Shown one piece after another: positions 1 through 64,000 of a stretch of DNA of 64,000 nucleotides (position 1 is its first letter; each line of letters starts with the position of its first letter). The notes beneath the pieces are model-generated. The model did no database searches. It saw nothing but the letters and a program-made list of their open reading frames with translations, and was not told the origin of the DNA. The stretch comes from Armatimonadota bacterium (GTDB lineage: Bacteria; Armatimonadota; SYMT01), in assembly GCA_046292385.1 (NCBI GenBank), contig JBKBRF010000002.1:171653-235652 (forward strand), in the 5' to 3' direction. The position numbers and the translations under genes are program-made.

Positions 1-70
1 CCTGTCACGTGCGCGGGGGCAGGTGCGCCTGCGCACCTGCCCCGGGGCTGAGCGCAGCCGGCTGTCGCCG

Positions 71-1279
71 TCAAGCGCCCTTCTGGAACGTCTCGCCCAG
101 CAGGAAGATCGGATAATAGAGCGCCAGCAGCACGTAGCCGACGATAGCGCCCACCACCAGCACCATAATCGGCTCTACCAGGCCGACGATCCGCCGGAGC
201 GCATACTCCACCTCCACGATGTAAGACGCGGCGATCTCCCGCAGCACCATCGGCAGGGTGCCAACGTCCTCCGCGATGGCGATCATGCGGGTCACCACGA
301 TCGGAAACTGGCCGCTCCCCTCCAGCTCGTCGGAGATGCGCCGCCCGATCGCTACACGGCGGGCTGCGTTCCGGGCCGCCTCCGCCAGCACCTCGTTGCC
401 GCAGGCGTTCGCGGCGGTGTTGAGCGCCTGGATCAGCGGCACGCCGCTGTCGAGCAGTCCGGAGAGGTTGAGAGTCAGATTGGCGGAAGCGGCCTTGAGG
501 AAGAGCTGGCCCACGAGGGGAGCCTTGAGCTTCCAGCCGTCCATCCGCACTCGCCCTTCCGGGGTCTGGTAGTAGCGCGCGCCGGAGATCGCGAGCACGA
601 TCAGCGTCACCAGGGCCAGCCATCCGTAGGAGATCACGAACTCGCTCAGCCAGACGATCGACATCGTGATCGGCGGCAGCGTGGCGTTCAGGTCTTTGTA
701 GATGCCCTGGAAGACCGGCACGATCCAGAAGAGCATCACCAGGATCGTGCCGAAGGTCGCCAGCAGCGTGAAGCAGGGGTAGACCATGGCGCTGATCACC
801 TTCTGCCGGATCTCCGCCTGCAGCTCCAGCTGCCGCCCCGCTTCCTGCAGCGTCTCGGGCAGCCGGCCGCCGTCCTCGCCCGCGGCGATGAGCGCCACCA
901 GCATCTCCGGAAAGGCGCGGGGGTACTGGGCCAGCGACTTCGCAAGGGAGTGGCCGTGACCCACCGACCGCGCCACCTGCTCCAGGATCTCCGCCAGCGC
1001 GGCGTTAGGAGTCTGCTCCGCCAGCGCCTCCAGGCCGCTCACCAGCGGCATGCCGGCATTGATCATGGTGCGGAGCTGACGCGTCATCACGATCAGGTCG
1101 CCCAACCCCACGCCCCGCCGGATGCCGCGGAAGACCGTCCGCCGCCGCTCCGCGATCTCCACGACGAAAAGGTTGTTCTTGCGCAGGTACTCACGGAGCG
1201 CGATCTCGTTGTTGAAGGCGAGGGTCTCGCTGACCTGCTGCCCCGCCTGGTCGCGCGCAACGTACTGGAATACCGGCAT
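71..1279 (-). CDS. pilC: Type II secretion system F / type IV pilus platform protein (PilC/GspF family)
   Basis: Start re-placed at MPVFQYVARD (ATG 1279, GGAG SD); two T2SSF repeats (RQLRTMINAGMPLV...GEDGGRL; GLLDSGVPL...AEDVGTL...EPIM) with TM segments; follows pilB. Confidence 0.93.
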   Translation of the reverse strand: MPVFQYVARDQAGQQVSETLAFNNEIALREYLRKNNLFVVEIAERRRTVFRGIRRGVGLGDLIVMTRQLRTMINAGMPLVSGLEALAEQTPNAALAEILEQVARSVGHGHSLAKSLAQYPRAFPEMLVALIAAGEDGGRLPETLQEAGRQLELQAEIRQKVISAMVYPCFTLLATFGTILVMLFWIVPVFQGIYKDLNATLPPITMSIVWLSEFVISYGWLALVTLIVLAISGARYYQTPEGRVRMDGWKLKAPLVGQLFLKAASANLTLNLSGLLDSGVPLIQALNTAANACGNEVLAEAARNAARRVAIGRRISDELEGSGQFPIVVTRMIAIAEDVGTLPMVLREIAASYIVEVEYALRRIVGLVEPIMVLVVGAIVGYVLLALYYPIFLLGETFQKGA

Positions 1280-1373
1280 GGCACGTTCTCCTTCGACCCA
1301 GATCCGCGGTAACGCCGCTGCCCCCGGGAATGCATGAACACGAGAGTGAGCGAGCCTGCTCCCCACCCCTCTA

Positions 1374-1413
1374 TCTCTCCGTCTCTCCGTCTCTCCGTCT
1401 CTCCGTCTCTCCG
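1374..1413. repeat. Five perfect tandem copies of TCTCTCCG between pilB and pilC
   Basis: Read directly; related octamers at 16985-17112 and 54198-54244. Confidence 0.95.
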
Positions 1414-1416
1414 TCC

Positions 1417-3249
<1,833 letters not shown>

Positions 3250-3328
3250 GGAGTACGGCTACCTCTCGAGCGGGCGGGGCGGTGGACAGACTGCTGACGC
3301 GGCGGCAGGGTCGGTGTGGCTGAGACGG

Positions 3329-4039
3329 TCAGACGGGCGGGCGGGACTTCAAGCCGGCCACCTTGTAACCGAAGCCCCAGACCGTCAACAGCACCTCCGG
3401 CTGCGACGGATCTCGCTCGATCCGCTCGCGGATCCGCTTGATGTGCGTGTTGACCAGCTTCGGGTCGTGCCCGTCGTAGCCCCACACCGCCTGGAGCAGC
3501 TCGTCCCGGGTCACCACCTCTCCCGCGCGGCGAACCAGCTCGGAAAGGAGGCGGAAATCGGTGGGAGTCAGCTCCACCAGGCGGTCGTCGACTCGCGTCT
3601 CGCGCGTCCGCAGGTGGATCGTGATCCGCTCCGAGCGCAGCTCGTCCTCACTCTCCCGCGGCGCCGAGAGCCGCCCGCGGCGGCGCAGGAGCGCCCTCAT
3701 ACGCGCGAGAAGCTCGTTCATCCGGTACGGCTTGGAGAGGTAGTCGTCCGCCCCCATCTCCAGGGCGGCGATCATGTCGGTCTCTTCGGAGCGGGCGGAG
3801 AGGATCAGGATCGGCACGTCGGAGTGGGACCGGATGCGCCGGCAGACGGTAAGTCCGTCGATCTGGGGAAGCATCAGGTCGAGCACCACCAGGTCCGGAT
3901 CGGCGGCCCTGAAGCGCTGCACCGCTTCGGTACCAGTGCGCGCGGTCACCACGTCGTAGCCTTCTACCGTGACGCGCTCCCGCACCGGCTCGAGCACCTC
4001 GAGCTGATCGTCCACTAGGAGAATCGTGGCTCCTTGCAT
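3329..4039 (-). CDS. OmpR/PhoB family response regulator
   Basis: Start MQGATILLVDD; DLVVLDLMLP, GADDYLSKPY, winged-helix tail LTVWGFGY. Confidence 0.93.
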   Translation of the reverse strand: MQGATILLVDDQLEVLEPVRERVTVEGYDVVTARTGTEAVQRFRAADPDLVVLDLMLPQIDGLTVCRRIRSHSDVPILILSARSEETDMIAALEMGADDYLSKPYRMNELLARMRALLRRRGRLSAPRESEDELRSERITIHLRTRETRVDDRLVELTPTDFRLLSELVRRAGEVVTRDELLQAVWGYDGHDPKLVNTHIKRIRERIERDPSQPEVLLTVWGFGYKVAGLKSRPPV

Positions 4040-4154
4040 CTGTCCCGCTCCGAATGACTGACCGCGCGTGCAGATGCACCCTGCTCCCGCCGAAGAAGAG
4101 CGACACCGCTCTGGAGATACAGATGCGCCGGCTCGTGTGGTTGTGCAATCGGGC

Positions 4155-5690
4155 TCAGGACGGTGTCGCTCCGGTGTCGGAACGGCGGCACGGAGGAGAC
4201 AGAGGGAGGTGGAGCTCAAAGATGGCGCCGCCCTGCGGACGGTTGCCGGCCCGCAACTCCCCACCGAGGAGCTGCGCGGCCTCGCGGGCGATCTGCAGGC
4301 CGAGGCCGGAGCCGCGGATCTGTTCTCGCTGGGCCCGCTTACCGCGGAAGAACGGATCGAAGATCTGCGGCAGCTCTCCCGGGGGGATGCCGAGCCCCTC
4401 GTCCTCCACCCGAAACGCGACGCGGTCGTCCGCGAGGAAGGCGCCGGCCCTTACCCGGGTGGCGGGGCGGGTGTACTTGACCGCGTTCTCCAGCAGCTCG
4501 GTCACGATCCAGGCGAGCAGGCGGGGGTCGGTGACGAGCGGCGGCAGGCCGGGCGAGGGCGCCAGCTCCAGCACGACTCCCCGCGCCGAGGCCCGGACGG
4601 CGAGCTCGTCGATCAGCTCGCGGAGGAACGGCTCCACGCGGAGGCGCTGCGGCTCCACCGTCACCCGCCCGGACTGCAGACGGGAGAGCTCCAGCAGGGC
4701 GTCGACCGTGCGGCTCAGCTCCAGCCCGGGCCGGATCGCGCGCTCCACCGCCTCCCGCTGCCGCGGCGTCAGCGCGCCGTAGGTCCCATCCGCCAGCACG
4801 TCGAGGTTCACCAGCGCGGAGGTGAGCGGGGCCCGGAGGACGTGCGATACGGTGGCGACCAGGCTCGCCCGCTGCTCGGCCAGCAGGCGCAGGCTCTGCT
4901 CCGTCTCTTTCTGCTCCGAGATATCGGTGACGTTGACGATGTACGCCACCAGCTCGCCGGAGGGGGTCTCCGCGGGCGCGGCGTTCACCACGCTCCAGAT
5001 CCGGCTGCCGTCCGGCCGCCGCAGCCGGCACTCCAGCCCGAGCGCATCCCGGGCGGCGAGCGCCCCGTTCCAGACGTGGCTCGCTTCCGGCCGGTCTTCC
5101 TCCGCCACCAGGTCGAGCCAGTGCTCCGCCCCCGGGTCGGGGACGCCGCGCAGCAGCGACGCCGCCGCGTCGTTCCGGAAGGTCACCCGCGCCGTGAGCG
5201 GATCGATCAGAAAGAGGGGGGTCGGCTGGAGCGTGAGCACCGTCTCCAGCCAGACGCGCCGGCGCTCCGCTTCCCGGCGGCGCTGCTCCAGGCGCAGCGT
5301 GGACGCCTCGGAGCTGTTCATCCAGCTCACCAGGAGCCCCACCACCGCAAAGGAGTAGAGCCGGACGTAGTCTTCGGGGGAGGAGAGTGCCAGCGTGTAG
5401 GGAGTCAGCACGAAGTAGTTCGCCGCCAGCACCCCCAGCAGCACGCTCGCCAGCCCGGCCAGGATGCCGCCGAGCCACGAGATGAGGATGATGCCCGCCA
5501 GCAGCGCCGCCAGGCCGAAGGTCTGCCCTTCCGGCCCGAGCAGCACCATGAGCAGGAGCGCCATGGCGTCGACCAGCAGCGCGCCGTACCGCCGCAGGAG
5601 CTCGGCCCCGGGCCAGCGGAAGCCCGGCTCCCGGGCGGCCGGCTCCGCCGTGGCGGCGCGGCCGGCACTCCGGTGTTGAACCCGGCTCAA
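4155..5690 (-). CDS. Membrane sensor histidine kinase (DUF4118-like TM region, PAS, HisKA, HATPase_c)
   Basis: H-box SHVLRAPLT, N-box ELLENAVKY, G1 DEGLGI, F IFDPFF, G2 GSGLGL; start uncertain, TTG at 5690 chosen for GAGAGG SD. Confidence 0.88.
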   Translation of the reverse strand: MSRVQHRSAGRAATAEPAAREPGFRWPGAELLRRYGALLVDAMALLLMVLLGPEGQTFGLAALLAGIILISWLGGILAGLASVLLGVLAANYFVLTPYTLALSSPEDYVRLYSFAVVGLLVSWMNSSEASTLRLEQRRREAERRRVWLETVLTLQPTPLFLIDPLTARVTFRNDAAASLLRGVPDPGAEHWLDLVAEEDRPEASHVWNGALAARDALGLECRLRRPDGSRIWSVVNAAPAETPSGELVAYIVNVTDISEQKETEQSLRLLAEQRASLVATVSHVLRAPLTSALVNLDVLADGTYGALTPRQREAVERAIRPGLELSRTVDALLELSRLQSGRVTVEPQRLRVEPFLRELIDELAVRASARGVVLELAPSPGLPPLVTDPRLLAWIVTELLENAVKYTRPATRVRAGAFLADDRVAFRVEDEGLGIPPGELPQIFDPFFRGKRAQREQIRGSGLGLQIAREAAQLLGGELRAGNRPQGGAIFELHLPLSPPCRRSDTGATPS

Positions 5691-6080
5691 AACGGGTCCT
5701 CTCGCTCGGCGGGGTCCGTGCCGATACCGCCCGTGGCAGGCCCGCGCCGCAGCAGGGGAACGGCGCCGCTCCCGCGGGTGCCGGTGACACCCATACAGCC
5801 TCTCGCCGCCCCGTGCACCCGCCGCGAGGCCCGGTTTCTCTTCGTGCTCTGCACGCTCGACATGGTCAGCTCCGCCGGTCACTTTCAGAGCGGCCTGGCG
5901 GTGGAGGCGAGCCCACTCCTGCGGCCGGGGACGATCGCCGCCGATGCGGCCATTTACATCGTGCCGCCGGTCGCGCAGTGGTGCAGTTGACCTGAAGCGT
6001 TCCCCGACCGGCGTTTCTCGACCCCCGACTTCCGGGCACCCTGGGAGCGAAGGGCGCTTCCCAGCGGAAAGGGTGCCCAC

Positions 6081-6722
6081 ATGCGGTTCTACCGGCTGTC
6101 TCCAACCCGCGTGGCTCTGCTTGTCCTCTGCGTCGCCTACCCCGCCGCGGCGGCTGAAACCGGAGAGGCTCCGCCCGCCGGCACCGGCGAAACGCTGCCC
6201 CGTGCCGCGGTGGACGGAGTGTGGGACCGCGGACTCCGCGACCCGTTCCGTCCGGGCGGGCGGCAGTGGGGATTCGCCGCGGCGGGCGGCCTCGGGCTGA
6301 AGACGCTCGGCAGCCGCCAACAGCACGACCTGATCCTGGGGACCGTCCACTACGGGCGGCACCTGAGCCCGCGGTGGAGCTGGCTGGTGGAGGCGTTCGG
6401 CGGCGTGCAGGTCAGCCCGGAAGATGAGTTCCTGGCGGGCGGGGTCTTCCTGATCCGCTATCACTTCACCCCCGGCCGCCGCTGGGTGCCGTTCGCCACC
6501 GTCGGAGCGGGTCTCACCTACACCAGCATCCGGAGACCCGATCTCGGCACCGGCTTCGAGTTCAACCTCCAGGGAGGACTGGGGATGCACTACTTCTTCG
6601 AGCCGGACCAGGCATTCACCCTGGAAGGCCGCTGGCTGCATCTCTCCAACGCCGGGATCGACAGCCCGAACCGCGGCGCCAACACCGTGATCCTCCTCGG
6701 CGGGGTCACCTGGTTCTTCTGA
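6081..6722 (+). CDS. Acyloxyacyl hydrolase / lipid A 3-O-deacylase (PagL family) outer-membrane beta-barrel
   Basis: Signal peptide, FEFNLQGGLG, catalytic HLSNAG motif, PNRGAN, terminal Phe. Confidence 0.8.
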   Translation: MRFYRLSPTRVALLVLCVAYPAAAAETGEAPPAGTGETLPRAAVDGVWDRGLRDPFRPGGRQWGFAAAGGLGLKTLGSRQQHDLILGTVHYGRHLSPRWSWLVEAFGGVQVSPEDEFLAGGVFLIRYHFTPGRRWVPFATVGAGLTYTSIRRPDLGTGFEFNLQGGLGMHYFFEPDQAFTLEGRWLHLSNAGIDSPNRGANTVILLGGVTWFF

Positions 6723-6748
6723 CCGCCCCCGGAGTTCAGGTTGGATTG

Positions 6749-6800
6749 GGTCCTGCTCCTGGTCCTGCTCCTGCTCTTGCTCTTGCTCGTTGACGACCCG
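6749..6800. repeat. Hexamer tract ((C/T)TGCTC)n ending ctcgttgacgacc; member of the 'ccgaaccctcc...ctgctc...gcgacc' repeat family
   Basis: Similar tracts at 38322-38380, 46686-46745, 54506-54568 (reverse) and 59023-59059. Confidence 0.75.
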
Positions 6801-7178
6801 GAGTTGGGGGCATGTTCGCGGCGAGGTCGCCCGCGTCTCGTGTTACTGCGGAAGGGGCCGCCGTGCTGGATCGACTTCGCGGCGCGTACGACTGCCGCGC
6901 CGACACGGAGGAAAACTGACTCTAAGTGGGTGAATGCATTCGAGGCCCCGCTCGAATGCTCTCTCTGTGCGGCCGGTACTCTTCGAGAGTCCAAACCTGG
7001 ACGTCCCCTGGAGTGGAGCCTCGCCTCGAAGAATGCGCTGGCTCCCGCCGCGTACTCCGTTAAAATACGGTATGTCAGACGAACGTTGCGCGGGCTCGTC
7101 AGGATGCACGTCGGTTGGCCGCGCTACGAGTACCGGCTGCGGGCCCCTCGTGGTGAGCCTGCTGGAGGCGCGACTACG

Positions 7179-7463
7179 ATGCTGACCGAGTTGGTGGAAC
7201 CGATACCGCCCGGTGTGCCGGACCCGGAGCGCTCGACCTGGATTCGCAAGACACCCGGCGTTTCTGGTGGCGACGCCTGCATCCGGAATACGCGGATCCC
7301 GGTCTGGCTGCTCGAGGACTACCGCCGCGCGGGACTCACCGAAGATGAGTTGCTCAGAGACTATCCAGCGCTCACCCGGGACGATCTGCAGCTAGCCTGG
7401 GATTATGCGTCCTGTCATCGCCTGGAGATTGACGCAGCTCTCCGCGAGAACGAAGCTGCCTAG
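7179..7463 (+). CDS. DUF433 family antitoxin
   Basis: ATG 7179 with GGAGG SD; IRKTPGVSGGDACIRNTRIPV...YPALTRDD...AWDY. Confidence 0.9.
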   Translation: MLTELVEPIPPGVPDPERSTWIRKTPGVSGGDACIRNTRIPVWLLEDYRRAGLTEDELLRDYPALTRDDLQLAWDYASCHRLEIDAALRENEAA

Positions 7464-7466
7464 CGA

Positions 7467-7814
7467 ATGGCTCGCTTCCTAGCGGATGAGAACTTCCCGT
7501 TAGCCTGCGTCCGAGTGCTGCGCCAGCTCGGGCACGACGTGCTGACCTCCGTTGAAGCCGGAGTTGCGAACCAGCGACTTTCGGATGCGCAGCTTCTGGA
7601 TTGTGCGCTGAAGGCGCACCGGACAGTTCTTACGCTGAACCGCCGGGACTTCATTCGCCTGCACCGAGAGAATCCGCGGCACTGCGGCATCCTGGCTTGC
7701 ACTCGGGATGAAGATTTCGTCGCACTCGCGGAGCGAATCGACGTTGCCGTTCGGGACGCAGAGTTGCTGCAAGGTCGTCTGATACGAGTCACTCGACCCC
7801 AAGAGCCCGGTTGA
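7467..7814 (+). CDS. DUF5615 family PIN-like toxin
   Basis: RFLADENFP, GHDVL, SDAQLL, VLTLNRRDF, HCGIL; 3 bp after the DUF433 gene. Confidence 0.88.
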   Translation: MARFLADENFPLACVRVLRQLGHDVLTSVEAGVANQRLSDAQLLDCALKAHRTVLTLNRRDFIRLHRENPRHCGILACTRDEDFVALAERIDVAVRDAELLQGRLIRVTRPQEPG

Positions 7815-7896
7815 TCGGACTCGCAGCGGTACCCGGGGCTTCCGCAACGTACGGCAGGACTCCCGGGCCTGCGCCATGCAGCTCGTGTCGCTTCCT

Positions 7897-8238
7897 CTAC
7901 CGGATGGCCGACTCGCCGCGCTCCCCGGTCCGGACCCGCACCGCGTCACAAACGGGCACCAGAAAGATCTTGCCGTCGCCCACCTCGCCGGTGCGTCCGT
8001 GGCGGACGATCACCTCCACCGCCTGGTCGACCACGTGGTCCGGGACCACGGTCTCCAGCTTCAGCTTTTCCAGCAGGTTCACCCGGTACTCGGCGCCCCG
8101 GTAGCGGTGGACGTACCCCCGCTGCTGGCCCGCGCCGCGCACCTCCATCACCGTGATGCCGGTGATGCCCAGCTCGTCCAGGCCGGCTTTCACGTCGTCC
8201 AGCTTCTCGGGCCGAATCACCGCTTCGATCTTCGTCAT
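7897..8238 (-). CDS. glnB: P-II family nitrogen regulator (GlnB/GlnK)
   Basis: MTKIEAVIRPEKLDDVK, T-loop RYRGAEY, RTGEVGDGKIF, VRVRTGERG; GGGAGG SD. GlnB versus GlnK cannot be decided. Confidence 0.93.
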   Translation of the reverse strand: MTKIEAVIRPEKLDDVKAGLDELGITGITVMEVRGAGQQRGYVHRYRGAEYRVNLLEKLKLETVVPDHVVDQAVEVIVRHGRTGEVGDGKIFLVPVCDAVRVRTGERGESAIR

Positions 8239-8316
8239 CGCACGCCTCCCACGCCTCGGCGGACACGGTCCTTGCTGATCCCGCCTCCGAGCCGAGCGGT
8301 GGCCGGAGCAAGCGGA

Positions 8317-8406
8317 GGAGTGGGAGCAAGGGAGAGTGGGAGAGTGGGAGAGCCGCGCTCGTAAGCGGCTTCTCCAGCTCGCCCTCTCACCCACTCTCCC
8401 TTGCCA
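8317..8406. repeat. Palindromic element built from GGGAGAGT octamers
   Basis: caagggagagtgggagag...ctctcacccactctcccttg; close copy at 56258-56345 sharing core ccgcgctcgtaagc; half copies at 16191-16221 and 38445-38483. Confidence 0.85.
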
Positions 8407-8438
8407 AATGCGCCCATCCATCTCAGCCTGACGGAGTA

Positions 8439-9638
8439 TTAGTTATAGGAGAGGATGGCGGAGAGGATGAACCGGCCCTGGTTGTCCGTGGTGCGCCCAC
8501 GCTCCTTGAGGAAGAGGTTCTCGTCCGAGAAGTCGTGGCGGTACTCCAGCCGGGTCTGGAAGTTGTCCGTGAACTGATAGGTGTAGTTGAAGGTGACCCC
8601 GTAGGCCACCGTGCTGGTTCCGGTCCCGAAGCGGAAGCCGTCGCTATCGACCATGAACTCGCCCCGCACGGCGGCGTATGACTTCTCGTTAATGGTGTAC
8701 TTCGCCAGCGCGGCGAGGCCGTACCAGTCCGCGCCCGGCTGCGTGCCGTAGTCGAAGTTGAAGATGTACGACCACCGGCCGCCGGGGTTGTAGAGCGCCA
8801 CCACGTCAATCAGGTTGCGGAACGAGTCGCTCCCACGGGGGCCCGGCTCGTCGCTGCCCAGGTAGTTCACGCTGCCGGACCACTTCTCGTTGAGCGTCTT
8901 CGCGTAGGTGAGCCCGAAGCCCGGCCCAGAGCCGCCGCTCACGCGGTCCCACCCCTGGGTGACGTGTCCCATCACGTAGTCGGTGTCGTTCAGGTAGTGG
9001 TAGACGCGCAGGCCAGTGTGGGTGTACGGGATGGCGAAGCCGAAGAGGATGCTGCGGCTGTAGAGCCAGTTGTCCTTCGGCTCGATCAGCTCCGCGCCGA
9101 TTGGGGTTACCCAGCGGCCGACGTCGACATAGGTGGAGCCGCTGTCGTTCAGGTTGAAGCTAAGGAACGCCTGCTGCACGTGATCCCAGAGGTCGTCTCC
9201 GGAGACACCGCCGAGCGAGGCGCTCTCCGCGAAGTTGGTAAGTCGCCCGGTGGGGCCGAACATCAGGTCGACCCGAAAGCCGAACGGGTCGCGCTGCTTC
9301 TGCAGCCACACGTCGAGAAGGCCGAGGTGCGGGCCGTGCTCATCCTTGATGTCGAACGGCGCGAGCGCGTTGAACGGCGGATCCGGGTTGTTGAAGTTGC
9401 TGGAGTAGTAGAAGTCGACACTCCCGCCGTAGGTGTACTTCGGCGTCGGCTCTTCTTCCACCCCGCGGACCCCTTCCTCTCCGCCCGCGGGCGCCGGGGC
9501 CGGCTCTCCCGCCTGCGCGACCTGGGTTCCCTCCGGGGCCGGGGGCGGCGGCGCCACCGGACTTGGTTCTTCCGCCAGGGCCGGCGCCGCGGTGAACGCG
9601 GCCGCCGCCAGGGCGGAGATCAGCCAGTTCTTGGCCAT
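8439..9638 (-). CDS. Outer-membrane beta-barrel porin (BBP2/DUF1597-like)
   Basis: Signal peptide MAKNWLISALAAAAFTAAPALA; GRWVTPIGAELIE..NW.YSRS.LF....PYTHTG; RLEYRHDFSD; aromatic C-terminal strand. Confidence 0.82.
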   Translation of the reverse strand: MAKNWLISALAAAAFTAAPALAEEPSPVAPPPPAPEGTQVAQAGEPAPAPAGGEEGVRGVEEEPTPKYTYGGSVDFYYSSNFNNPDPPFNALAPFDIKDEHGPHLGLLDVWLQKQRDPFGFRVDLMFGPTGRLTNFAESASLGGVSGDDLWDHVQQAFLSFNLNDSGSTYVDVGRWVTPIGAELIEPKDNWLYSRSILFGFAIPYTHTGLRVYHYLNDTDYVMGHVTQGWDRVSGGSGPGFGLTYAKTLNEKWSGSVNYLGSDEPGPRGSDSFRNLIDVVALYNPGGRWSYIFNFDYGTQPGADWYGLAALAKYTINEKSYAAVRGEFMVDSDGFRFGTGTSTVAYGVTFNYTYQFTDNFQTRLEYRHDFSDENLFLKERGRTTDNQGRFILSAILSYN

Positions 9639-9682
9639 CTTCGTAACCTTTCCTCTCTCTGGACCCCTCTGCGGGATCTCCT

Positions 9683-10273
9683 TTAAGCGAGCGCCACCTG
9701 GCGCCCGCGGGCCCGGGGTGTCCGTGTTGCCCCCGGATCCTCCTGACCCAGCGTCTCCTCCGTCAGCGCGCGGTAGCCCTCGCGGATCTTGCGCACGTGG
9801 TAGGAGACGTTGGCGGCCGTGCAGCCGAGCGACTGGGCCAGCTCTTCCTGCAGGCAGCCCTGGAGCAGGCCGTGCAGGATGTCGCGCTGGGGCCCGCGGA
9901 GGCGGGTGGAAAGCTGTCCCGCCAGCCAGCGGCTGAAAACGTCCTCTTCGAAGCTCTTGCGCTCCGGGATCGCGGCGCCGGCCTCCAGCGACTCGGCCCG
10001 CTCGCGCTGCGAGCGCCGGATCGCCTCCAGCAGCCGCCACTTACCGCGCAGGAAGAGGTAGCAGAGGGGATCGCCGATGTTGACGTCGACCTGCTGCAGG
10101 CCGAGCATCATGCCGAGCCACATCTCCTGCTGCAGGTCGTCCCGGTCCATCCCGGTGAGGGCAGCGTAGTGGCCGGCGGTGCGCAGGACGCGGTCCCGCA
10201 GGAGCTCGGAGATCTGCTCGCGAGCGCGGCTATCGCCTTCCCGAGCCCGCTCGATGACGTGTGACAACTGCAT
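9683..10273 (-). CDS. Sigma-70 family alternative (group 3/4-like) RNA polymerase sigma factor
   Basis: AREGDSRARE start, region 2 DRDDLQQE...RLLEAIRR, region 4 HTH QEELAQSLGCTAANVSYHVRKI. Confidence 0.8.
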   Translation of the reverse strand: MQLSHVIERAREGDSRAREQISELLRDRVLRTAGHYAALTGMDRDDLQQEMWLGMMLGLQQVDVNIGDPLCYLFLRGKWRLLEAIRRSQRERAESLEAGAAIPERKSFEEDVFSRWLAGQLSTRLRGPQRDILHGLLQGCLQEELAQSLGCTAANVSYHVRKIREGYRALTEETLGQEDPGATRTPRARGRQVALA

Positions 10274-10553
10274 TCGACCTCTCCCAGCCGCCGGCTCGCA
10301 TGCGGTGCTCTGCGGAGCACCCGTCCGGCGGGATCGAGGTTAGTGTAGGAGGGGCAAATTACGTCGCTGCTTCCTCCCAGTTAAGGCGAGTTGTCGTTCG
10401 TGTTAAATCGATGTTACGGAGCCCCGTGGGCGGAGCCGGAAAAGAGCGAGGAAGCCCAAGGGGTACGCGGGAGCGCGTCGCGGTAGGAGTTCCGCAGGGC
10501 GGGGGTGAACGTCAGCCGGAGCGGCGGAGAGGCACCCGCTCGGGGAGCAGTAA

Positions 10554-11117
10554 ATGAGTGCAGGACCGGAGGCGGCCCGGCCGCGGGCGGTGGTGGTGTG
10601 GAGCCTGGCAATCGGCGCGGTGACGCTGATAGTGGCCGGGGGAGTGGTCGGCGCGCCGGTGCTGCTGGAGGCGGAGCGCGCCGCCATGCAGGCCGAGGGT
10701 CCGGCCCTGCAGCCGGTCGACGCGGGCGTGCCGGTGAAGGGAAACAAGCCGCCGGAGGCGTTCGGGTTCCAGGCCTATCCGGGCAGCTTCGGCTACTTCT
10801 CCATGGAGATCGGCCCGGGCCACGCCACCTCCGCCTTCAGCGTGAAGTCCGGTACGGCGGCCGACGTGCTCCGCTTCTATCGCCAGTCGCTGGAGCCGCA
10901 GGGGTGGACATTCCTGAAGCAGGGGAAGCTGGTGCAGCCGCTCGGCGAGGGCCCGAACGCCCCGCCGCCCGCCCCGGGTCTCTCCGCGCGCTGGCAGCGG
11001 GAGGACGACGGGCGCCGGTTCGAGTTGAAGGTGTTCGACCTGAAGCAAAAGGGGAGCACCGCCCAGGTGCTGCTCGGCTGGGCTCCGCGCGCAGACGCTT
11101 CCGTCCTAGCGGAATAG
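10554..11117 (+). CDS. Hypothetical membrane-anchored protein
   Basis: N-terminal hydrophobic helix; VLRFYRQSLEPQGW motif common in small exported alpha/beta proteins; GGAG SD. Confidence 0.6.
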   Translation: MSAGPEAARPRAVVVWSLAIGAVTLIVAGGVVGAPVLLEAERAAMQAEGPALQPVDAGVPVKGNKPPEAFGFQAYPGSFGYFSMEIGPGHATSAFSVKSGTAADVLRFYRQSLEPQGWTFLKQGKLVQPLGEGPNAPPPAPGLSARWQREDDGRRFELKVFDLKQKGSTAQVLLGWAPRADASVLAE

Positions 11118-11816
11118 CGCCTCCAGCACCGCGTCCGGGAGCGGGCTCCCGTCGAGCGGCGCCGGCTGGCGGTCGGCCTGCGGGAAGCGCGGCACGATGC
11201 CCAATATGGGGGTCCCGGCCAGCCGCTCGATCTCCGCGGGGCTGGTCCGCTCCGCCAGGTCGGGATCGTCCGGGTACCCGCTGATCACCACCCCCATCAC
11301 GCGCAGCCCCGCGCTCCGGGCGAAGCGGACCGTGAGCAGCGTGTGGTTGATCGTTCCGAGGGATGGCCGCGCCACCACCAGGACCGGCAGCTCGAGGTCG
11401 CGGGCCAGGTCGCTCATCAGGTAGTCGTCCCGCAGCGGCACGCCGAGGCCGCCCGCCCCCTCGACGAAGAGCAGGTCGTGGCGCCGGCGCAGCTCCCGGT
11501 AAGCGGCGAAGAGCGGCTCCAGCTCCACTTCCCGTCCTTCCAGCCTCGCCGCCACCGAGGGGGCCAGCGGCTCCCGCAGCGTGAGGGGGCAGACCAGCTC
11601 CGGCGGATCGACCGCTCCGGCCGCCCGCCGCAGCCGCTCCGCGTCGCGCAGCGCCGGGTCGGCGGCGGGGTCGATCCCGGTCTCCACCGGCTTCATCGCG
11701 CCGGCGTCGTGTCCCCGCCGCCGCAGCTCCGCGACGAGCGAGGCGGTGACGACCGTCTTCCCGACGCCGGTATCGGTGCCGGTCACGAAGATCCCGCCGG
11801 ACCCGCGTTCACTCAT
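11106..11816 (-). CDS. bioD: Dethiobiotin synthase
   Basis: FVTGTDTGVGKT, MKPVETG, VEGAGG, LGTINHT. Confidence 0.97.
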   Translation of the reverse strand: MSERGSGGIFVTGTDTGVGKTVVTASLVAELRRRGHDAGAMKPVETGIDPAADPALRDAERLRRAAGAVDPPELVCPLTLREPLAPSVAARLEGREVELEPLFAAYRELRRRHDLLFVEGAGGLGVPLRDDYLMSDLARDLELPVLVVARPSLGTINHTLLTVRFARSAGLRVMGVVISGYPDDPDLAERTSPAEIERLAGTPILGIVPRFPQADRQPAPLDGSPLPDAVLEALFR

Positions 11817-12972
11817 CCACCACCTCCCGGAACGCCGCCAGCACCGCGTCCAGATCTGCTTCCGTATGCGAGGCGGTGACGCTCGCCCGCAGGCGCGCGG
11901 TGCCGGGCGGGACCGTGGGCGGGCGGATCGCCGGCACCCAGACGCCGCGCTCCTCCAGCCTGCGGGAGACGCGGATCGCCTCTTCCGCCGCTCCGATCAC
12001 CACGGGGACGATCGGCGTCTCGCCGCCCCGCGCGTCGAATCCGAGCGCGCGCAGCCCCTCCGCCAAGCGCGCGGCGCCCCGCAGCACCCGGGCCCGCCGC
12101 CCCGGCTCCCGCGCGGCCACCTGCAGCGCCACGAGGGCCGCGGCCACCGTGGAGGGCGCCGGCGCGGTGGAGAAGATGAAGCTGCGTGCCCGGTTGCGCA
12201 GGTACTCGGCCAGGGTGGAGGAGCCGGCGACGAAGCCCCCCTCCGCCCCGAGCGCTTTGCTCAGAGTCCCCATCTGCACCGCCACCCGGCTCTCCACCCC
12301 CAGCAGCTCCGCGGTGCCGGCGCCCCGCTTCCCCAGTACGCCGGTGCCGTGGGCGTCGTCGACCATCACCCAGGCACCGCGCTCCTCACAGAGGTCGCAC
12401 AGGGCGGGGAGGGGGGCGAGGTCGCCGTCCATGCTGAAGACGCCGTCGGTCACCAGCAGCGCTCGGCGAAAGCGCTCGCGGTCAGCGAGCAGCTCTGCCG
12501 CGTGCTCGGCGTCTCCGTGTCGATAGACCCGCACCTCCGCGCGGCTCAGGCGGCAGCCGTCGATCAGCGAGGCGTGGTTCAGGGCGTCGCTCAGGACCAG
12601 GTCGCCGCGGCCCACCAGCGCCGGGATGGTGCCGACCGCGGCGAGATAACCGCTGGAGAAGAGGACCGCCTCCTCCGCCCCCTTCAGCGCCGCGAGCTCC
12701 CGCTCCAGCTCCGCGTGGAGGGTGAGCGTCCCGGTGGTAAGGCGCGACCCCGTGGCCCCGGCGCCCCACTTCTCCGCGGCGTCCGCGGCGGCGGCGCGGA
12801 CCTCCGGATGCTCCGCCAGCCCGAGGTAGTTGTTCGAGCCGAGGACGATCCGCTCCCGCCCCTCGACCGTGACGCGCGGACCGGCGGCCGACTCGACTCG
12901 CCGGGGGACCCGCCGGAGCCCCGCCGCGGCAAGCCGGTCCAGCTCCTCACGCAGCTCCCGGTCCAGCTCCAT
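11809..12972 (-). CDS. bioF: 8-amino-7-oxononanoate synthase
   Basis: SNNYLGL, DALNHAS, DGVFSMDGD, DDAHG, GTLSKA (PLP lysine), IRPPTVP. Confidence 0.97.
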   Translation of the reverse strand: MELDRELREELDRLAAAGLRRVPRRVESAAGPRVTVEGRERIVLGSNNYLGLAEHPEVRAAAADAAEKWGAGATGSRLTTGTLTLHAELERELAALKGAEEAVLFSSGYLAAVGTIPALVGRGDLVLSDALNHASLIDGCRLSRAEVRVYRHGDAEHAAELLADRERFRRALLVTDGVFSMDGDLAPLPALCDLCEERGAWVMVDDAHGTGVLGKRGAGTAELLGVESRVAVQMGTLSKALGAEGGFVAGSSTLAEYLRNRARSFIFSTAPAPSTVAAALVALQVAAREPGRRARVLRGAARLAEGLRALGFDARGGETPIVPVVIGAAEEAIRVSRRLEERGVWVPAIRPPTVPPGTARLRASVTASHTEADLDAVLAAFREVVDE

Positions 12973-14293
12973 CGCCCTCGGTCTCCAGCCGGATCGCGCG
13001 GTAGAGGATCTCCAGCATCGCGTCGAGATCCGCCTCGGTGCTGGCGAGCGGCGGCATGAAGATCACCACGTCGCCGAGCGGGCGCGTGATCATCCCGAGC
13101 TCGCGGGCCCGCATGCAGACCCGCGCCCCAACCGCCTCCTGCCAGGGGTACGGCTCGCCCCGGGCGGGATCTGCCGCCAGCTCGATCCCGATCATCAACC
13201 CGCACTGGCGGATCTCCGCCACGTGCGGCAGCTCCCGGAAGCGCCGCAGCCCCTCGCGGACCCGGTCGATCTTCGGAGCCAGCCCGTCGATCACCCGCTC
13301 GCGCTCGAAGATCTCCAGGTTCGCCACCGCGGCGGCGCAGGCAAGCGGGTTTCCGGTGTAGGAGTGGCCGTGGTAGAACGTCTTCCGCTCGGCGAAGTCA
13401 CCCAGGAAGGCGGAGTAGATCTCCTCGGTCGTCAGCGTCGCGGCCAGCGGCAGGTAGCCGCCGGTGATCCCCTTCGCCACGCACATCAGGTCGGGCGAAA
13501 CCTCCTCGTGCTCGCAGGCGAACATGCGCCCGGTGCGCCCGAAGCCGGTGGCGACCTCGTCGACGATCAGCAGCGTGCCGTACCGGTCGCACAGCTCCCG
13601 CACGCGCCGCAGGTAGCCGCGCGGGTGGACCAGCATCCCGCCCGCGCCCTGGATCAGCGGCTCCACCACCACCGCGGCCACGGTGTCGCCGTGCTCCCGC
13701 AGCAGCGCTTCCATGCCCTCCGCAGCTTCCTCGGCGGTGGAGAACTGGGCGGGGCACGGCGCGAAGTGCGCCTCGAAAAGCAGGCGACGGAAGATGCCGT
13801 GGAAGAGCGGGATGCCGCCGATGCTGACCGCGCCGACCGTATCGCCGTGGTACCCCTCCGAAAGACCGATGTAGCGCGATCGCTGCTCCTGGCCCCGGTG
13901 GCGCCAGTACTGGTACGTCATCTTCAGCGCGATCTCCACCGCCTCGGAGCCGCTGTCCGAGTAGAAGACCCGCTGCAGCCCCGTCGGGGCGATCCGCACC
14001 AGCCGCGCCGCCAGCTCCGCGGCGAGCGGGTGCGTGAGTCCCAGCATGGTGGAGTGCGCCAGCTTCCCGAGCTGCGCCTGCACCGCCGCGTCGAGCGCCG
14101 GGTGCCGGTGGCCGTGGACGTTCACCCAGAGGGAGGAGTTGCCGTCGTAGTACTCGCGACCGTGGATATCGCGCAGCTTCACGCCGTCGCCGCTCTCGAT
14201 GAAGAGCGGCTCGCCGGCCTCCCAGTCGCGCATCTGCGTGAAGGGGTGCCAGACGTGGCGGCGTTCGAGGGAGGAGAGCTCTTCGGGAGTCAT
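12947..14293 (-). CDS. bioA: Adenosylmethionine-8-amino-7-oxononanoate transaminase
   Basis: Start MTPEELSS; VWHPFTQM, SSLWVNVHGH, YHGDT, DEVATGFGRTG, AKGITGG, HGHSYTGNP. Confidence 0.97.
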   Translation of the reverse strand: MTPEELSSLERRHVWHPFTQMRDWEAGEPLFIESGDGVKLRDIHGREYYDGNSSLWVNVHGHRHPALDAAVQAQLGKLAHSTMLGLTHPLAAELAARLVRIAPTGLQRVFYSDSGSEAVEIALKMTYQYWRHRGQEQRSRYIGLSEGYHGDTVGAVSIGGIPLFHGIFRRLLFEAHFAPCPAQFSTAEEAAEGMEALLREHGDTVAAVVVEPLIQGAGGMLVHPRGYLRRVRELCDRYGTLLIVDEVATGFGRTGRMFACEHEEVSPDLMCVAKGITGGYLPLAATLTTEEIYSAFLGDFAERKTFYHGHSYTGNPLACAAAVANLEIFERERVIDGLAPKIDRVREGLRRFRELPHVAEIRQCGLMIGIELAADPARGEPYPWQEAVGARVCMRARELGMITRPLGDVVIFMPPLASTEADLDAMLEILYRAIRLETEGDGAGPGAA

Positions 14294-14391
14294 GGGGCCT
14301 TCTGGACTGACATCACGGTGCGGTCGAGCCGCAGCCGAACAACCTGCCTGGGGGAGATTCACTCCTCGTCTCGGAGACGGCATTTCTCCGG

Positions 14392-14618
14392 GGATCCACC
14401 CCGCGCCCTCACCGAACGGAGCGGCCCTCCCGCGTGAATGGCCCACCCGCAGTCCTTTCACGCCCTTCGGGCTAGCGGACTGCTCCGGGCGTGCGCTCCG
14501 AGACGCTGCGCTCCGCGATTGTGAGCGGCGGCTTCCACAATGCGACGATTTACGGGCCGCTCCGTTCGGCTCAAGCGACCACCCCTCGCCAGGGGTGGTC
14601 ACAAGTGGAGCCCTGCGG
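14392..14618 (-). ncRNA. Structured repeat element, copy A (candidate ncRNA or non-autonomous mobile element)
   Basis: Hairpin gaccacccct/aggggtggtc; 17-bp long-range stem 14411-14427 with 14554-14570; aligns by eye with copies B, C, D. RNA status is inference. Confidence 0.5.
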
Positions 14619-14731
14619 ACGTGCCTTCGGCACACCCTTCGTGCTCCGCGAGCCGGACCCGTTACCTGTCAGCAGGATGGTTGACGTGGACAGCACTGGC
14701 GGCCACCGACCCGTTCTATCACGATGCGTCG

Positions 14732-15634
14732 TCAGGGTTCGAGGAGGGCGCGGCGGAGGACGCCGCCGGCCTTCTCCAGGCGGGCACGGGAGGTCTCCGC
14801 GTTTTCGCCGGTGAGGCCCATCATGATGGCGAGCTTCGTCTCCCGCCCGCTCTCCTCGAAGAGCCGGGCGGCGGTCGCTTCGTCGACCCCGGCGACGAGC
14901 CGGATCAGCCGGTGCGCGCGGTGGACCAGCTTCTCGTTGGTGGCGCGGACGTCGACCATCAGGTTGCCGTAGGTCTTGCCGATCCGCACCATCGCCAGGC
15001 TGGTCAGCATGTTCAGCACCAGCTTCTGGGCGGTGCCGCTCTTCATGCGCGTGGAGCCGCTGATCGGCTCCGGACCGACCACCGGCGCGATCAGCACGTC
15101 GACGACACCCTCCATCTCGGACGGGCGGTTGGTGGTGACGCCGAGGGTGGGCGTGCCGCGCCGCCGGGCCTCCGCCAGGGCGCCGAGCACGTACGGGGTG
15201 CGGCCGCTGGCGGCGATGCCGCAGACGACGTCGTCCGGCCCGATCTCCAGCTCCGCCACCGCGGCGGCGCCCTGGGCCGGGTCGTCCTCCGCCCCTTCGA
15301 TGCTCCGCCGGAGCGCCGCGTCGCCTCCCGCGATGATCCCGATCACCCGGTCCGGCTCCAGGCCGTAGGTCGGCGGGATCTCGGACGCGTCCAGGCACCC
15401 GAGCCGCCCGCTGGTGCCGGCGCCGACGTAGATCAGCCGCCCGCCCGCGCGGAGCGCCCGCTCCACCAACTCCACGGCCCGCGCGATCTCCGGGATCACC
15501 TCCCGCACCGCCAGGGCGACCTTCTGGTCCTCGTCGTTGAGCCGGTAGAGCGCTTCCTCGATCGGGAGGAGGTCCAGCTCCGTAGTATGGGGGTTCGCCT
15601 GCTCCGTCGTGAGCTGGTCCAGGTTGAGCGCCAC
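14732..15634 (-). CDS. murQ: N-acetylmuramic acid 6-phosphate etherase
   Basis: TEQANP, GAGTSGRLG..DASEIPPTYG, EGAED, ASGRTPY, GPE..SGSTRMKSGTAQK, YGNLMVDV. Confidence 0.97.
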   Translation of the reverse strand: MALNLDQLTTEQANPHTTELDLLPIEEALYRLNDEDQKVALAVREVIPEIARAVELVERALRAGGRLIYVGAGTSGRLGCLDASEIPPTYGLEPDRVIGIIAGGDAALRRSIEGAEDDPAQGAAAVAELEIGPDDVVCGIAASGRTPYVLGALAEARRRGTPTLGVTTNRPSEMEGVVDVLIAPVVGPEPISGSTRMKSGTAQKLVLNMLTSLAMVRIGKTYGNLMVDVRATNEKLVHRAHRLIRLVAGVDEATAARLFEESGRETKLAIMMGLTGENAETSRARLEKAGGVLRRALLEP

Positions 15635-15647
15635 GCCTCCGCCCTTC

Positions 15648-15677
15648 TTGATCGGCGCGGGAGAAGACTGCTATAAT
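15648..15677 (+). promoter_or_regulatory. Sigma70-type promoter for the FmdB gene
   Basis: TTGATC (15648-15653), 18-nt spacer, TG-n-TATAAT (15669-15677). Confidence 0.8.
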
Positions 15678-15686
15678 TCGGCGGTT

Positions 15687-15713
15687 TTAGCACTCACCCG
15701 CGTAGAGTGCTAA
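15687..15713. promoter_or_regulatory. CIRCE operator (HrcA binding site)
   Basis: TTAGCACTC-acccgcgta-GAGTGCTAA, exact match to TTAGCACTC-N9-GAGTGCTAA, 9 nt after the -10 box. Confidence 0.95.
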
Positions 15714-15787
15714 CCGGCCCGGGACCGCCGTGCTTGGCAGCCCGGTTATTCTAGCTTTGAATTCCGCAGGGGAGAAGGAGACGATCA

Positions 15788-16096
15788 GTGCCGACCTACG
15801 TCTACGCCTGTAAAGGCTGTGAGGAGCGGACGGAGCTGCAGCAGCGGATTAGTGATGAGCCGCTGAAGGAGTGCCCCAAGTGCGGAGACAGCGTGCGGCG
15901 CGTGCTGTTCCCGCCCGCCGTGGTCTACAAAGGCTCCGGCTTCTACACCACCGACTACAAGAACGGCTCGTCCGGAAGCAGCTCCTCCGCGAGCAAGCCG
16001 GCCGAGAGCAAGGCGTCGGAGAGCAGCTCCAGCTCGGAGACGAAGACCGAGACCAAGAGCGAGACGAAGTCCGAGACGACTTCGACCGCCAAGTAG
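15788..16096 (+). CDS. FmdB family zinc-ribbon protein with Ser/Thr/Lys/Glu-rich tail
   Basis: MPTYVYACKGC...CPKCG...YKGSGFYTTDY; AAGGAG SD, GTG start. Confidence 0.92.
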   Translation: MPTYVYACKGCEERTELQQRISDEPLKECPKCGDSVRRVLFPPAVVYKGSGFYTTDYKNGSSGSSSSASKPAESKASESSSSSETKTETKSETKSETTSTAK

Positions 16097-16109
16097 CTGC
16101 CGCTGCGGG

Positions 16110-16180
16110 GTTAGCAGGTTGCGGGTCTCGAGCTCCCACGCCCGGAGCGTCCACCCGGAGCCTGCGACCTGCTAACCTGC
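16110..16180. repeat. Palindrome of GCAGGTT/AACCTGC units between convergent genes (possible terminator)
   Basis: gttagcaggttgcggg...cctgcgacctgctaac; related at 38496-38570, 41080-41146, 54594-54626. Confidence 0.7.
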
Positions 16181-16232
16181 GGGAGTCCTCCCCACTCTCC
16201 CTTGCGCCGACTCTCCCACTCAGTTCGGCAGC

Positions 16233-18815
16233 CTAATTCCGGCTGATCGTCTCGCTGAGGTTCAGCAGCGCCCGCGCGACGGCGGTCCAGGCCGCCACCT
16301 CCGCCGGCTCCAGACCGGCGGGCGGAGGCGCGAGGCCGGTGGCGAGCAGCTCCTTCGCGGCGGCGGGGTCGGCCGCATAGATGGCGCGGTTGGCGGCGAG
16401 GAGCTTCCGAAGGGCGCCGACCTCCCGCTCGTTCGGCATCCGTGAGACCGCCTGCCGCCACGCCCAGCGGATCCGGGCCTCGTCGCCGGCGCCTCCCGCG
16501 CGGAGGATGCGCGCGGCGAAGACCCGGGCCGCTTCCACGAAGGTGGGGTCGTTCAGCAGGGTCAGCGCGGCGAGCGGCGTGTTGGTGACCGGCCGCTGCG
16601 CGGTGCACTCCTCCCGCGACGGCGCGTCGAACGCCCGCAGCATCGGGTGGAGGTACTGCCGCTGCCAGTGCATGTAGACGCCCCGCCGCCACTGGGAGTC
16701 GTCCTGATCGGCGGTATAGGTCCGCCTGGGGAAGTTGAGGAGCGAGTAGTATCCCTCCGGCTGGTACGGGCGGGCGCTCGGGCCGCCCAGCCGCTCCACC
16801 AGCAGGCCGCTCACCGCCAGCGCGGTGTCCCGCACCATCTCCGCCGGCAGCCGGAACCGCCCCTGCCGCGCCAGCAGCCGGTTCTCCGGATCCCGCTCCC
16901 GCAGCAGCGGAGACACCACCGACGACTGCCGATACGCGCGGCTCAATACCACCTTTTTGATCAGGGCTTTGATGTTCCACGGATGCGACAGCGGGACAGA
17001 GGGACGGAGTGACGGAGAGAGCTGTGCGCGGATGGCAGAATCGGCTCCGCGGGATGCAGCGGCTCGGACTCCCCCTGTCCCTCTGTCGCTCCGTCGCTCT
17101 GTCTCTCCGTCGAGTCCGTCGTAATCACCAGTGGCGAACGTCACCGCAAGAAAGTCGAGCAGCTCCGGATGCGTCGGCGGCTCCCCCTGGGAGCCGGTGT
17201 CCTCCAGCGAGCGGGAGAGGCCGGCGCCGAAGAGCAGGGCCCAGACCCGGTTCACGAAGACGCGCGCGGTCTGCGGGTGCTCCGGCGAGGTGAGCCAGCG
17301 GGCGAGATCGAGGCGGGTCAGGCGCTCCTCCCGGCCTACCGGTCCGCTCATGAACGCCGGGACAGCCGGCTGGACGATCTCCCCGCCCTCGTCCATCCAG
17401 TCGCCGCGGCGCAGCACGCGCATGGTGCGGGGCGGGACGGAGACGGTGATCATCGTCTTGCGCTTGCGCTTCAGGACCTCCGCATGGCGCGCCTGCAGGG
17501 CCTCCAGCTCTGCGCGCACGGCCTCACCGCTCTCTCCGGCCTGCGCGGCCGCCGCCAGACGCTGCCGGAGCCGCGCGAGCTTCGTCTCCAGGCGCTCCGC
17601 TTCGGCGCGGTCGAAGGGGGAGAGCACCTCCAGCTCCGGCGCGCGGACGGTCGGCGTCTGGTCCGGTCCCGGGTAGGCCCCCTTCTCCTGGACGTCCGCG
17701 AAGAAGGCGGCGAGGCTGTAGAAGTCCTTCTGCGTGTACGGGTCGTACTTGTGGTCGTGGCACTCCGCGCAGCCGACGGTGGCGCCCATCCAGACGACGG
17801 AGAGGTTGCGGACCCGGTCCGCGGCGTACTTCGCCAGGTACTCCTTGTCCTGTGCGCCGCCCTCGTGAGTGGTCTGCAGTAGACGGTTGTAGCCGGTCGC
17901 GATCCGCTGGCCTTCCGTGGCGTTCGGCAGCAGGTCGCCGGCAAGCTGCTCCCGCGTGAACCGGTCGAACGGCATGTTGTCGAGGAAGGCCTGGATCACC
18001 CAGTCCCGGTAGGGCGAGATGTGGTGCTCCTGGTCGCCGTGGTAGCCGACCGTATCCGCGTAGCGCACCAGGTCGAGCCAGAAGACCGCCATCCGTTCCC
18101 CGTAGCGCGGCGAGGCGAGGAGGCGGTCGACCACCTTCTCGTAGGCATCGGGCGAGCGGTCCGCCAGGAAGGCGTCGATCTCCGCCGGCGTGGGCGGCAG
18201 CCCCGTCAGGTCGAACGTGACGCGGCGCAGGAGCGTGGTGCGGTCGGCGTCCGGGGAGGGCTGCAGCCCCGCCGCTTCAAGCCGGGCCAGGACGAAGCGG
18301 TCGATCTCGTTCACCACCCAGCCTTCGTTCCGGACCTTCGGGAGCGGCGGCCGGCGCGGCGGGAGGTACGACCAGTGCGCCTGGTACGGCGCTCCCTGGG
18401 CGATCCACCGCTTCAGCAGCGCGACCTCTTCCGGCGAGAGCTCCTTCCCGGTGTGCGCGGGCGGCATCCGCAGCGCGGCGGGCGCGCTGGTGATCCGCGC
18501 GATCAGCTCGCTCCCGGCGGGATTACCCGGCGCCACGGCGGGACGCCGCCCCTCCCGCTGCGCCTTCGCCCCCTGCTCCGTGTCGAGGCGCAGCCCCGCC
18601 ATCCGCTTGCCGGCGTCCGGCCCGTGGCAGGCGAAGCAGTTGTCCGAGAGGATCGGGCGGATGTCGCGGTTGAACTCCACCCGCTCCGCCCGGCGCGCCT
18701 GGGGCTTCTTCCCGGAGCCGCCGCTGAGCCCCGCGGCGGTCGCGGCGGCGACCGTCCCCGGTAGGGCGACCGCGGCAAGAAGGAGCGGAAGGAGGCGGGG
18801 GAAGCTCATGCCCAT
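16233..18815 (-). CDS. Planctomycete cytochrome c (PSCyt1) / DUF1549 / DUF1553 domain protein
   Basis: Signal peptide; FNRDIRPILSDNCFACHGPD and CAECHDHKYDP CxxCH motifs; PTHPELLD; FDAPSREEC...TNTPL; start 18815 or 18809. Confidence 0.9.
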   Translation of the reverse strand: MGMSFPRLLPLLLAAVALPGTVAAATAAGLSGGSGKKPQARRAERVEFNRDIRPILSDNCFACHGPDAGKRMAGLRLDTEQGAKAQREGRRPAVAPGNPAGSELIARITSAPAALRMPPAHTGKELSPEEVALLKRWIAQGAPYQAHWSYLPPRRPPLPKVRNEGWVVNEIDRFVLARLEAAGLQPSPDADRTTLLRRVTFDLTGLPPTPAEIDAFLADRSPDAYEKVVDRLLASPRYGERMAVFWLDLVRYADTVGYHGDQEHHISPYRDWVIQAFLDNMPFDRFTREQLAGDLLPNATEGQRIATGYNRLLQTTHEGGAQDKEYLAKYAADRVRNLSVVWMGATVGCAECHDHKYDPYTQKDFYSLAAFFADVQEKGAYPGPDQTPTVRAPELEVLSPFDRAEAERLETKLARLRQRLAAAAQAGESGEAVRAELEALQARHAEVLKRKRKTMITVSVPPRTMRVLRRGDWMDEGGEIVQPAVPAFMSGPVGREERLTRLDLARWLTSPEHPQTARVFVNRVWALLFGAGLSRSLEDTGSQGEPPTHPELLDFLAVTFATGDYDGLDGETERRSDRGTGGVRAAASRGADSAIRAQLSPSLRPSVPLSHPWNIKALIKKVVLSRAYRQSSVVSPLLRERDPENRLLARQGRFRLPAEMVRDTALAVSGLLVERLGGPSARPYQPEGYYSLLNFPRRTYTADQDDSQWRRGVYMHWQRQYLHPMLRAFDAPSREECTAQRPVTNTPLAALTLLNDPTFVEAARVFAARILRAGGAGDEARIRWAWRQAVSRMPNEREVGALRKLLAANRAIYAADPAAAKELLATGLAPPPAGLEPAEVAAWTAVARALLNLSETISRN
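16980..17126. repeat. 147-bp in-frame palindromic repeat insertion inside the DUF1553 gene
   Basis: gac(a/g)gag octamer arms in opposite orientation; absent from the paralog at 22581-25802. Confidence 0.8.
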
Positions 18816-18944
18816 CGGGACACCCCCACCGCCTTCGGGTTGCGCGAAGATCGGTCTCGTAACCCGCGCCCGTTCGGGTGGAAAGGAACCGAGCGGCACG
18901 CCGTTGAACCGCGACTCAGCCATTGAGTCTCGGGAGGGAATGAC

Positions 18945-19421
18945 ATGTCGTCCGGTCCGCAGGAAGATCGCCGCAAGCTGCTCGCTTCCATGGGCGCCGC
19001 GCTGCTGCTGCCCGCCCTCGCCCCGCAGCCGGTGGAGGCCGCCGCGCGGGACCGGCGCGCCCGGCGCGCGCTGGAGCGGCTGGAGCGGACCTGGTCCGAC
19101 GCCTTCAACAGCCGGGACGAAGCGACGCTGAACCGGCTCCTGGCGCGCGACTTCGTCTTCGTGGATCAGTTCGGCGCGGTGCTGACCAAAGCGGAGTACG
19201 TCGACATGGTCGTGAACCATATCGAGGTGATCTCCGGCGACATCTTCGACCTCGACATTCGCGTCTTCGGCGACACCGGCATCGCGGTCGGCCGCTTCAC
19301 CGGCACCACCCGCTTCGACGGCGTGGAGAGCACCGGCTCCTTCCGCTTTATCGACGTCTGGGCGCGCCGCGGCGGGCGGTGGGTCGCCGTCTCCTCGCAG
19401 GACACGATCATCCCAGAGTAG
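18945..19421 (+). CDS. NTF2-like (DUF4440) protein with probable Tat signal
   Basis: DRRKLL plus hydrophobic stretch; LLARDFV, IRVFGDTGI, RFIDVWARRGGRWVAVSSQ. Confidence 0.82.
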   Translation: MSSGPQEDRRKLLASMGAALLLPALAPQPVEAAARDRRARRALERLERTWSDAFNSRDEATLNRLLARDFVFVDQFGAVLTKAEYVDMVVNHIEVISGDIFDLDIRVFGDTGIAVGRFTGTTRFDGVESTGSFRFIDVWARRGGRWVAVSSQDTIIPE

Positions 19422-19478
19422 GCCGATGGCGGCACAGATCCTTCTTGTGGTGAAGCCAGCATCCCGGCGTAGGCGCCG

Positions 19479-20048
19479 TTACAGCCATTCGATAGCATCC
19501 CGAAGGAGAGCGACGGTTTGCGTCAGTCGCTGCCGTTCTAGCGTCAGGAGTAGCTCCGGCGCCGAGAGAGGCGGATTCTTCAAGCCCATCCGCTGGCGCC
19601 GGATCGCACCGTAGACCACCGACGGCGCCAGATCGAGCAGGTGGACGACGAACTCGTCCGGGTGTTGAGCGACGATGTCGTACTGCGTCAGCACGCTCGG
19701 CGGGAAGTCAGACTGATTGAAGGTAACGATGACTTCCACACGCCCGCGAATGGCCGCAGCCAGGACATGCCGATCATTCGGGTCGGGTAAGCTCAGAGCA
19801 GGGATGAGGTCCTCAAAGCCGGTTATGAGGCAGTCCCGCACATTTGCATTCATCAACTGCCGAGTGCGTTCCAGTTGGGCTCGTGTCAGATCTTTCCGAT
19901 CTTCGAGGACGTTCCGGATCCATTCTTCGTGGATGGTATCCGTCCAGCGCGCTCGAACCAGATCGGTTACCGCCAGGCGCACCAGTAGGTCGCGCAGCGG
20001 GGCCGGGTACAGAACACACGCATCGTAGAGAACGGTGAAATGGGTCAC
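19479..20048 (-). CDS. PIN domain protein (PIN_3 / VapC50-like)
   Basis: VLYDACVLYP, IHEEW, LPDPNDRHVLAAAI, IVTFNQSDFP, HPDEF. Confidence 0.9.
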   Translation of the reverse strand: MTHFTVLYDACVLYPAPLRDLLVRLAVTDLVRARWTDTIHEEWIRNVLEDRKDLTRAQLERTRQLMNANVRDCLITGFEDLIPALSLPDPNDRHVLAAAIRGRVEVIVTFNQSDFPPSVLTQYDIVAQHPDEFVVHLLDLAPSVVYGAIRRQRMGLKNPPLSAPELLLTLERQRLTQTVALLRDAIEWL

Positions 20049-20051
20049 CGC

Positions 20052-20516
20052 TCAATAGCCCATGCCCAGTTCTTGCGCCTGCGCCTGCAGTTCATCGAGC
20101 GTCTCATGCCTTGCGGCGTCGATCCGGCGCTTATAATCCAGCAGGTCGCGGCAGAATACCCGCCTGTGGGTTCCTACCTTTCGGAAGGGGATCTCCCCTC
20201 GCTCCAATAGATCTACCAGGTACGGACGGGATACGAGGAGAAAGTCGGCTGCTTCTTGCGTTGTCAGTTCCGCGTGAATGGGGATTAGCGTAACCGCGTG
20301 TCCCTCCGCCAACTGGTTGAGCAGGTCGACCAACAGCCGGACAGCGACCGGCGGCAGTTCAACCCTGACCGGTTCTGGCTCGTGGCCTACTTGCAGCTCG
20401 ACCCCGTGCCCGGTGTTCGCCAACGGTGCGAGTCGGCGGGCGGACTCGCGCGCCTGCAGGCTCTCTTCTTCAGTCGGGGCCTGTAGCTCATCCGGCTCCA
20501 GCAGTGTAGTTCTCAC
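20052..20516 (-). CDS. Excisionase-type HTH (HTH_17) DNA-binding protein, putative antitoxin
   Basis: ELTTQEAADFLLVSRPYLVDLLERGEIPFRKVGTHRRV; C-terminal AQELGMGY; 3 bp before the PIN gene. Confidence 0.9.
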   Translation of the reverse strand: MRTTLLEPDELQAPTEEESLQARESARRLAPLANTGHGVELQVGHEPEPVRVELPPVAVRLLVDLLNQLAEGHAVTLIPIHAELTTQEAADFLLVSRPYLVDLLERGEIPFRKVGTHRRVFCRDLLDYKRRIDAARHETLDELQAQAQELGMGY

Positions 20517-20680
20517 TGTTTGCTCCCTCGTCTCGTCTCACTACGATAAGAATAGCAGGTGATCGAAATAAACGAAACGGCGGACTGGGAGTTGGCCCGT
20601 AACCCAACACCGAATAAGGGAATTGCGAAACAGCGACCGTCTGGCGCGGCGCTTCGCCATTTCCAGTAGTGCGCCTGCGA

Positions 20681-21094
20681 TCACGGCAGTAGCAGGTGAG
20701 CCAGCGCGGGGAGCACCCCCTCCGGCCTGGACTTGGGCACCCATACGGTCGGTGGGCTCTCCGGTGGGTCCGGCACGTGGAAGCCCCGGTCGCCGTAGAG
20801 GATCCGGTCCGCGTCTACCTCCGGCATCCGGGGCATGAGCAGCGCGCATGGCGTCCCGGCGAGCTTCGGAGAGGCTCGCAGCATGGCCAGGAGGTGGAAA
20901 CCGTCCATCCCACCATCCGTGGGCATCGGATCCAGGACCAGGACGCATTCCTGCCGCCCCGCGGAAGCCTCCAGCGCGGCGAGCGCCTGGGCCAGGCCGT
21001 CGAGCGGCTCGACCGCGTACCCTGCGGTTTCCAGCAGCGCCCGAACGCGTCGTCCCTGCTCCGAATCGCCGATGACCAGCAGCACGCGAGCCAT
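20681..21094 (-). CDS. Atypical single-domain receiver-like protein
   Basis: MARVLLV...LETAGYAV...VLDPMP...MDGFHLL..LRASPKL; GGGAGG SD; N-terminal acidic pair missing. Confidence 0.65.
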   Translation of the reverse strand: MARVLLVIGDSEQGRRVRALLETAGYAVEPLDGLAQALAALEASAGRQECVLVLDPMPTDGGMDGFHLLAMLRASPKLAGTPCALLMPRMPEVDADRILYGDRGFHVPDPPESPPTVWVPKSRPEGVLPALAHLLLP

Positions 21095-21114
21095 GGCGGC
21101 CTCCCGCTGACGAG

Positions 21115-22578
21115 CTACGCCACGATCTCCTTGACGACGTGGCCGTGGGCGTCGGTGAGGCGGAAGTCGCGACCCTGGAAGCGATAGGCGAGGCGGGTGT
21201 TGTCCACGCCGAGGAGGTGCAGGATCGTCGCCTGGAGGTCGTGGACGTGCACCGCTCCCGGCGTGAAGCGCTCCTTGCTCGGCTCGATCGGGTTGCCCTG
21301 GGCGTCGGCGAGGTTGTAGCCGTAGTCGTCGGTGCGGCCGTAGGTGATGCCGGGCTTGACGCCGCCGCCGGCCAGCCAGAGGCTGAAGCAGCGGGGATGG
21401 TGGTCGCGGCCGTAGTTGCCGGGCGACATCTTCCCCTGGCAGTAGCTGGTCCGGCCGAACTCGCCGCCCCAGACGATCAGCGTGTCGTCCAGCATCCCGC
21501 GCTGCTTCAGGTCCTGCACCAGGGCGGCGCTCGCCTGGTCGGTCTCCCGACACTGGTGGTGGATCCCCCCCGGCAGGCCGCCGTGGTGGTCCCAGCCCTG
21601 GTGGTAGAGCTGGATGAAGCGGACCCCTCGCTCCGCCAGCCGGCGCGCCAGCAGGCAGTTGGCGGCGAAGGTGCCCGGCTTGCGCGCGTCCTCGCCGTAG
21701 AGCTGGAAGACCGAATCGGGCTCGCTGGAGAGGTCGGTCACCTCCGGAACGCTCGTCTGCATCCGGAACGCCAGCTCGTACTGCGCGACGCGGGACTCGA
21801 TCTCCGGGTCGAGCTCCTTCTGGAACTGGAGCCGGTTCAGCGCGTTCAGCGTGTCGAGCATGGCGCGGCGGCTGCCGGAGCTGACGCCTTCCGGGTTGGT
21901 GAGGTAAAGCACCGGCTCCTTGCCCGCGCGGAACTGGACCCCCTGGAAGCGGGAGTCGAGGAAGCCGCTGCCCCAGAGACGGGAGTAGAGCGGCTGGTCT
22001 CCCTTGCCGGGGGTCACCAGCACCACGAAGGCGGGCAGGTTCTGGTTGGTGGAGCCGAGGCCGTAGGTGACCCAGGAGCCCATCGAGGGGCGGCCGGCGA
22101 TCTGGGAGCCGGTCTGGAAGAAGGTGATCGCCGGATCGTGGTTGATCGCCTCCGTCCACATCGAGCGGATGATGCAGATCTCGTCCGCGATCTTCGCGGT
22201 GTGGGGGAGCAGCTCGGAAAGCTCCTGGCCGTTCTTCCCGTGCTTCGCGAAGTTGAACTGCGAGCCGGCCAGCGGCAGCTCCGCCTGGTTGGCGCTCATC
22301 CCGGTGAGGCGCTGCTCGCCGCGGACGTGGTCCGGCAGCGGCTTGCCGTGCTGCTCCCGCAGGAGCGGCTTGTGGTCGAACAGCTCCTGCGCGGAGGGGC
22401 CGCCGCTCTGGAAGAGATAGATCACCCGCTTCGCCTTCGCGGGGAAGTGGGTCTTCAGGCCGGAGGCGGGCGCCGCCGCGGCCGGGCTCCCCAGGAGCGC
22501 GTCGAGCCCGAGCGAGCCGAGGCCAAGGGCGGCCCCGGAGAGGAAGTGGCGGCGGGTGAGGGAAAGCGGGTCGAACAT
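21115..22578 (-). CDS. DUF1501 domain protein with Tat signal
   Basis: TRRHFL, HFPAKAKRVIYLFQSGGPS, NCLLARRLAERGVRFIQ, WDHH, WGGEFGRT, GRDHHP. Confidence 0.93.
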   Translation of the reverse strand: MFDPLSLTRRHFLSGAALGLGSLGLDALLGSPAAAAPASGLKTHFPAKAKRVIYLFQSGGPSAQELFDHKPLLREQHGKPLPDHVRGEQRLTGMSANQAELPLAGSQFNFAKHGKNGQELSELLPHTAKIADEICIIRSMWTEAINHDPAITFFQTGSQIAGRPSMGSWVTYGLGSTNQNLPAFVVLVTPGKGDQPLYSRLWGSGFLDSRFQGVQFRAGKEPVLYLTNPEGVSSGSRRAMLDTLNALNRLQFQKELDPEIESRVAQYELAFRMQTSVPEVTDLSSEPDSVFQLYGEDARKPGTFAANCLLARRLAERGVRFIQLYHQGWDHHGGLPGGIHHQCRETDQASAALVQDLKQRGMLDDTLIVWGGEFGRTSYCQGKMSPGNYGRDHHPRCFSLWLAGGGVKPGITYGRTDDYGYNLADAQGNPIEPSKERFTPGAVHVHDLQATILHLLGVDNTRLAYRFQGRDFRLTDAHGHVVKEIVA

Positions 22579-22580
22579 GG

Positions 22581-25500
22581 CTATCGCTTCCAGATCGTGG
22601 CGTCGAGATTCAATACGGTCTGCGCGAGCACGGCGGCGGCGGCGACTTCCACCGCGGGCAGCGCCGGGTCCGGCTTCCGCTCGCCGATCTTGAGCAGCTT
22701 CTCCGCCTCGGCCGGCGCCTGCCGGAAGAAGTCGCGCTGCTTCTCGTAGAGCTGGGTGAGGAGCCGCAGCTCCTCCGCGCTCGGCTGGCGGCTGGCGAGC
22801 CGACGGAAGGTGAAGCGCACCCGCTCCTCCGGCGAGGCGCCGCCTTCCTTCACCGCCGCCTCGCCGAGCACCCGGGCCGCCTCTACGAACTGCGGGTCGT
22901 TCAGCAGCACCAGCGCCTGGAGCGGCGTGTTGGTGCGGGAGCGGCGCGCCACGCAGACCTCGCGGCTGGCGGCGTCGAAGGCGATCATGTTCGGCATCGG
23001 CGCGGTCCGCTTCCACACCGTGTAGAGGCTGCGGCGATAGAGGTCGCCGCCCACGCTCTGGTGGTAGGCGGGGCTCATGCTGTTCGCCTCCCGCCATAGG
23101 TCGCCCGGCTGGTAGGGGCTTACCGGCGGGCCGCCGGCGCGGCGGTCGAGGAGCCCGCTGGTGGCGAGGGCGGTGTCCCGGATCGCCTCCGCGCCCAGGC
23201 GGTGGCTGGGGCCGCGCGCCAGCAGGTCGTTCTCCGGGTCCCGCTCCTTCAGATCCGGCCGCAGCGCGGAGACCTGCCGGTAGGTGCTGGAGAGGACGAC
23301 CTGCTTGAGCAGCGCCTTCACGTCCCAGCCGGAGCGGACCAGCTCCCGCGCCAGCCAGTCGAGCAGCTCCGGATGGGTGGGGAGCTCCCCCTGCAGGCCG
23401 AAGTTGTCCAGCGTCTCCACCAGGCCGCGGCCCCAGAGCAGCGACCAGAACCGGTTGACCGCCACGCGGGCGGTGAGGGGGTGGTCGGGACGCGTGAGCC
23501 ACTTCGCCAGCGCCAGCCGGTCCGGCTTCGCGCCGGCGGGCAGCGGACCGAGCACCGCTGGGACGCCGCGGCCGACCCGGGTCTGCTCCGTCCGCGGGGC
23601 GTCGTAGGCGCCGCGCGCCAGGACGTAGGTCGGCCGGGGCTGCGGCATCTCCTCCATCACGGCGACTTCGATCTGCGGGTCTTCCCGGGCCCAGACCCGC
23701 TCGCGGCGGGCGGTGAGCGCCTGGCTGACTTTCCGCGTCTCCGGGTCGAGGGCGGAGAGGTAGTACTCGCGGAGCGCCGCCTCGTGCTGCGCGGGCTGCG
23801 CCAGCGCCTCGGCGAGCGCGCGGCCGTCGAAGAGGTGCGCCGCCTCCAGCGGGGTAACGTCGCGAGAGAAGAGGTGGAGGTCGTCGATCCGGCCGCCCTT
23901 GAAGCCCTTGTCCCGGAAGCGCTGCCCGAAGGTGAGGGTGTGGGCGCCGATCCCCTTGTAGATGCGGTCCCGGACGATCTCCACCTCCGCGGGCTTGCCG
24001 TCCAGGTAGATCCGCAGCCCGGCGGCGCGGCTGGAGCCGTCGTAGGTGACCGCCACGTGCGTCCAGGTGTTCGGGGTGGTCGGCCGCTTCGTCCGGACTG
24101 CGATCGCGTTCCCCGGCCAGTGGCGGAAGAGGCGCGCGGTGAGGACGCCCTTCTCCGTCAGGAGGTCGTAGCCGTGGGGGCCGGCGTCGGTGCCGCTGCT
24201 GGCCTGGAAGACCACCGCGGGCTCCGCCGCCACGCGGGGATCTCGCATCCAGAAGGCGATGGTGAACGGCGTGTGGCGGCTGAAGCGGCCGAGTGCGGGG
24301 AAGTGGACGTTGTTCTCGCCGTCGAGCTCGATCGCCTTGCCGGAGCGGCCCTCCACCAGCGGCACCTCGTCCTGACGCGCGCCGTGCTCCGTGGCGCCGG
24401 GAGCCAGGTTGCGCAGGGTGGTGCCGTCAAATGACTCGAAATCGAACCGGCCGGTCAGGTCCGCGAGCTGCGGCTGCCCCGGCGACTTCAGCCAGGCGCG
24501 GAACGCCTCCTCGCGGGCGGCGCGGGTCTGCGCCAGCGTCTTCCGCAGCTCCGCCTCGGCCGCGACTTCCCCCGCGAGCGCCGTCTCCCACTCCTCCGTC
24601 GGCAGGAGCAGTGAGGGCGTCGGCACGATGTCGGCGCGGTCGTAAAGGCCGTACTCGTCGATGCTGTTGAAGAAGGCGGAGAGCGCGTAGTACTCGCGCT
24701 GGGAAAGCGGATCGAACTTGTGGTCGTGGCAGCGGGAGCACTCCAGCGTCAGCCCCATGAAGGCGGTGCCGAGCGTGTTCACGCGGTCCGCCACCCCCTC
24801 CAGGCGCCACTCCTCCGGCACGCTGCCGCCCTCGTTCGTCATCCGGTGGAGCCGGTTGAAGGCAGTCGCCAGCCGCTGCTCGCGCGTGGCGTTCGGCAGG
24901 AGGTCGCCGGCCAGCTGCCAGGTGAGGAACTGGTCGTACGGGAGGTTCTGGTTGAAGGCGCGGACCACCCAGTCCCGGTAGGGCCAGGTGGGGCTGAGCT
25001 GGTCGCTCTGGTAGCCGTAGCTGTCCCCGTAGCGGGCGACGTCGAGCCACGGCACCGCCATCCGCTCCCCGTAGTGCGGCGAGGCGAGGAGGCGGTCGAC
25101 CACCGTCTCGTAAGCGGTCGGGGACCTGTCGGCCAGGAAGGCGTCGACTTCCGCCGGCGTCGGCGGGAGGCCGATCAGGTCGAGCGTGACGCGCCGGATC
25201 CAGTCGGCGCGGGTGGCCTCCGGCGACGGCTTCAGCCCCTCCTTCTCCAGGCGCGCCAGCACGAACTGGTCGATCGGCCCGCGCGGCCACTTCGCGTCCT
25301 TCACCGGCGGCACCGGCACGCGGGCGGGGAGCGGGACGAACGACCAATGCGGCTCGTACTTCGCGCCCTCGGCGACCCACCGCCGCAGCAGCGCCTTCTC
25401 CACGGCGGTCAGGCTCTTGTGGCTGGCGATCGGCGGCATCATGCGGGCCGGCTCCTTCGCGAAGACCCGCGCCACCAGGGCGCTCTTCTCCGGCTTCCCC

Positions 25501-25802
25501 GGCACCAGGGCGCCGCGCGCCACCGCCTCTTCCCGCAGGTCGAGCCGCAGGTTCGCCATCCGCGTGCCCTTGTCCGGCCCGTGGCACAGGAAGCAGTTCT
25601 CCGCCAGGATCGGGCGGATGTCGCGGTTGTAGCTCACCGGAGTGACGGCGGCGCGGGTCGCCGGCCTAGCCGCCGGCTTTTTCTTGGGAGGCGCCACCGC
25701 GGCCAGCGACGATCCCGCCGCCACCGCGAGCACCGCCGCCGCCGCGAGAACCGGGTGCCGGCGCCGTCGCCGCGCGCGTGCTCCTGCCGTACCGTGGTCC
25801 AT
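22581..25802 (-). CDS. PSCyt1 / DUF1549 / LamG / DUF1553 domain protein
   Basis: NCFLCHGPD, CSRCHDHKFDP, LamG WTHVAVTYDGSS...IYLDG, PTHPELLDWLA; 2 bp before DUF1501; start approximate. Confidence 0.92.
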   Translation of the reverse strand: MDHGTAGARARRRRRHPVLAAAAVLAVAAGSSLAAVAPPKKKPAARPATRAAVTPVSYNRDIRPILAENCFLCHGPDKGTRMANLRLDLREEAVARGALVPGKPEKSALVARVFAKEPARMMPPIASHKSLTAVEKALLRRWVAEGAKYEPHWSFVPLPARVPVPPVKDAKWPRGPIDQFVLARLEKEGLKPSPEATRADWIRRVTLDLIGLPPTPAEVDAFLADRSPTAYETVVDRLLASPHYGERMAVPWLDVARYGDSYGYQSDQLSPTWPYRDWVVRAFNQNLPYDQFLTWQLAGDLLPNATREQRLATAFNRLHRMTNEGGSVPEEWRLEGVADRVNTLGTAFMGLTLECSRCHDHKFDPLSQREYYALSAFFNSIDEYGLYDRADIVPTPSLLLPTEEWETALAGEVAAEAELRKTLAQTRAAREEAFRAWLKSPGQPQLADLTGRFDFESFDGTTLRNLAPGATEHGARQDEVPLVEGRSGKAIELDGENNVHFPALGRFSRHTPFTIAFWMRDPRVAAEPAVVFQASSGTDAGPHGYDLLTEKGVLTARLFRHWPGNAIAVRTKRPTTPNTWTHVAVTYDGSSRAAGLRIYLDGKPAEVEIVRDRIYKGIGAHTLTFGQRFRDKGFKGGRIDDLHLFSRDVTPLEAAHLFDGRALAEALAQPAQHEAALREYYLSALDPETRKVSQALTARRERVWAREDPQIEVAVMEEMPQPRPTYVLARGAYDAPRTEQTRVGRGVPAVLGPLPAGAKPDRLALAKWLTRPDHPLTARVAVNRFWSLLWGRGLVETLDNFGLQGELPTHPELLDWLARELVRSGWDVKALLKQVVLSSTYRQVSALRPDLKERDPENDLLARGPSHRLGAEAIRDTALATSGLLDRRAGGPPVSPYQPGDLWREANSMSPAYHQSVGGDLYRRSLYTVWKRTAPMPNMIAFDAASREVCVARRSRTNTPLQALVLLNDPQFVEAARVLGEAAVKEGGASPEERVRFTFRRLASRQPSAEELRLLTQLYEKQRDFFRQAPAEAEKLLKIGERKPDPALPAVEVAAAAVLAQTVLNLDATIWKR

Positions 25803-26001
25803 CCCCTGCTCCTCAATCCCGCGTCGCAAGACCCGGCCGCACCGCCGGCCCGACGGCGCAAACACGCCGTCATGTTCCCCCGCCGCCCTCCGCCTCCCTG
25901 CCGACTCCCGGCGCGGGCAGGTTTAGAGAGTTCGTAGGTCGTTTCACCATCCCGTCACTGCGGATCGGCAGAGCACGGCACCGAAGGCGCCCGCAGGACG
26001 C

Positions 26002-26524
26002 CACTTGTGACCACCCCTGGCGAGATACTGTTGGCGAAATCGGGAAGCTTCTCCGGTGCCCCGCTGGCGCGGGACGCGAAAGCAAGCATTCGCACTCCAC
26101 AGGCTAGCCCGGAAGAGATTCCCACTCGTCGAAAGGGAGACTGCGTCGGGGAAGTCTGTGGAGTGCGGTGGCTTGTGTCGCACGCTGTAAGGTTACGCCG
26201 CTGGCGACGCAGGAAGGTTTTGCCGCAACCAAACTCAAGGCGGCGGAAGAATGCTCGGTTAGTCGAGATCAGCAGCGCGCCGAGGGTCCACCCCGCGCCC
26301 TCCCCACCCGGAGCGGCCCTCCCGCGTGGGTGGCCCTCCGCGGCTCCCCCGTTCGGGGGACAAGCCTTTCACGCTCCGGCTTCGCCTGCGCTAGCGGGCG
26401 CTGCGGGCGTTCCCATCGGTTGGCTGCGCTCCGCGTCCGGAAGCGGCGCCATCGGCGGGACGACGGTTTACGGGCCGCTCCAGGCGGCTCAAGCGACCAC
26501 CCCTCGCAGGGGTGGTCACAAGTG
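26002..26524. mobile_element. ~523-bp composite non-coding unit 1 (MITE-like) bounded by a perfect 18-bp inverted repeat
   Basis: cacttgtgaccacccctg (26002-26019) and caggggtggtcacaagtg (26507-26524); contains module E (26012-26159) and structured copy B; no target-site duplication seen. Confidence 0.5.
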
Positions 26525-26533
26525 AACCCCTCC
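26284..26533 (-). ncRNA. Structured repeat element, copy B
   Basis: 13-bp stem 26307-26319 with 26472-26484, P1 hairpin, closely similar to copy A. Confidence 0.5.
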
Positions 26534-26655
26534 AGCCCTGCCTCCGGCAGCGCTTCCGGGCCTCGCAGGTCACCACGCCGCGGGGCGCGAAGCCGGTCGT
26601 GCTGCCTGGCTTGAGGCGACCCGCCGGCTGCCGACCGTGCTGAGACCGGAGGCCC

Positions 26656-26886
26656 CCGGAGGGTGCCAATTGTGACCACCCCTGGCAGGGGTGGTAGCTC
26701 GAAGGGTCGGGAGGCAGCCCGTGAGCTCCCCTGCCGACACGGGTTACGCTTCCTGGCGCGGGAAGAGCTTACCGGAGTCTACTCCCGCAGCGGCCTGCTA
26801 ACGGAGCGCAGCGGAGTGTGAAAAGGCCGCGGAGGGCCTTCGTCGCGGGAGGGCTGCGTCCCGGCACGAGGGCTCGGGGTCGGGTC
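26656..26886 (+). ncRNA. Structured repeat element, copy C
   Basis: P1 accacccct/aggggtggt; stem 26706-26720 with 26851-26865; gcggcct-GCTA...GTGAAA-aggccgc core. Confidence 0.5.
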
Positions 26887-27192
26887 ACGGGATCGCGACT
26901 GCATCTCGCAGAGAAGCAAAGACGCCTCGAGACTAGCCCCTCTCGCTTCACACGCTCCACGCGCGCAACCGCCGGCAGAAGCTGCGGATCCCGACAAGAT
27001 TCTGACGGTGAGTAGTACAGACTGTACCGGAGCCGGCTCCCTGCCTACGAGAGGGAATTCCTCCGGGGCCGGCCTGTGGAGTGCGAATGCTTGCCCCCAG
27101 TACGGGGGCTTGCTTTCGCGCCGCGCGCCCGCGGGGCCACCGGCGCAGCCTCCCGATTTCTCCAACAGTATCCGGCGAGGGGTGTTAGCCCA
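26669..27192. mobile_element. ~524-bp composite non-coding unit 2, a diverged inverted counterpart of unit 1
   Basis: Copy C followed by reverse module E (27017-27184), which aligns with 26012-26159; right end degenerate. Confidence 0.45.
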
Positions 27193-27393
27193 ACGGGGAG
27201 ACAATCTACCACTCAATTCCAGAGCTATCGAAAAACCCCTTGCACACGAAGGGCTCACCCCGGCATCTCTCACTATCTGGGGAAACGACCGCTCCGTCGC
27301 CCCACAGCAAAACGAGCACCGAAGCGGTCCTGGGGGCACCTGTCCCGGGGATCGCGGAGAAAAGTCGAGCCGCATCCCGGGGAGGGGTGGCCT

Positions 27394-28083
27394 ATGCGAC
27401 GTGCTTTCACGCTGCTGGAGCTGCTGGTCACGGTCGCGATCCTTTCAGTCCTGGCCGGGATGCTGTTCCCGGTCTGCGCGCAGGTGCGGGAGAAGGCGCG
27501 GCAGAGCACCTGTCTCAGCAACCTCCGCCAGGTGGGGATGGGTCTGCAGATGTACCTGCAGGACTCGGACGACTGCCTGCCGGACACCCCCTGGGCCGAT
27601 CTGCAGTTCACGCCTTCCCCACCCGCGCCCGCCGGGCCGGGGCCGTCGTCACTGCGGCCCTACACGCGGCTCGGCTGCCTGGTCGCCGCCTTCGAGCCGT
27701 ATATCCGGGACCCCCGCGTCTGGCTCTGCCCCTCCATCCCGGCCTACGCGGGCGGCTCCGCCTGGAGTGACGGGCTCTACGGCGCCTATCGAGTGGGGGG
27801 CCGGGACTACCCGGAGCGCGGCCTATCCAACTACCTGAGCGCCAAGCTCGCGGAGCCGGACCCGGCGAAGCCGCGCTGCGCCCGCGGAAAGCCGGTGCTG
27901 GCGATCGGCACCGGGATGCCGGCGGACGAGCACCTGCTCTACTGCGGCTTCTACTCCCGCTCCTGGGACCCGGCGCCCTGGCGCCGCGGCGCGAGCGTGC
28001 CGCCGGCGAACGGCTGGCAGCCGCACCACCTGCGCCGGGTCGAGCTCTTCTTCGACGGTCACGCGAAGGCGGTCATTCCGTAG
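27394..28083 (+). CDS. Prepilin-type N-terminal cleavage/methylation protein (DUF1559-like)
   Basis: MRRAFTLLELLVTVAILSVLAGMLFPVCAQVREKARQSTCLSNLRQ; C-terminal H...ELFFDGHAK; GGAGG SD. Confidence 0.9.
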   Translation: MRRAFTLLELLVTVAILSVLAGMLFPVCAQVREKARQSTCLSNLRQVGMGLQMYLQDSDDCLPDTPWADLQFTPSPPAPAGPGPSSLRPYTRLGCLVAAFEPYIRDPRVWLCPSIPAYAGGSAWSDGLYGAYRVGGRDYPERGLSNYLSAKLAEPDPAKPRCARGKPVLAIGTGMPADEHLLYCGFYSRSWDPAPWRRGASVPPANGWQPHHLRRVELFFDGHAKAVIP

Positions 28084-28172
28084 GCCCCGGCCGGCGCCGT
28101 CCCTGCCTTCGCGTCTCCACCCTGCCTGTATGGAGGTCGGTCATCATACGCGTTCACCTGGTTCTGCTCCCA

Positions 28173-29135
28173 TTGCTGGCGCTCGGTCTCTCGCTGCCGG
28201 CCGGCAGCGAGAGCGGCGGCGACCCGGTTCCGATCCGCGACGGAGACCGCTGGGGCTACCTTGCCCCGGGTGGGGAGATCGCCATCCGGCCGCAGTTCGA
28301 CGCCGCCCGGCGGTTCTCGGACGGGCGCGCGGCGGTGCGCCTGGGCCGGCGCTGGGGCTTCATCGACCGCTCCGGAAAGCTGGCGGTGCTGCCGGTCTAC
28401 GCCAGCGTGGAGGACTTCTCCGAAGGCCTGGCGCTGGTGAGCGAGCCGGAGGGGTTCGCCTTTGTCGATCCCACCGGCCGGCAGGTGCTCCGGATGGGGC
28501 TCGACCGCCGGCCCGGCTCCTTTCACGAGGGGCTGGCGGCAGTGCGGGTGGAGAAGCTCTGGGGCTACATCGACCCCCGCGGCGTGGAGGTGATCCCGCC
28601 GCGCTTGAAAGGCGCCGCCGCCTTCTCGGAGGGGCTCGCCGCGGTACGCCTGGACCGCGGCTACGGCTTCATCGACCGCCGCGGCGAGGTGGTGGTGCCC
28701 GGCCCCTACGACGCCGTGCTGCCCTTCTCCGAGGGCGCCGCGCCCGCCAAGCGGGACGGGCTGTGGGGCTACATCGGGAAGGACGGCGCCTGGATCGTGT
28801 CGCCGCGGTTCGCGGGCGCGTGGAGCTTCTCGGAGGGACGCGCCCGCGTGGCACAGCTCCGGCCGGACGGCTTCACCTACTACGGCTTCATCGACCGCTC
28901 CGGCGAAGAGCGGATCCCACTCCGGTTCCGCTACGCCGGGGACTTCTCCGGCGGCCGGGCGGAGGTCCAGGACGGCGGCAAGTGGGGCTACGTCGGGCCC
29001 TCCGGGGAGTCAGTGGTCGCCCCCCGCTACTCCTGGGCCGGCCCGTTCCGGGACGGGCTCGCCGAGGTGTCGACGGACGGCCGCCGCGGCGTGATCGACG
29101 CAGAAGGCCGCCTGCTCTGGACGCAGGCGGAATAG
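28173..29135 (+). CDS. WG-repeat (KWG) secreted protein
   Basis: About seven repeats of F(S/H)EGLA.V....WG(F/Y)ID..G; true start may be 28143/28146. Confidence 0.9.
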   Translation: MLALGLSLPAGSESGGDPVPIRDGDRWGYLAPGGEIAIRPQFDAARRFSDGRAAVRLGRRWGFIDRSGKLAVLPVYASVEDFSEGLALVSEPEGFAFVDPTGRQVLRMGLDRRPGSFHEGLAAVRVEKLWGYIDPRGVEVIPPRLKGAAAFSEGLAAVRLDRGYGFIDRRGEVVVPGPYDAVLPFSEGAAPAKRDGLWGYIGKDGAWIVSPRFAGAWSFSEGRARVAQLRPDGFTYYGFIDRSGEERIPLRFRYAGDFSGGRAEVQDGGKWGYVGPSGESVVAPRYSWAGPFRDGLAEVSTDGRRGVIDAEGRLLWTQAE

Positions 29136-29186
29136 CGACAGCGTACCCCGGGGCGGGTTACCGCGCTCGGGGCGAGGAGGTCTCTC

Positions 29187-31307
29187 ATGGACCCGACCAT
29201 GGACCGCACCGGTAAACGAACCGTCCCGCGCAGCCCGCGCAGCCCGCGCTGGCTCGTGCTCACCGTCTCTGCCGCGGCCCTCGCCGCCCTCAGCGGCGAT
29301 CTCTCCCGCGCGGGGGTCTCGGCGAGCCGCACCTACACCACCACCGCGGACTTCGACCGCGGGACGCTCTTCAACGTAAACCACGACGCGCCGAACGGCA
29401 ATCAGCTTCAGTTGAACGCGCGCGCGACGACCTTTCCGGTGATGTGGATCGCCAACGCCGGGGAAGACACCGTCTCCAAGATCGATACGAACACCGGGAA
29501 GGAGCTGGCGCGCTACCGCACCTGGTTCGGACCGGAGGGCCAGCCGGGGCACCTGAGCCACCTCGGGAACGCTTACGCCGGCGCGGCGCCCTCCCGCACC
29601 GCGGTCGACTCGAACGGCGACATGTACGTGGCTAACCGGCACTTCGACGGCCGTCCCGCGGAGGTGCTCAAGATCCTGAGCGAAGGGGGGATCGACCGCA
29701 ACGGCAACGGCACGATCGACACCTCGGAGGACACCAACGGCAACGGGGTGATCGATCCCGGCGAGATCCTGCCGATGGGCGACACCAACGGCAACGGCGC
29801 GATCGATCTCTCGGAGATCCGGGATGAGCGGATCGAGTGGGTCTCGCCGCCGGTCGGTCCGCCGAACGGGCTCGGACGCTCCCTGGCGATCGACAACGCC
29901 GGGGACCTCTGGGTCGGACTCTACACCACCCAGGTCTACTTCAAGCTCAGCTCCGCGGATGGGGGCATTCTCGCGGGTCCGATCGACGTGACGCCCAACA
30001 CACCGTACGGCGCGATCGTCGACGCAGACGGAAACCTCTGGGGCGCCTCGCTCGGCTCCACGCTGCTGAAGCTGAATACGAGCACCCAGAACGTGACGGT
30101 CTACAACCACAGCGACCAGGGCGCCGACTACGGGATCGCCATCGGGAACGGCAAGGTCTACCAGGCCAGCCTGAGCGGGCACTCGTTCATCGAGTTCGAT
30201 CCGGTGACGGAGAGCTTCAGCACTCCGGCCGCGACCCAGTTCTCGTCCCTCGGGATCGCGGTCGACTCGAAGGGCGACATCTTCACCGGACCCGCCTCCG
30301 GCGGCATCACCAAGTTCCGTCCGGACGGCAGCGTGATCTGGTCTTCCGTCGCCCAGCCGGGGACCGGTGAGGTCCGGGGGGTGATCATCGACTCGAACGA
30401 CGACGTCTGGCTGATCCACCGCACCTCGAACAACATCTCGAAGTACCGCGGGACGGACGGCGGGGCGCTCGGCGTCTTCCCCGTGGGCGACCAGCCGTAC
30501 ACCTACACCGACGCCACCGGCGTGACCGGCTTCGGGACGCGGCGGACCGGGCGCTGGAGTGTGGTCCAGGACTCCGGCAGCCCGGGCACGCAGTGGGGCC
30601 GGGTGCGCTGGAACCAGGAGCCGCAAGGGGTGGTCCCGCCCGGAGCCAGCATCACCGCGGTCGCGAGAGCCGCCGACACCGAGGCGGGCCTCTCCGCGCA
30701 GGGCTTCGTCGACGTGCAGAACGGGGTACCGTTCGCCGCCGCCGGCCGGTTCCTCGAGCTCCGGATCACCCTAAGCGCCCCGCCCGGCGACGCGCCGGGA
30801 CCGGTGCTCTCCGACGTGACGATCGGCCCTGCCCGAGGAGGCGGCGGGGAGCTGGACCTGGACGCGAAGGTGAAGGTCCGCCAGCTCTGGCCGCCGGACC
30901 ACCGGATGCGGCGGGTCCACCTGGAGGTGACCGGTACGAAGGGTGCCGCGGTCGACGTGCAGGTCTTCAGCAATGAGGACGACGACGACCCGTCGCCTAC
31001 CGATCTCTTCGACCTCTGGGCGGTCATCGGCAGCAACTACAGCCCGGACGCGGATCAGATCCGGCCGGTCCGGCTGCGTCTCCGCGCGGAGCGGGACTGC
31101 TGGCGATCGGGCCGCATCTACCTGATCGTGGTCCGTGCCGAGAGCAAGTCCGGAGCCACGGGGCTCGCGGCGACGAGCGTCACCGTCCCCAGGGACCGGC
31201 TGAGGTTCTGGACCACGCGCAGCAACGCGGAATCACAGGCGGCGGTGCGATACGCCCTGAGCCACGACGGGCAGCCGCCGCCCGGCTACTCGCGGATCGG
31301 CGAATAG
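29187..31307 (+). CDS. Secreted beta-propeller protein (Vgb-lyase-like blades) with DxNGNGxID loops and a C-terminal LWPP domain
   Basis: Signal peptide; SRTAVDSNGDMYVANR, LAIDNAGDLWV, PYTYTDATG; three D.NGNG.ID repeats. Confidence 0.75.
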   Translation: MDPTMDRTGKRTVPRSPRSPRWLVLTVSAAALAALSGDLSRAGVSASRTYTTTADFDRGTLFNVNHDAPNGNQLQLNARATTFPVMWIANAGEDTVSKIDTNTGKELARYRTWFGPEGQPGHLSHLGNAYAGAAPSRTAVDSNGDMYVANRHFDGRPAEVLKILSEGGIDRNGNGTIDTSEDTNGNGVIDPGEILPMGDTNGNGAIDLSEIRDERIEWVSPPVGPPNGLGRSLAIDNAGDLWVGLYTTQVYFKLSSADGGILAGPIDVTPNTPYGAIVDADGNLWGASLGSTLLKLNTSTQNVTVYNHSDQGADYGIAIGNGKVYQASLSGHSFIEFDPVTESFSTPAATQFSSLGIAVDSKGDIFTGPASGGITKFRPDGSVIWSSVAQPGTGEVRGVIIDSNDDVWLIHRTSNNISKYRGTDGGALGVFPVGDQPYTYTDATGVTGFGTRRTGRWSVVQDSGSPGTQWGRVRWNQEPQGVVPPGASITAVARAADTEAGLSAQGFVDVQNGVPFAAAGRFLELRITLSAPPGDAPGPVLSDVTIGPARGGGGELDLDAKVKVRQLWPPDHRMRRVHLEVTGTKGAAVDVQVFSNEDDDDPSPTDLFDLWAVIGSNYSPDADQIRPVRLRLRAERDCWRSGRIYLIVVRAESKSGATGLAATSVTVPRDRLRFWTTRSNAESQAAVRYALSHDGQPPPGYSRIGE

Positions 31308-31311
31308 CCGC

Positions 31312-31348
31312 GAAGGGGAGAGCCGGAAGCGCCCGGTCTCTCCCCTTC
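31312..31348. terminator. Hairpin between convergent genes
   Basis: gaaggggagagccgg / ccggtctctccccttc; weak U-tract. Confidence 0.6.
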
Positions 31349-31377
31349 CTTGACGCGCCTTCACCCAGGAGCGACGG

Positions 31378-32241
31378 CTACGGCAGCGGCTCGCCGTCGT
31401 AGCCCGTCAGCTCGCGGATCCAGACGTTGCGGAAGCGGACCGGGTCGCCGTGGTCCTGGAAGGCGATCCGGCCCTTCTCCCCGTGCGGCGTGTACGGCGC
31501 CCGCACCTTGTGGAGCATCGGTCCCAGCACTTCGGCGTGGTGGTGCACCAGCACGCCGTTGTGGAAGACGGTCGCGTAGGCGGGGCGGACCAGCTTGCCG
31601 TCCTCGAAGCGCGGGCCGTTGAAGATGATGTCCATCGTCTGCCACTCGCCCGGCTTGCGGCTGGCGTTCACCAGCGGCGGGTACTGGCCGTAGAGGGACC
31701 CGGCCTGGCCGTCCGGGTAGGTCGGGCTCTGGTAGCTGTCCAGCACCTGGATCTCGTACCGCCCGTCGTGGAAGAAGATGCCGCTGTTGCCGCGGCTCTG
31801 GCCGGTGCCTTTCGGCGGGTTGGGGGTCTGGAACTCCACGTGGAGCTGGGCGTCGCCGAACGAGTCGCGGGTCATGATCGTGCCGCCGCCCCGGGTGCCG
31901 CGCGGCGGGACCACCATCGCTCCGTCCTCGATCTTCCAACCGGTCGGCTGCCCGCGGCCGTCCTGCCACTTGGAGAGGTCGGTGCCGTCGAAGAGCACGA
32001 CGGCGTCGGACGGAGCGCGGCCCGGCTTCTCCTGCGTGCTGGGGGTGCCCGGATCGACCGCCGCGGGCTGCGGGCGTTTGCCGTCGTGCACCCGCCACTT
32101 GTTCCCCGGCAGGAACGGGGTGTCGTCGTAGCCGAGGTTCGGCTGCTGCGCGCCGGCGGCCAGGCCGAGGCCAACCCCGGCACCGGCCGCCGCGACTACG
32201 GTCACGAGGGCGCGCCGGGACCATTTCTGGCGAATCTTCAC
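31378..32241 (-). CDS. DUF1080 (3-keto-disaccharide hydrolase family) protein with Tat signal
   Basis: GTG 32241 with AAGGAG SD; SRRAL; LFDGTDL, FGDAQLHVEF, GNSG, YEIQVLDS, FQDHGDPVRFRNVWIREL. Confidence 0.9.
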   Translation of the reverse strand: MKIRQKWSRRALVTVVAAAGAGVGLGLAAGAQQPNLGYDDTPFLPGNKWRVHDGKRPQPAAVDPGTPSTQEKPGRAPSDAVVLFDGTDLSKWQDGRGQPTGWKIEDGAMVVPPRGTRGGGTIMTRDSFGDAQLHVEFQTPNPPKGTGQSRGNSGIFFHDGRYEIQVLDSYQSPTYPDGQAGSLYGQYPPLVNASRKPGEWQTMDIIFNGPRFEDGKLVRPAYATVFHNGVLVHHHAEVLGPMLHKVRAPYTPHGEKGRIAFQDHGDPVRFRNVWIRELTGYDGEPLP

Positions 32242-32414
32242 GTGCGTGACTCCTTGCGAGTTGTGAAAAGACGAAGCCCGGTTCACCGGTGGAACGGGGG
32301 ACTCCTGGAGGAGGGCGATACCGGAGAGCGGCCACTTACGTCTGCCTACTGTACGCGTTCACGCACTGCGGGCGCGCGCTTGCCCCCTCTATCCTACGCG
32401 CGGAGACCCTTCCG

Positions 32415-33311
32415 ATGAGCGTGGTGCTGCAGAATCTCACGAAAGTCTATGATCGCAAAGTCGTCAGCGTCGACGACGTCTCGCTCCGCGTCGATTCCGG
32501 CGTGCTGGGCCTCCTCGGGCCGAACGGCGCGGGCAAGACGACGCTGATGCGCATGCTGGCGACGCTGCTCGATCCCACCACCGGCACCGCCAGCGTGGAC
32601 GGCTACGACGTGCGCCGGCAGCGGTCCGACGTGCGCCGCATCCTCGGCTACCTGCCGCAGCAGTTCGGTCTCTACCCGCACATGTCGTGCCGGGAGATGC
32701 TGGAGTACGTGGGGCTGCTCTACGGCCTGCCGCGGCCGGAGCGGCGCGAGGCGGTGGAGCGCACGCTGCACGCGGTGCATCTGGAAGAGTTCGCGAAGCG
32801 GAAGGTCGGCGCGCTCTCCGGCGGGATGAAGCAGCGCCTCGGCATCGCGCAGGCGGTCCTCGCGAGCCCGCGGCTGCTGATCGTCGACGAGCCGACCTCC
32901 GGCCTCGACCCGGAGGAGCGGATCCGGGTGCGGAACCTGCTGGCGGAGCTGGCGCGGGACCGGGTGGTGATCCTCTCCACCCACATCGTGGGCGACGTGA
33001 CGGCGACGGCGCACACCCTCGCGCTGCTACGGCGGGGGAAGCTGATCTTCCACGGCACGCAGCCGGAGCTGCTGCGGGAGGTGGAGGGGCGGGTCTGGAC
33101 CGCCCGCGTCTCCGAGCCGGACCTGCCGCGCCTGAAGGAAGCGTGCCTGATCACCGGCATCACCCACGCGGCGGATGGTCTGGAAGCGCGGCTCGTGGCC
33201 GAAGACCCGGGACGGCTGCCGGGGGTGCTGCAAGCCTCCGCCGCCGCCGCGGGGCTGGAGGACGCCTACCTCTACCGGATGGGGCAGGACGCGCTGGAGG
33301 TGGGGGTATGA
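32415..33311 (+). CDS. ABC transporter ATP-binding protein (ABC-2 type)
   Basis: GPNGAGKTT, LSGGMKQR, IVDEPTSGLDP, STHI. Confidence 0.95.
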   Translation: MSVVLQNLTKVYDRKVVSVDDVSLRVDSGVLGLLGPNGAGKTTLMRMLATLLDPTTGTASVDGYDVRRQRSDVRRILGYLPQQFGLYPHMSCREMLEYVGLLYGLPRPERREAVERTLHAVHLEEFAKRKVGALSGGMKQRLGIAQAVLASPRLLIVDEPTSGLDPEERIRVRNLLAELARDRVVILSTHIVGDVTATAHTLALLRRGKLIFHGTQPELLREVEGRVWTARVSEPDLPRLKEACLITGITHAADGLEARLVAEDPGRLPGVLQASAAAAGLEDAYLYRMGQDALEVGV

Positions 33312-34648
33312 ACGGCGCCGTGCCGGCCGCGATGCCGGGTGCCGGTCTCGGGGAGCTGGCCCGCGCGGAGCTGCGGCTGGTGGTCCGCAGCGGCGGCTTC
33401 CTGCTGCTCGCCGCGCTGGTGGCGGTCTGCGCCGTGCTGACGCAGGTGACCCTGCGCTACGCCGCCCCGATGGTCCTGAGCCTCGGGCCCACCGCCTACA
33501 GCTACCTGCGGGACCTGCTCGACGCGCTGCTGCCGATCGTGGTGCCGCCGCTCGTCTGCGCCGCGGCGCTGCGGGAGCACCGCCTGGAGATGGGCGACCT
33601 GCTGCTCTCCAAGCCGCCCTCCAGCGAGCGCCTCTACTGGGGAAAGCTGGTCGGGGTCTCCGCCGCCGTCGCCCTCCTGCTTCCGGTCGCGGCGCTGGCG
33701 GCGCTCGCCGCCCAGGCCGCCCTCTTCCGCGAAGTGACGGTCTACGCCGTGCTCCTCGCCGCCCTGCGCGCCGCCCCGCCGCTCCTGTTCAGCACGCTCC
33801 TCTCGTTCGCGCTGGCCACCTTTGCGCGCTCCGCCCTGGTAGCCGGCTTCGCCATGGCGCTGCCGATCGCGGTGGCGGCGGGCAGCAGCTACCTGATCCC
33901 GGTCCTCCAGTTCACGCTAACGCCGTACCATCTCACCTGGGCGCTGCTCGGCCTCGCCTGCGCGGCGGGGGTGGCGGCCTGGTGGCAGGCGGGCCGTCAG
34001 CCGGAGCGGACGCTCCTCCGTCGGGTCGCGCCGGCCGCCGCGGCCCTCGCGCTCGCCCTCGTCGCCGGGGCTTCGGCCACCGCGAAGTGGCGCGGCTGGA
34101 CCCTCGACGCCGACCCGGCAATGCAGCGCCTGGGGGACCGGAAGCTGCAGAACGGGCCGCTTCCGGACACGCCGATGCGGACGGTCGACGGCGGCACCCT
34201 GCGGCTCGGCGCCTGGACGGGCAAGCCGCTGACGGTCGTCCTCTGGTCCACCGACGGCGCCGACGGGGCGTCCGAAGCCGCGGCGCTCGCTCGCGCGTGC
34301 CGCGAGGGCGGGGAAGGCCGCGTGGAGCTGGTCACCGCGTGCGTGACGGAAGATCCGCTCCGGGCCGGGGATGTCGCCGCCATTGCCGGGCTCGACGGCC
34401 CGGTGCTCTGGAACCCGCCGCCCCGCTTTGAAATGGCGACCGGCCTGGCCGCCGCGCTCGGCATCGAGCAGGCGCCCCAGCGAGCGATCGCCGCCTTCCT
34501 GCGCGGCAAGGACCCGGTCGTGGGGCCGAGCACCGTCACGGAGCCGCCGATGCAGGCCGGCGGAGCACCGCCCCGGCGGCAGTGGGCGCACCGCCTGACT
34601 CAGCTCGGGACCGCCGCGTTCCGGCGGCTGGCGGAGGAGAAGCACTAG
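33308..34648 (+). CDS. ABC-2 type permease fused to a thioredoxin-like domain
   Basis: ATGA overlap with the ATPase; several TM helices with DLLLSKP...LYWGKL; C-terminal LPD..M.TVDG.T..L..W.GKP..VVLW. Confidence 0.75.
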   Translation: MNGAVPAAMPGAGLGELARAELRLVVRSGGFLLLAALVAVCAVLTQVTLRYAAPMVLSLGPTAYSYLRDLLDALLPIVVPPLVCAAALREHRLEMGDLLLSKPPSSERLYWGKLVGVSAAVALLLPVAALAALAAQAALFREVTVYAVLLAALRAAPPLLFSTLLSFALATFARSALVAGFAMALPIAVAAGSSYLIPVLQFTLTPYHLTWALLGLACAAGVAAWWQAGRQPERTLLRRVAPAAAALALALVAGASATAKWRGWTLDADPAMQRLGDRKLQNGPLPDTPMRTVDGGTLRLGAWTGKPLTVVLWSTDGADGASEAAALARACREGGEGRVELVTACVTEDPLRAGDVAAIAGLDGPVLWNPPPRFEMATGLAAALGIEQAPQRAIAAFLRGKDPVVGPSTVTEPPMQAGGAPPRRQWAHRLTQLGTAAFRRLAEEKH

Positions 34649-34649
34649 G

Positions 34650-35330
34650 ATGCGCGACTTCTTCCAGTACGTACGACTCTCGGCCGGCGTGGTGGTGCGC
34701 AACGACGCCTGGCTGATGGTGCTGCCGATCGCCTTCCTCTACGTGGTGGGGCTCTGGACGCTCTACTTCGTGGAGACCTCGAAGTGGGACCCCGGGATCG
34801 CGGTGACCCAGGCGGAAGTGTTTGCGCCGCTGGTGGCGGTCTTCATCTTCGCCGGCCTGCTCGACGCGGAGCAGCGGCGGGGCGCCGGCGAGATCGTCTT
34901 CAGCAAGCCGCACCCGCCGGCGCTGCTGCTCGGAGTCCGCGTGGTCCTCGCCCTGCTGGTGAGCGAGCTGTTCCTGCTGTCGGTGCTGATCGCCTACCAC
35001 TTTCGGTTCGGCAACGCCGCCATCGGGCCGTCGATGCTCTACGCGATCCCCCCCTGCCTCTTCATGGGGCTGATCGCGCTGACGACGGGTCGGTCGGTGC
35101 GGAGCGCGGCGGCCGGCTACGGGCTCTCGCTCGGGTTCTGGCTCTGGGACAGCACCGCCGGGATGCTCTACAACCCGCTCTTCGTGCTGCCGGCCGCGGA
35201 GATCGATTCCCCGGAGATCACCGGCGCCTCGCCCGCCGTCTTCCTGGCGGCGAACAAGCTGGCGATGCTGACGGTCGCCGCCGCGCTCTTCTGGCTCAAC
35301 ACCCGCGCGCTGCGCCGGAGCGGCTTCTGA
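34650..35330 (+). CDS. ABC-2 type permease
   Basis: About six TM helices, EQRRGAGEIVFSKP loop; operonic. Confidence 0.78.
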   Translation: MRDFFQYVRLSAGVVVRNDAWLMVLPIAFLYVVGLWTLYFVETSKWDPGIAVTQAEVFAPLVAVFIFAGLLDAEQRRGAGEIVFSKPHPPALLLGVRVVLALLVSELFLLSVLIAYHFRFGNAAIGPSMLYAIPPCLFMGLIALTTGRSVRSAAAGYGLSLGFWLWDSTAGMLYNPLFVLPAAEIDSPEITGASPAVFLAANKLAMLTVAAALFWLNTRALRRSGF

Positions 35331-38272
35331 TGCTACCCCGACTCCGCACCTTCCTGATCGGGCTTGCCCTGGTCCTCGGCTACTTCTGGACCGGCGCCGC
35401 GGCCAAGCTGCTCCTCCTCTCCAGCGGCGGCGGCGGGCTGCCGCACGGGAGCGACCTGCGCGTCCGGCCGATGCGCGGCTATACCGTGACGGCGGCCAAC
35501 CGCGCGATGGGCAACCTGATGTCGGTCTACGGTCCCCTGCCGATGCCCGCCGCCTTCGGTGCCGGCGTGGCCGCGCACCTGCGGGGGGTGGGCGTGGGCC
35601 TCGACGCCGCGCAGCCGGATTACGACGAGAAGCGGCGCGAGGCGCTGGAGCGCTCCGTAGCCGCTCCCGGCTGGCACCCGTTCCGCAGCCACGCCCGCCT
35701 GGAGCTGGCGGCGCTGGAGCTCTATCCCAGCCCCATCGGCTTCTCAGAAGGGCTCGCCGACGTAGGCCGGTCCGACCGGGGGGCCTGGGTGACGGTCGGC
35801 ATGGTCGACGCCGACCGCTGGTGGATCGCGCGCCAGGCGACCGGCCCCAACCCGCCGCGCGCGGAGGAGCTGTACACGGCGGTCATCGCCGCCCGCCCCG
35901 GCCCCCTACTTTCCGGGGAGGCGCTCTGGATGCGCGCGCTGGCGGCGGCGGAGCGGTGGGACTTCGCCCGGTCGGAAGCAGACTTCCGGGAGCTGGTGAT
36001 CGCCTCTCCGCAGTCGCCGCTCGCCCACCTGGCGCTGCAGCAGCTCCAGGCGACGCCCCCCGGCCGCAGGTCGGCGGCGGACCTCGTCCCGCTCTACCGC
36101 CACGTGCTGCGGCACCGGGAGGGCGTGGAGCGCGCGCGGCTCGCCCCGGACCTGGCAGGACTACTCCAGATGACTGGGGACCAGGACGCCGCCCGGAAGG
36201 TCCTGCGCGACGCCCTCGCGGAGCTGGACCGGCTCCAGGCGGACGGCAAGCTCCGGGACGCGGACCTGGAGCTGCAGCGGAACTTGGGCGAGGCGCTCCA
36301 GCGGCTGGAGACCGAGAAGCCGGCCCCGTTCTTCCCGCCGCCGGTGGAGGCGGCCCCCGGACCGCGCGCGCCGGTCCGCTCCCGCGTGCTGGCGAACGGG
36401 AAGCCGCTCGCCGGCGTGATCGCCGCGCTGGTGCCGGTGCCGGACGCCCTGCGCGGCCTGCCGGTAGAAGTCCAGAACGAGGCGGCGGCTCCCCGCCCCG
36501 CGGGCGCGCCGCCAATCCCGCGGGACGCGAACGAGGCACAGCGGGCCCATTCCTGGTTCACGCAGGGCGTGGCCTCCTGGCTGCGCACTCGCCCGGAGCT
36601 GGTGACCCGCTCCGGCGCCGACGGCGCGCTGAGCTGGCCGTCGATCCCCTCCGGCGCCTACGCCGTCTTCCTGCGCGCCGGCACCTGGCAGCTTCCGGAC
36701 GGAGGAAAAGCCCTAGCGCCGGTGCCGCTCTCGGAGCCGGTTCAGGTGGCCGGGGCGGAAGTGAAGCTCCCGGACCTCCGCCTCGTCACGCCGCCGGAGG
36801 TCCGGCCGCCTTCCGCAGCAGACCCGACCCTCCGCTGGACGCGCGTTCCCGGCGCCGCCGCCTACCGGGTGTCGCTGGCGGCCCGGCTGCTCGACTTCTC
36901 ACCGCAGCAGGTGGACGATACCGGCAGCGGCTCCGCGGCGATCGATCCGGAAGTCGCCTGGTGGCGCGACGGGATTCACGGAGCCTCGACGCCGCTCTCG
37001 GCGGAGGCGTTCGTTGGCCCGGCGGAGGACCCGCTCCGCAGCGGCCTGGCCGCGGGCTGGCAGTACACCTGCCGCGTGGAAGCATTCGATGCGGGCGGAA
37101 AGCTGCTGGCGCAGTCGGAGACGCTCACTCCGCGGGACGGCTTCTCCGGGTGGGGCTGGCGCGCGCTCGCCGGAACGAAGAAAGGGGCGGCCGGCGAGCC
37201 GCCGGCGGCGCAGCGGTTCGCCAGCATGGCGGAGATCGTGGGGGGCGCGGACGAGTTCGGCAGCCCGTTCCTGCAGATGATCACGCGGGAGGAGGTCCAG
37301 CCGCAGCCGCGGAAGCCCCGGTCGATCCCGGTGATGGCGGCGCTGAAGTCGAACGGCCAGGGGCTGCCGCCCCGCCGCCCGCTGGGTGGCCTCCCGCCGC
37401 CGCACGCGATGCCGCCACCCGGCGGACCGGGCGGGCCGATGCTGGCCGGAGTCCCGCCCGGGATGGTCCCGCCCGGCATGGTTGCGCCTCCGGGGATGCC
37501 GCTCCCGGGCGGGCCGCCTCCGGGCGCCACCATGGGGCCCGGAGGTCCCTTCGGACCGGGAGGCCCCGGTAGTCCCGGCATGACGGCACCGGTTCTGCCG
37601 GGGCCGGACGGCAGACCCCCGGTCGTCGCGGCCCCACCCCCGCCCGCTCCGGCGCCGGCTCCCGAGCCGCTGACCGTCTCGCTGGTAGAGCTTTCCGGAC
37701 CTGACGTCGAGACCTGGCAGACCGCGGACGGCGAGCCGGTGGAGCCCGCGGAGGGCGCGCTGCCGCTCCGGGGGACGCTGCGCCCTTCCGGCGGAGCGAT
37801 CCCGCTCCCGGCAGGGTCGCGGCGGCTCCTGGCCCGAACCGCCGGGGCGGGCGCGGTGATCTTCGTTCTCCACGACCGGAACGGGCAGTCGAAACGGCTC
37901 AAGGCGGGCGACCCGGTCCCGCCCGGGGAGTGGTCGCTGGCCGAGATCACTGCGAAGCCCCGAGACGGCGCGCTGATCCGCCTGGTCCGCGCGGCGGTCG
38001 AGGTGGCCCCCGGCACGGGCATCCACCTCACGGCTCGCCGGGTGGAGGGCTTCGTCGTGCTGCGGCTGCGGAGCCTCGCCTCCGAGCCGCTGCGCGCGGA
38101 ACTGTGGGGCGGTGCGGAGGCTCCGCTCGGTGAGGTCGAGCTCTCCCCCCGCGGCAGCACCCGCCTGCGGCTGCCGCTGTCGCTCTTCCCGCAGGGTCCG
38201 CCGGAGCGGCTGGAGGCGCGGTGGGAGGGAGGCCGGGCGGAAGCTGCCCTGAGGCCGAGGGATGAGGAATGA
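35330..38272 (+). CDS. Large membrane-anchored hypothetical protein (TPR-like helices, beta-sandwich domains, Pro/Gly/Met-rich linker)
   Basis: TGATG coupling to the upstream permease; start MLPRLRTFLIGL; codon usage typical of real genes here. Confidence 0.7.
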   Translation: MLPRLRTFLIGLALVLGYFWTGAAAKLLLLSSGGGGLPHGSDLRVRPMRGYTVTAANRAMGNLMSVYGPLPMPAAFGAGVAAHLRGVGVGLDAAQPDYDEKRREALERSVAAPGWHPFRSHARLELAALELYPSPIGFSEGLADVGRSDRGAWVTVGMVDADRWWIARQATGPNPPRAEELYTAVIAARPGPLLSGEALWMRALAAAERWDFARSEADFRELVIASPQSPLAHLALQQLQATPPGRRSAADLVPLYRHVLRHREGVERARLAPDLAGLLQMTGDQDAARKVLRDALAELDRLQADGKLRDADLELQRNLGEALQRLETEKPAPFFPPPVEAAPGPRAPVRSRVLANGKPLAGVIAALVPVPDALRGLPVEVQNEAAAPRPAGAPPIPRDANEAQRAHSWFTQGVASWLRTRPELVTRSGADGALSWPSIPSGAYAVFLRAGTWQLPDGGKALAPVPLSEPVQVAGAEVKLPDLRLVTPPEVRPPSAADPTLRWTRVPGAAAYRVSLAARLLDFSPQQVDDTGSGSAAIDPEVAWWRDGIHGASTPLSAEAFVGPAEDPLRSGLAAGWQYTCRVEAFDAGGKLLAQSETLTPRDGFSGWGWRALAGTKKGAAGEPPAAQRFASMAEIVGGADEFGSPFLQMITREEVQPQPRKPRSIPVMAALKSNGQGLPPRRPLGGLPPPHAMPPPGGPGGPMLAGVPPGMVPPGMVAPPGMPLPGGPPPGATMGPGGPFGPGGPGSPGMTAPVLPGPDGRPPVVAAPPPPAPAPAPEPLTVSLVELSGPDVETWQTADGEPVEPAEGALPLRGTLRPSGGAIPLPAGSRRLLARTAGAGAVIFVLHDRNGQSKRLKAGDPVPPGEWSLAEITAKPRDGALIRLVRAAVEVAPGTGIHLTARRVEGFVVLRLRSLASEPLRAELWGGAEAPLGEVELSPRGSTRLRLPLSLFPQGPPERLEARWEGGRAEAALRPRDEE

Positions 38273-38281
38273 GGGACCCTT

Positions 38282-38320
38282 AAAGGCAAAAGGCTAAAGG
38301 CTAAAGGCAAAAGGCTAAAG
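38282..38320. repeat. Tandem heptamer AAAGGC(A/T), 5.5 copies
   Basis: Read directly. Confidence 0.92.
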
Positions 38321-38321
38321 T

Positions 38322-38575
38322 CCGAACCCTCCGTGAGCGGGAGGTCCTGCTCCTACTCTTGCTCCTGCTCGCTGGCGACCGGGTGTTTCCGGCACGTCTT
38401 CGTAGGGATGAGCGATGAGGGATGAAGGCGGGCCTTCCGGATCAGAGTGGGAGAGTGGGAGCAAGGGAGAGTGGGAGAGCCGCTCCCTCGGTGCTGTTAG
38501 CAGATTCCCGGCTCCGAGCCCCACCCGCCGGGGAGCGCAACCTGCAACCTGCCAACTTGCTAACCTGCAACAGAC
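38322..38575. repeat. Mosaic of several short-repeat modules
   Basis: ccgaaccctcc...ctgctc tract; gatgag(g/c) heptamers; gggagagt octamers; aacctgc units. Confidence 0.8.
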
Positions 38576-38695
38576 GTCTCCCACTCTCCATTGCCAAAGG
38601 ATTCGGGCACCTTAAAGCTGCGGCGCCGCGCTGACGGGATTCGGCGCGGCACCGCATAATGTACCTTCGAGCCTCACTTCGGCCCAGGACTCACG

Positions 38696-41068
38696 ATGCC
38701 CGCCACGCCGCCCACTCCGGAACCGGTCCTCGATCTCCACGATCCCTCCCTCTACATCAACCGGGAGCTGAGCTGGCTCGAGTTCAACCACCGGGTGCTG
38801 GAGGAGGCGCTGGAGCACGATAAGCCGCTGCTGGAGCGGTTGAAGTTCCTCTCGATCGTCAGCTCCAACCTGGACGAGTTCTTCATGGTCCGCGTCGCCG
38901 GCCTGAAGCGGCAGGTGCGCTCGCAGCGGATGCAGCGCGGTGCGGAAGGCCTGGCCGCGGAGGAGCAGCTCCGCCGTATTGCGGAGCGATGCCACCTGCT
39001 GGTGCGGGAGCAGGACCGCTGCCTGAACGAGGAGATCCTGCCGGGCCTGGCGGAGCACGGGATCGAGATCAAGCAGATCGAGCAGCTCACGCCGGAGCAG
39101 GCACGTTGGGTGAAGGACTACTTCCACCGGCAGGTCTTCCCGGTGCTCACCCCGCTCGGCATCGACCCGAGCCACCCGTTCCCCCAGCTCCGCAACCGCA
39201 GCCTCAACCTGGTGGTGACGCTCCGCAAGGGCCGGCCCGCCCCGGGCGGCTGGACCTCGCCGCTCTACCTGGCGGTGGTGCAGGTGCCGACCGGCATCCC
39301 GCGGCTGGTGCAGCTTCCGGCGGAGAAGGGCGTGCAGTTCGTGCTGCTGGAAGACGTGATCTGCGCCCAGATCTCCGAGCTGTTCCAGGGGCTCACCGTC
39401 ACCGGCTGCTACCCGTTCCGGATCACCCGCGACAGCGACCTCGAATTCGACGAGGAAGAGGCGGAGGACCTGCTGGAGCAGATCGAGCAGGAGCTGCGGA
39501 AGCGGGAGTGGGGCGACACGGTGCGCCTGGAGGTGACGAAGAGCTGCGGCCCGCGCGCGATGGAGGAGCTGCTCCAGGCGCTGGAGATCACGGAGCAGGA
39601 CGTCTACTGCCGCGCCGCGCCGCTGAACCAGACCGACTTCATGGCGCTCTACCGCCTGCCGGACTACGCGCACCTGAAGGACGCGCCGTTCGTGGCGCCG
39701 GAGGTCCGCCCGGTCCAGGGAGAGACCGACCTCTTCGCGGTGCTGCGCGAGCAGGACGTCCTGATCCACCACCCCTACGAGTCGTTCAACACGGTGGTGA
39801 AGTTCGTGGAGCAGGCGGCGGACGATCCGGACGTGCTGGCGATCAAGCAGACGCTCTACCGGACCAGCGGCGACTCCCCCCTGGTGGCGGCGCTCACCCG
39901 CGCGGCGGAGAACGGCAAGCAGGTGACCGCCATCGTGGAGCTGAAGGCGCGCTTCGACGAGGAGAACAACATCGGCTGGGCCCGCCGGCTGGAGCGCTCC
40001 GGCGTCCACGTGGTCTACGGCCTGATGGGCCTCAAGATCCACTGCAAGCTGCTCCTGGTGGTGCGCCGCGAGCCGGGGGAGGACCGTCTCCGGCGCTACG
40101 TGCACCTCGGTACCGGGAACTACAATCCCAGCACGGCGCGGCTCTACACCGATCTCGGCCTGCTCACCAGCTCGCTGCGGATCGGCCAGGACGTCTCCCG
40201 CCTCTTCAACGTGCTGACCGGCTACTCCGAGTTTCCGAAGTGGCGGCGGCTCGCCGTCTCCCCGCTTGGCCTTCGCGAGCGGGTAGTCGAGCTGATCGAG
40301 CGGGAAGCGGAGCACGCGCGCAAGGGCCGGCAGGGGCGCATCATCGCGCAGATGAACAGCCTGGTCGATCCGGAGGCGATCCGCGCCCTCTACCGCGCCT
40401 CCCAGGCCGGCGTCTCGATCGACCTGATCGTCCGCGGCGTCTGCTGCCTCCGCGCGCAGGTGCCGGGGGTCAGCGACAACATCCGGGTCCGCAGCATCGT
40501 CGGGCGAGACCTGGAGCACCGCCGGATCTTCTACTTCCGCAGTGGCGGCGAGGAAGAAGTCTACCTGGCGAGCGCGGACTGGATGCCGCGGAACTTCCTG
40601 CGGCGCGTGGAGGTGATGTTCCCGGTGGAAGACCCGGCGCTGCGGCGGCGAGTGGCGGAGATGCTGCACCTGGCGCTGCGGGACAACGTGAACGCGCGCC
40701 AGCTCTGCGCGGACGGGCGCTACGTGCCGGTGAAGCCGAAACGGGGGCAGAACCGCCTCGACAGCCAGCTCGCTTTCCGCGACCGCGCCCTGCGGGAGCA
40801 CGCGACGCCGCGCGAGCGCGCGCTCGGCACCGACCTGCTGGTACGGGACCTGAGCCACCCGGGCGGGCCGGAACACGTGGCGCTCACCGCGCTCTTCCCG
40901 GTCCGGAACACCCCGCCCGAGTTGCCGCACGAGCCGGTCCATCCGCCCGACCCGGTACCGCCCAACGGCAGCCGGAACGGTCACGCCGGCGTCAACGGCG
41001 CCGGGACACCGTACGTCCCGGAGCAGGAGGCGGAAGAAGCGCTCTACGACGACGCCAGCGGCGTTTGA
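38696..41068 (+). CDS. ppk1: Polyphosphate kinase 1
   Basis: YINRELSWLEFN, SNLDEFFMVRVAG, HHPYESF, ELKARFDEENNI, HLGTGNYN, SADWMPRN. Confidence 0.98.
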   Translation: MPATPPTPEPVLDLHDPSLYINRELSWLEFNHRVLEEALEHDKPLLERLKFLSIVSSNLDEFFMVRVAGLKRQVRSQRMQRGAEGLAAEEQLRRIAERCHLLVREQDRCLNEEILPGLAEHGIEIKQIEQLTPEQARWVKDYFHRQVFPVLTPLGIDPSHPFPQLRNRSLNLVVTLRKGRPAPGGWTSPLYLAVVQVPTGIPRLVQLPAEKGVQFVLLEDVICAQISELFQGLTVTGCYPFRITRDSDLEFDEEEAEDLLEQIEQELRKREWGDTVRLEVTKSCGPRAMEELLQALEITEQDVYCRAAPLNQTDFMALYRLPDYAHLKDAPFVAPEVRPVQGETDLFAVLREQDVLIHHPYESFNTVVKFVEQAADDPDVLAIKQTLYRTSGDSPLVAALTRAAENGKQVTAIVELKARFDEENNIGWARRLERSGVHVVYGLMGLKIHCKLLLVVRREPGEDRLRRYVHLGTGNYNPSTARLYTDLGLLTSSLRIGQDVSRLFNVLTGYSEFPKWRRLAVSPLGLRERVVELIEREAEHARKGRQGRIIAQMNSLVDPEAIRALYRASQAGVSIDLIVRGVCCLRAQVPGVSDNIRVRSIVGRDLEHRRIFYFRSGGEEEVYLASADWMPRNFLRRVEVMFPVEDPALRRRVAEMLHLALRDNVNARQLCADGRYVPVKPKRGQNRLDSQLAFRDRALREHATPRERALGTDLLVRDLSHPGGPEHVALTALFPVRNTPPELPHEPVHPPDPVPPNGSRNGHAGVNGAGTPYVPEQEAEEALYDDASGV

Positions 41069-41140
41069 CCTGTTTCCAGTTGGCAGGTTAGCAGGTTTCA
41101 GGTTGTGCCTCCGTAGGCGGGTCCGAAACCTGCAAACCTG

Positions 41141-42241
41141 CTAACCCGGCTCCCCTTCGAGAATCAGGTCCGCGACGCGGTTGCCGATCTCGACGGTCGG
41201 CAGGTGGCCGCCGAGGTCGGGGCCGAGCAGCTTCCCCGCCGCGAGGCCCGACTCGACGGCGCGGTGGACCCGCCGGCCCGCTTTCCGGAGCGGCTCGTCG
41301 TCGTGGCGCTCGCCCAGCCAGTCGAGGAGCATCGCGGCGCTCAGGATCGCGGCGAGCGGGTTGGCGAGGCCCTGCCCGGCAATGTCCGGCGCGGTGCCGT
41401 GAGTCGGCTGGAAGACGGCGTGGCGGTCGCCCAGATCCGCGGACGGCGCGAGGCCGAGCCCGCCCGCCAGGGCGGGACCGAGATCGGAGAGGATGTCGCC
41501 GAACATGTTCTCGGTGACGAGGACGTCGAACTGCTCCGGCTGGCGGACCAGCTTCATGGCGCAGGCGTCGACGTATTCGTGCCGCGCCTCCAGGTCCGGG
41601 TAGCCGGCGGCGACCTCGTCGAAGACCTGCCGGAAGAAGGCGGAGGAGCGGAAGACGTTCGCCTTGTCGACGCAGGTCACGCGCCCCGGCCTGCCGCGTT
41701 CCCGGGCGCGCCGGCGGGCCCACTCGAAGGCGGCGCGGCAGACCCGCTCTGTCCCCTTGCGGGTGATTACCTGCTGGTCGGTTGCCACCTCATCCCGCAG
41801 CACCACGCCGCCGCCGAGGGAGGCGAAGAGCCCTTCGGTGCTCTCCCGCACCACGACGAAGTCGACCTCCTCCGGCCGCTTTTGCGCCAGCACGGCGGGC
41901 ACGCCCGGATACCAGCGCACGGGGCGGATGCCGGCGTAGAGGTCGAGCCGGAACCGCAGCTCGATCTGCGGCACCATCTCGGTCCCGTCCGGCCAGCGGA
42001 CGTCCGGCAGCCCCATCGCGCCGAGAAAGACCGCGTCGACCTCCCGGCAGCGGGAGAGGGTCGCCTCCGGCAGCGGCGCGCCGTTCTCCAGGTACTCCCC
42101 CGCGCCGGCGGGCAGCGCCTCCATCTCCAGCTGGAAGCCGCCGACCGCCTGCTCGGCGGCGCGCAGGGCGCGCACCCCCTCCGCGGTCACCTCCGGCCCG
42201 ATCCCGTCTCCCGGCAGCACGGCGATCTGGTAAGTCCGCAT
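41141..42241 (-). CDS. Isocitrate/isopropylmalate/tartrate dehydrogenase family protein
   Basis: [49 protein letters not shown]; substrate not assignable. Confidence 0.93.
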
Positions 42242-42510
42242 GGCCTCTACCCCCTGCGGGGAGGTTGCGCGGTCGGCGCCATCATCCCTGCGGTGAAGGA
42301 GCCGCCCAGCCGACGCTGCCTTTGACACAGAAGGACGCTGTGAATGCACAGAAGGAACACAGACTTGGGACTGGAATGGCCTTCGGCCGGATGCCAATCA
42401 CAGTGCTCGATTCGCGGTCGATGCGTGGCCCGGCACCTGTTTAGCACGAGATTCTGCTCTGAAAATGCCCCGCGACGGCGTAGGACGATAGGTTGGCGCT
42501 GCGGCGCGGC

Positions 42511-42610
42511 CTAACCCCCCAAACTCCCTTCCCTGCGAGGGAAGGGGGAGTCAGCTTGCCTAACATCCATAGCTCCCCTCTCCTCGCAGGAGAGGGGTCG
42601 GGGGGTGAGG
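42511..42610. repeat. REP-like inverted doublet
   Basis: Hairpins cccttccct-gcg-agggaaggg and cccctctcct-cgc-aggagagggg in opposite orientation with cct(a/c)accccc flanks. Confidence 0.8.
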
Positions 42611-43023
42611 CCGCGTGAGAAGTAGCACTCACTCTGTTTTCATCCACCCCGGGTGCGCAGAGCGGCAGCGGCAACTCTGTGTCGAAGATCCAGGACCGAA
42701 ACGAAGGACGGAGGCGCGGGTCAACCAAAGATTCTCGACGTCTTCGAAAACTCGCAAAATAGTTGGAACCCGGGCGGGCAACCACGGGTCTGGGGCCTGA
42801 CTCACTCTCTATCTCGCGCCGGAAACGGAGTGCCGGATCGGGTACACTCGGTACCAGGCGGGCACACTCCCCGTGCGGTGCGGCGGAGCTGAGTCGTTCC
42901 GCACCCTATCCGCCCGCCTTCGCGAGGGACACCACCCGGCGTCACTCGCCGGGCGCGACGGGTAGGATCATGTTGGACTTCTCCCTTCCCCTGACGGGGT
43001 CAATTGAAAGGAGTCAGGCAGCC

Positions 43024-45678
43024 ATGAAACGCCTCGGTTGCCTGGTGATACTGGCTGGACTGCTCTTCGGGGCGCGTCCGGCCGCCGCGGATCCGTATGC
43101 CAGCGCCCGCCTGAGCGACGCGCGCGGAAACGTCTCCGTACGCGGCGCCGAAGAGACCGAGATCACCTACGTGGAGCGCAACGCCGTGCTCCGCGAGGGG
43201 GATACGCTCTGGACCGACCGCAGCGGAAACGCCGAGATCGAGCTGGAGAGCGGCACCTGGGTGCGCCTCTCCGAGGACACGAAGCTGGAGCTCCAGCGCC
43301 TGCCTCCCAGCACGGAGCTGCGGGTCTGGACCGGCTCGGTCTACGTGGACGTTTCCGACCGCGCCCTCACCGCCACCCGGCTGATTACGCCGGTGGGCGA
43401 CGTGGACGTGGAGCCGGAGAGCGTGGTGCGCATCGACCTGAGCCGCGACGAGAGCGCCCGCGTGAGCGTGCTACACGGCCGCGCCCGCGTGGCGCCGGTG
43501 GACGGCTCTCCCGTCGGCCTGCAGACCGGCGAGCGGACCTACCTGGAGTGGGGCCGCGGGGTGGAGCGCCCGTCGCCGTTCAGCCGGGATGAGCTGGACG
43601 GCTTCGACCGCTACCACCGGGAGCGAGTTGACTACTACATCGACCGGCCCGTGCCGCGCGAGCTGGAGCGCGACATCCTGGGCGCGCGGGACCTGAACGA
43701 CTACGGCACCTGGGTGGTGGTGGACCACGTCCGCTACTACCGGCCCACCTGCCCGCCGGACTGGCGCCCCTACTCCACTGGCTACTGGAGCTACGTGCCC
43801 AGCTTCGGCTACTCGTGGGTCGACTACTCCCCGTGGGGCTACGCCACCAGCCACTACGGCCGCTGGCGCTACATGCCGTCCCACGGCTGGCTCTGGGCGC
43901 CCGGTTACGTGTGGGGACCCTCGTACGTCTACTGGTCCAACTACGGCAGCTATTGCGGCTGGGCGCCGCTGGACCCGTGGGGACGCCCCGCCTACTACGG
44001 TCCGGGCAACTTCACGTCGTTCAACTTCATCATTGACTTCCGCAGCTGGACCTTCTGCCCGCGGGACCGGTTCTACTACGGTCGCCACCACCGCAGCTTC
44101 GCGGGCCACGGCGGCCACGGCGGACGCGGCGGACGGTTCCTCTTCGGCGGTCACGAGATCCGGAACAACCCGACTGACTTCCACCTGGTACGGGACTTCT
44201 CCCGGGAGATCGGCGTCCCGCGCGACGGCGGGCGCGGCCTCCTGGTGGGCCACAACGGCCTGCGGGCGCGAGACAGCGTCCTGCGGCTGGAGAACGGCCT
44301 GCCCGCCGGGCGGCTGAAGCAGATCGAGAACCGGTTCAAGGTGCCGGGCACGCGCGACCGGGATCACGCCCGCCGCGACAGCGGCCTGGAGAACCTGCTC
44401 CGGAACCCGGACGCCCGCATCGATGACAACCGCATCCTGAAGGGCCCCGAGGCGCTGAAGCGGCTCGGACGGTCGAACCCGAACGAGGGCGGCGAGCTTC
44501 GGAACGAGCGGCCCACCTCGCCGGTGCGGAACGGCGCCGGCCGCGGGAATGACCGCCCCGGCTCTCCGCTGGGACGTGGTGAGGACCGCCGGCCGAGCGC
44601 AGACCGTCCGGGCAATGACCGGCCCAACGCAGACCGGCCGACCCCGCGCCAGGATGGTCCGCTGGGCAACCCGGGCCGCGGAAACGACGAGCCGCACAAC
44701 GGCGAGCCGAACCGCACCCCCGACCCGGCTCGAAAGCCCGACCCGGCGCAGAAGCCCGACCCGGCCCGGCGGCCGGAGCCCTCGCGCCGGCCGGAGCCGC
44801 GCGACTCCGACGGGCGCAGCGCTCCGAACCCGTTCGAGCGGCGGCAGCAGCACGAGCAGCGCCAACCGGACCGCCAGCCCGAGCGTCAACCGGACCGACA
44901 GCCGGACCGGCGCGAGAGCGACCGGCGGCGGGAGCGCAGCGCCTTCGAGCCGCGCACCCCGGCGCCCGCCCTCGGAAACCCGGGCGCAAGCCCGTCGCCG
45001 GGAGCCGGCTCCCGGGACGACCGCTTCCGCCGAGGCAGCGGCTCGGGCCTGGGAGACCGGAATGACCGACCGTCGCCCGGCACCTCTCCGGCCTCTCCGC
45101 TGCGACCGGACGCCGGCCGGCAGCCGGATGCGCCGCGGTCGTCGTACCGCGACTTCCCCTCGCGCAGCGGCGGCTCCAGCGGCGGCGTAGACCGGAGCTC
45201 GGGCTTCCGCCGGGGCGAGCCGAGCCCGCCTCGGGGCGGAGACAGCCGCTCCGTGACGCCGGGCCCCGGGAGCGCGCCCTCCGGCGGCAGCTACCGGGAC
45301 TTCCGGTCGCCGTCCACGGCGCCCCGGTCGCTCGGCCCGTCCGGCGGATCGTCCAGCTCGCCGTACACCCGGCCGGGGGGCGGCAGCACCCCGTTCGGAG
45401 CGGGACGGAGCCCGAGCCCCAGCCCGTCCGGCGGCAGCTATTCCCCCCGGACCGGCGGCAGCTCGCCGTCCCGCGGGAGCGAGCGCGGCAGCTATCGCTC
45501 GCCGCTGGGGAGCCGCGGCAGCCCGTTCCCGTCTCGCGGCGGCGTGAGCGCGCCCCGCAGCCTCGGACCGTCGCGGTCGCCGTCCTTCGGCAGCCGCGGC
45601 TCCGCGAGTCCGAGCCGGTCCAACGGGGGAAGCTCCTCCGGCGGCCGGTCCGGCGGCTTCTCGCGCCGCGGCCGGTAA
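43024..45678 (+). CDS. Secreted FecR-domain / DUF6600 protein with a long disordered Arg/Pro/Gly/Ser tail
   Basis: Signal peptide MKRLGCLVILAG; GDTLWT....AEIE...G..VRL; LNDYGTW, WRPY..GYW, PWGYATSHYGRW, WGPSYV.W, GWAPL; AAGGAG SD. Confidence 0.85.
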   Translation: MKRLGCLVILAGLLFGARPAAADPYASARLSDARGNVSVRGAEETEITYVERNAVLREGDTLWTDRSGNAEIELESGTWVRLSEDTKLELQRLPPSTELRVWTGSVYVDVSDRALTATRLITPVGDVDVEPESVVRIDLSRDESARVSVLHGRARVAPVDGSPVGLQTGERTYLEWGRGVERPSPFSRDELDGFDRYHRERVDYYIDRPVPRELERDILGARDLNDYGTWVVVDHVRYYRPTCPPDWRPYSTGYWSYVPSFGYSWVDYSPWGYATSHYGRWRYMPSHGWLWAPGYVWGPSYVYWSNYGSYCGWAPLDPWGRPAYYGPGNFTSFNFIIDFRSWTFCPRDRFYYGRHHRSFAGHGGHGGRGGRFLFGGHEIRNNPTDFHLVRDFSREIGVPRDGGRGLLVGHNGLRARDSVLRLENGLPAGRLKQIENRFKVPGTRDRDHARRDSGLENLLRNPDARIDDNRILKGPEALKRLGRSNPNEGGELRNERPTSPVRNGAGRGNDRPGSPLGRGEDRRPSADRPGNDRPNADRPTPRQDGPLGNPGRGNDEPHNGEPNRTPDPARKPDPAQKPDPARRPEPSRRPEPRDSDGRSAPNPFERRQQHEQRQPDRQPERQPDRQPDRRESDRRRERSAFEPRTPAPALGNPGASPSPGAGSRDDRFRRGSGSGLGDRNDRPSPGTSPASPLRPDAGRQPDAPRSSYRDFPSRSGGSSGGVDRSSGFRRGEPSPPRGGDSRSVTPGPGSAPSGGSYRDFRSPSTAPRSLGPSGGSSSSPYTRPGGGSTPFGAGRSPSPSPSGGSYSPRTGGSSPSRGSERGSYRSPLGSRGSPFPSRGGVSAPRSLGPSRSPSFGSRGSASPSRSNGGSSSGGRSGGFSRRGR

Positions 45679-45750
45679 GCTCACGCGGCCCAGGCCGCGG
45701 CGGTGACACGGGATGGACGTTTGCCCCGGCTCCGGGGTAAACGTCCATCT

Positions 45751-46683
45751 GTGTCTTACCCCGCCCCTACCCGTCCCCCGCTGGCGATCCTGACCGGACC
45801 CACCGCCGTCGGCAAGACCGAAGTCTCGCTCGACGTGGCGGAGCGCCTCGGCACGGAGATCCTCTCCGCCGACTCGATGGCGGTCTACCGCCGCATGGAC
45901 GCCGCCACCGCCAAGCCCTCCGCCGCGGCGCGGGCGCGCGTGCCGCATCACCTGATCGACCTCGTCGACCCGACCGAGCCGTTCACCGTCGCCGACTACC
46001 GCGAAGCGGCGATCCCGATCGTGGAGCGTCTCTACGCGGAGGGGAAGCGGCCGCTCTTCGTCGGCGGGACCCGCCTCTACCTCCGCGCGCTCACGGCGCC
46101 GTTCGCCACGGGGCCGGAGCCCGACCCCGAGCTTCGGGCGCGTCTCAAGGAGCAATCGACCGAGGCGCTGCACGCGGAGCTGGCGCGGGTCGATCCCGCT
46201 ACGGCGGCCTGGGTGCATCCCGCGGACCGGAAGCGGATCGTCCGCGCGCTGGAGGTCTGGCACAAGACCGGCCGGCCGATCTCCGAGGTCCAGGCGGAGA
46301 GCCGCGAGGAGGGCGGTCTCTACCCGGCGACCTGGGTGGCGCTGGTCCGGGACCGGGAGGAGCTCTACCAGCGGGTCGATTCCCGCGTGGACGAGATGAT
46401 CCGGGACGGGCTGGTGGAGGAAGTCCAGGGCTTCCTCCACGAGGGCCTCGGCCCGGATACCCCCGCCATGGCCGGCCACGGCTACAAGGAGATCATGCGG
46501 GCGCTCCTGGGCGAGTACTCCCTCGACGAAGGAATCCGGCTGCTGAAACGAAACACCCGCCGCTACGTGAAGTACCAGCTCATGTGGCTGCGGGGCATGC
46601 CGGAAGTCCGCTACGTCCGCGCCGACCAGCCGCACGAGCGGGTGGTGGAGGAGGTGCTTAGAGGGATGAACGATGAGGGATGA
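45751..46683 (+). CDS. miaA: tRNA dimethylallyltransferase
   Basis: GPTAVGKT, SADSM.VYR, TAKP, VGGTRLY, RIVRALEV, TRRYVKYQ..W. Confidence 0.96.
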   Translation: MSYPAPTRPPLAILTGPTAVGKTEVSLDVAERLGTEILSADSMAVYRRMDAATAKPSAAARARVPHHLIDLVDPTEPFTVADYREAAIPIVERLYAEGKRPLFVGGTRLYLRALTAPFATGPEPDPELRARLKEQSTEALHAELARVDPATAAWVHPADRKRIVRALEVWHKTGRPISEVQAESREEGGLYPATWVALVRDREELYQRVDSRVDEMIRDGLVEEVQGFLHEGLGPDTPAMAGHGYKEIMRALLGEYSLDEGIRLLKRNTRRYVKYQLMWLRGMPEVRYVRADQPHERVVEEVLRGMNDEG

Positions 46684-46857
46684 ATTCGAACCCTCCGTGC
46701 ACGGGAGGTCTTGCTCCTGCTCTTGCTCTTGCTCGCTGGCGACCCTCGCTCTCCGGCGCGTCCCCGCCAGCCGATCCAGGCGCGTTGGAACCGCGGGCGC
46801 AACCTTCCCGGCAGCTTCATCCCTTCAGTAGAGGAAGCCGAGAGAACTTCCGAGCTG

Positions 46858-47049
46858 GGGATTCACCGCGGAGACGCGGTGGACGCAGAGAGAACCCGAA
46901 CCGGACTAACCGCCAAGACGCCAAGAGCCGCCAAGATTGAACAAAGTAGTAGTAGCTGGGGTCGCAGTATGGGACTCGTGAAGCGGACCAAGCCCCATCC
47001 TCTGGTTCCAGTTCCCTCTGCGCTCTCCGCGTCCTCTGCGGTGAATCCC
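46858..47049. repeat. ~190-bp palindromic element with internal cgccaaga repeats
   Basis: Ends gggattcaccgcggagacgcgg and ccgcgtcctctgcggtgaatccc. Confidence 0.8.
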
Positions 47050-47174
47050 GGTTCGGACTCACCTCCCCGACCGACCCCGCGCATCTAAAGAAGGTTGACT
47101 TGCCCGCGTTTGGGGAAATAGAGCCCATCTTCTTCGCCGCGCGGCGGAGACCGGCCACGGAAAGGGGGGCGCGG

Positions 47175-47633
47175 ATGTCTGTTACTCTACGAGGCGGCGA
47201 CCGGCAGGGTCCCGCCAGGAACAGCGCGCTGGCGGAGGCGATCCGCCACGTAGAGTCCGCACTCGAGCCGCCGCATCCGGGAGCCGAGAGCGAGTGGATC
47301 CTCCGCGCCAGTCGGAAGATCCGGGACGGCGCCCGCGCGCTGGCGACCCACCGCGCGGTAGTCGACGCTCCGGACGGGCTCTACGCGCAGGTGGAGGGGG
47401 TTACCCCGCCGGCCGGGCCGCACCTCCGCGGGCTGCGGCGCCAGAGCGGGGCCACGCTGGAGGACGCCAGCCACCTGGAGCGCGCCGCCGGCGCTGCGGC
47501 CGGCGACCCGGAGAACGTGGATGCCGTGCTGGCGCGAGCGCGGGAGCTGGTCGGGGCCCTCTGGCGACTGCAACAGCGGGAGGTGGAGCTGCTGGTTCAG
47601 GCGTACGAGCAAGATATCGGCGCGGGCGATTGA
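47175..47633 (+). CDS. Hypothetical helical protein, possibly hemerythrin-like
   Basis: H..VVDAPDGLYAQV; C-terminal AYEQDIGAGD; ATG 47175 with G-rich SD. Confidence 0.55.
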   Translation: MSVTLRGGDRQGPARNSALAEAIRHVESALEPPHPGAESEWILRASRKIRDGARALATHRAVVDAPDGLYAQVEGVTPPAGPHLRGLRRQSGATLEDASHLERAAGAAAGDPENVDAVLARARELVGALWRLQQREVELLVQAYEQDIGAGD

Positions 47634-47727
47634 CGGCGCTCGCACCGAGGCCGGGAACCACGGAGCCGCTTCTACCGTCAGCAATGAAGAGCGCCCTGGC
47701 GGCGCGAAACCTGGGAGGGAGCTGCGG

Positions 47728-49551
47728 ATGAAGGTGTGGAAGCTGGCCTGCCTCGGCCTGATCGGCGCGCTCCTCTGCGCCGCTCCGTTCCGCGCGGCGG
47801 CTCAGGAGCCGGAAGCACCGGACACGCCGATACCGGCCCCCCAGCAGCCGCAGGCGCGGGAGCTGGATGCGCGGCTCGATCCGCGTCTCGCGGCGCGCCT
47901 CTCCCTGGAGGTGCGGGCCGCCGGGATCGGCGAGACGCTGAGCAGCCTGGAGGCGGCGCTCGGCGTGCCGCTCTCCGCCGCGCCGGGAGTCGGCGCGCAG
48001 CGGATCACCCTCTACGCCGGAGACACCAGCCTCTTCAGCATCCAGCAGGCGCTCGCCTCCCTGCTCCACACGCGCTGGCAGCCGCGCGGCGAAGGGGAAC
48101 AGATCGCCTACCGCCTGCTGGAAGACACCGCCTCCCAGGCGCGCGCGGACGCGCTGCGGCGCCAGCGCCGGTCGCTGCTGCTGAATTCACTCCTGCGTAC
48201 CGCTGTCGCGCTCCAGCGGCGCCCCGCGGAGGCGGTCGCCCTGGAGCTCCGGCAGGAAGTGGCGGCCCGGATGCCGGAGCTGCCGGAAGAGGCGCTGGAG
48301 TCGATCACGCCGGAGCTGCTGCAGCAGACCTGGCTGCTCGCGCCGGTGCAGTACGGCCTGAGCCAGGCGCTCCTGCGGGACGGCGGCGTCTGGGTGCCGT
48401 TCCAGCAGCTCTCGCCGGCGCACCGGGTGCTCTTCGCCACCTTCAGCTCCGGCGCCGCGGGCGCAGACCTGGCCCCGTACTACCCGGAAGAGGTGCTCAC
48501 CAGCCCGCTCTCGCCGCTGGCGCAGCCGCAGGCGCGCCTGGAGTACCGCTATCTCTACGGCGACCGCTGGGCCGGCTCACTGCTGGCGATCCGCGCCGGA
48601 CTTCCGAACCGCTGGGCCGCCACGGTGCTGCCTTCCGCGCTCTACCCGATTCCGGACTACGCCAGCCTCTATCCGGAGGCGCAGGTCCGCCCCGGCGACC
48701 CCGCGCTGCAGAACGGCGTGAACGTGACGATCGACACCGAGGCGCTGAGTTGGGACCAGGCGATCACGCTGCTGGCGGAGAGGGCCGGCCTGAACGTGCT
48801 GAGCGACTCCTACCCCCGGCCGGACGTCTTCCGCACCCCCGGCACCGCGCCGGTGATCGTCGGCACGACGGTCGGCGCAACGCTCGACCGCCTGGCGAGC
48901 CACTACGGCTACGTCTGGTGGCGGCTGGGTGATTTCTACGTCTTCCGCCACCGCTACTGGGCGGAGGAGCAGCGCGTCGCCGTGCCGGAAGAGCTGCTGC
49001 AGTGGGTCGGCGCCGGAGTCTCCGGCGGACGCCTCGCCACGGACCGGATCACCGGCCTGGCGCACCTGACCGACGAGCAGCTCCTCACGCTGAACAGCTA
49101 CGGGCGCGCGGCCGGGCGCGGTGTCGCGCCGCCGGAAGCGTTCGACCTGGACCAGATGCAGCTCGCGCAGCGCGCGCTTAGCCTCTTCTCCGGCCTCACT
49201 CCCGCGCAGAAGGAGCTGGCGCGCAGCACCGGCATCTCCGCCCTGCAGCTCGATCCCTCGCAGCGTCAGGCGCTGCTGGCGATCGCCTACGAGCGCGCGC
49301 TGCCGGTGGCGCTTACCACCCTGGAGCAGTGGCGCTTCCGCGTCTCCGACGCCTTCCGCCGGGAGCGGCTCTCCGCCGGCTGGGCGGAGCTCGGCACGGT
49401 GCGCTTCCTCTTCGATTACGGCAACGCCGGAGCCGCGTCCGCCGAGTTGGCGGTCCGCGCCCCCGCGGTAGAAGCTCCCGCCGCCACGGACGCCGCACCG
49501 GCGGGCTCCCCGCCCGCGCCGATCGAGGAAGGGCAGGGCGGGGAGAGGTAA
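47728..49551 (+). CDS. Secreted hypothetical protein with secretin/TonB N-terminal (STN)-like segments
   Basis: Signal peptide MKVWKLACLGL; LDPRLAARLSLE...LEAALGVPL; second DPALQNGV...LAERAGLNVLSD; GGGAGG SD. Confidence 0.7.
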   Translation: MKVWKLACLGLIGALLCAAPFRAAAQEPEAPDTPIPAPQQPQARELDARLDPRLAARLSLEVRAAGIGETLSSLEAALGVPLSAAPGVGAQRITLYAGDTSLFSIQQALASLLHTRWQPRGEGEQIAYRLLEDTASQARADALRRQRRSLLLNSLLRTAVALQRRPAEAVALELRQEVAARMPELPEEALESITPELLQQTWLLAPVQYGLSQALLRDGGVWVPFQQLSPAHRVLFATFSSGAAGADLAPYYPEEVLTSPLSPLAQPQARLEYRYLYGDRWAGSLLAIRAGLPNRWAATVLPSALYPIPDYASLYPEAQVRPGDPALQNGVNVTIDTEALSWDQAITLLAERAGLNVLSDSYPRPDVFRTPGTAPVIVGTTVGATLDRLASHYGYVWWRLGDFYVFRHRYWAEEQRVAVPEELLQWVGAGVSGGRLATDRITGLAHLTDEQLLTLNSYGRAAGRGVAPPEAFDLDQMQLAQRALSLFSGLTPAQKELARSTGISALQLDPSQRQALLAIAYERALPVALTTLEQWRFRVSDAFRRERLSAGWAELGTVRFLFDYGNAGAASAELAVRAPAVEAPAATDAAPAGSPPAPIEEGQGGER

Positions 49552-49608
49552 AGGCGTTGATTACCCCGTCTTCCGCCGGGAAAAAGATCCACGATAGGAG
49601 GTAACCGG

Positions 49609-50337
49609 ATGAAGGCCCTACTCTTTTCACTCTTCGTGTCTACCCTGTTCCTGCTGCCGGCGCTGGCGCAGCGGGAAGACCGCGCGGACGAGCCGGTGCT
49701 GGTGGTCAGCGGCAACTCGGAAGTGCGCGTAGCGCCGGACCTGGCGATCGTGCGCCTCGGCGTGACCCGCATCGCCAGCACGGCGCAGCAGGCCCAGGCG
49801 GAGGTGAACCAGGCCGCCCAGGCGATCCTGGAGAGCGTGCTGCGCCTCCAGGTGCCGAGGGAGGCGGTGCAGACCTCCCAGCTCACGATCCAGCCGCTCT
49901 ACGAGCAGCGTCAGCCGCGCCCCGGACAGGAGCCGCAGGAGCCGCGCGAGCCGCGCATCGTCGCCTACCAGGCGTCGAACGTCGTCACGATCCGCCTCAC
50001 CCGCCTGGAAACCGCCGGCCCGGTGATCGACGCCGCCCTGAAGGCCGGCGCCAACCGGCTGGACGGCCTCTCCTTCGGCCTGCAGAACGACCGCGAGGCG
50101 CGGCAGCGCGCGCTCACCGAGGCAGTGCGGGAAGCCCGGCAGAAAGCGCGCACCATGGCGGAGGCGCTCGACGTGCGCCTGGTGCGGGTGGTAGAGGCGA
50201 TCGAAGGCGGCTACGTACGCCCGATGGAGTTCGCCGCCGAACGCGCCATGATGGCCGCCGGCGACGCCGGCACTCCCGTCTCACCCGGAGAAGTCTCGGT
50301 CCACGCCAACGTCACCCTGCGCTACCGGATCCAGTAG
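49609..50337 (+). CDS. SIMPL domain (DUF541) protein
   Basis: VSGNSEVRVAPDLA, GAN..DGLSF, AVREARQKARTMAEAL, PGEVSVHANV; AGGAGGT SD. Confidence 0.93.
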   Translation: MKALLFSLFVSTLFLLPALAQREDRADEPVLVVSGNSEVRVAPDLAIVRLGVTRIASTAQQAQAEVNQAAQAILESVLRLQVPREAVQTSQLTIQPLYEQRQPRPGQEPQEPREPRIVAYQASNVVTIRLTRLETAGPVIDAALKAGANRLDGLSFGLQNDREARQRALTEAVREARQKARTMAEALDVRLVRVVEAIEGGYVRPMEFAAERAMMAAGDAGTPVSPGEVSVHANVTLRYRIQ

Positions 50338-50393
50338 GCGCTGAGAGGCTTCGGCGGCTCCGCGGCCGAGACCATTGGCTCCCGCAGGCAAAG

Positions 50394-50626
50394 CCGGAGG
50401 GAGCCAGTTGTGACTACCCCTGGGACGTCAGGGGTGGTCGCTCGACGGCGGACGATTCAGCCCGTGAACCAGGCTGCTGTGGCGGTAGAGCGCACCGGCG
50501 CGGGAAGAGCGCAGCGGTACGCACTCCCGGAGTGGCCTGCTAGCGCCGGAGGCGCGTGAAAAGGCCGCGGAGGGCCCTCGTCGCGGGAGGGCTGTAATCG
50601 TCCGACTAGGGCGCGGGGGCGAACCC
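50394..50626 (+). ncRNA. Structured repeat element, copy D
   Basis: P1 gactacccctg/caggggtggtc; stem 50449-50463 with 50589-50604; core very similar to copy C. Confidence 0.5.
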
Positions 50627-50658
50627 GCGGTGTCGACGCTGCTCCACGCCGGAAGGTC

Positions 50659-50700
50659 AAAAAGAGCGGGAGGCCCCCCGAAAGGAAGTCCTCCCGCTCT
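50659..50700 (-). terminator. Intrinsic terminator of the 50714-51184 gene
   Basis: agagcgggagg / cctcccgctct stem followed by a T-run on the minus strand. Confidence 0.75.
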
Positions 50701-50713
50701 CCATTTCGAAGCA

Positions 50714-51184
50714 TTAGCGGCTCGAAAGCATCGGTCCCAGCACCTCCCGCGTCTTATCGACCGCCTGCGCGGCCGGCGTGAGGTCCCAGACCACCGGGAT
50801 CAACAGCACTCCCAGCAGCGCAAGCGTGGAGTAGCGGAGCGCCGTGAGGCCGCCGGAGCGGTCCAGACGCCAGGTGAGCCCGCAGAGCACCACCAGGACG
50901 GCGGACCACGCCGGGAAGAGCCAGAACGCGCTCTGCACCAGCTTCGCCGGGCCGTAGCCCAGCATTCCGAAGGTGAGCAGCGCGGTCACCGCGAAGACGA
51001 GGATGCTCGCCGCGGTGTCCCAGGGCTGCAGCACGGCGCGCAGACGCGCGGCCGCCGCCTTGCGGGCGAAAGCCTGCCGCTGCCGCCAGTTCGGCTTGAA
51101 TTCGGCGCCGCAGACCTCGCACTTCAGCGGCGAGCTGCCCTGCATCTCCACGTACGCCGTGCATTCCTTGCACTTCACGTACAT
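50714..51184 (-). CDS. Hypothetical membrane protein with N-terminal zinc ribbon
   Basis: CKEC...CEVC then three hydrophobic helices; AGGAGG SD. Confidence 0.75.
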   Translation of the reverse strand: MYVKCKECTAYVEMQGSSPLKCEVCGAEFKPNWRQRQAFARKAAAARLRAVLQPWDTAASILVFAVTALLTFGMLGYGPAKLVQSAFWLFPAWSAVLVVLCGLTWRLDRSGGLTALRYSTLALLGVLLIPVVWDLTPAAQAVDKTREVLGPMLSSR

Positions 51185-51290
51185 CTGTGTTCCTCCTGTC
51201 CCCTTCCGGGGTTACTTTCTCCCAACCGGCCCTTTGTCCCCGTCTACGGGGCTTTCTGTAACGTGAAGGTCCGACAGAAGGAACCGGAAC

Positions 51291-51487
51291 AGGTGTAAGA
51301 AGGGAAGTCAGGGGGATAGGGGGAGATGAGGGGATAAATCAGGTCCAGCCGATCACGGTGATTCCGCTGGAATCCGCTCAGCCCGGCGAAACGGCCGCGT
51401 TGACGCAGCAAGTCGACGCCAGGCGAGCCAGAACAGTGCAGATCCCCTTATCCCCCTCCATCTCCCTCATCTCCTTTCTTACACTTG
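51291..51487. repeat. ~197-bp palindromic element of gggagatga-type nonamers
   Basis: Ends caggtgtaagaaggga and tcctttcttacacttg. Confidence 0.75.
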
Positions 51488-51509
51488 CAGCTGACAGCAC
51501 TCCGCACTC

Positions 51510-51980
<471 letters not shown>

Positions 51981-52068
51981 CACTGGACCTCCCGCACTCG
52001 CACGTGACCTCTGCTGAGAACATGCTACAGTACACGCGGAAAGTCCGTTTTGTAGCCGGGAGGGGAAG

Positions 52069-52695
52069 ATGCTGCGCCGCGCGTTCATACTGTCTGCCGC
52101 CGCCCTGGCGCTGGGGACCGCCGCGTCGGCCCAGCTTCAGGAGATCTATTCGCAGTACGTGCGCGTGCTGAACCCGCAGGGCGACTTTGCCGCGAAGCTG
52201 ATCCGGCTGGAGCCCGGAGGCGGGGAGGGCTGGCGCGAGGTGCGGGACGAGCGGAACGGGTACCGGCTCCAGGTACCGGCCGGCGCGAAGGTCGATACCG
52301 CCGCCAGCGGCTCCCGGGTGCTGCTGGTGACGCTGGAGGAGAGCCAGGAGGCCCCCTCGCCCACGTTCCGCATCGACCTCTTCCAGCCCGCTCCCGGCGA
52401 GCCGACGAAGGTCGACGCCGAATACGCCCGGGCCTACGCGGAGCAGTATTCGGAGACCGCCTTCGAGGGGAAGCTGCAGGTGACCGACAGCGGGCTGCTC
52501 CAGGTGAAAAAGCTGCCGCTCGCCATGGTCGGCGGCGTCCGACCCCAGGGCGCCGCGCAGGCCTACCGCCTGCAGTGCGCGCACCTGAGCAAGAAGCAGC
52601 AGCTCTTCCTCACCGTCGACTGCTCCGCGGCCGATTGGCCGGGCCTGAGCGAGACGGTCGGCCGGATGCTCCTGACCTTCGAAGTGGGCAAGTAG
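52069..52695 (+). CDS. Secreted hypothetical protein (PsbP-like fold possible)
   Basis: [16 protein letters not shown] signal; W....D...GY.L.VP; ends MLLTFEV. Confidence 0.65.
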
Positions 52696-52736
52696 GCGCC
52701 GGCAGGCGACAGCCGTCGCCGGGTGACTAAGAACAA

Positions 52737-52768
52737 CGAAGCGGGACCCATCCCGGGGTCCCGCTTCG
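52737..52768. terminator. Hairpin between convergent genes
   Basis: cgaagcgggaccc / gggtcccgcttcg, 13-bp perfect stem. Confidence 0.7.
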
Positions 52769-52791
52769 CAATTCCGAAGGCTGCCGGCACG

Positions 52792-53856
52792 CTAGAGCGA
52801 GCGAGTGCGGCGGCGGTCCCGCGAGGGGTCGGCGGAAGGCGGCTGCGGCACGGTGCGGCTCCGCTCTTCCAGCAGCATCCGCAGCATGTCGAGTCCCTCT
52901 TCCTTCGCCGGGACCGACTCGGCTTCCGCGGGGGTGGTGGAGCCGGCCATCCGGGCCATGCCGGCCATGCCGGTGTCGGTCCGCGTCTCCATCGACATCC
53001 CGGCCGTGCCCGGCTTCATCATGCTTGCCATCGTCGCCTCGCGCGTGGCCGGCATCATGTTCATCACCGGCTCACCCGGTACGGCGGGAACCGTGGGCGC
53101 CGTGGGGACCGTCGACGGGAGCCGCGGCTCGGCCGCGCCTACCTCCGGCTTCGGGGCGCCCGGCACTTCCGGGCGGGGCGCCGAAACCGCGGCCTCCGTC
53201 GGCTTCTCCGTCCGCCGCTTGAGGGTCGGCTGCGGGCGCCGGTTGGCAGGCGCGGGCGCCGCCTGCTGCTCCGCGACCGGCGCGGCCACCGGCTCCCTCA
53301 CCGGCTCGACCTCGCTGCGGGTGGACACCTCCGGGAGCGGCGCGGGACGGGGCGCCCGCGCGATCCGGATGGGACCATGGGCAGTGTGCGCCTCGGCCCC
53401 GCGCTCCTCGTGCCGCACCGGCGGCTCCGAAGCGTGCTGCTCCGGGCGCTCCGGCTCGGTGCGGGCGATGACCGGCTCCCGCTCGACCGGCGTCGAGGAC
53501 GGGATGATCCCCGCGCGGCTCTGCATCACGCCGAGGAGCAGGAGCGCGGAAGCGCCCGCGAAGGCGGTGAAGGCCCACGGGCCGTAGGGAAGGCTGTGAC
53601 GGCGCGGGACCGCGGCCGGGACCGGAGCCAGCTTGGCGCCGGAGATACCGGCCATGATGCGGGCGTGCAGACCGGTTGGGAGGTCCTCCTCCGGGATCAG
53701 CGACGCCAGGCGGGACAACCCGCGCAACTCTCGCAGCTCACCGGCGCACTGCTCGCAGCGAGTGACGTGCTGCTCGACCGATTGCTCCTGCGTCGCGCTG
53801 AGCTCGCCATCCACGTAGGCGGATAGCTGCTTTCGAACCCTGCCACACCACATCAT
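52792..53856 (-). CDS. zf-HC2 (ZAS) anti-sigma factor family membrane protein
   Basis: C..VRKQLSAYVDGELS......VEQHVTRCEQC (HxxxCxxC), one TM helix, Pro/Ala-rich extracytoplasmic tail. Confidence 0.85.
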   Translation of the reverse strand: MMWCGRVRKQLSAYVDGELSATQEQSVEQHVTRCEQCAGELRELRGLSRLASLIPEEDLPTGLHARIMAGISGAKLAPVPAAVPRRHSLPYGPWAFTAFAGASALLLLGVMQSRAGIIPSSTPVEREPVIARTEPERPEQHASEPPVRHEERGAEAHTAHGPIRIARAPRPAPLPEVSTRSEVEPVREPVAAPVAEQQAAPAPANRRPQPTLKRRTEKPTEAAVSAPRPEVPGAPKPEVGAAEPRLPSTVPTAPTVPAVPGEPVMNMMPATREATMASMMKPGTAGMSMETRTDTGMAGMARMAGSTTPAEAESVPAKEEGLDMLRMLLEERSRTVPQPPSADPSRDRRRTRSL

Positions 53857-54197
53857 GGCGACTCCTAACCCCTCGCCCGGCTCGCCGGTCCTTCCCAGCG
53901 AATACGCTCCGTACGACAATTACGGAGCGGACCGGTTACAACAATCTCGCAACAGCTCTGCGTTCCTGCTTCGTTCCTTCGGCCGCACGCTCGCGCCGGC
54001 GATACGACCATTCCCGGTTTCCCAGGATACGACACCCACCCGCAGAGCTGGTTGCGCCTATCGACCTTAAGACTGTCTGGGTGACTTCACTACGCCTGCC
54101 CGGCACCCCGCCGCGGCTTTCCTCAAAGACGCGCGGCGCTCCGGATTGTTCCCCTATTTGCCTCGGGACTGGTGTGACACACGCCACAGCGGGTCTC

Positions 54198-54244
54198 GGA
54201 CAGAGACAGAGGGACTGAGAGACGGAGAGACAGAGAGACGGAGC
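54198..54244. repeat. gagac(a/g)ga octamer tract
   Basis: Reverse complement of the unit at 1374-1413. Confidence 0.8.
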
Positions 54245-54267
54245 GCGGCAGGGGTGGCGGGGATGGC

Positions 54268-54363
54268 GCCCCGGAGGGGCGCGAGACGATAGCCGGGGGT
54301 CAGCGCAGCGCAGCCCCCGGGCTCACGCCGACCCAATACATCCGCCCTGGAGGGGCGGCGGAG
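54268..54363. repeat. REP-like cassette
   Basis: Two gccc(c/t)ggaggggc hairpins around ccggggg...cccccgg. Confidence 0.7.
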
Positions 54364-54625
54364 CTACGCGCGCTCCTTAGCGAAATCGGTGCGGAGTCAA
54401 CTCCGCGGGTTGGTTCCGCCGGAGGCCAACCTCCGGCGATCCGGGGCTTCACCGTCTCGGACGGGCGGCGGAAACCCCGCTTCTCGAGAGCGCGCCGGAG
54501 CCCGGGGTCGCCAGCGAGCAGGAGCAGGAGTAAGAGCAGGAGCAAGAACTGCCGTACACGGAGGGCTCTCCACCTCCGGTGCGCGGGGGTTCGGAACCTG
54601 CAACCTGCAACCTGCAAACCTGAAC

Positions 54626-56221
54626 CTATCTGCGCGGCGCTGGCTTCTTCGGGGCGGCGGGGGCGGGGGCGGCCCACGTGAGGGGCGGCAGGGTAGCGGT
54701 CTTGCCGGCGGCGACGGTGACCGTCACCTCCACGTTCTGCCAGGCGCCCGGCTTCGGCAGCTCCACGCCGGTGTACTTGCGGCGGACCCGGTAGACGCCC
54801 GGCTGCAGGTCTTCCAGCAGCACCTTCCCGTCGAAGTCGACCGGGAGGTCGATCCACCGCACCGCGCTCCAGCCGCCGGGGGTCTGGCGGGAGAGGCCCA
54901 GGCTGACCGTCCCGCTGCGGGGGCTGCGGGTGCGGATGCGGACCTGGCTGGAGACGGCGCCGCCGCCCGCCTGGAAGTAGGGGTTCTGCTGCGCGGCCGC
55001 GCCTTCCGGCATCGGCGCCGCGTTGCGCGCCACGAACCGCTCCGGCACCGGCAGCGGCACGTCGGCGAGGCGGAAGCGGAGTAGCCGCACCGGCTCCTCC
55101 ATCTCCGCAATCTCCCAGGTGAGCTTCGCCGGCTCTTCCTCGCAGCCGGGGAAGATCCAGGTGCCGTCGGAAACGGTCACGTCCGCGCCGCGGTAGCTGC
55201 TGCCGCCGCGGAGGAGCGAGCCGGGATACCGGCGGCCGGACTTCCCGACCAGCTCCGGCACGATCTGCCCGCCCTTCGCCCCGCCGTAGCGGCGGTCGCT
55301 CGGCGCGAAGAGACGCACGCGCACGCTCGGCCCGCTCGGCAGCTCGCCGCCGGAGACCCGCGGGCCGGGGAGCTCCTCCGGCCCCTCGTCCTGCGGCTTC
55401 GGGATCACCAGGTAGCGCGACACGAGGACAATGAGGTCCCGCGCCTCCGCACGGCCCACCGGGCCGGTCAGCGGGAGCGGCAGCTCCGCCTGCAGCGTGC
55501 GCCGGCGCCGGTAGCGCATCAGGTCGCCCTCGATCGAGACCAGCTTACGGGCTTCCGGGTGGGGCCCCTCCAGCGTGACACTGCCGCTCCACTCGTCCGG
55601 GTAGAGGCCGCTGTTGGAGCTGCCGAAGTACCACGGCGTCTCGCCTTTGGAGGTGGCGACGTGGCCCTGGTCGTCGGTCACTACCAGGTTCTGCACTCCC
55701 GCGATCGAGTCGCCCTCGTCCTCCCCCAGCTCCGCGGTGAGCGCCAGGTTCAGGCTGCGGTTCGCCTGCGGCGGCGGGGCGCCCGGCTCGAAGCTGGCCC
55801 AGCGGCTGTCGTACAGGTTTAGGGAGCGGACGTAGAGCCGCACCCCACCCCGCTCGAAGAGCCCCACCGGCTCTCGCGGCTCCACGCCGATCGGCGCCGG
55901 CAGCAGCCGGTACCCCTCGCCCGCCCGGGTGGGACGGAGCTGGAACCTGTCGCAGAGCTGGCGCAGCGCTCGGGAGAAGGAGACGTCCTCCCAGTCGAAG
56001 CTGCCCTGCGGCGGCGCCGCGCCGATCGGCCGGAGCGCTCCGATCTCCACCGGCACGCCGGAGGCCTCGGAGAGGCGCGCGGCGGCCTGCCCGGCATTCA
56101 CGTTCTCCAGCTTCAGCGTGACCCGGCTCGGGGCCGCCGCCGCGGCGGAGAGGAGGCATGCGGAGAGAAGCAGCGCGCGGGCGACGAGGGGGAGGCTTCG
56201 GAGGGTGCGTGGCTCGTACAT
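54626..56221 (-). CDS. Secreted hypothetical protein, paralog 1
   Basis: Signal peptide; STN-like N-terminus (RLSEASGV...SFDW...RALRQLC); C-terminal LQPGVYRV domain; Pro/Ala/Lys tail. Confidence 0.75.
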   Translation of the reverse strand: MYEPRTLRSLPLVARALLLSACLLSAAAAAPSRVTLKLENVNAGQAAARLSEASGVPVEIGALRPIGAAPPQGSFDWEDVSFSRALRQLCDRFQLRPTRAGEGYRLLPAPIGVEPREPVGLFERGGVRLYVRSLNLYDSRWASFEPGAPPPQANRSLNLALTAELGEDEGDSIAGVQNLVVTDDQGHVATSKGETPWYFGSSNSGLYPDEWSGSVTLEGPHPEARKLVSIEGDLMRYRRRRTLQAELPLPLTGPVGRAEARDLIVLVSRYLVIPKPQDEGPEELPGPRVSGGELPSGPSVRVRLFAPSDRRYGGAKGGQIVPELVGKSGRRYPGSLLRGGSSYRGADVTVSDGTWIFPGCEEEPAKLTWEIAEMEEPVRLLRFRLADVPLPVPERFVARNAAPMPEGAAAQQNPYFQAGGGAVSSQVRIRTRSPRSGTVSLGLSRQTPGGWSAVRWIDLPVDFDGKVLLEDLQPGVYRVRRKYTGVELPKPGAWQNVEVTVTVAAGKTATLPPLTWAAPAPAAPKKPAPRR

Positions 56222-56257
56222 CTCGAGTTAGTCTGTCCAGCTACTTCTGGTGAGTTG

Positions 56258-56345
56258 GAGTGGGCGCAAGGGAGAGAGGGGGAATGGGAGATCCGCGCTC
56301 GTAAGCAGCTTCGCAAGCTCGCCCACTCGCCCTTGCTCCGATTCC
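56258..56345. repeat. Palindromic GGGAGAG-family element
   Basis: Homologous to 8317-8406. Confidence 0.75.
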
Positions 56346-56376
56346 GCTACCGCCCATTCAGCGCGGCGGCAGGCTA

Positions 56377-58038
56377 CTACTTCTTCACCGGTCTGGCGCC
56401 GGCCGGCTTCTTCGGGGCGGGACGGGCTGCGGCGGGCTTCTTGGGAGCGGCGGACACGCCGGGCTTCGACCACTCCAGCGGCGGGAGAACCAGCTCTTTC
56501 CCCGGCTCTACCTGGACCACCAGCTCGTCTCCGGTCCACCGGCCGCCGGTCGGCAGCGCCTCCTCGCCCGGGCGGTACGACCGCAGCACGCGGTAGCGTC
56601 CCGGCCGGACTCCGGAGAGCCGCGCGGTGCCGTCTTCCACCGGCACGCTCATCCAGCGCAGCGGTCCCCAGCCTTTTCCGCGCTCCGCCGCCATGCCGAT
56701 CTGCAGCGTGCCGGCAGGCGCCGGACGGCCGGAGAGGCGGACCGGGGAACTCACCGCCACGCCGTCCGGAGAGTGGAGCGGTTTTGCGGCCGGCTGTCGG
56801 TCCGGATCCTCGGCGGGCTGTCGCCCCGGACCCGCGGCGGGCGCCGCGAGCGGCTCCGGCAGCGGGACGTTCGGGATACGGAACGTGAGCAGCGGCACCG
56901 GCTCACTCCGCTCCAGCGTATCCCAGATCAGCTTCGCCGGCCGGTCACCCTCGGCCAGCCGGAAAGAGATGGTCCCCTCTCCGAACTGCCAGTCGCCGTC
57001 CCCACCGCCGCCCCAGGAGTGGCCGCTGGAGGGATACAGCTCGCCGGAGGCGCCGGCGAGGAGGGGGTTCGAGGCCGCCTCCATGAACTCGCTGCGCGGT
57101 CCCGCCGGCGCGAAGACCCGGAGGCGGATCGTTCTTTCGCCGCTCGACGGCCGGCGCCGGATCTGCGGCAGGTCTTCCTCGCCCGGCGGCACCGGGAGCT
57201 CCTCCGGCGAGGGAGGGCCGTAGCCGGAAACCACGACCAGCGTCTCTCCGATCTGCTTCCGCACCGCCTTGCCGCTCTCCGGCAGCTCCAGCTCCACGGT
57301 GGACCGGCGGACGGTGCGGTGGACCAGCAGCTCTCCCTCTACCCAGGTGAGGCGGCGGGCGCGTGGATCGGGGCCGGGCAGCGAGACGCTGCCGCTCCAG
57401 CGGTCCGGAAAGCCGGCTTCGAAGAAGGACGGCGGTGAACGAAACTCTCCCTGGCGGGCCAGGACCTGGCCGGTGTCGTCCCGCGCCACCACGTTCGCCA
57501 GGCCGTAGACCTGGTCCCGGTCCAGCTCCCCCAGCTCCGCGGCGAAGTGCAGGGTCAGGGTGCCGCTGCTGTCCCGGTTCCCGCCGACCCCGGCGAGGTT
57601 CCGGCTGCGGGACTGGTGGATCGCCGTGGAGACCATGTAGAAGCGGACCCCGTCCCGCACCACCAGCCCGAACGGCTTCAGCGGCGGCCCCTCCTCCGCG
57701 AAGCCGCCCGGCATGAGCTGGTAGACCGGCCCGCGCCGCTGGGGCCGCAGCCCGTACCGGGCGCAGAGCTCCCGGAGCGCCCGGTTGAAGGTCGCCGCGC
57801 TCCAATCGAAGCTGGCCCGCTCCGCCAGCGCGCCCTGCGGCATCCCGAGCGGCTGCGCGTAAGCCGGCAGCGTGAGGCGGACGCCGGACGCTTCGGAGAG
57901 CCGGCGGATCGCCTCCGGGGCCGTCGCATTCTCCACCCGGATCCCGAGCCGCGCTGCCTCCGCGGCGGCGGCGCCGACTCCCGCCGCCGGCGCGACGACG
58001 CACCCGAGGACGGAGAGGAGGGTGAGAAAGTGGCGCAT
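56377..58038 (-). CDS. Secreted hypothetical protein, paralog 2
   Basis: Start MRHFLTLLSVLG with GGGAG SD; colinear similarity to 54626-56221 (RRLSEASGV, SFDW, PDRWSGSVSL.GP.P.AR.L, VRPGRYRV). Confidence 0.78.
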   Translation of the reverse strand: MRHFLTLLSVLGCVVAPAAGVGAAAAEAARLGIRVENATAPEAIRRLSEASGVRLTLPAYAQPLGMPQGALAERASFDWSAATFNRALRELCARYGLRPQRRGPVYQLMPGGFAEEGPPLKPFGLVVRDGVRFYMVSTAIHQSRSRNLAGVGGNRDSSGTLTLHFAAELGELDRDQVYGLANVVARDDTGQVLARQGEFRSPPSFFEAGFPDRWSGSVSLPGPDPRARRLTWVEGELLVHRTVRRSTVELELPESGKAVRKQIGETLVVVSGYGPPSPEELPVPPGEEDLPQIRRRPSSGERTIRLRVFAPAGPRSEFMEAASNPLLAGASGELYPSSGHSWGGGGDGDWQFGEGTISFRLAEGDRPAKLIWDTLERSEPVPLLTFRIPNVPLPEPLAAPAAGPGRQPAEDPDRQPAAKPLHSPDGVAVSSPVRLSGRPAPAGTLQIGMAAERGKGWGPLRWMSVPVEDGTARLSGVRPGRYRVLRSYRPGEEALPTGGRWTGDELVVQVEPGKELVLPPLEWSKPGVSAAPKKPAAARPAPKKPAGARPVKK

Positions 58039-58140
58039 GGTTCTGCTCCCGGTGCGGATTGGAATCTCTGTCCCTTTCCGGGGAGCGACGCAGGACTCCT
58101 GCCCGCACGCGCGGGAACGAGCCTCCGGAGGAGTGGAGCT

Positions 58141-58980
58141 ATGCGGGAGATCATCGACGCCCACGTGCACGTCTGGACCCCGGACACGGAGCGCTACCCG
58201 CTGGCGGCGGGCTACACTCGAGAGAACATGCGGCCCCGGAGCTTCACGCCGGAGGAGCTGTTCGCCCACTGCCGCCCGGAGGGAGTGCGCCGCGTGGTGC
58301 TGATCCAGATGAGCTTCTACGGTTTCGACAACCGCTACATGCTCGACAGCATGCGGCGCTTCCCTGGGGTCTTCTCCGGCGTGGCGGTGATCGACTGGAC
58401 CGCTCCCCGCCCGGACGAGGAGATGGCGCGGCTGGCGAAGGAGGGAGTCCGCGGCTTCCGCATCCGGAGCGGCGACACCCCGGCGCCCGACTGGGCGGAG
58501 ACGGAGCCGCTCGACCGGATGTTCCGCACGGCGGCGGAGCGGCGGCTGGCGATCTGCCCCCTGCTCGGCCCGAACGCCCTCCCCTCGCTCGCGCGGATGT
58601 GCGCGCGCCACCTCAAGACGCCGGTGGTGATCGACCACCTGGCCCGGATCGGCTTCGACGGGGAGATCCGCGAGGCGGACGTCCACGCGCTCTGCCAGAT
58701 GGCCCACTTCCCGGAGGTGCGGGTCAAGGTCTCCGCCTTCTACGCGCTCGGGAAGAAGCGCCCGCCCCACGCGGAACTGGAGCCGGTGATCCGCCGCGTC
58801 CACGAGGCGTTCGGGGCGAAGCGGCTGATGTGGGCGAGCGACTGCCCCTTCGCGGTGCAGGAGGAGCGGTACGTCGACAGCCTGGCGCTGGTCCGCGACC
58901 GCTGCCCCTGGCTGAAGCCGGACGAGCGAGAGTGGCTCCTAAGGCGGACGGCGGAGGATACCTTCTTCCGCCCAGAGTGA
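58141..58980 (+). CDS. Amidohydrolase_2 family protein (sugar lactonase-like)
   Basis: IIDAHVHVW, DN.Y, GVRGFR, VVIDHLA, VKVS, RLMWASDCP; GGAGG SD. Confidence 0.92.
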   Translation: MREIIDAHVHVWTPDTERYPLAAGYTRENMRPRSFTPEELFAHCRPEGVRRVVLIQMSFYGFDNRYMLDSMRRFPGVFSGVAVIDWTAPRPDEEMARLAKEGVRGFRIRSGDTPAPDWAETEPLDRMFRTAAERRLAICPLLGPNALPSLARMCARHLKTPVVIDHLARIGFDGEIREADVHALCQMAHFPEVRVKVSAFYALGKKRPPHAELEPVIRRVHEAFGAKRLMWASDCPFAVQEERYVDSLALVRDRCPWLKPDEREWLLRRTAEDTFFRPE

Positions 58981-59344
58981 GGGATGAGAGAGAAGGATGA
59001 GCGATGAGGGATGAAGGATGAATCCGAACCCTCCATACCCGGCCGTCCTGCTCCTGCTCAACACCCCACGTCCGGCCGATCCCTCGCACTTCCCGCCGGG
59101 TTGAGGGCCGGATTCCGGCCCCTCGGCCCGGGTCGCCGCCTTTTCATCCGACGGCTCGTTTGCTACTTCCCCTGGCGATTGGTTTTGGCTAAAATCTTGC
59201 GGTTTCTGCGCGGCGCGTTATCAGGGATGGGGAAGCCTGCTCCTGGAGCCCCAGTTTGCGCCGGGAGCCACCAACCAAGGTCCTGCTGTTCTCGGGCCCA
59301 GCAAAACTGGCCGAAACGGCCCCTCTAGGGAAGTTAGCGAATAG

Positions 59345-62300
59345 ATGAAGTCTGATCCGTTGGGCGCCGGGGGCGCCCAGCCGTCTTCGCGCGCGTGCGC
59401 CGGAGTCGGGATCCTCTGCGCGGTCTCCGCGCTGCTGTCGCTCGGGGCGATGGCTCCGAGCCGTCCCGCCGCCGCTGCGCCGTCCGACGCGGCGGTGCGT
59501 GCCGCTTACGAGCGGCTGCCGCTCACCTTCGAGCCGAACCTGGGGCAGACCGATCCCCGGGTGAAGTTCATGGCCCGGGGACCGGGCTACAACCTCTATC
59601 TCACCGGCTCCGAGGCGGTGCTGAGCCTGCCGTCCGCGGGCGAGCGGCGCGGCGAGGTGCTGCGGATGCAGGTCGAGGGCGCGCGCCCGGCGCCGCGGGC
59701 GCGGGGTCTCTCCCGCCTGGAAGGGAAGGTCAACTACTTCCGCGGCGCCGACCGCAGCAAGTGGCTCCGAAATGTCTCGACCTACGGCCGGGTGCAGTTC
59801 GATGAGGTCTATCCCGGCATCGACCTGGTCTACTACGGCGCCCAGAGCGAGCTGGAGTACGACTTCGTGGTGAAGCCGGGCGCCGATCCGGAGGCCGTCA
59901 AGCTCCGCTTCTCCGGAGCGAAGCGGCTGGAGGTCGACGCGAAGGGCGACCTGCTGCTCCACACCACCTCGGGCCCGGTGCGCCAGCATCGGCCGGTGGT
60001 CTATCAGGAGGTCGACGGCCGGCGCCGCCTGGTCCCCGCGCGGTACGAGCTGCTGGCCGGCAACCGCGTGAAGTTCGCGCTGGGGAGCTACGACCGCGCC
60101 CGCACGCTGGTGATCGATCCCGTCCTGACCTACTCCTCCTACCTGGGCGGCTGGTACGCCGACGCGGGATACGCAATCGCGACCGATGGCAACGGCGCGG
60201 CGATCGTGGCCGGGCAAACCAGCTCCTGGGACTTCCCGCTCCAGAACCCGATTCAGGAGTTCCAGTCCAGCTTCGTCGAGGCGTTCGTCACCCGCTTCAA
60301 CACGAGCGGCTCCACGATCGTCTACTCCACCTTCATCGGCGGCTCGGAGGATGACCGCGCCACCGGCGTGGCGATCGACGGAACCGGCGCGGTCTACGTG
60401 GCCGGCCGTACCGCGTCGGAAGACTTTCCGGAGCTGAACGGGGTGCAGCAGACCTATGGCGGCGGCGGCAGCGACGCCTTCGTGGTGAAGCTGGCGCCGA
60501 GCGGCTCCGCCATCGTCTACTCCACGTACGTGGGCGGCAGCGACACCGACGGCTCCAGCGGTGTGGCGCTGGCGGTGACCGGCAGCGGCGAGGCGGTGAT
60601 CGGGGGCGAGACCCGCTCCAGCGACTTCCCGAAGACGAATGCGCGCGGCTTCGGCGGGGGCGTCTTCGACGGCTTCTTGACGAAGCTTTCGGCAGACGGC
60701 CAGAGCTTTGTGTTCTCCACCTACCTGGGCGGCAGCAGCTACGACGCCGTGCAGGCAGTGGCGGTCGACGGCGCGGGCGCGGTCTATGCCGCCGGCGGGA
60801 CCGAGTCGTCGAACTTCCCCGTGCTGGGCTCTCTGCACGCGCACGCCGGCGGGTCCGACGCCTTCGTCACCAAGCTCTCGGCGAACGGCAGCACCCAGGC
60901 CTACGGCACCTTCCTCGGCGGCACGAATGACGAGACCGCCTACGGGCTGGCGGTCGACGGCTCCGGCGCGGCGTACGTCGTCGGGAAGACCACCTCGACC
61001 AACTTCCCCACCAGCACTGCCTATGACGCGACGCTGGGCGGCTCGCAGGACGCGTTCCTCGTCAAGTTGAACGCGTCCGGCGGCGGGCGGGTCTACTCCA
61101 CGTACCTGGGCGGCAGCAACCGGGAGACGGCCCACGCCGTGGCGGTGGACGGCTCCGGTGCAGCCTATGTGGTAGGTGCCACCGAATCGGCGGACTTCCC
61201 GATCCAGAGCCCGAGCCAGCGCGTCTACGGCGGCGGCACCGGGCCGGAGGGAGACGGCTTCGTAACCAAGTTCCGCGCCGCGGGCACCTCGCTCCACTAC
61301 TCCACCTTCGTCGGGGGGAGCGAGAGTGATGCCGCCTACGGCGTGGCGGTCCACGGCAGCGTTGCGAGCGTGACGGGGCGGACCGCCTCGCCCGACTTCC
61401 CGCTGGCCTCCGCGCGGCAGCCGATCTTGAATGGCGAGGACGGCTCCGACGAGACTGACGCCTTCCTGGTACGCCTCACCAGCAGCGGCACCTCCGCTCC
61501 GGCCGCTCCCGGCAGCCTGAACGGCACGGTCGTCTCCACCTCGCGCGTCGACCTCTCCTGGGCCGACGCGAGCAACAACGAGGATGGATTCGAGATCGAG
61601 CGGAAGGTCCAGGGCGGCGTCTACAGCGTCATCGGACAGTCCGCGAAGGACACGACCACCTTCACCGACAGCACGGTCGCGGAGAACGTCACCTACGTCT
61701 ACCGCGTCCGGGCAGTGAACGACTTCGACTACTCCGGTTACTCCCCGGAGAAGACGATCCAGGTGGTGGTGCAGGGTGCTCCGAACGCTCCGTCCGGCCT
61801 CGTGGCTACTCCGGTCTCGAGCAGCCGGATCGACCTGCGCTGGATCGACAACAGCGACAACGAGATCCGGTTCGAGGTGGAGCGGAAGTCGGAAGGCGGC
61901 GGATACGCCGTGATCGGTACCACCAACCCGGGCGTGGTTGCCTTCTCCGATACGAACGCCTCCAGCGGCGTGACCTATACCTACCGCGTGCGGGCGATCG
62001 GCGTAAGCGGCAACTCCGGCTACTCGACCGAGGTCTCCGTCTCCACGCCCAACGAGGGTGCTCCGAACGCTCCTGGCACTCTCCAGGCGAGCGCCGTCTC
62101 CTCCACACGGGTCAACCTGACGTGGCAGGATCTGAGCTCGGACGAGACCGGCTTCAAGATCGAGCGCCGCACGGCGAGCACCGCGTATACGCAGATCGGC
62201 ACCGCTGCGGCGGGGGCGACCAGCTACTCCGATACGACGGCGAACGCCGGCACCACCTACACCTACCGGGTGCGGGCGACGAACGGCAACGGCGACTCGC

Positions 62301-62941
62301 TCTACTCGAACGAAGCCACCGCTACCACTTCCGGCAGCGGTGGTGGGGACCGGCCGGCCGTGCCGACCGGGATCAGCGCCACGGCACTCTCCAGCCGGCG
62401 GGTGCAGGTCTCCTGGACCGACGCGAGCAATAACGAGACCGGGTTCAAGATCGAGCGTAAGAGCGGCACCGGCGACTTCGCGGAAGTCGGCACCGCCGCC
62501 GCGAACGCCACTTCGTTCCTGGACCAGACGGTGCAGCCCGGCACGCAGTACACCTACCGCGTGCGGAGTGCCAACGCCGCCGGCTCCTCGGACCCGTCCG
62601 GCGAGGCGACGGTCACCACGCCGTCGCAGAGCGGCAAGCTGCTGGCACCGAAGCAGCGGACGCTCGACTTCGGCACCCTGAAGCCGGGCAAGACCAAGAC
62701 GAAGCCGATCAAGCTGAAGAACATCGGCAGCGGACCGCTCTACGTCGAGATCCCTGCCCCCGCCGCGCCGTACACCGCGACCCCGGTCGGCGGGGTCGTG
62801 ATCGCTGCCAAGCAGACGCTGACGGTGAACGTTCAGTTCGCTCCGACCGCGAAGGGCTCGTTCAAGAGCAGCCTGACCGTGACCACCGACGAGAACGGCG
62901 GGCGCAGCGTCAAGTTCAACCTGAAGGGCAAGCGGAAGTAA
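59345..62941 (+). CDS. Large secreted protein: SBBP beta-propeller repeats, four FN3 domains, C-terminal ASH-like Ig domain
   Basis: LPLTFEPNLGQTD, VYPGIDLVYY, LVIDPVL, repeated YSTYLGGS..D....AVDG.G..YVAG.T.S, four W.D.S.NE.GF.IER...Y.YRVRA units, LDFG. Confidence 0.9.
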   Translation: MKSDPLGAGGAQPSSRACAGVGILCAVSALLSLGAMAPSRPAAAAPSDAAVRAAYERLPLTFEPNLGQTDPRVKFMARGPGYNLYLTGSEAVLSLPSAGERRGEVLRMQVEGARPAPRARGLSRLEGKVNYFRGADRSKWLRNVSTYGRVQFDEVYPGIDLVYYGAQSELEYDFVVKPGADPEAVKLRFSGAKRLEVDAKGDLLLHTTSGPVRQHRPVVYQEVDGRRRLVPARYELLAGNRVKFALGSYDRARTLVIDPVLTYSSYLGGWYADAGYAIATDGNGAAIVAGQTSSWDFPLQNPIQEFQSSFVEAFVTRFNTSGSTIVYSTFIGGSEDDRATGVAIDGTGAVYVAGRTASEDFPELNGVQQTYGGGGSDAFVVKLAPSGSAIVYSTYVGGSDTDGSSGVALAVTGSGEAVIGGETRSSDFPKTNARGFGGGVFDGFLTKLSADGQSFVFSTYLGGSSYDAVQAVAVDGAGAVYAAGGTESSNFPVLGSLHAHAGGSDAFVTKLSANGSTQAYGTFLGGTNDETAYGLAVDGSGAAYVVGKTTSTNFPTSTAYDATLGGSQDAFLVKLNASGGGRVYSTYLGGSNRETAHAVAVDGSGAAYVVGATESADFPIQSPSQRVYGGGTGPEGDGFVTKFRAAGTSLHYSTFVGGSESDAAYGVAVHGSVASVTGRTASPDFPLASARQPILNGEDGSDETDAFLVRLTSSGTSAPAAPGSLNGTVVSTSRVDLSWADASNNEDGFEIERKVQGGVYSVIGQSAKDTTTFTDSTVAENVTYVYRVRAVNDFDYSGYSPEKTIQVVVQGAPNAPSGLVATPVSSSRIDLRWIDNSDNEIRFEVERKSEGGGYAVIGTTNPGVVAFSDTNASSGVTYTYRVRAIGVSGNSGYSTEVSVSTPNEGAPNAPGTLQASAVSSTRVNLTWQDLSSDETGFKIERRTASTAYTQIGTAAAGATSYSDTTANAGTTYTYRVRATNGNGDSLYSNEATATTSGSGGGDRPAVPTGISATALSSRRVQVSWTDASNNETGFKIERKSGTGDFAEVGTAAANATSFLDQTVQPGTQYTYRVRSANAAGSSDPSGEATVTTPSQSGKLLAPKQRTLDFGTLKPGKTKTKPIKLKNIGSGPLYVEIPAPAAPYTATPVGGVVIAAKQTLTVNVQFAPTAKGSFKSSLTVTTDENGGRSVKFNLKGKRK

Positions 62942-62964
62942 CGCCGCCGGCCTCACCGTCACGC

Positions 62965-62995
62965 AGGGGGGATGGCTCCGGCCATCCCCCTTTCT
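62965..62995 (+). terminator. Intrinsic terminator
   Basis: gggggatggc-tccg-gccatccccc followed by tttct. Confidence 0.75.
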
Positions 62996-63064
62996 CGTAC
63001 CGTGAAGGGGCTCCAGCGCCGCGTCCCGCTGCCGATAATCGGGCTGACGAGGACGACCACCGCG

Positions 63065-63436
63065 ATGCTCTTCCACCGCACCTTTCTGCTGCTCGACGAC
63101 CACAGCGGCTCCCGCGAGGAGCTGCGGGGCATCATCCGCCACGCCGGCGCCACCATCCTCGGCACCGCCGGCACCACCGACGAGGCGCTGGAGCGGGTGG
63201 CACAGCTTCGGCCGGACGCGGTGGTGATCGACGTCAACCTGCCGGGCACCTACGACCCGATCGTGACGATCCAGCGCATGCGCCGCCTGGTGCCGGAGCT
63301 GACCGTCTTCTGCACCGGCAGCGCCAGCCAGTCCGCGGTGATGATGGAGGCGCTCTCCATGGGCGCGTCCGACTTCTTCCTCAAGCCGCTCCAGCAGCGC
63401 ACCGTCTCCGACTGTCTACAGCGCAACCTCGGCTGA
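63065..63436 (+). CDS. Single-domain response regulator (CheY-like)
   Basis: FLLLDD, PDAVVIDVNLP, CTG, GASDFFLKP; start uncertain. Confidence 0.85.
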   Translation: MLFHRTFLLLDDHSGSREELRGIIRHAGATILGTAGTTDEALERVAQLRPDAVVIDVNLPGTYDPIVTIQRMRRLVPELTVFCTGSASQSAVMMEALSMGASDFFLKPLQQRTVSDCLQRNLG

Positions 63437-64000
63437 AGGGCGGACCGGCTCCGGCACGCCGGAGCGGAGGGAGCGCTCGAGCGCGTCGGCGGTCGCCTGC
63501 GCGGCGCGGGCCGCGTGGAGGTCGGCCCCCGGCGGAGCTCCGGTGCGGATCGACTCCAGCCACGCCTCCAGCGCCGCCCGCAGGCCCGGCGAGGCTTCTG
63601 GGGGAAGGTCCACGCGCAGCTCCCGCGGCTCCGCGTCGTCCCGGGCGAGCGCGAGCGTGCCGGTGTGGAAGCAGGCATGGAGACTGCCCGCGGTGCCCTG
63701 AACCAGCAGGCTCGGCCCCTGCCCGGCATCCGTGCGCAGCTCCGCCGTCAGCTGCGGGTACTCCAGCACGATCGCCAGCGACCGCGGCGGGCGCTCCGAG
63801 GTCGGCGCGGCGAACGCCCGCCGCGGCGTCTCGCCGGTGAGCAGGTGAACGAGATCCAGCCACTCCAGCGGCAGCGCGGCGCGCGGGGAGAAGACGCCTT
63901 CCAGCGCTCGCAGCGAGCCGAGCTCGCCCGACTGGAGCGCGGCGAGGGCGGAGCGGGCGACGGCGCTGCACCGCAGCTCCAGGCCGGTCTGGTAGACCGT
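63416..64000 (-). CDS. Gfo/Idh/MocA family oxidoreductase-like protein, C-terminal part (5' end outside window)
   Basis: Frame open to the window edge: GLELR.S...ALQSGELG, WLDLVHLL.G, VQGTAGS, WLESIRTG, ADALERS.RSG. Confidence 0.7.
   Translation of the reverse strand, partial: TVYQTGLELRCSAVARSALAALQSGELGSLRALEGVFSPRAALPLEWLDLVHLLTGETPRRAFAAPTSERPPRSLAIVLEYPQLTAELRTDAGQGPSLLVQGTAGSLHACFHTGTLALARDDAEPRELRVDLPPEASPGLRAALEAWLESIRTGAPPGADLHAARAAQATADALERSLRSGVPEPVRPSAEVAL

Follow-up and report, generated by a model that had tools for sequence, protein, structure and literature searches.

Positions 26284-26886 of the window (by which we mean the whole 64,000-nt stretch of Armatimonadota DNA that was analysed) contain two copies of a non-coding element. 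An earlier note had described this element as present four times in the window and as selected for a single-stranded fold. The locus raises the question of what kind of element this is, and in particular whether the fold acts as RNA or as single-stranded DNA.

Copies of the element in the window

We searched the window with a covariance model, R1, that was built from 40 other diverse genomic copies. Exactly four full core copies were found, at 145-225 bits, and the fifth-ranked match has an E-value of 0.33. All four copies are genuine (Table 1), and the coordinates proposed earlier agree with the R1 matches, to which R1 adds ~15-30 nt at the 5' end. This additional sequence contains a further hairpin, named P1. 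The layout that had been described is also seen in the four-way alignment: a hairpin follows TTGTGAC, a long stem has a terminal GCCC-GTRA, and an inner stem encloses GCTA...GTGAAA, after which come the CGCGGGAGGGC arm and an AGGGCKCGGGG tail.

On one side of copy A is an aminotransferase gene (12947-14293, -), and on the other a SIS-domain gene (14732-15634, -), both assigned using Pfam. Copy D occupies the space between two convergent genes, a SIMPL gene (49609-50337, +) and a gene encoding 156 aa (50714-51184, -), according to Pfam and GC3-based gene calls. As judged from the alignments, the region 26284-26886 represents a single doublet, with its cores head to head, of a ~800-bp composite repeat whose left end is truncated. 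In the M3 module of core B, an unrelated repeat, element 2, takes the place of the outer ~15 nt, and core B itself has a ~20-nt extra hairpin insertion that is common to one other copy. The doublet centre is asymmetric, and its sequence is conserved across the 11 composites of the subfamily. The homology of these composites stops at the right boundary of the composite, position 27021.

Table 1. Coordinates of the element's parts and copies within the window.
Feature	Positions	Strand	Evidence
Single core copy A (B-type)	14378..14650	-	R1 214.3 bits, E 2.9e-44; four-way alignment
Truncated 3' extension ("M3" module) of core B	26220..26269	-	Alignments of 11 composites and 12 B-type copies; table of M3 ends
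Core copy B (B-type), left arm of doublet	26270..26567	-	R1 144.8 bits; alignments
Doublet centre between both core heads	26568..26625	.	11-composite alignment
Core copy C (C-type), right arm of doublet	26626..26900	+	R1 214.3 bits; alignments
3' extension of core C, with the inverted "T" terminal module (...GGTGAGTAGTACAGA) at its end	26901..27021	+	Table of T ends
Single core copy D (D-type)	50362..50639	+	R1 224.5 bits

Size, spread and diversity of the family

The description of a four-copy element was wrong. The 7-Mb source genome (G000) has 144 nhmmer matches, of which 129 are strong (>100 bits), and the family makes up ~0.5% of this genome. R1 finds 146 matches in G000, 14 in G005 and 8 in G006, and the family is present in two sister genera besides the source genus. 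It is absent from all 148 other genomes of the phylum that were searched. In metagenomes, seven R1 matches are spread across six of nine loci. Detecting the relatives required the covariance model; BLASTN gave only matches of 40-60 nt there, with E-values of ~1e-4. A pattern scan of genome contigs gave one additional locus, in a MAG labelled Trinickia, which was taken as a chance hit as it lacks an R1 match.

No known family corresponds to the element in Rfam 15, which has no match at gathering score in the whole window. The comparison by cmscan that the earlier note had suggested gave just three matches on 26000-27200, with E-values of 7.5-9.3 and scores far under the gathering scores. Phage and plasmid collections contained no match to the family, and literature searches found no description of such an element.

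The copies are diverse. Their mean identity is 67%, the 117 full copies fall into 84 clusters at 85% identity, and the core exists as three types, B, C and D. With 129 diverse copies, this one genome provides an unusually rich covariation data set. In its assembly, 67 of 182 contig ends fall at another repeat; jointly with a second repeat, the family influences where assemblies of these organisms break.

A covarying and strand-specific fold

The ~275-nt core has a multi-helix fold, with about nine helices and conserved internal loops, that is shared by the three genera, deeply covarying and strand-specific. In 40 diverse copies, 96.8% of cells are paired, compared with 85.0% in shuffled alignments, and 0 of 500 shuffles reach the observed value. 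Sliding the partner columns drops pairing to 34-50%. Both sides are altered in 22 of the 49 pairs (9-13 after sliding), so the covariation that had been claimed holds against both controls. In the other genera, 25 of the 49 pairs are altered on both sides, and 91.0% of cells are paired.

The claimed strand asymmetry also holds: over the 117 full copies, G-U is found in 564 cells and A-C in 128. Changes private to one copy yielded G-U 27 times and A-C five times. Paired double changes restored a Watson-Crick pair 11 times and broke one five times. In 117 of 117 copies, predictions with RNA and DNA parameters alike give the sense strand a higher stability than the antisense strand. The private-change bias, the double changes and the predicted stability together support the earlier proposal that a single-stranded fold of this particular strand is under selection. 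The pairing of P1 is based on the 117-copy alignment, because the three types align poorly in alignment A2 (RNAalifold). A kink-turn reading of GCCC-GUGAA/GGGA-GGGC was dropped, as GUGAAC is not retained in the other genera.

One way to explain such a fold is that the core works as a structured RNA, perhaps a guide, a scaffold or a ribozyme-like molecule, that is carried by, or domesticated from, mobile DNA and whose partner protein is encoded at another locus. Transcription of each copy would start from its own, unrecognised promoter, and doublets would be transcribed outward from their centre. We regard this as possible, but unlikely. The architecture is what might be expected of such an RNA, with conserved unpaired motifs GCUAGCG, GUGAAAGG and CGCGGGAGGGC, and the fold is under selection even in highly divergent copies. 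Moreover, two wobble pairs are conserved across genera: G000 keeps a U-G pair in 116 of its 117 copies and the relatives keep it in 18 of 18, and a G-U pair is kept in 14 of 14 relatives. However, the tips of the hairpins are GNA triloops rather than GNRA or UNCG tetraloops. At the P8 tip, 64 of 66 copies have a C-GNA-G triloop, and at the P1 tip 50 of 113 do; d(GNA) loops with C:G closure are described as very stable in DNA (PMC3201870). The lack of any Rfam match also argues against the RNA explanation. A further feature of the core is P2, a GC-rich hairpin with a 10-bp stem and a loop of 3-4 nt, immediately 5' of which YUGU (UUGU or CUGU) is found in 113 of 117 copies.

Alternatively, the copies might be cis elements that serve the host as transcript-end stabilisers, terminators, insulators or nucleoid-protein platforms, as has been proposed for REP/BIME, and that are kept by host selection at each site. 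The diversity of the family is in line with this idea, since most copies are old and unique and still retain the fold, and the private changes keep pairing, as site-by-site selection would predict. So is its persistence in three genera. However, a double-stranded binding site cannot account for the excess of G-U over A-C. With the evidence on orientation and dispersal presented below, we consider host-serving elements an improbable explanation.

Genomic location and orientation

None of the 129 copies overlaps a gene call; all are intergenic. While this location is what host-serving cis elements would show, the orientation of the copies is not. A role in transcripts predicts the direction of the upstream gene, but single copies have the same direction as this gene in 34 cases and the opposite in 34. 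Relative to the downstream gene, the counts are 34 and 40, and this lack of preference also weighs against a functional RNA. It contradicts the "regulatory leader" that the earlier note had listed among its possibilities. A 5' leader or a UTR of paralogous genes was rejected because the downstream ORFs are unrelated and the orientation relative to genes is random.

Signals of transcription were similarly lacking. Three scans found no sigma-70-like promoter, and the conserved centre of the doublet has no TA-containing -10-like motif, both of which count against the RNA explanation, even though a head-to-head layout would permit divergent transcription of both sense RNAs. There is no T-run terminator 3' of the core, which is a point against terminators or other host-serving elements. 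Contigs of the sole RNA run align at 26024-26175, within another repeat, and at 27466-27500, in both cases outside the cores; these are assembled contigs and give no measure of transcription.

The orientation of single copies does track GC skew, which counts against the RNA explanation. Their sense strand lies on the C-rich strand in 36 cases and on the other in 10, or 53 and 23 when strand-balanced GC3 skew is used. This bias, about 3:1, has an identical direction for types B, C and D.

Two unusual settings bear on the function of the core. In one prophage operon (structural module), six copies lie between the genes in antisense orientation, which speaks against functional RNAs and host-serving transcript elements alike. 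In G005, by contrast, four copies are located between CRISPR repeats, flush with the repeat borders and in sense orientation, and would consequently form part of the pre-crRNA; these copies favour the RNA explanation. The prophage and CRISPR settings are both also in keeping with mobility of the element. A general link to CRISPR was rejected, since the two arrays in G000 lie on a contig without a copy or 11.8 kb or more from the nearest one.

Contig C40 carries eight copies on the same strand, with genes of a prophage structural module between them. Because of these copies we considered an integron attC array, in which sites of one orientation lie between promoterless cassettes beside intI. 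Elsewhere, copies are dispersed and found in both orientations.

Doublets and element ends

The arrangement of the core copies is far from random: there are 29 head-to-head doublets, compared with one partial tail-to-tail pair. All 24 of the doublets that could be typed consist of one B core and one C or D core, and heterotypic pairs are found in G005 as well. Paired copies outscore single ones (median 174 versus 154 bits, p = 8e-4). The two arms of a doublet are just 61% identical. In the minimum-free-energy fold of a doublet, a median of 73-80% of pairs join the arms, while all covariation is located within the arms.

About 22 elements have both T and M3 ends. They occur in three forms at different loci, namely 12 composites, 7 with only a B core and 3 with only a C core. 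The ends of this young subfamily are fixed and not inverted, the left boundary being marked by CTGT and the right end by ...GCTGT, and just inside each end is a hairpin, the two hairpins being dissimilar. CTGT precedes the T end in 17 of 28 elements, with variants in the others, and ...CTGT(G) closes most of the M3 modules listed. At least two CTGT motifs are present in 7 of 57 end flanks, whereas the same holds for 0.5% of intergenic 40-mers drawn at random. Within composites, both end signals lie on one strand, to which the C-type core is antisense.

Judging by these ends, the young subfamily resembles mobile DNA, with fixed termini and internal-deletion forms. Its presence at 22 loci requires a mechanism of dispersal, which counts against the host-serving explanation. 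No empty site, excision junction or circle was observed, and it is the architecture that points to mobility.

If the elements are mobile, they might also be DDE-type MITEs of the ordinary sort, bounded by terminal inverted repeats and target-site duplications, and the fold might be a by-product of GC-rich palindromes. The copies are indeed small, non-coding, dispersed and intergenic, and element 2, in the same genome, does behave in this way: its ends are the same in either orientation, with 8 bp duplicated at hairpin loops. However, the young subfamily showed no terminal inverted repeat, neither end being an inverted copy of the other, and we saw no variable sequence duplicated on the two sides of the elements. 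In addition, the covarying pairs are internal and nested instead of running from end to end, and the strand asymmetry of the wobble pairs is unexpected for a transposon of double-stranded DNA. We therefore consider this explanation very improbable.

Search for a partner enzyme

No mobilising enzyme is linked to the element among the loci tested. The earlier note had suggested tnpA(REP)/IS200, TnpB or reverse transcriptase genes as possible neighbours; none of these was found to adjoin any copy, nor does any cognate protein gene adjoin the copies examined. TnpB (PF07282) has no match in the seven genomes of the family, and a TnpB omega RNA was therefore rejected. Similarly, a retroelement was rejected because there is no reverse transcriptase (RVT_1) candidate in G000. 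IS110 genes number two in G000 (contigs C91 and C6), one in G006 and none in G005. Filter-free R1 searches near IS110 genes gave only chance-level matches (best E 0.09), and the cores have no 7-mer in common with the element ends, junction or target. Given the absence in G005, the lack of adjacency and the lack of a common 7-mer, an IS110 bridge RNA was rejected. The absence of these known RNA-guided partners, and of any shared 7-mer, further reduces the plausibility of a functional RNA.

Genes for Y1 transposases are present in all three genomes that carry the element, but also in three of the four sister genomes that lack it. In G000, Y1 HUH genes are located at C51:25920-26261 and C22:55627-55965. 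R1 found no match, at E-values up to 10, in seven Y1 loci from five genomes. One RAYT-like Y1 gene, on contig C51, is flanked by a different repeat, a 39-nt inverted hairpin. As none of the tested Y1 loci contains the element, a RAYT gene flanked by the element was rejected. It is important to consider that the assembly breaks at repeats, such that an autonomous partner may be merely unassembled.

Interpretation

The earlier note had left open whether the fold works as RNA or as single-stranded DNA, and the evidence leans to the side of DNA and a mobile repeat. This leaning is based on the random orientation relative to genes, the lack of a promoter, the antisense copies in the prophage, the orientation with GC skew, the C-GNA-G triloops, and the defined ends with their deletion derivatives. 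Our preferred reading is that the family is a giant analogue of REP/BIME/REPIN elements, i.e., a non-autonomous mobile repeat whose ~275-nt core folds as single-stranded DNA. We hold this reading tentatively, and would put its chances at slightly below even.

Under the preferred reading, the fold would act in single-stranded DNA that is exposed during replication. An enzyme supplied in trans would recognise and cut the fold, and a Y1 HUH transposase of the RAYT/IS200 kind seems the most likely candidate. Recognition or cleavage may take place at the invariant YTGT that borders P2 and where this tetranucleotide recurs at the element ends. A heterotypic doublet would place one properly folding core on each strand.

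Several observations stand against the preferred reading. No known HUH substrate approaches the fold in size or intricacy, and the fold resembles a structured RNA, as do the U-G pair that is invariant across genera and the conserved internal loops. G-T pairs and GNA loops are equally compatible with RNA. The two end hairpins are unlike each other, and the C-type core of composites is antisense to the strand of the end signals. Finally, there is the lack of a linked mobilising gene, the occurrence of Y1 genes in sister genomes without the element, and the sign of the skew bias described below.

A more far-reaching proposal, which we consider doubtful, is that the family represents a new class of structure-dependent mobile elements. 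It would be defined by a ~275-nt multi-helix single-stranded module and obligate heterotypic doublets, and the module would be a substrate or cofactor of a transposition or recombination system. That system might be an HUH enzyme that uses an unprecedentedly large folded DNA, or an RNA-dependent recombinase other than TnpB, IscB, IS110 or reverse transcriptase. Should the fold act as DNA, no natural single-stranded DNA structure known to be under selection would be more complex, and it would offer access to a new HUH-type reaction. Should it act as RNA, the family would be an abundant, undescribed class of RNA in a phylum that has received little study.

Comparison with known systems

Rfam includes models of HEARO and IS605-orfB RNAs. 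Like HEARO and omega RNAs (of IscB and TnpB) and the bridge RNA of IS110, the core is ~200-300 nt in size and multi-copy, has a multi-helix covarying fold and is tied to mobile DNA. However, unlike omega or bridge RNAs, it has no match in Rfam, no gene for a cognate protein beside the copies examined and no promoter that we could find, and, unlike bridge or guide RNAs, it has no variable guide-like segment that matches ends or targets.

ERIC/IRU, Correia, RUP and BOX elements are 100-300 bp in length, dispersed between genes and able to fold; they are built with terminal inverted repeats or modular boxes, and form simple hairpins. Our family is likewise dispersed, intergenic and foldable. We know of no case of this type with heterotypic doublets and a comparable depth of covariation.

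Under the usual rule that G exceeds C on the leading strand, the C-rich strand, where the folding strand of most single copies is found, is the leading-strand template. The template reported for IS200/IS605 elements is that of the lagging strand (PMC6006769), so, if the usual rule applies, the sign of the skew bias is opposite to the simplest expectation for such targeting. In other respects the family partly resembles IS200/IS605 and PATEs (PMC6006769): there is no terminal inverted repeat, one tetranucleotide recurs, with variants, at the left flank and at the right terminus, each end has a hairpin just inside it on one strand, folding is strand-specific, and there is an orientation bias that is probably tied to replication. 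However, the two end hairpins differ from each other, the conserved part is a large internal core and not the ends, and there is no tnpA/tnpB copy with shared ends (TnpB is absent from seven of seven genomes, and the assembly is incomplete at repeats).

REP, BIME and REPIN elements are the textbook example of repeats, selfish or domesticated, that persist in a single bacterial lineage for millions of years. To our knowledge, all those described are small hairpins. Like them, the family is extragenic, exceeds 100 copies and has several subtypes in one genome. Compensatory changes preserve its hairpins, as in REP, a tetranucleotide lies at the 5' foot of a GC-rich hairpin (P2), and the family persists vertically within its lineage. 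Inverted doublets are over-represented and combine two different subtypes with a specific linker, as do the Y and Z2 units of E. coli BIMEs (PMC3116915, PMC6006769). REPIN doublets exceed singlets (PMC3116915), and the doublets of our family are better kept than its singlets (174 versus 154 bits).

The differences from REP are also clear. The unit is ~275 nt with about nine helices, rather than a palindrome of 20-40 nt, and the tetranucleotide is YTGT instead of GT[AG]G. Unlike those of a REP doublet, the arms of the pair are only 61% identical, and their covariation favours folding within each arm over one long hairpin, although most minimum-free-energy pairs join the two arms. No RAYT gene flanked by the repeat (REPtron) was present at the loci tested. 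The family thus shares the population features of REP elements, yet its unit is ten times larger, its fold is as elaborate as that of a riboswitch or ribozyme, and it has been kept across three genera.

A repeat family represented four times in the window

The earlier note had described a structured element of four copies. The four stretches align over ~270 columns with a mean column identity of 73%. R1, a covariance model of the core (the folded repeat unit of ~275 nt), was built from 40 diverse copies, none of them from the window, and its matches within the window are precisely these four, at 145-225 bits; the next one has E = 0.33. The observation is thus confirmed, and it is also enlarged, as four is not the copy number. 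With a profile made from the four window copies as query, nhmmer gives 144 matches in the source genome (G000; 7.04 Mb in 91 contigs), 129 of them above 100 bits, and R1 reports 146 matches there from 150 candidates scored. Element matches total 35.6 kb, or 0.5% of this genome. The proposed comparison with Rfam gave no identity with a known RNA: Rfam 15 has zero matches at gathering score over the whole window, and only three chance-level matches (E 7.5-9.3) around the doublet, i.e., the window's pair of cores. We found no published description of such an element in the literature.

BLASTN against 40 relatives gave nothing useful. R1, however, detects the element in two sister genera of the same family, represented by G005 (14 matches) and G006 (8), and has zero matches in the other four genomes of this family; the element is present in 3 of 151 sampled genomes of the phylum, G000 included. 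In metagenome contigs, a scan for conserved motifs gave nine loci, with seven R1 matches within six of them. A lone match of the motif scan in the genome collection was rejected as chance, and the phage and plasmid collections held no match to the element.

In copy B, the GUGAAAGG motif is directly followed by an additional GC-rich hairpin of ~20 nt, which is common to one other member of its cluster (C10:72882), i.e., 2 of 12. In G006, head-to-head doublets give way to tandem runs in one orientation, with three full copies plus partial ones at spacings of 430-600 nt. In G005, cas1 is flanked by two CRISPR arrays of the type I-E-like kind (46 and 32 repeats), and four copies lie between the repeats at the trailer ends of these arrays. 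These copies are sense to the arrays, with 5' ends flush with the repeat border, and from this arrangement would be part of the pre-crRNA transcript; one bordering repeat is extended to a 21-bp perfect palindrome.

Locations of the core copies and associated features (window positions unless a contig or extracted locus is named)
Feature	Location	Strand	Remark
Core copy A	14378-14650	-	R1 match
Core copy B	26270-26567	-	R1 match
Core copy C	26626-26900	+	R1 match
Core copy D	50362-50639	+	R1 match
Extra hairpin of copy B	26336-26362		
Gene adjoining copy B	22581-25865	-	1094 aa
Element 2	26009-26219	-	
Element 2	27022-27240	+	
RNA-library contig	26024-26175		overlaps part of element 2
Tandem run, G006	L062 472-1783		
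Tandem runs, G006	L065/L068		with L062, on contigs C47 and C236
Copies in CRISPR arrays, G005	L071 (G005:C3:822000-841900) 8561-9708 and 14239-14942		
Prophage module, C40	~17.5-35 kb (L106)		large terminase, SPP1-type portal, capsid, head completion, tail completion
Y1 transposase locus	L074 (G000:C51:24420-27761)		145-aa protein
Hairpin repeats flanking Y1 gene	L074 1424-1462 and 1957-1995		39 nt, inverted
Short-unit tracts	C8:52792-52832, C10:72578-72617		G000

Conservation of the fold on one strand

The core opens at the 5' side with hairpin P1 and an unpaired YUGU, after which comes P2, a hairpin of 10 bp. The closing helix P3 and the 15-bp helix P4 are listed next, then a variable region. 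Inner helices surround the conserved motifs GCUAGCG and GUGAAAGG, and the tail is G-rich. We aligned 117 full copies, whose mean pairwise identity is 67% and which form 84 clusters at 85% identity. Canonical pairs occupy 7704 of the 8401 pair cells, the foot of P2 bears YUGU in 113 copies, and one U-G pair of P3 is kept in 116. The strand-consistent G-U pairs seen in the four copies hold in this alignment (564 G-U cells versus 128 A-C cells), and so do the covarying stems in an alignment of 40 copies, where both sides have changed in 22 of 49 predicted pairs. In the latter alignment, 96.8% of cells pair; shuffles give 85.0%, with none of 500 attaining 96.8%, and sliding the partner column leaves 34-50% pairing and double changes in 9-13 pairs. 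A mutual-information scan adds one further pair, which extends P3 (CG 70, UA 24, AU 19). In copies from the other genera, 91.0% of cells pair, both sides have changed in 25 of 49 pairs, and the U-G pair is found in 18 of 18 distinct rows.

We polarised private changes, i.e., those found in a single copy, against the two nearest copies at ≤15% divergence. Such changes created G-U pairs 27 times and A-C mismatches five times, double changes restored a Watson-Crick pair 11 times and broke one five times, and the change rate per site in paired positions is half that in unpaired positions (0.028 versus 0.057). In all 117 copies, folding predictions with RNA and DNA parameters alike give the sense strand, the one that bears the described fold, a higher stability than the antisense strand. 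It is therefore one strand that is under selection, in line with the earlier note's proposal of selection on a single-stranded fold.

Gene context

GC3-based gene calling in G000 gave 5017 genes, which cover 79% of the genome, and 0 of the 129 strong copies overlap a called gene. The gene downstream of single copies runs in the same direction in 34 cases versus 40 opposite, and the upstream gene in 34 versus 34. Adjoining genes are unrelated housekeeping genes in the window, G000, G005 and G006; the window neighbours include aminotransferase, SIS-domain, PSD1/PSCyt, prepilin-like and SIMPL proteins. Neither the four window copies nor their immediate surroundings yielded a sigma-70-like promoter. 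That the copies are cis elements kept by the host is improbable in our view. Contig C40 bears eight copies on one strand, six of which lie between prophage structural-module genes and are antisense to them. A regulatory leader, one of the functions initially suggested, is therefore ruled out, together with a UTR or any other in-transcript cis role.

The gene adjoining copy B encodes a PSCyt1/PSCyt2/PSD1 protein that also has a laminin-G domain, an architecture typical of Planctomycetota but here found in an Armatimonadota genome.

Ends of the element and a second repeat

The window doublet belongs to a young subfamily of 11 composites (doublets of two cores plus end extensions) that are 80-90% identical; in the window, a different repeat has cut short the left end of this doublet. 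Homology within the subfamily extends past the cores to fixed ends: in one orientation, the element starts with CTGTACTACTCACCG... (T module) and ends with ...GGTTGCGGCATCAGCCGCGCTGTG (M3 module), M3 being the end truncated in the window. The T end is not an inverted repeat of the M3 end, and one hairpin lies immediately inside each. The left boundary bears CTGT (exact in 17 of 28), the right end ...CTGT(G); this CTGT belongs to the same tetranucleotide family as the YUGU of the core. At least two CTGT motifs occur in 7 of 57 outer flanks, versus 0.5% of random intergenic 40-mers. At separate loci, the T and M3 ends enclose both cores (12), the B-type core only (7) or the C-type core only (3), which is the pattern that internal-deletion derivatives show in a transposable unit. 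Since we found no empty site or excision product, mobility is something that we infer from such sequence patterns. In these 7 of 57 flanks, the CTGT motifs lie in tracts built of units of 7-10 nt, for example TCTGTGTCCC, next to the element ends.

Element 2 is a repeat unrelated to the core, with an end of the form ...GATTTCGCCAACAGTAT. This end has 59-70 occurrences at 1-2 mismatches allowed and lies within 400 nt of 67 of the 182 contig ends of G000; it is therefore element 2 that chiefly breaks the assembly. Some ~13 insertions of it, in either orientation, lie in the P2 hairpin loop of a core, with an apparent 8-bp duplication (CTGGCGAG). The sole RNA-library contig mapped on the doublet stretch overlaps part of element 2.

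RNA or DNA

A fold this large and intricate, with conserved internal loops and invariant wobble pairs, would be expected of a functional RNA. We hold a structured RNA to be somewhat less likely than the DNA reading set out below. Two observations count for DNA. One is that C-G-closed GNA triloops form the tip of P8 in 64 of 66 copies and of P1 in 50 of 113; such triloops are reported to make exceptionally stable DNA mini-hairpins, with ~3 kcal/mol for C:G closure (PMC3201870; see also PMC13037366). The other is strand bias: the folding strand of single copies is the locally C-rich strand (skew within ±15 kb, |skew| > 0.01) in 36 cases versus 10 (p = 1.6e-4), and in 53 versus 23 by strand-balanced GC3 skew, from which the gene-strand effect is removed. 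The direction is alike for core types B, C and D, and doublets have no skew bias (15 versus 11). A bias of this kind, linked to replication and not to the adjoining genes, points to a DNA-level process.

Our preferred explanation, which we hold tentatively and at somewhat less than even confidence, is that of a giant REP/BIME-like non-autonomous mobile repeat, whose core would fold as single-stranded DNA and would be acted on by an HUH-type enzyme supplied in trans. The interpretation in the earlier note, which had allowed for either a multi-copy RNA or an ssDNA substrate of an HUH/RAYT-type transposase, is partly supported. Its suggestion that copies might adjoin tnpA(REP)/IS200, TnpB or reverse transcriptase genes was not borne out. 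Y1 HUH transposases occur in 6 of the 7 family genomes, including all three with the element, and 0 of the 7 Y1 loci examined hold the element. TnpB had no match in the 7 genomes, and G000 yielded no reverse transcriptase candidate. IS110 genes (two in G000, one in G006, none in G005) have no element beside them. An autonomous partner could be unassembled, given that 67 of 182 contig ends fall in another repeat.

One Y1 (RAYT/IS200-like) transposase gene, on contig C51, is flanked by small hairpin repeats (GCGAGGGGTT...AACCCCTCGC), a 10-mer of which has 22 occurrences in G000. This arrangement looks like a classical small REPtron and is unrelated to the large element.

Comparison with known mobile repeats

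According to PMC6006769, the lagging-strand template is where IS200/IS605 elements act. This template is G-rich if G>C marks the leading strand, whereas the folding strand of our element, in single copies, is mostly the C-rich one. The sign of the bias counts against the simplest IS200/IS605-like model. We speculate that copies with an exposed folding strand are lost faster, which might account for the reversed sign.

Cores form 29 head-to-head pairs, with 45-100 nt between heads, and one tail-to-tail pair, which is partial. Clustering separates three core types, B (n=52), C (n=37) and D (n=22). Where both arms of a doublet could be typed (n=24), 17 are B+C, seven are B+D and none is homotypic; identity between the two arms is only 61%. 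Paired copies score higher than single copies (median 174 versus 154 bits, p = 8e-4), and G005 also has head-to-head pairs of two types. In PMC3116915 and PMC6006769, inverted doublets of REP/BIME/REPIN sequences are described as over-represented and better conserved than singlets, with compensatory changes, and E. coli BIMEs as comprising Y and Z subtypes. With its excess of inverted doublets that outscore singlets, its compensatory changes and its subtypes, the element matches the population pattern of REP/BIME/REPIN sequences.
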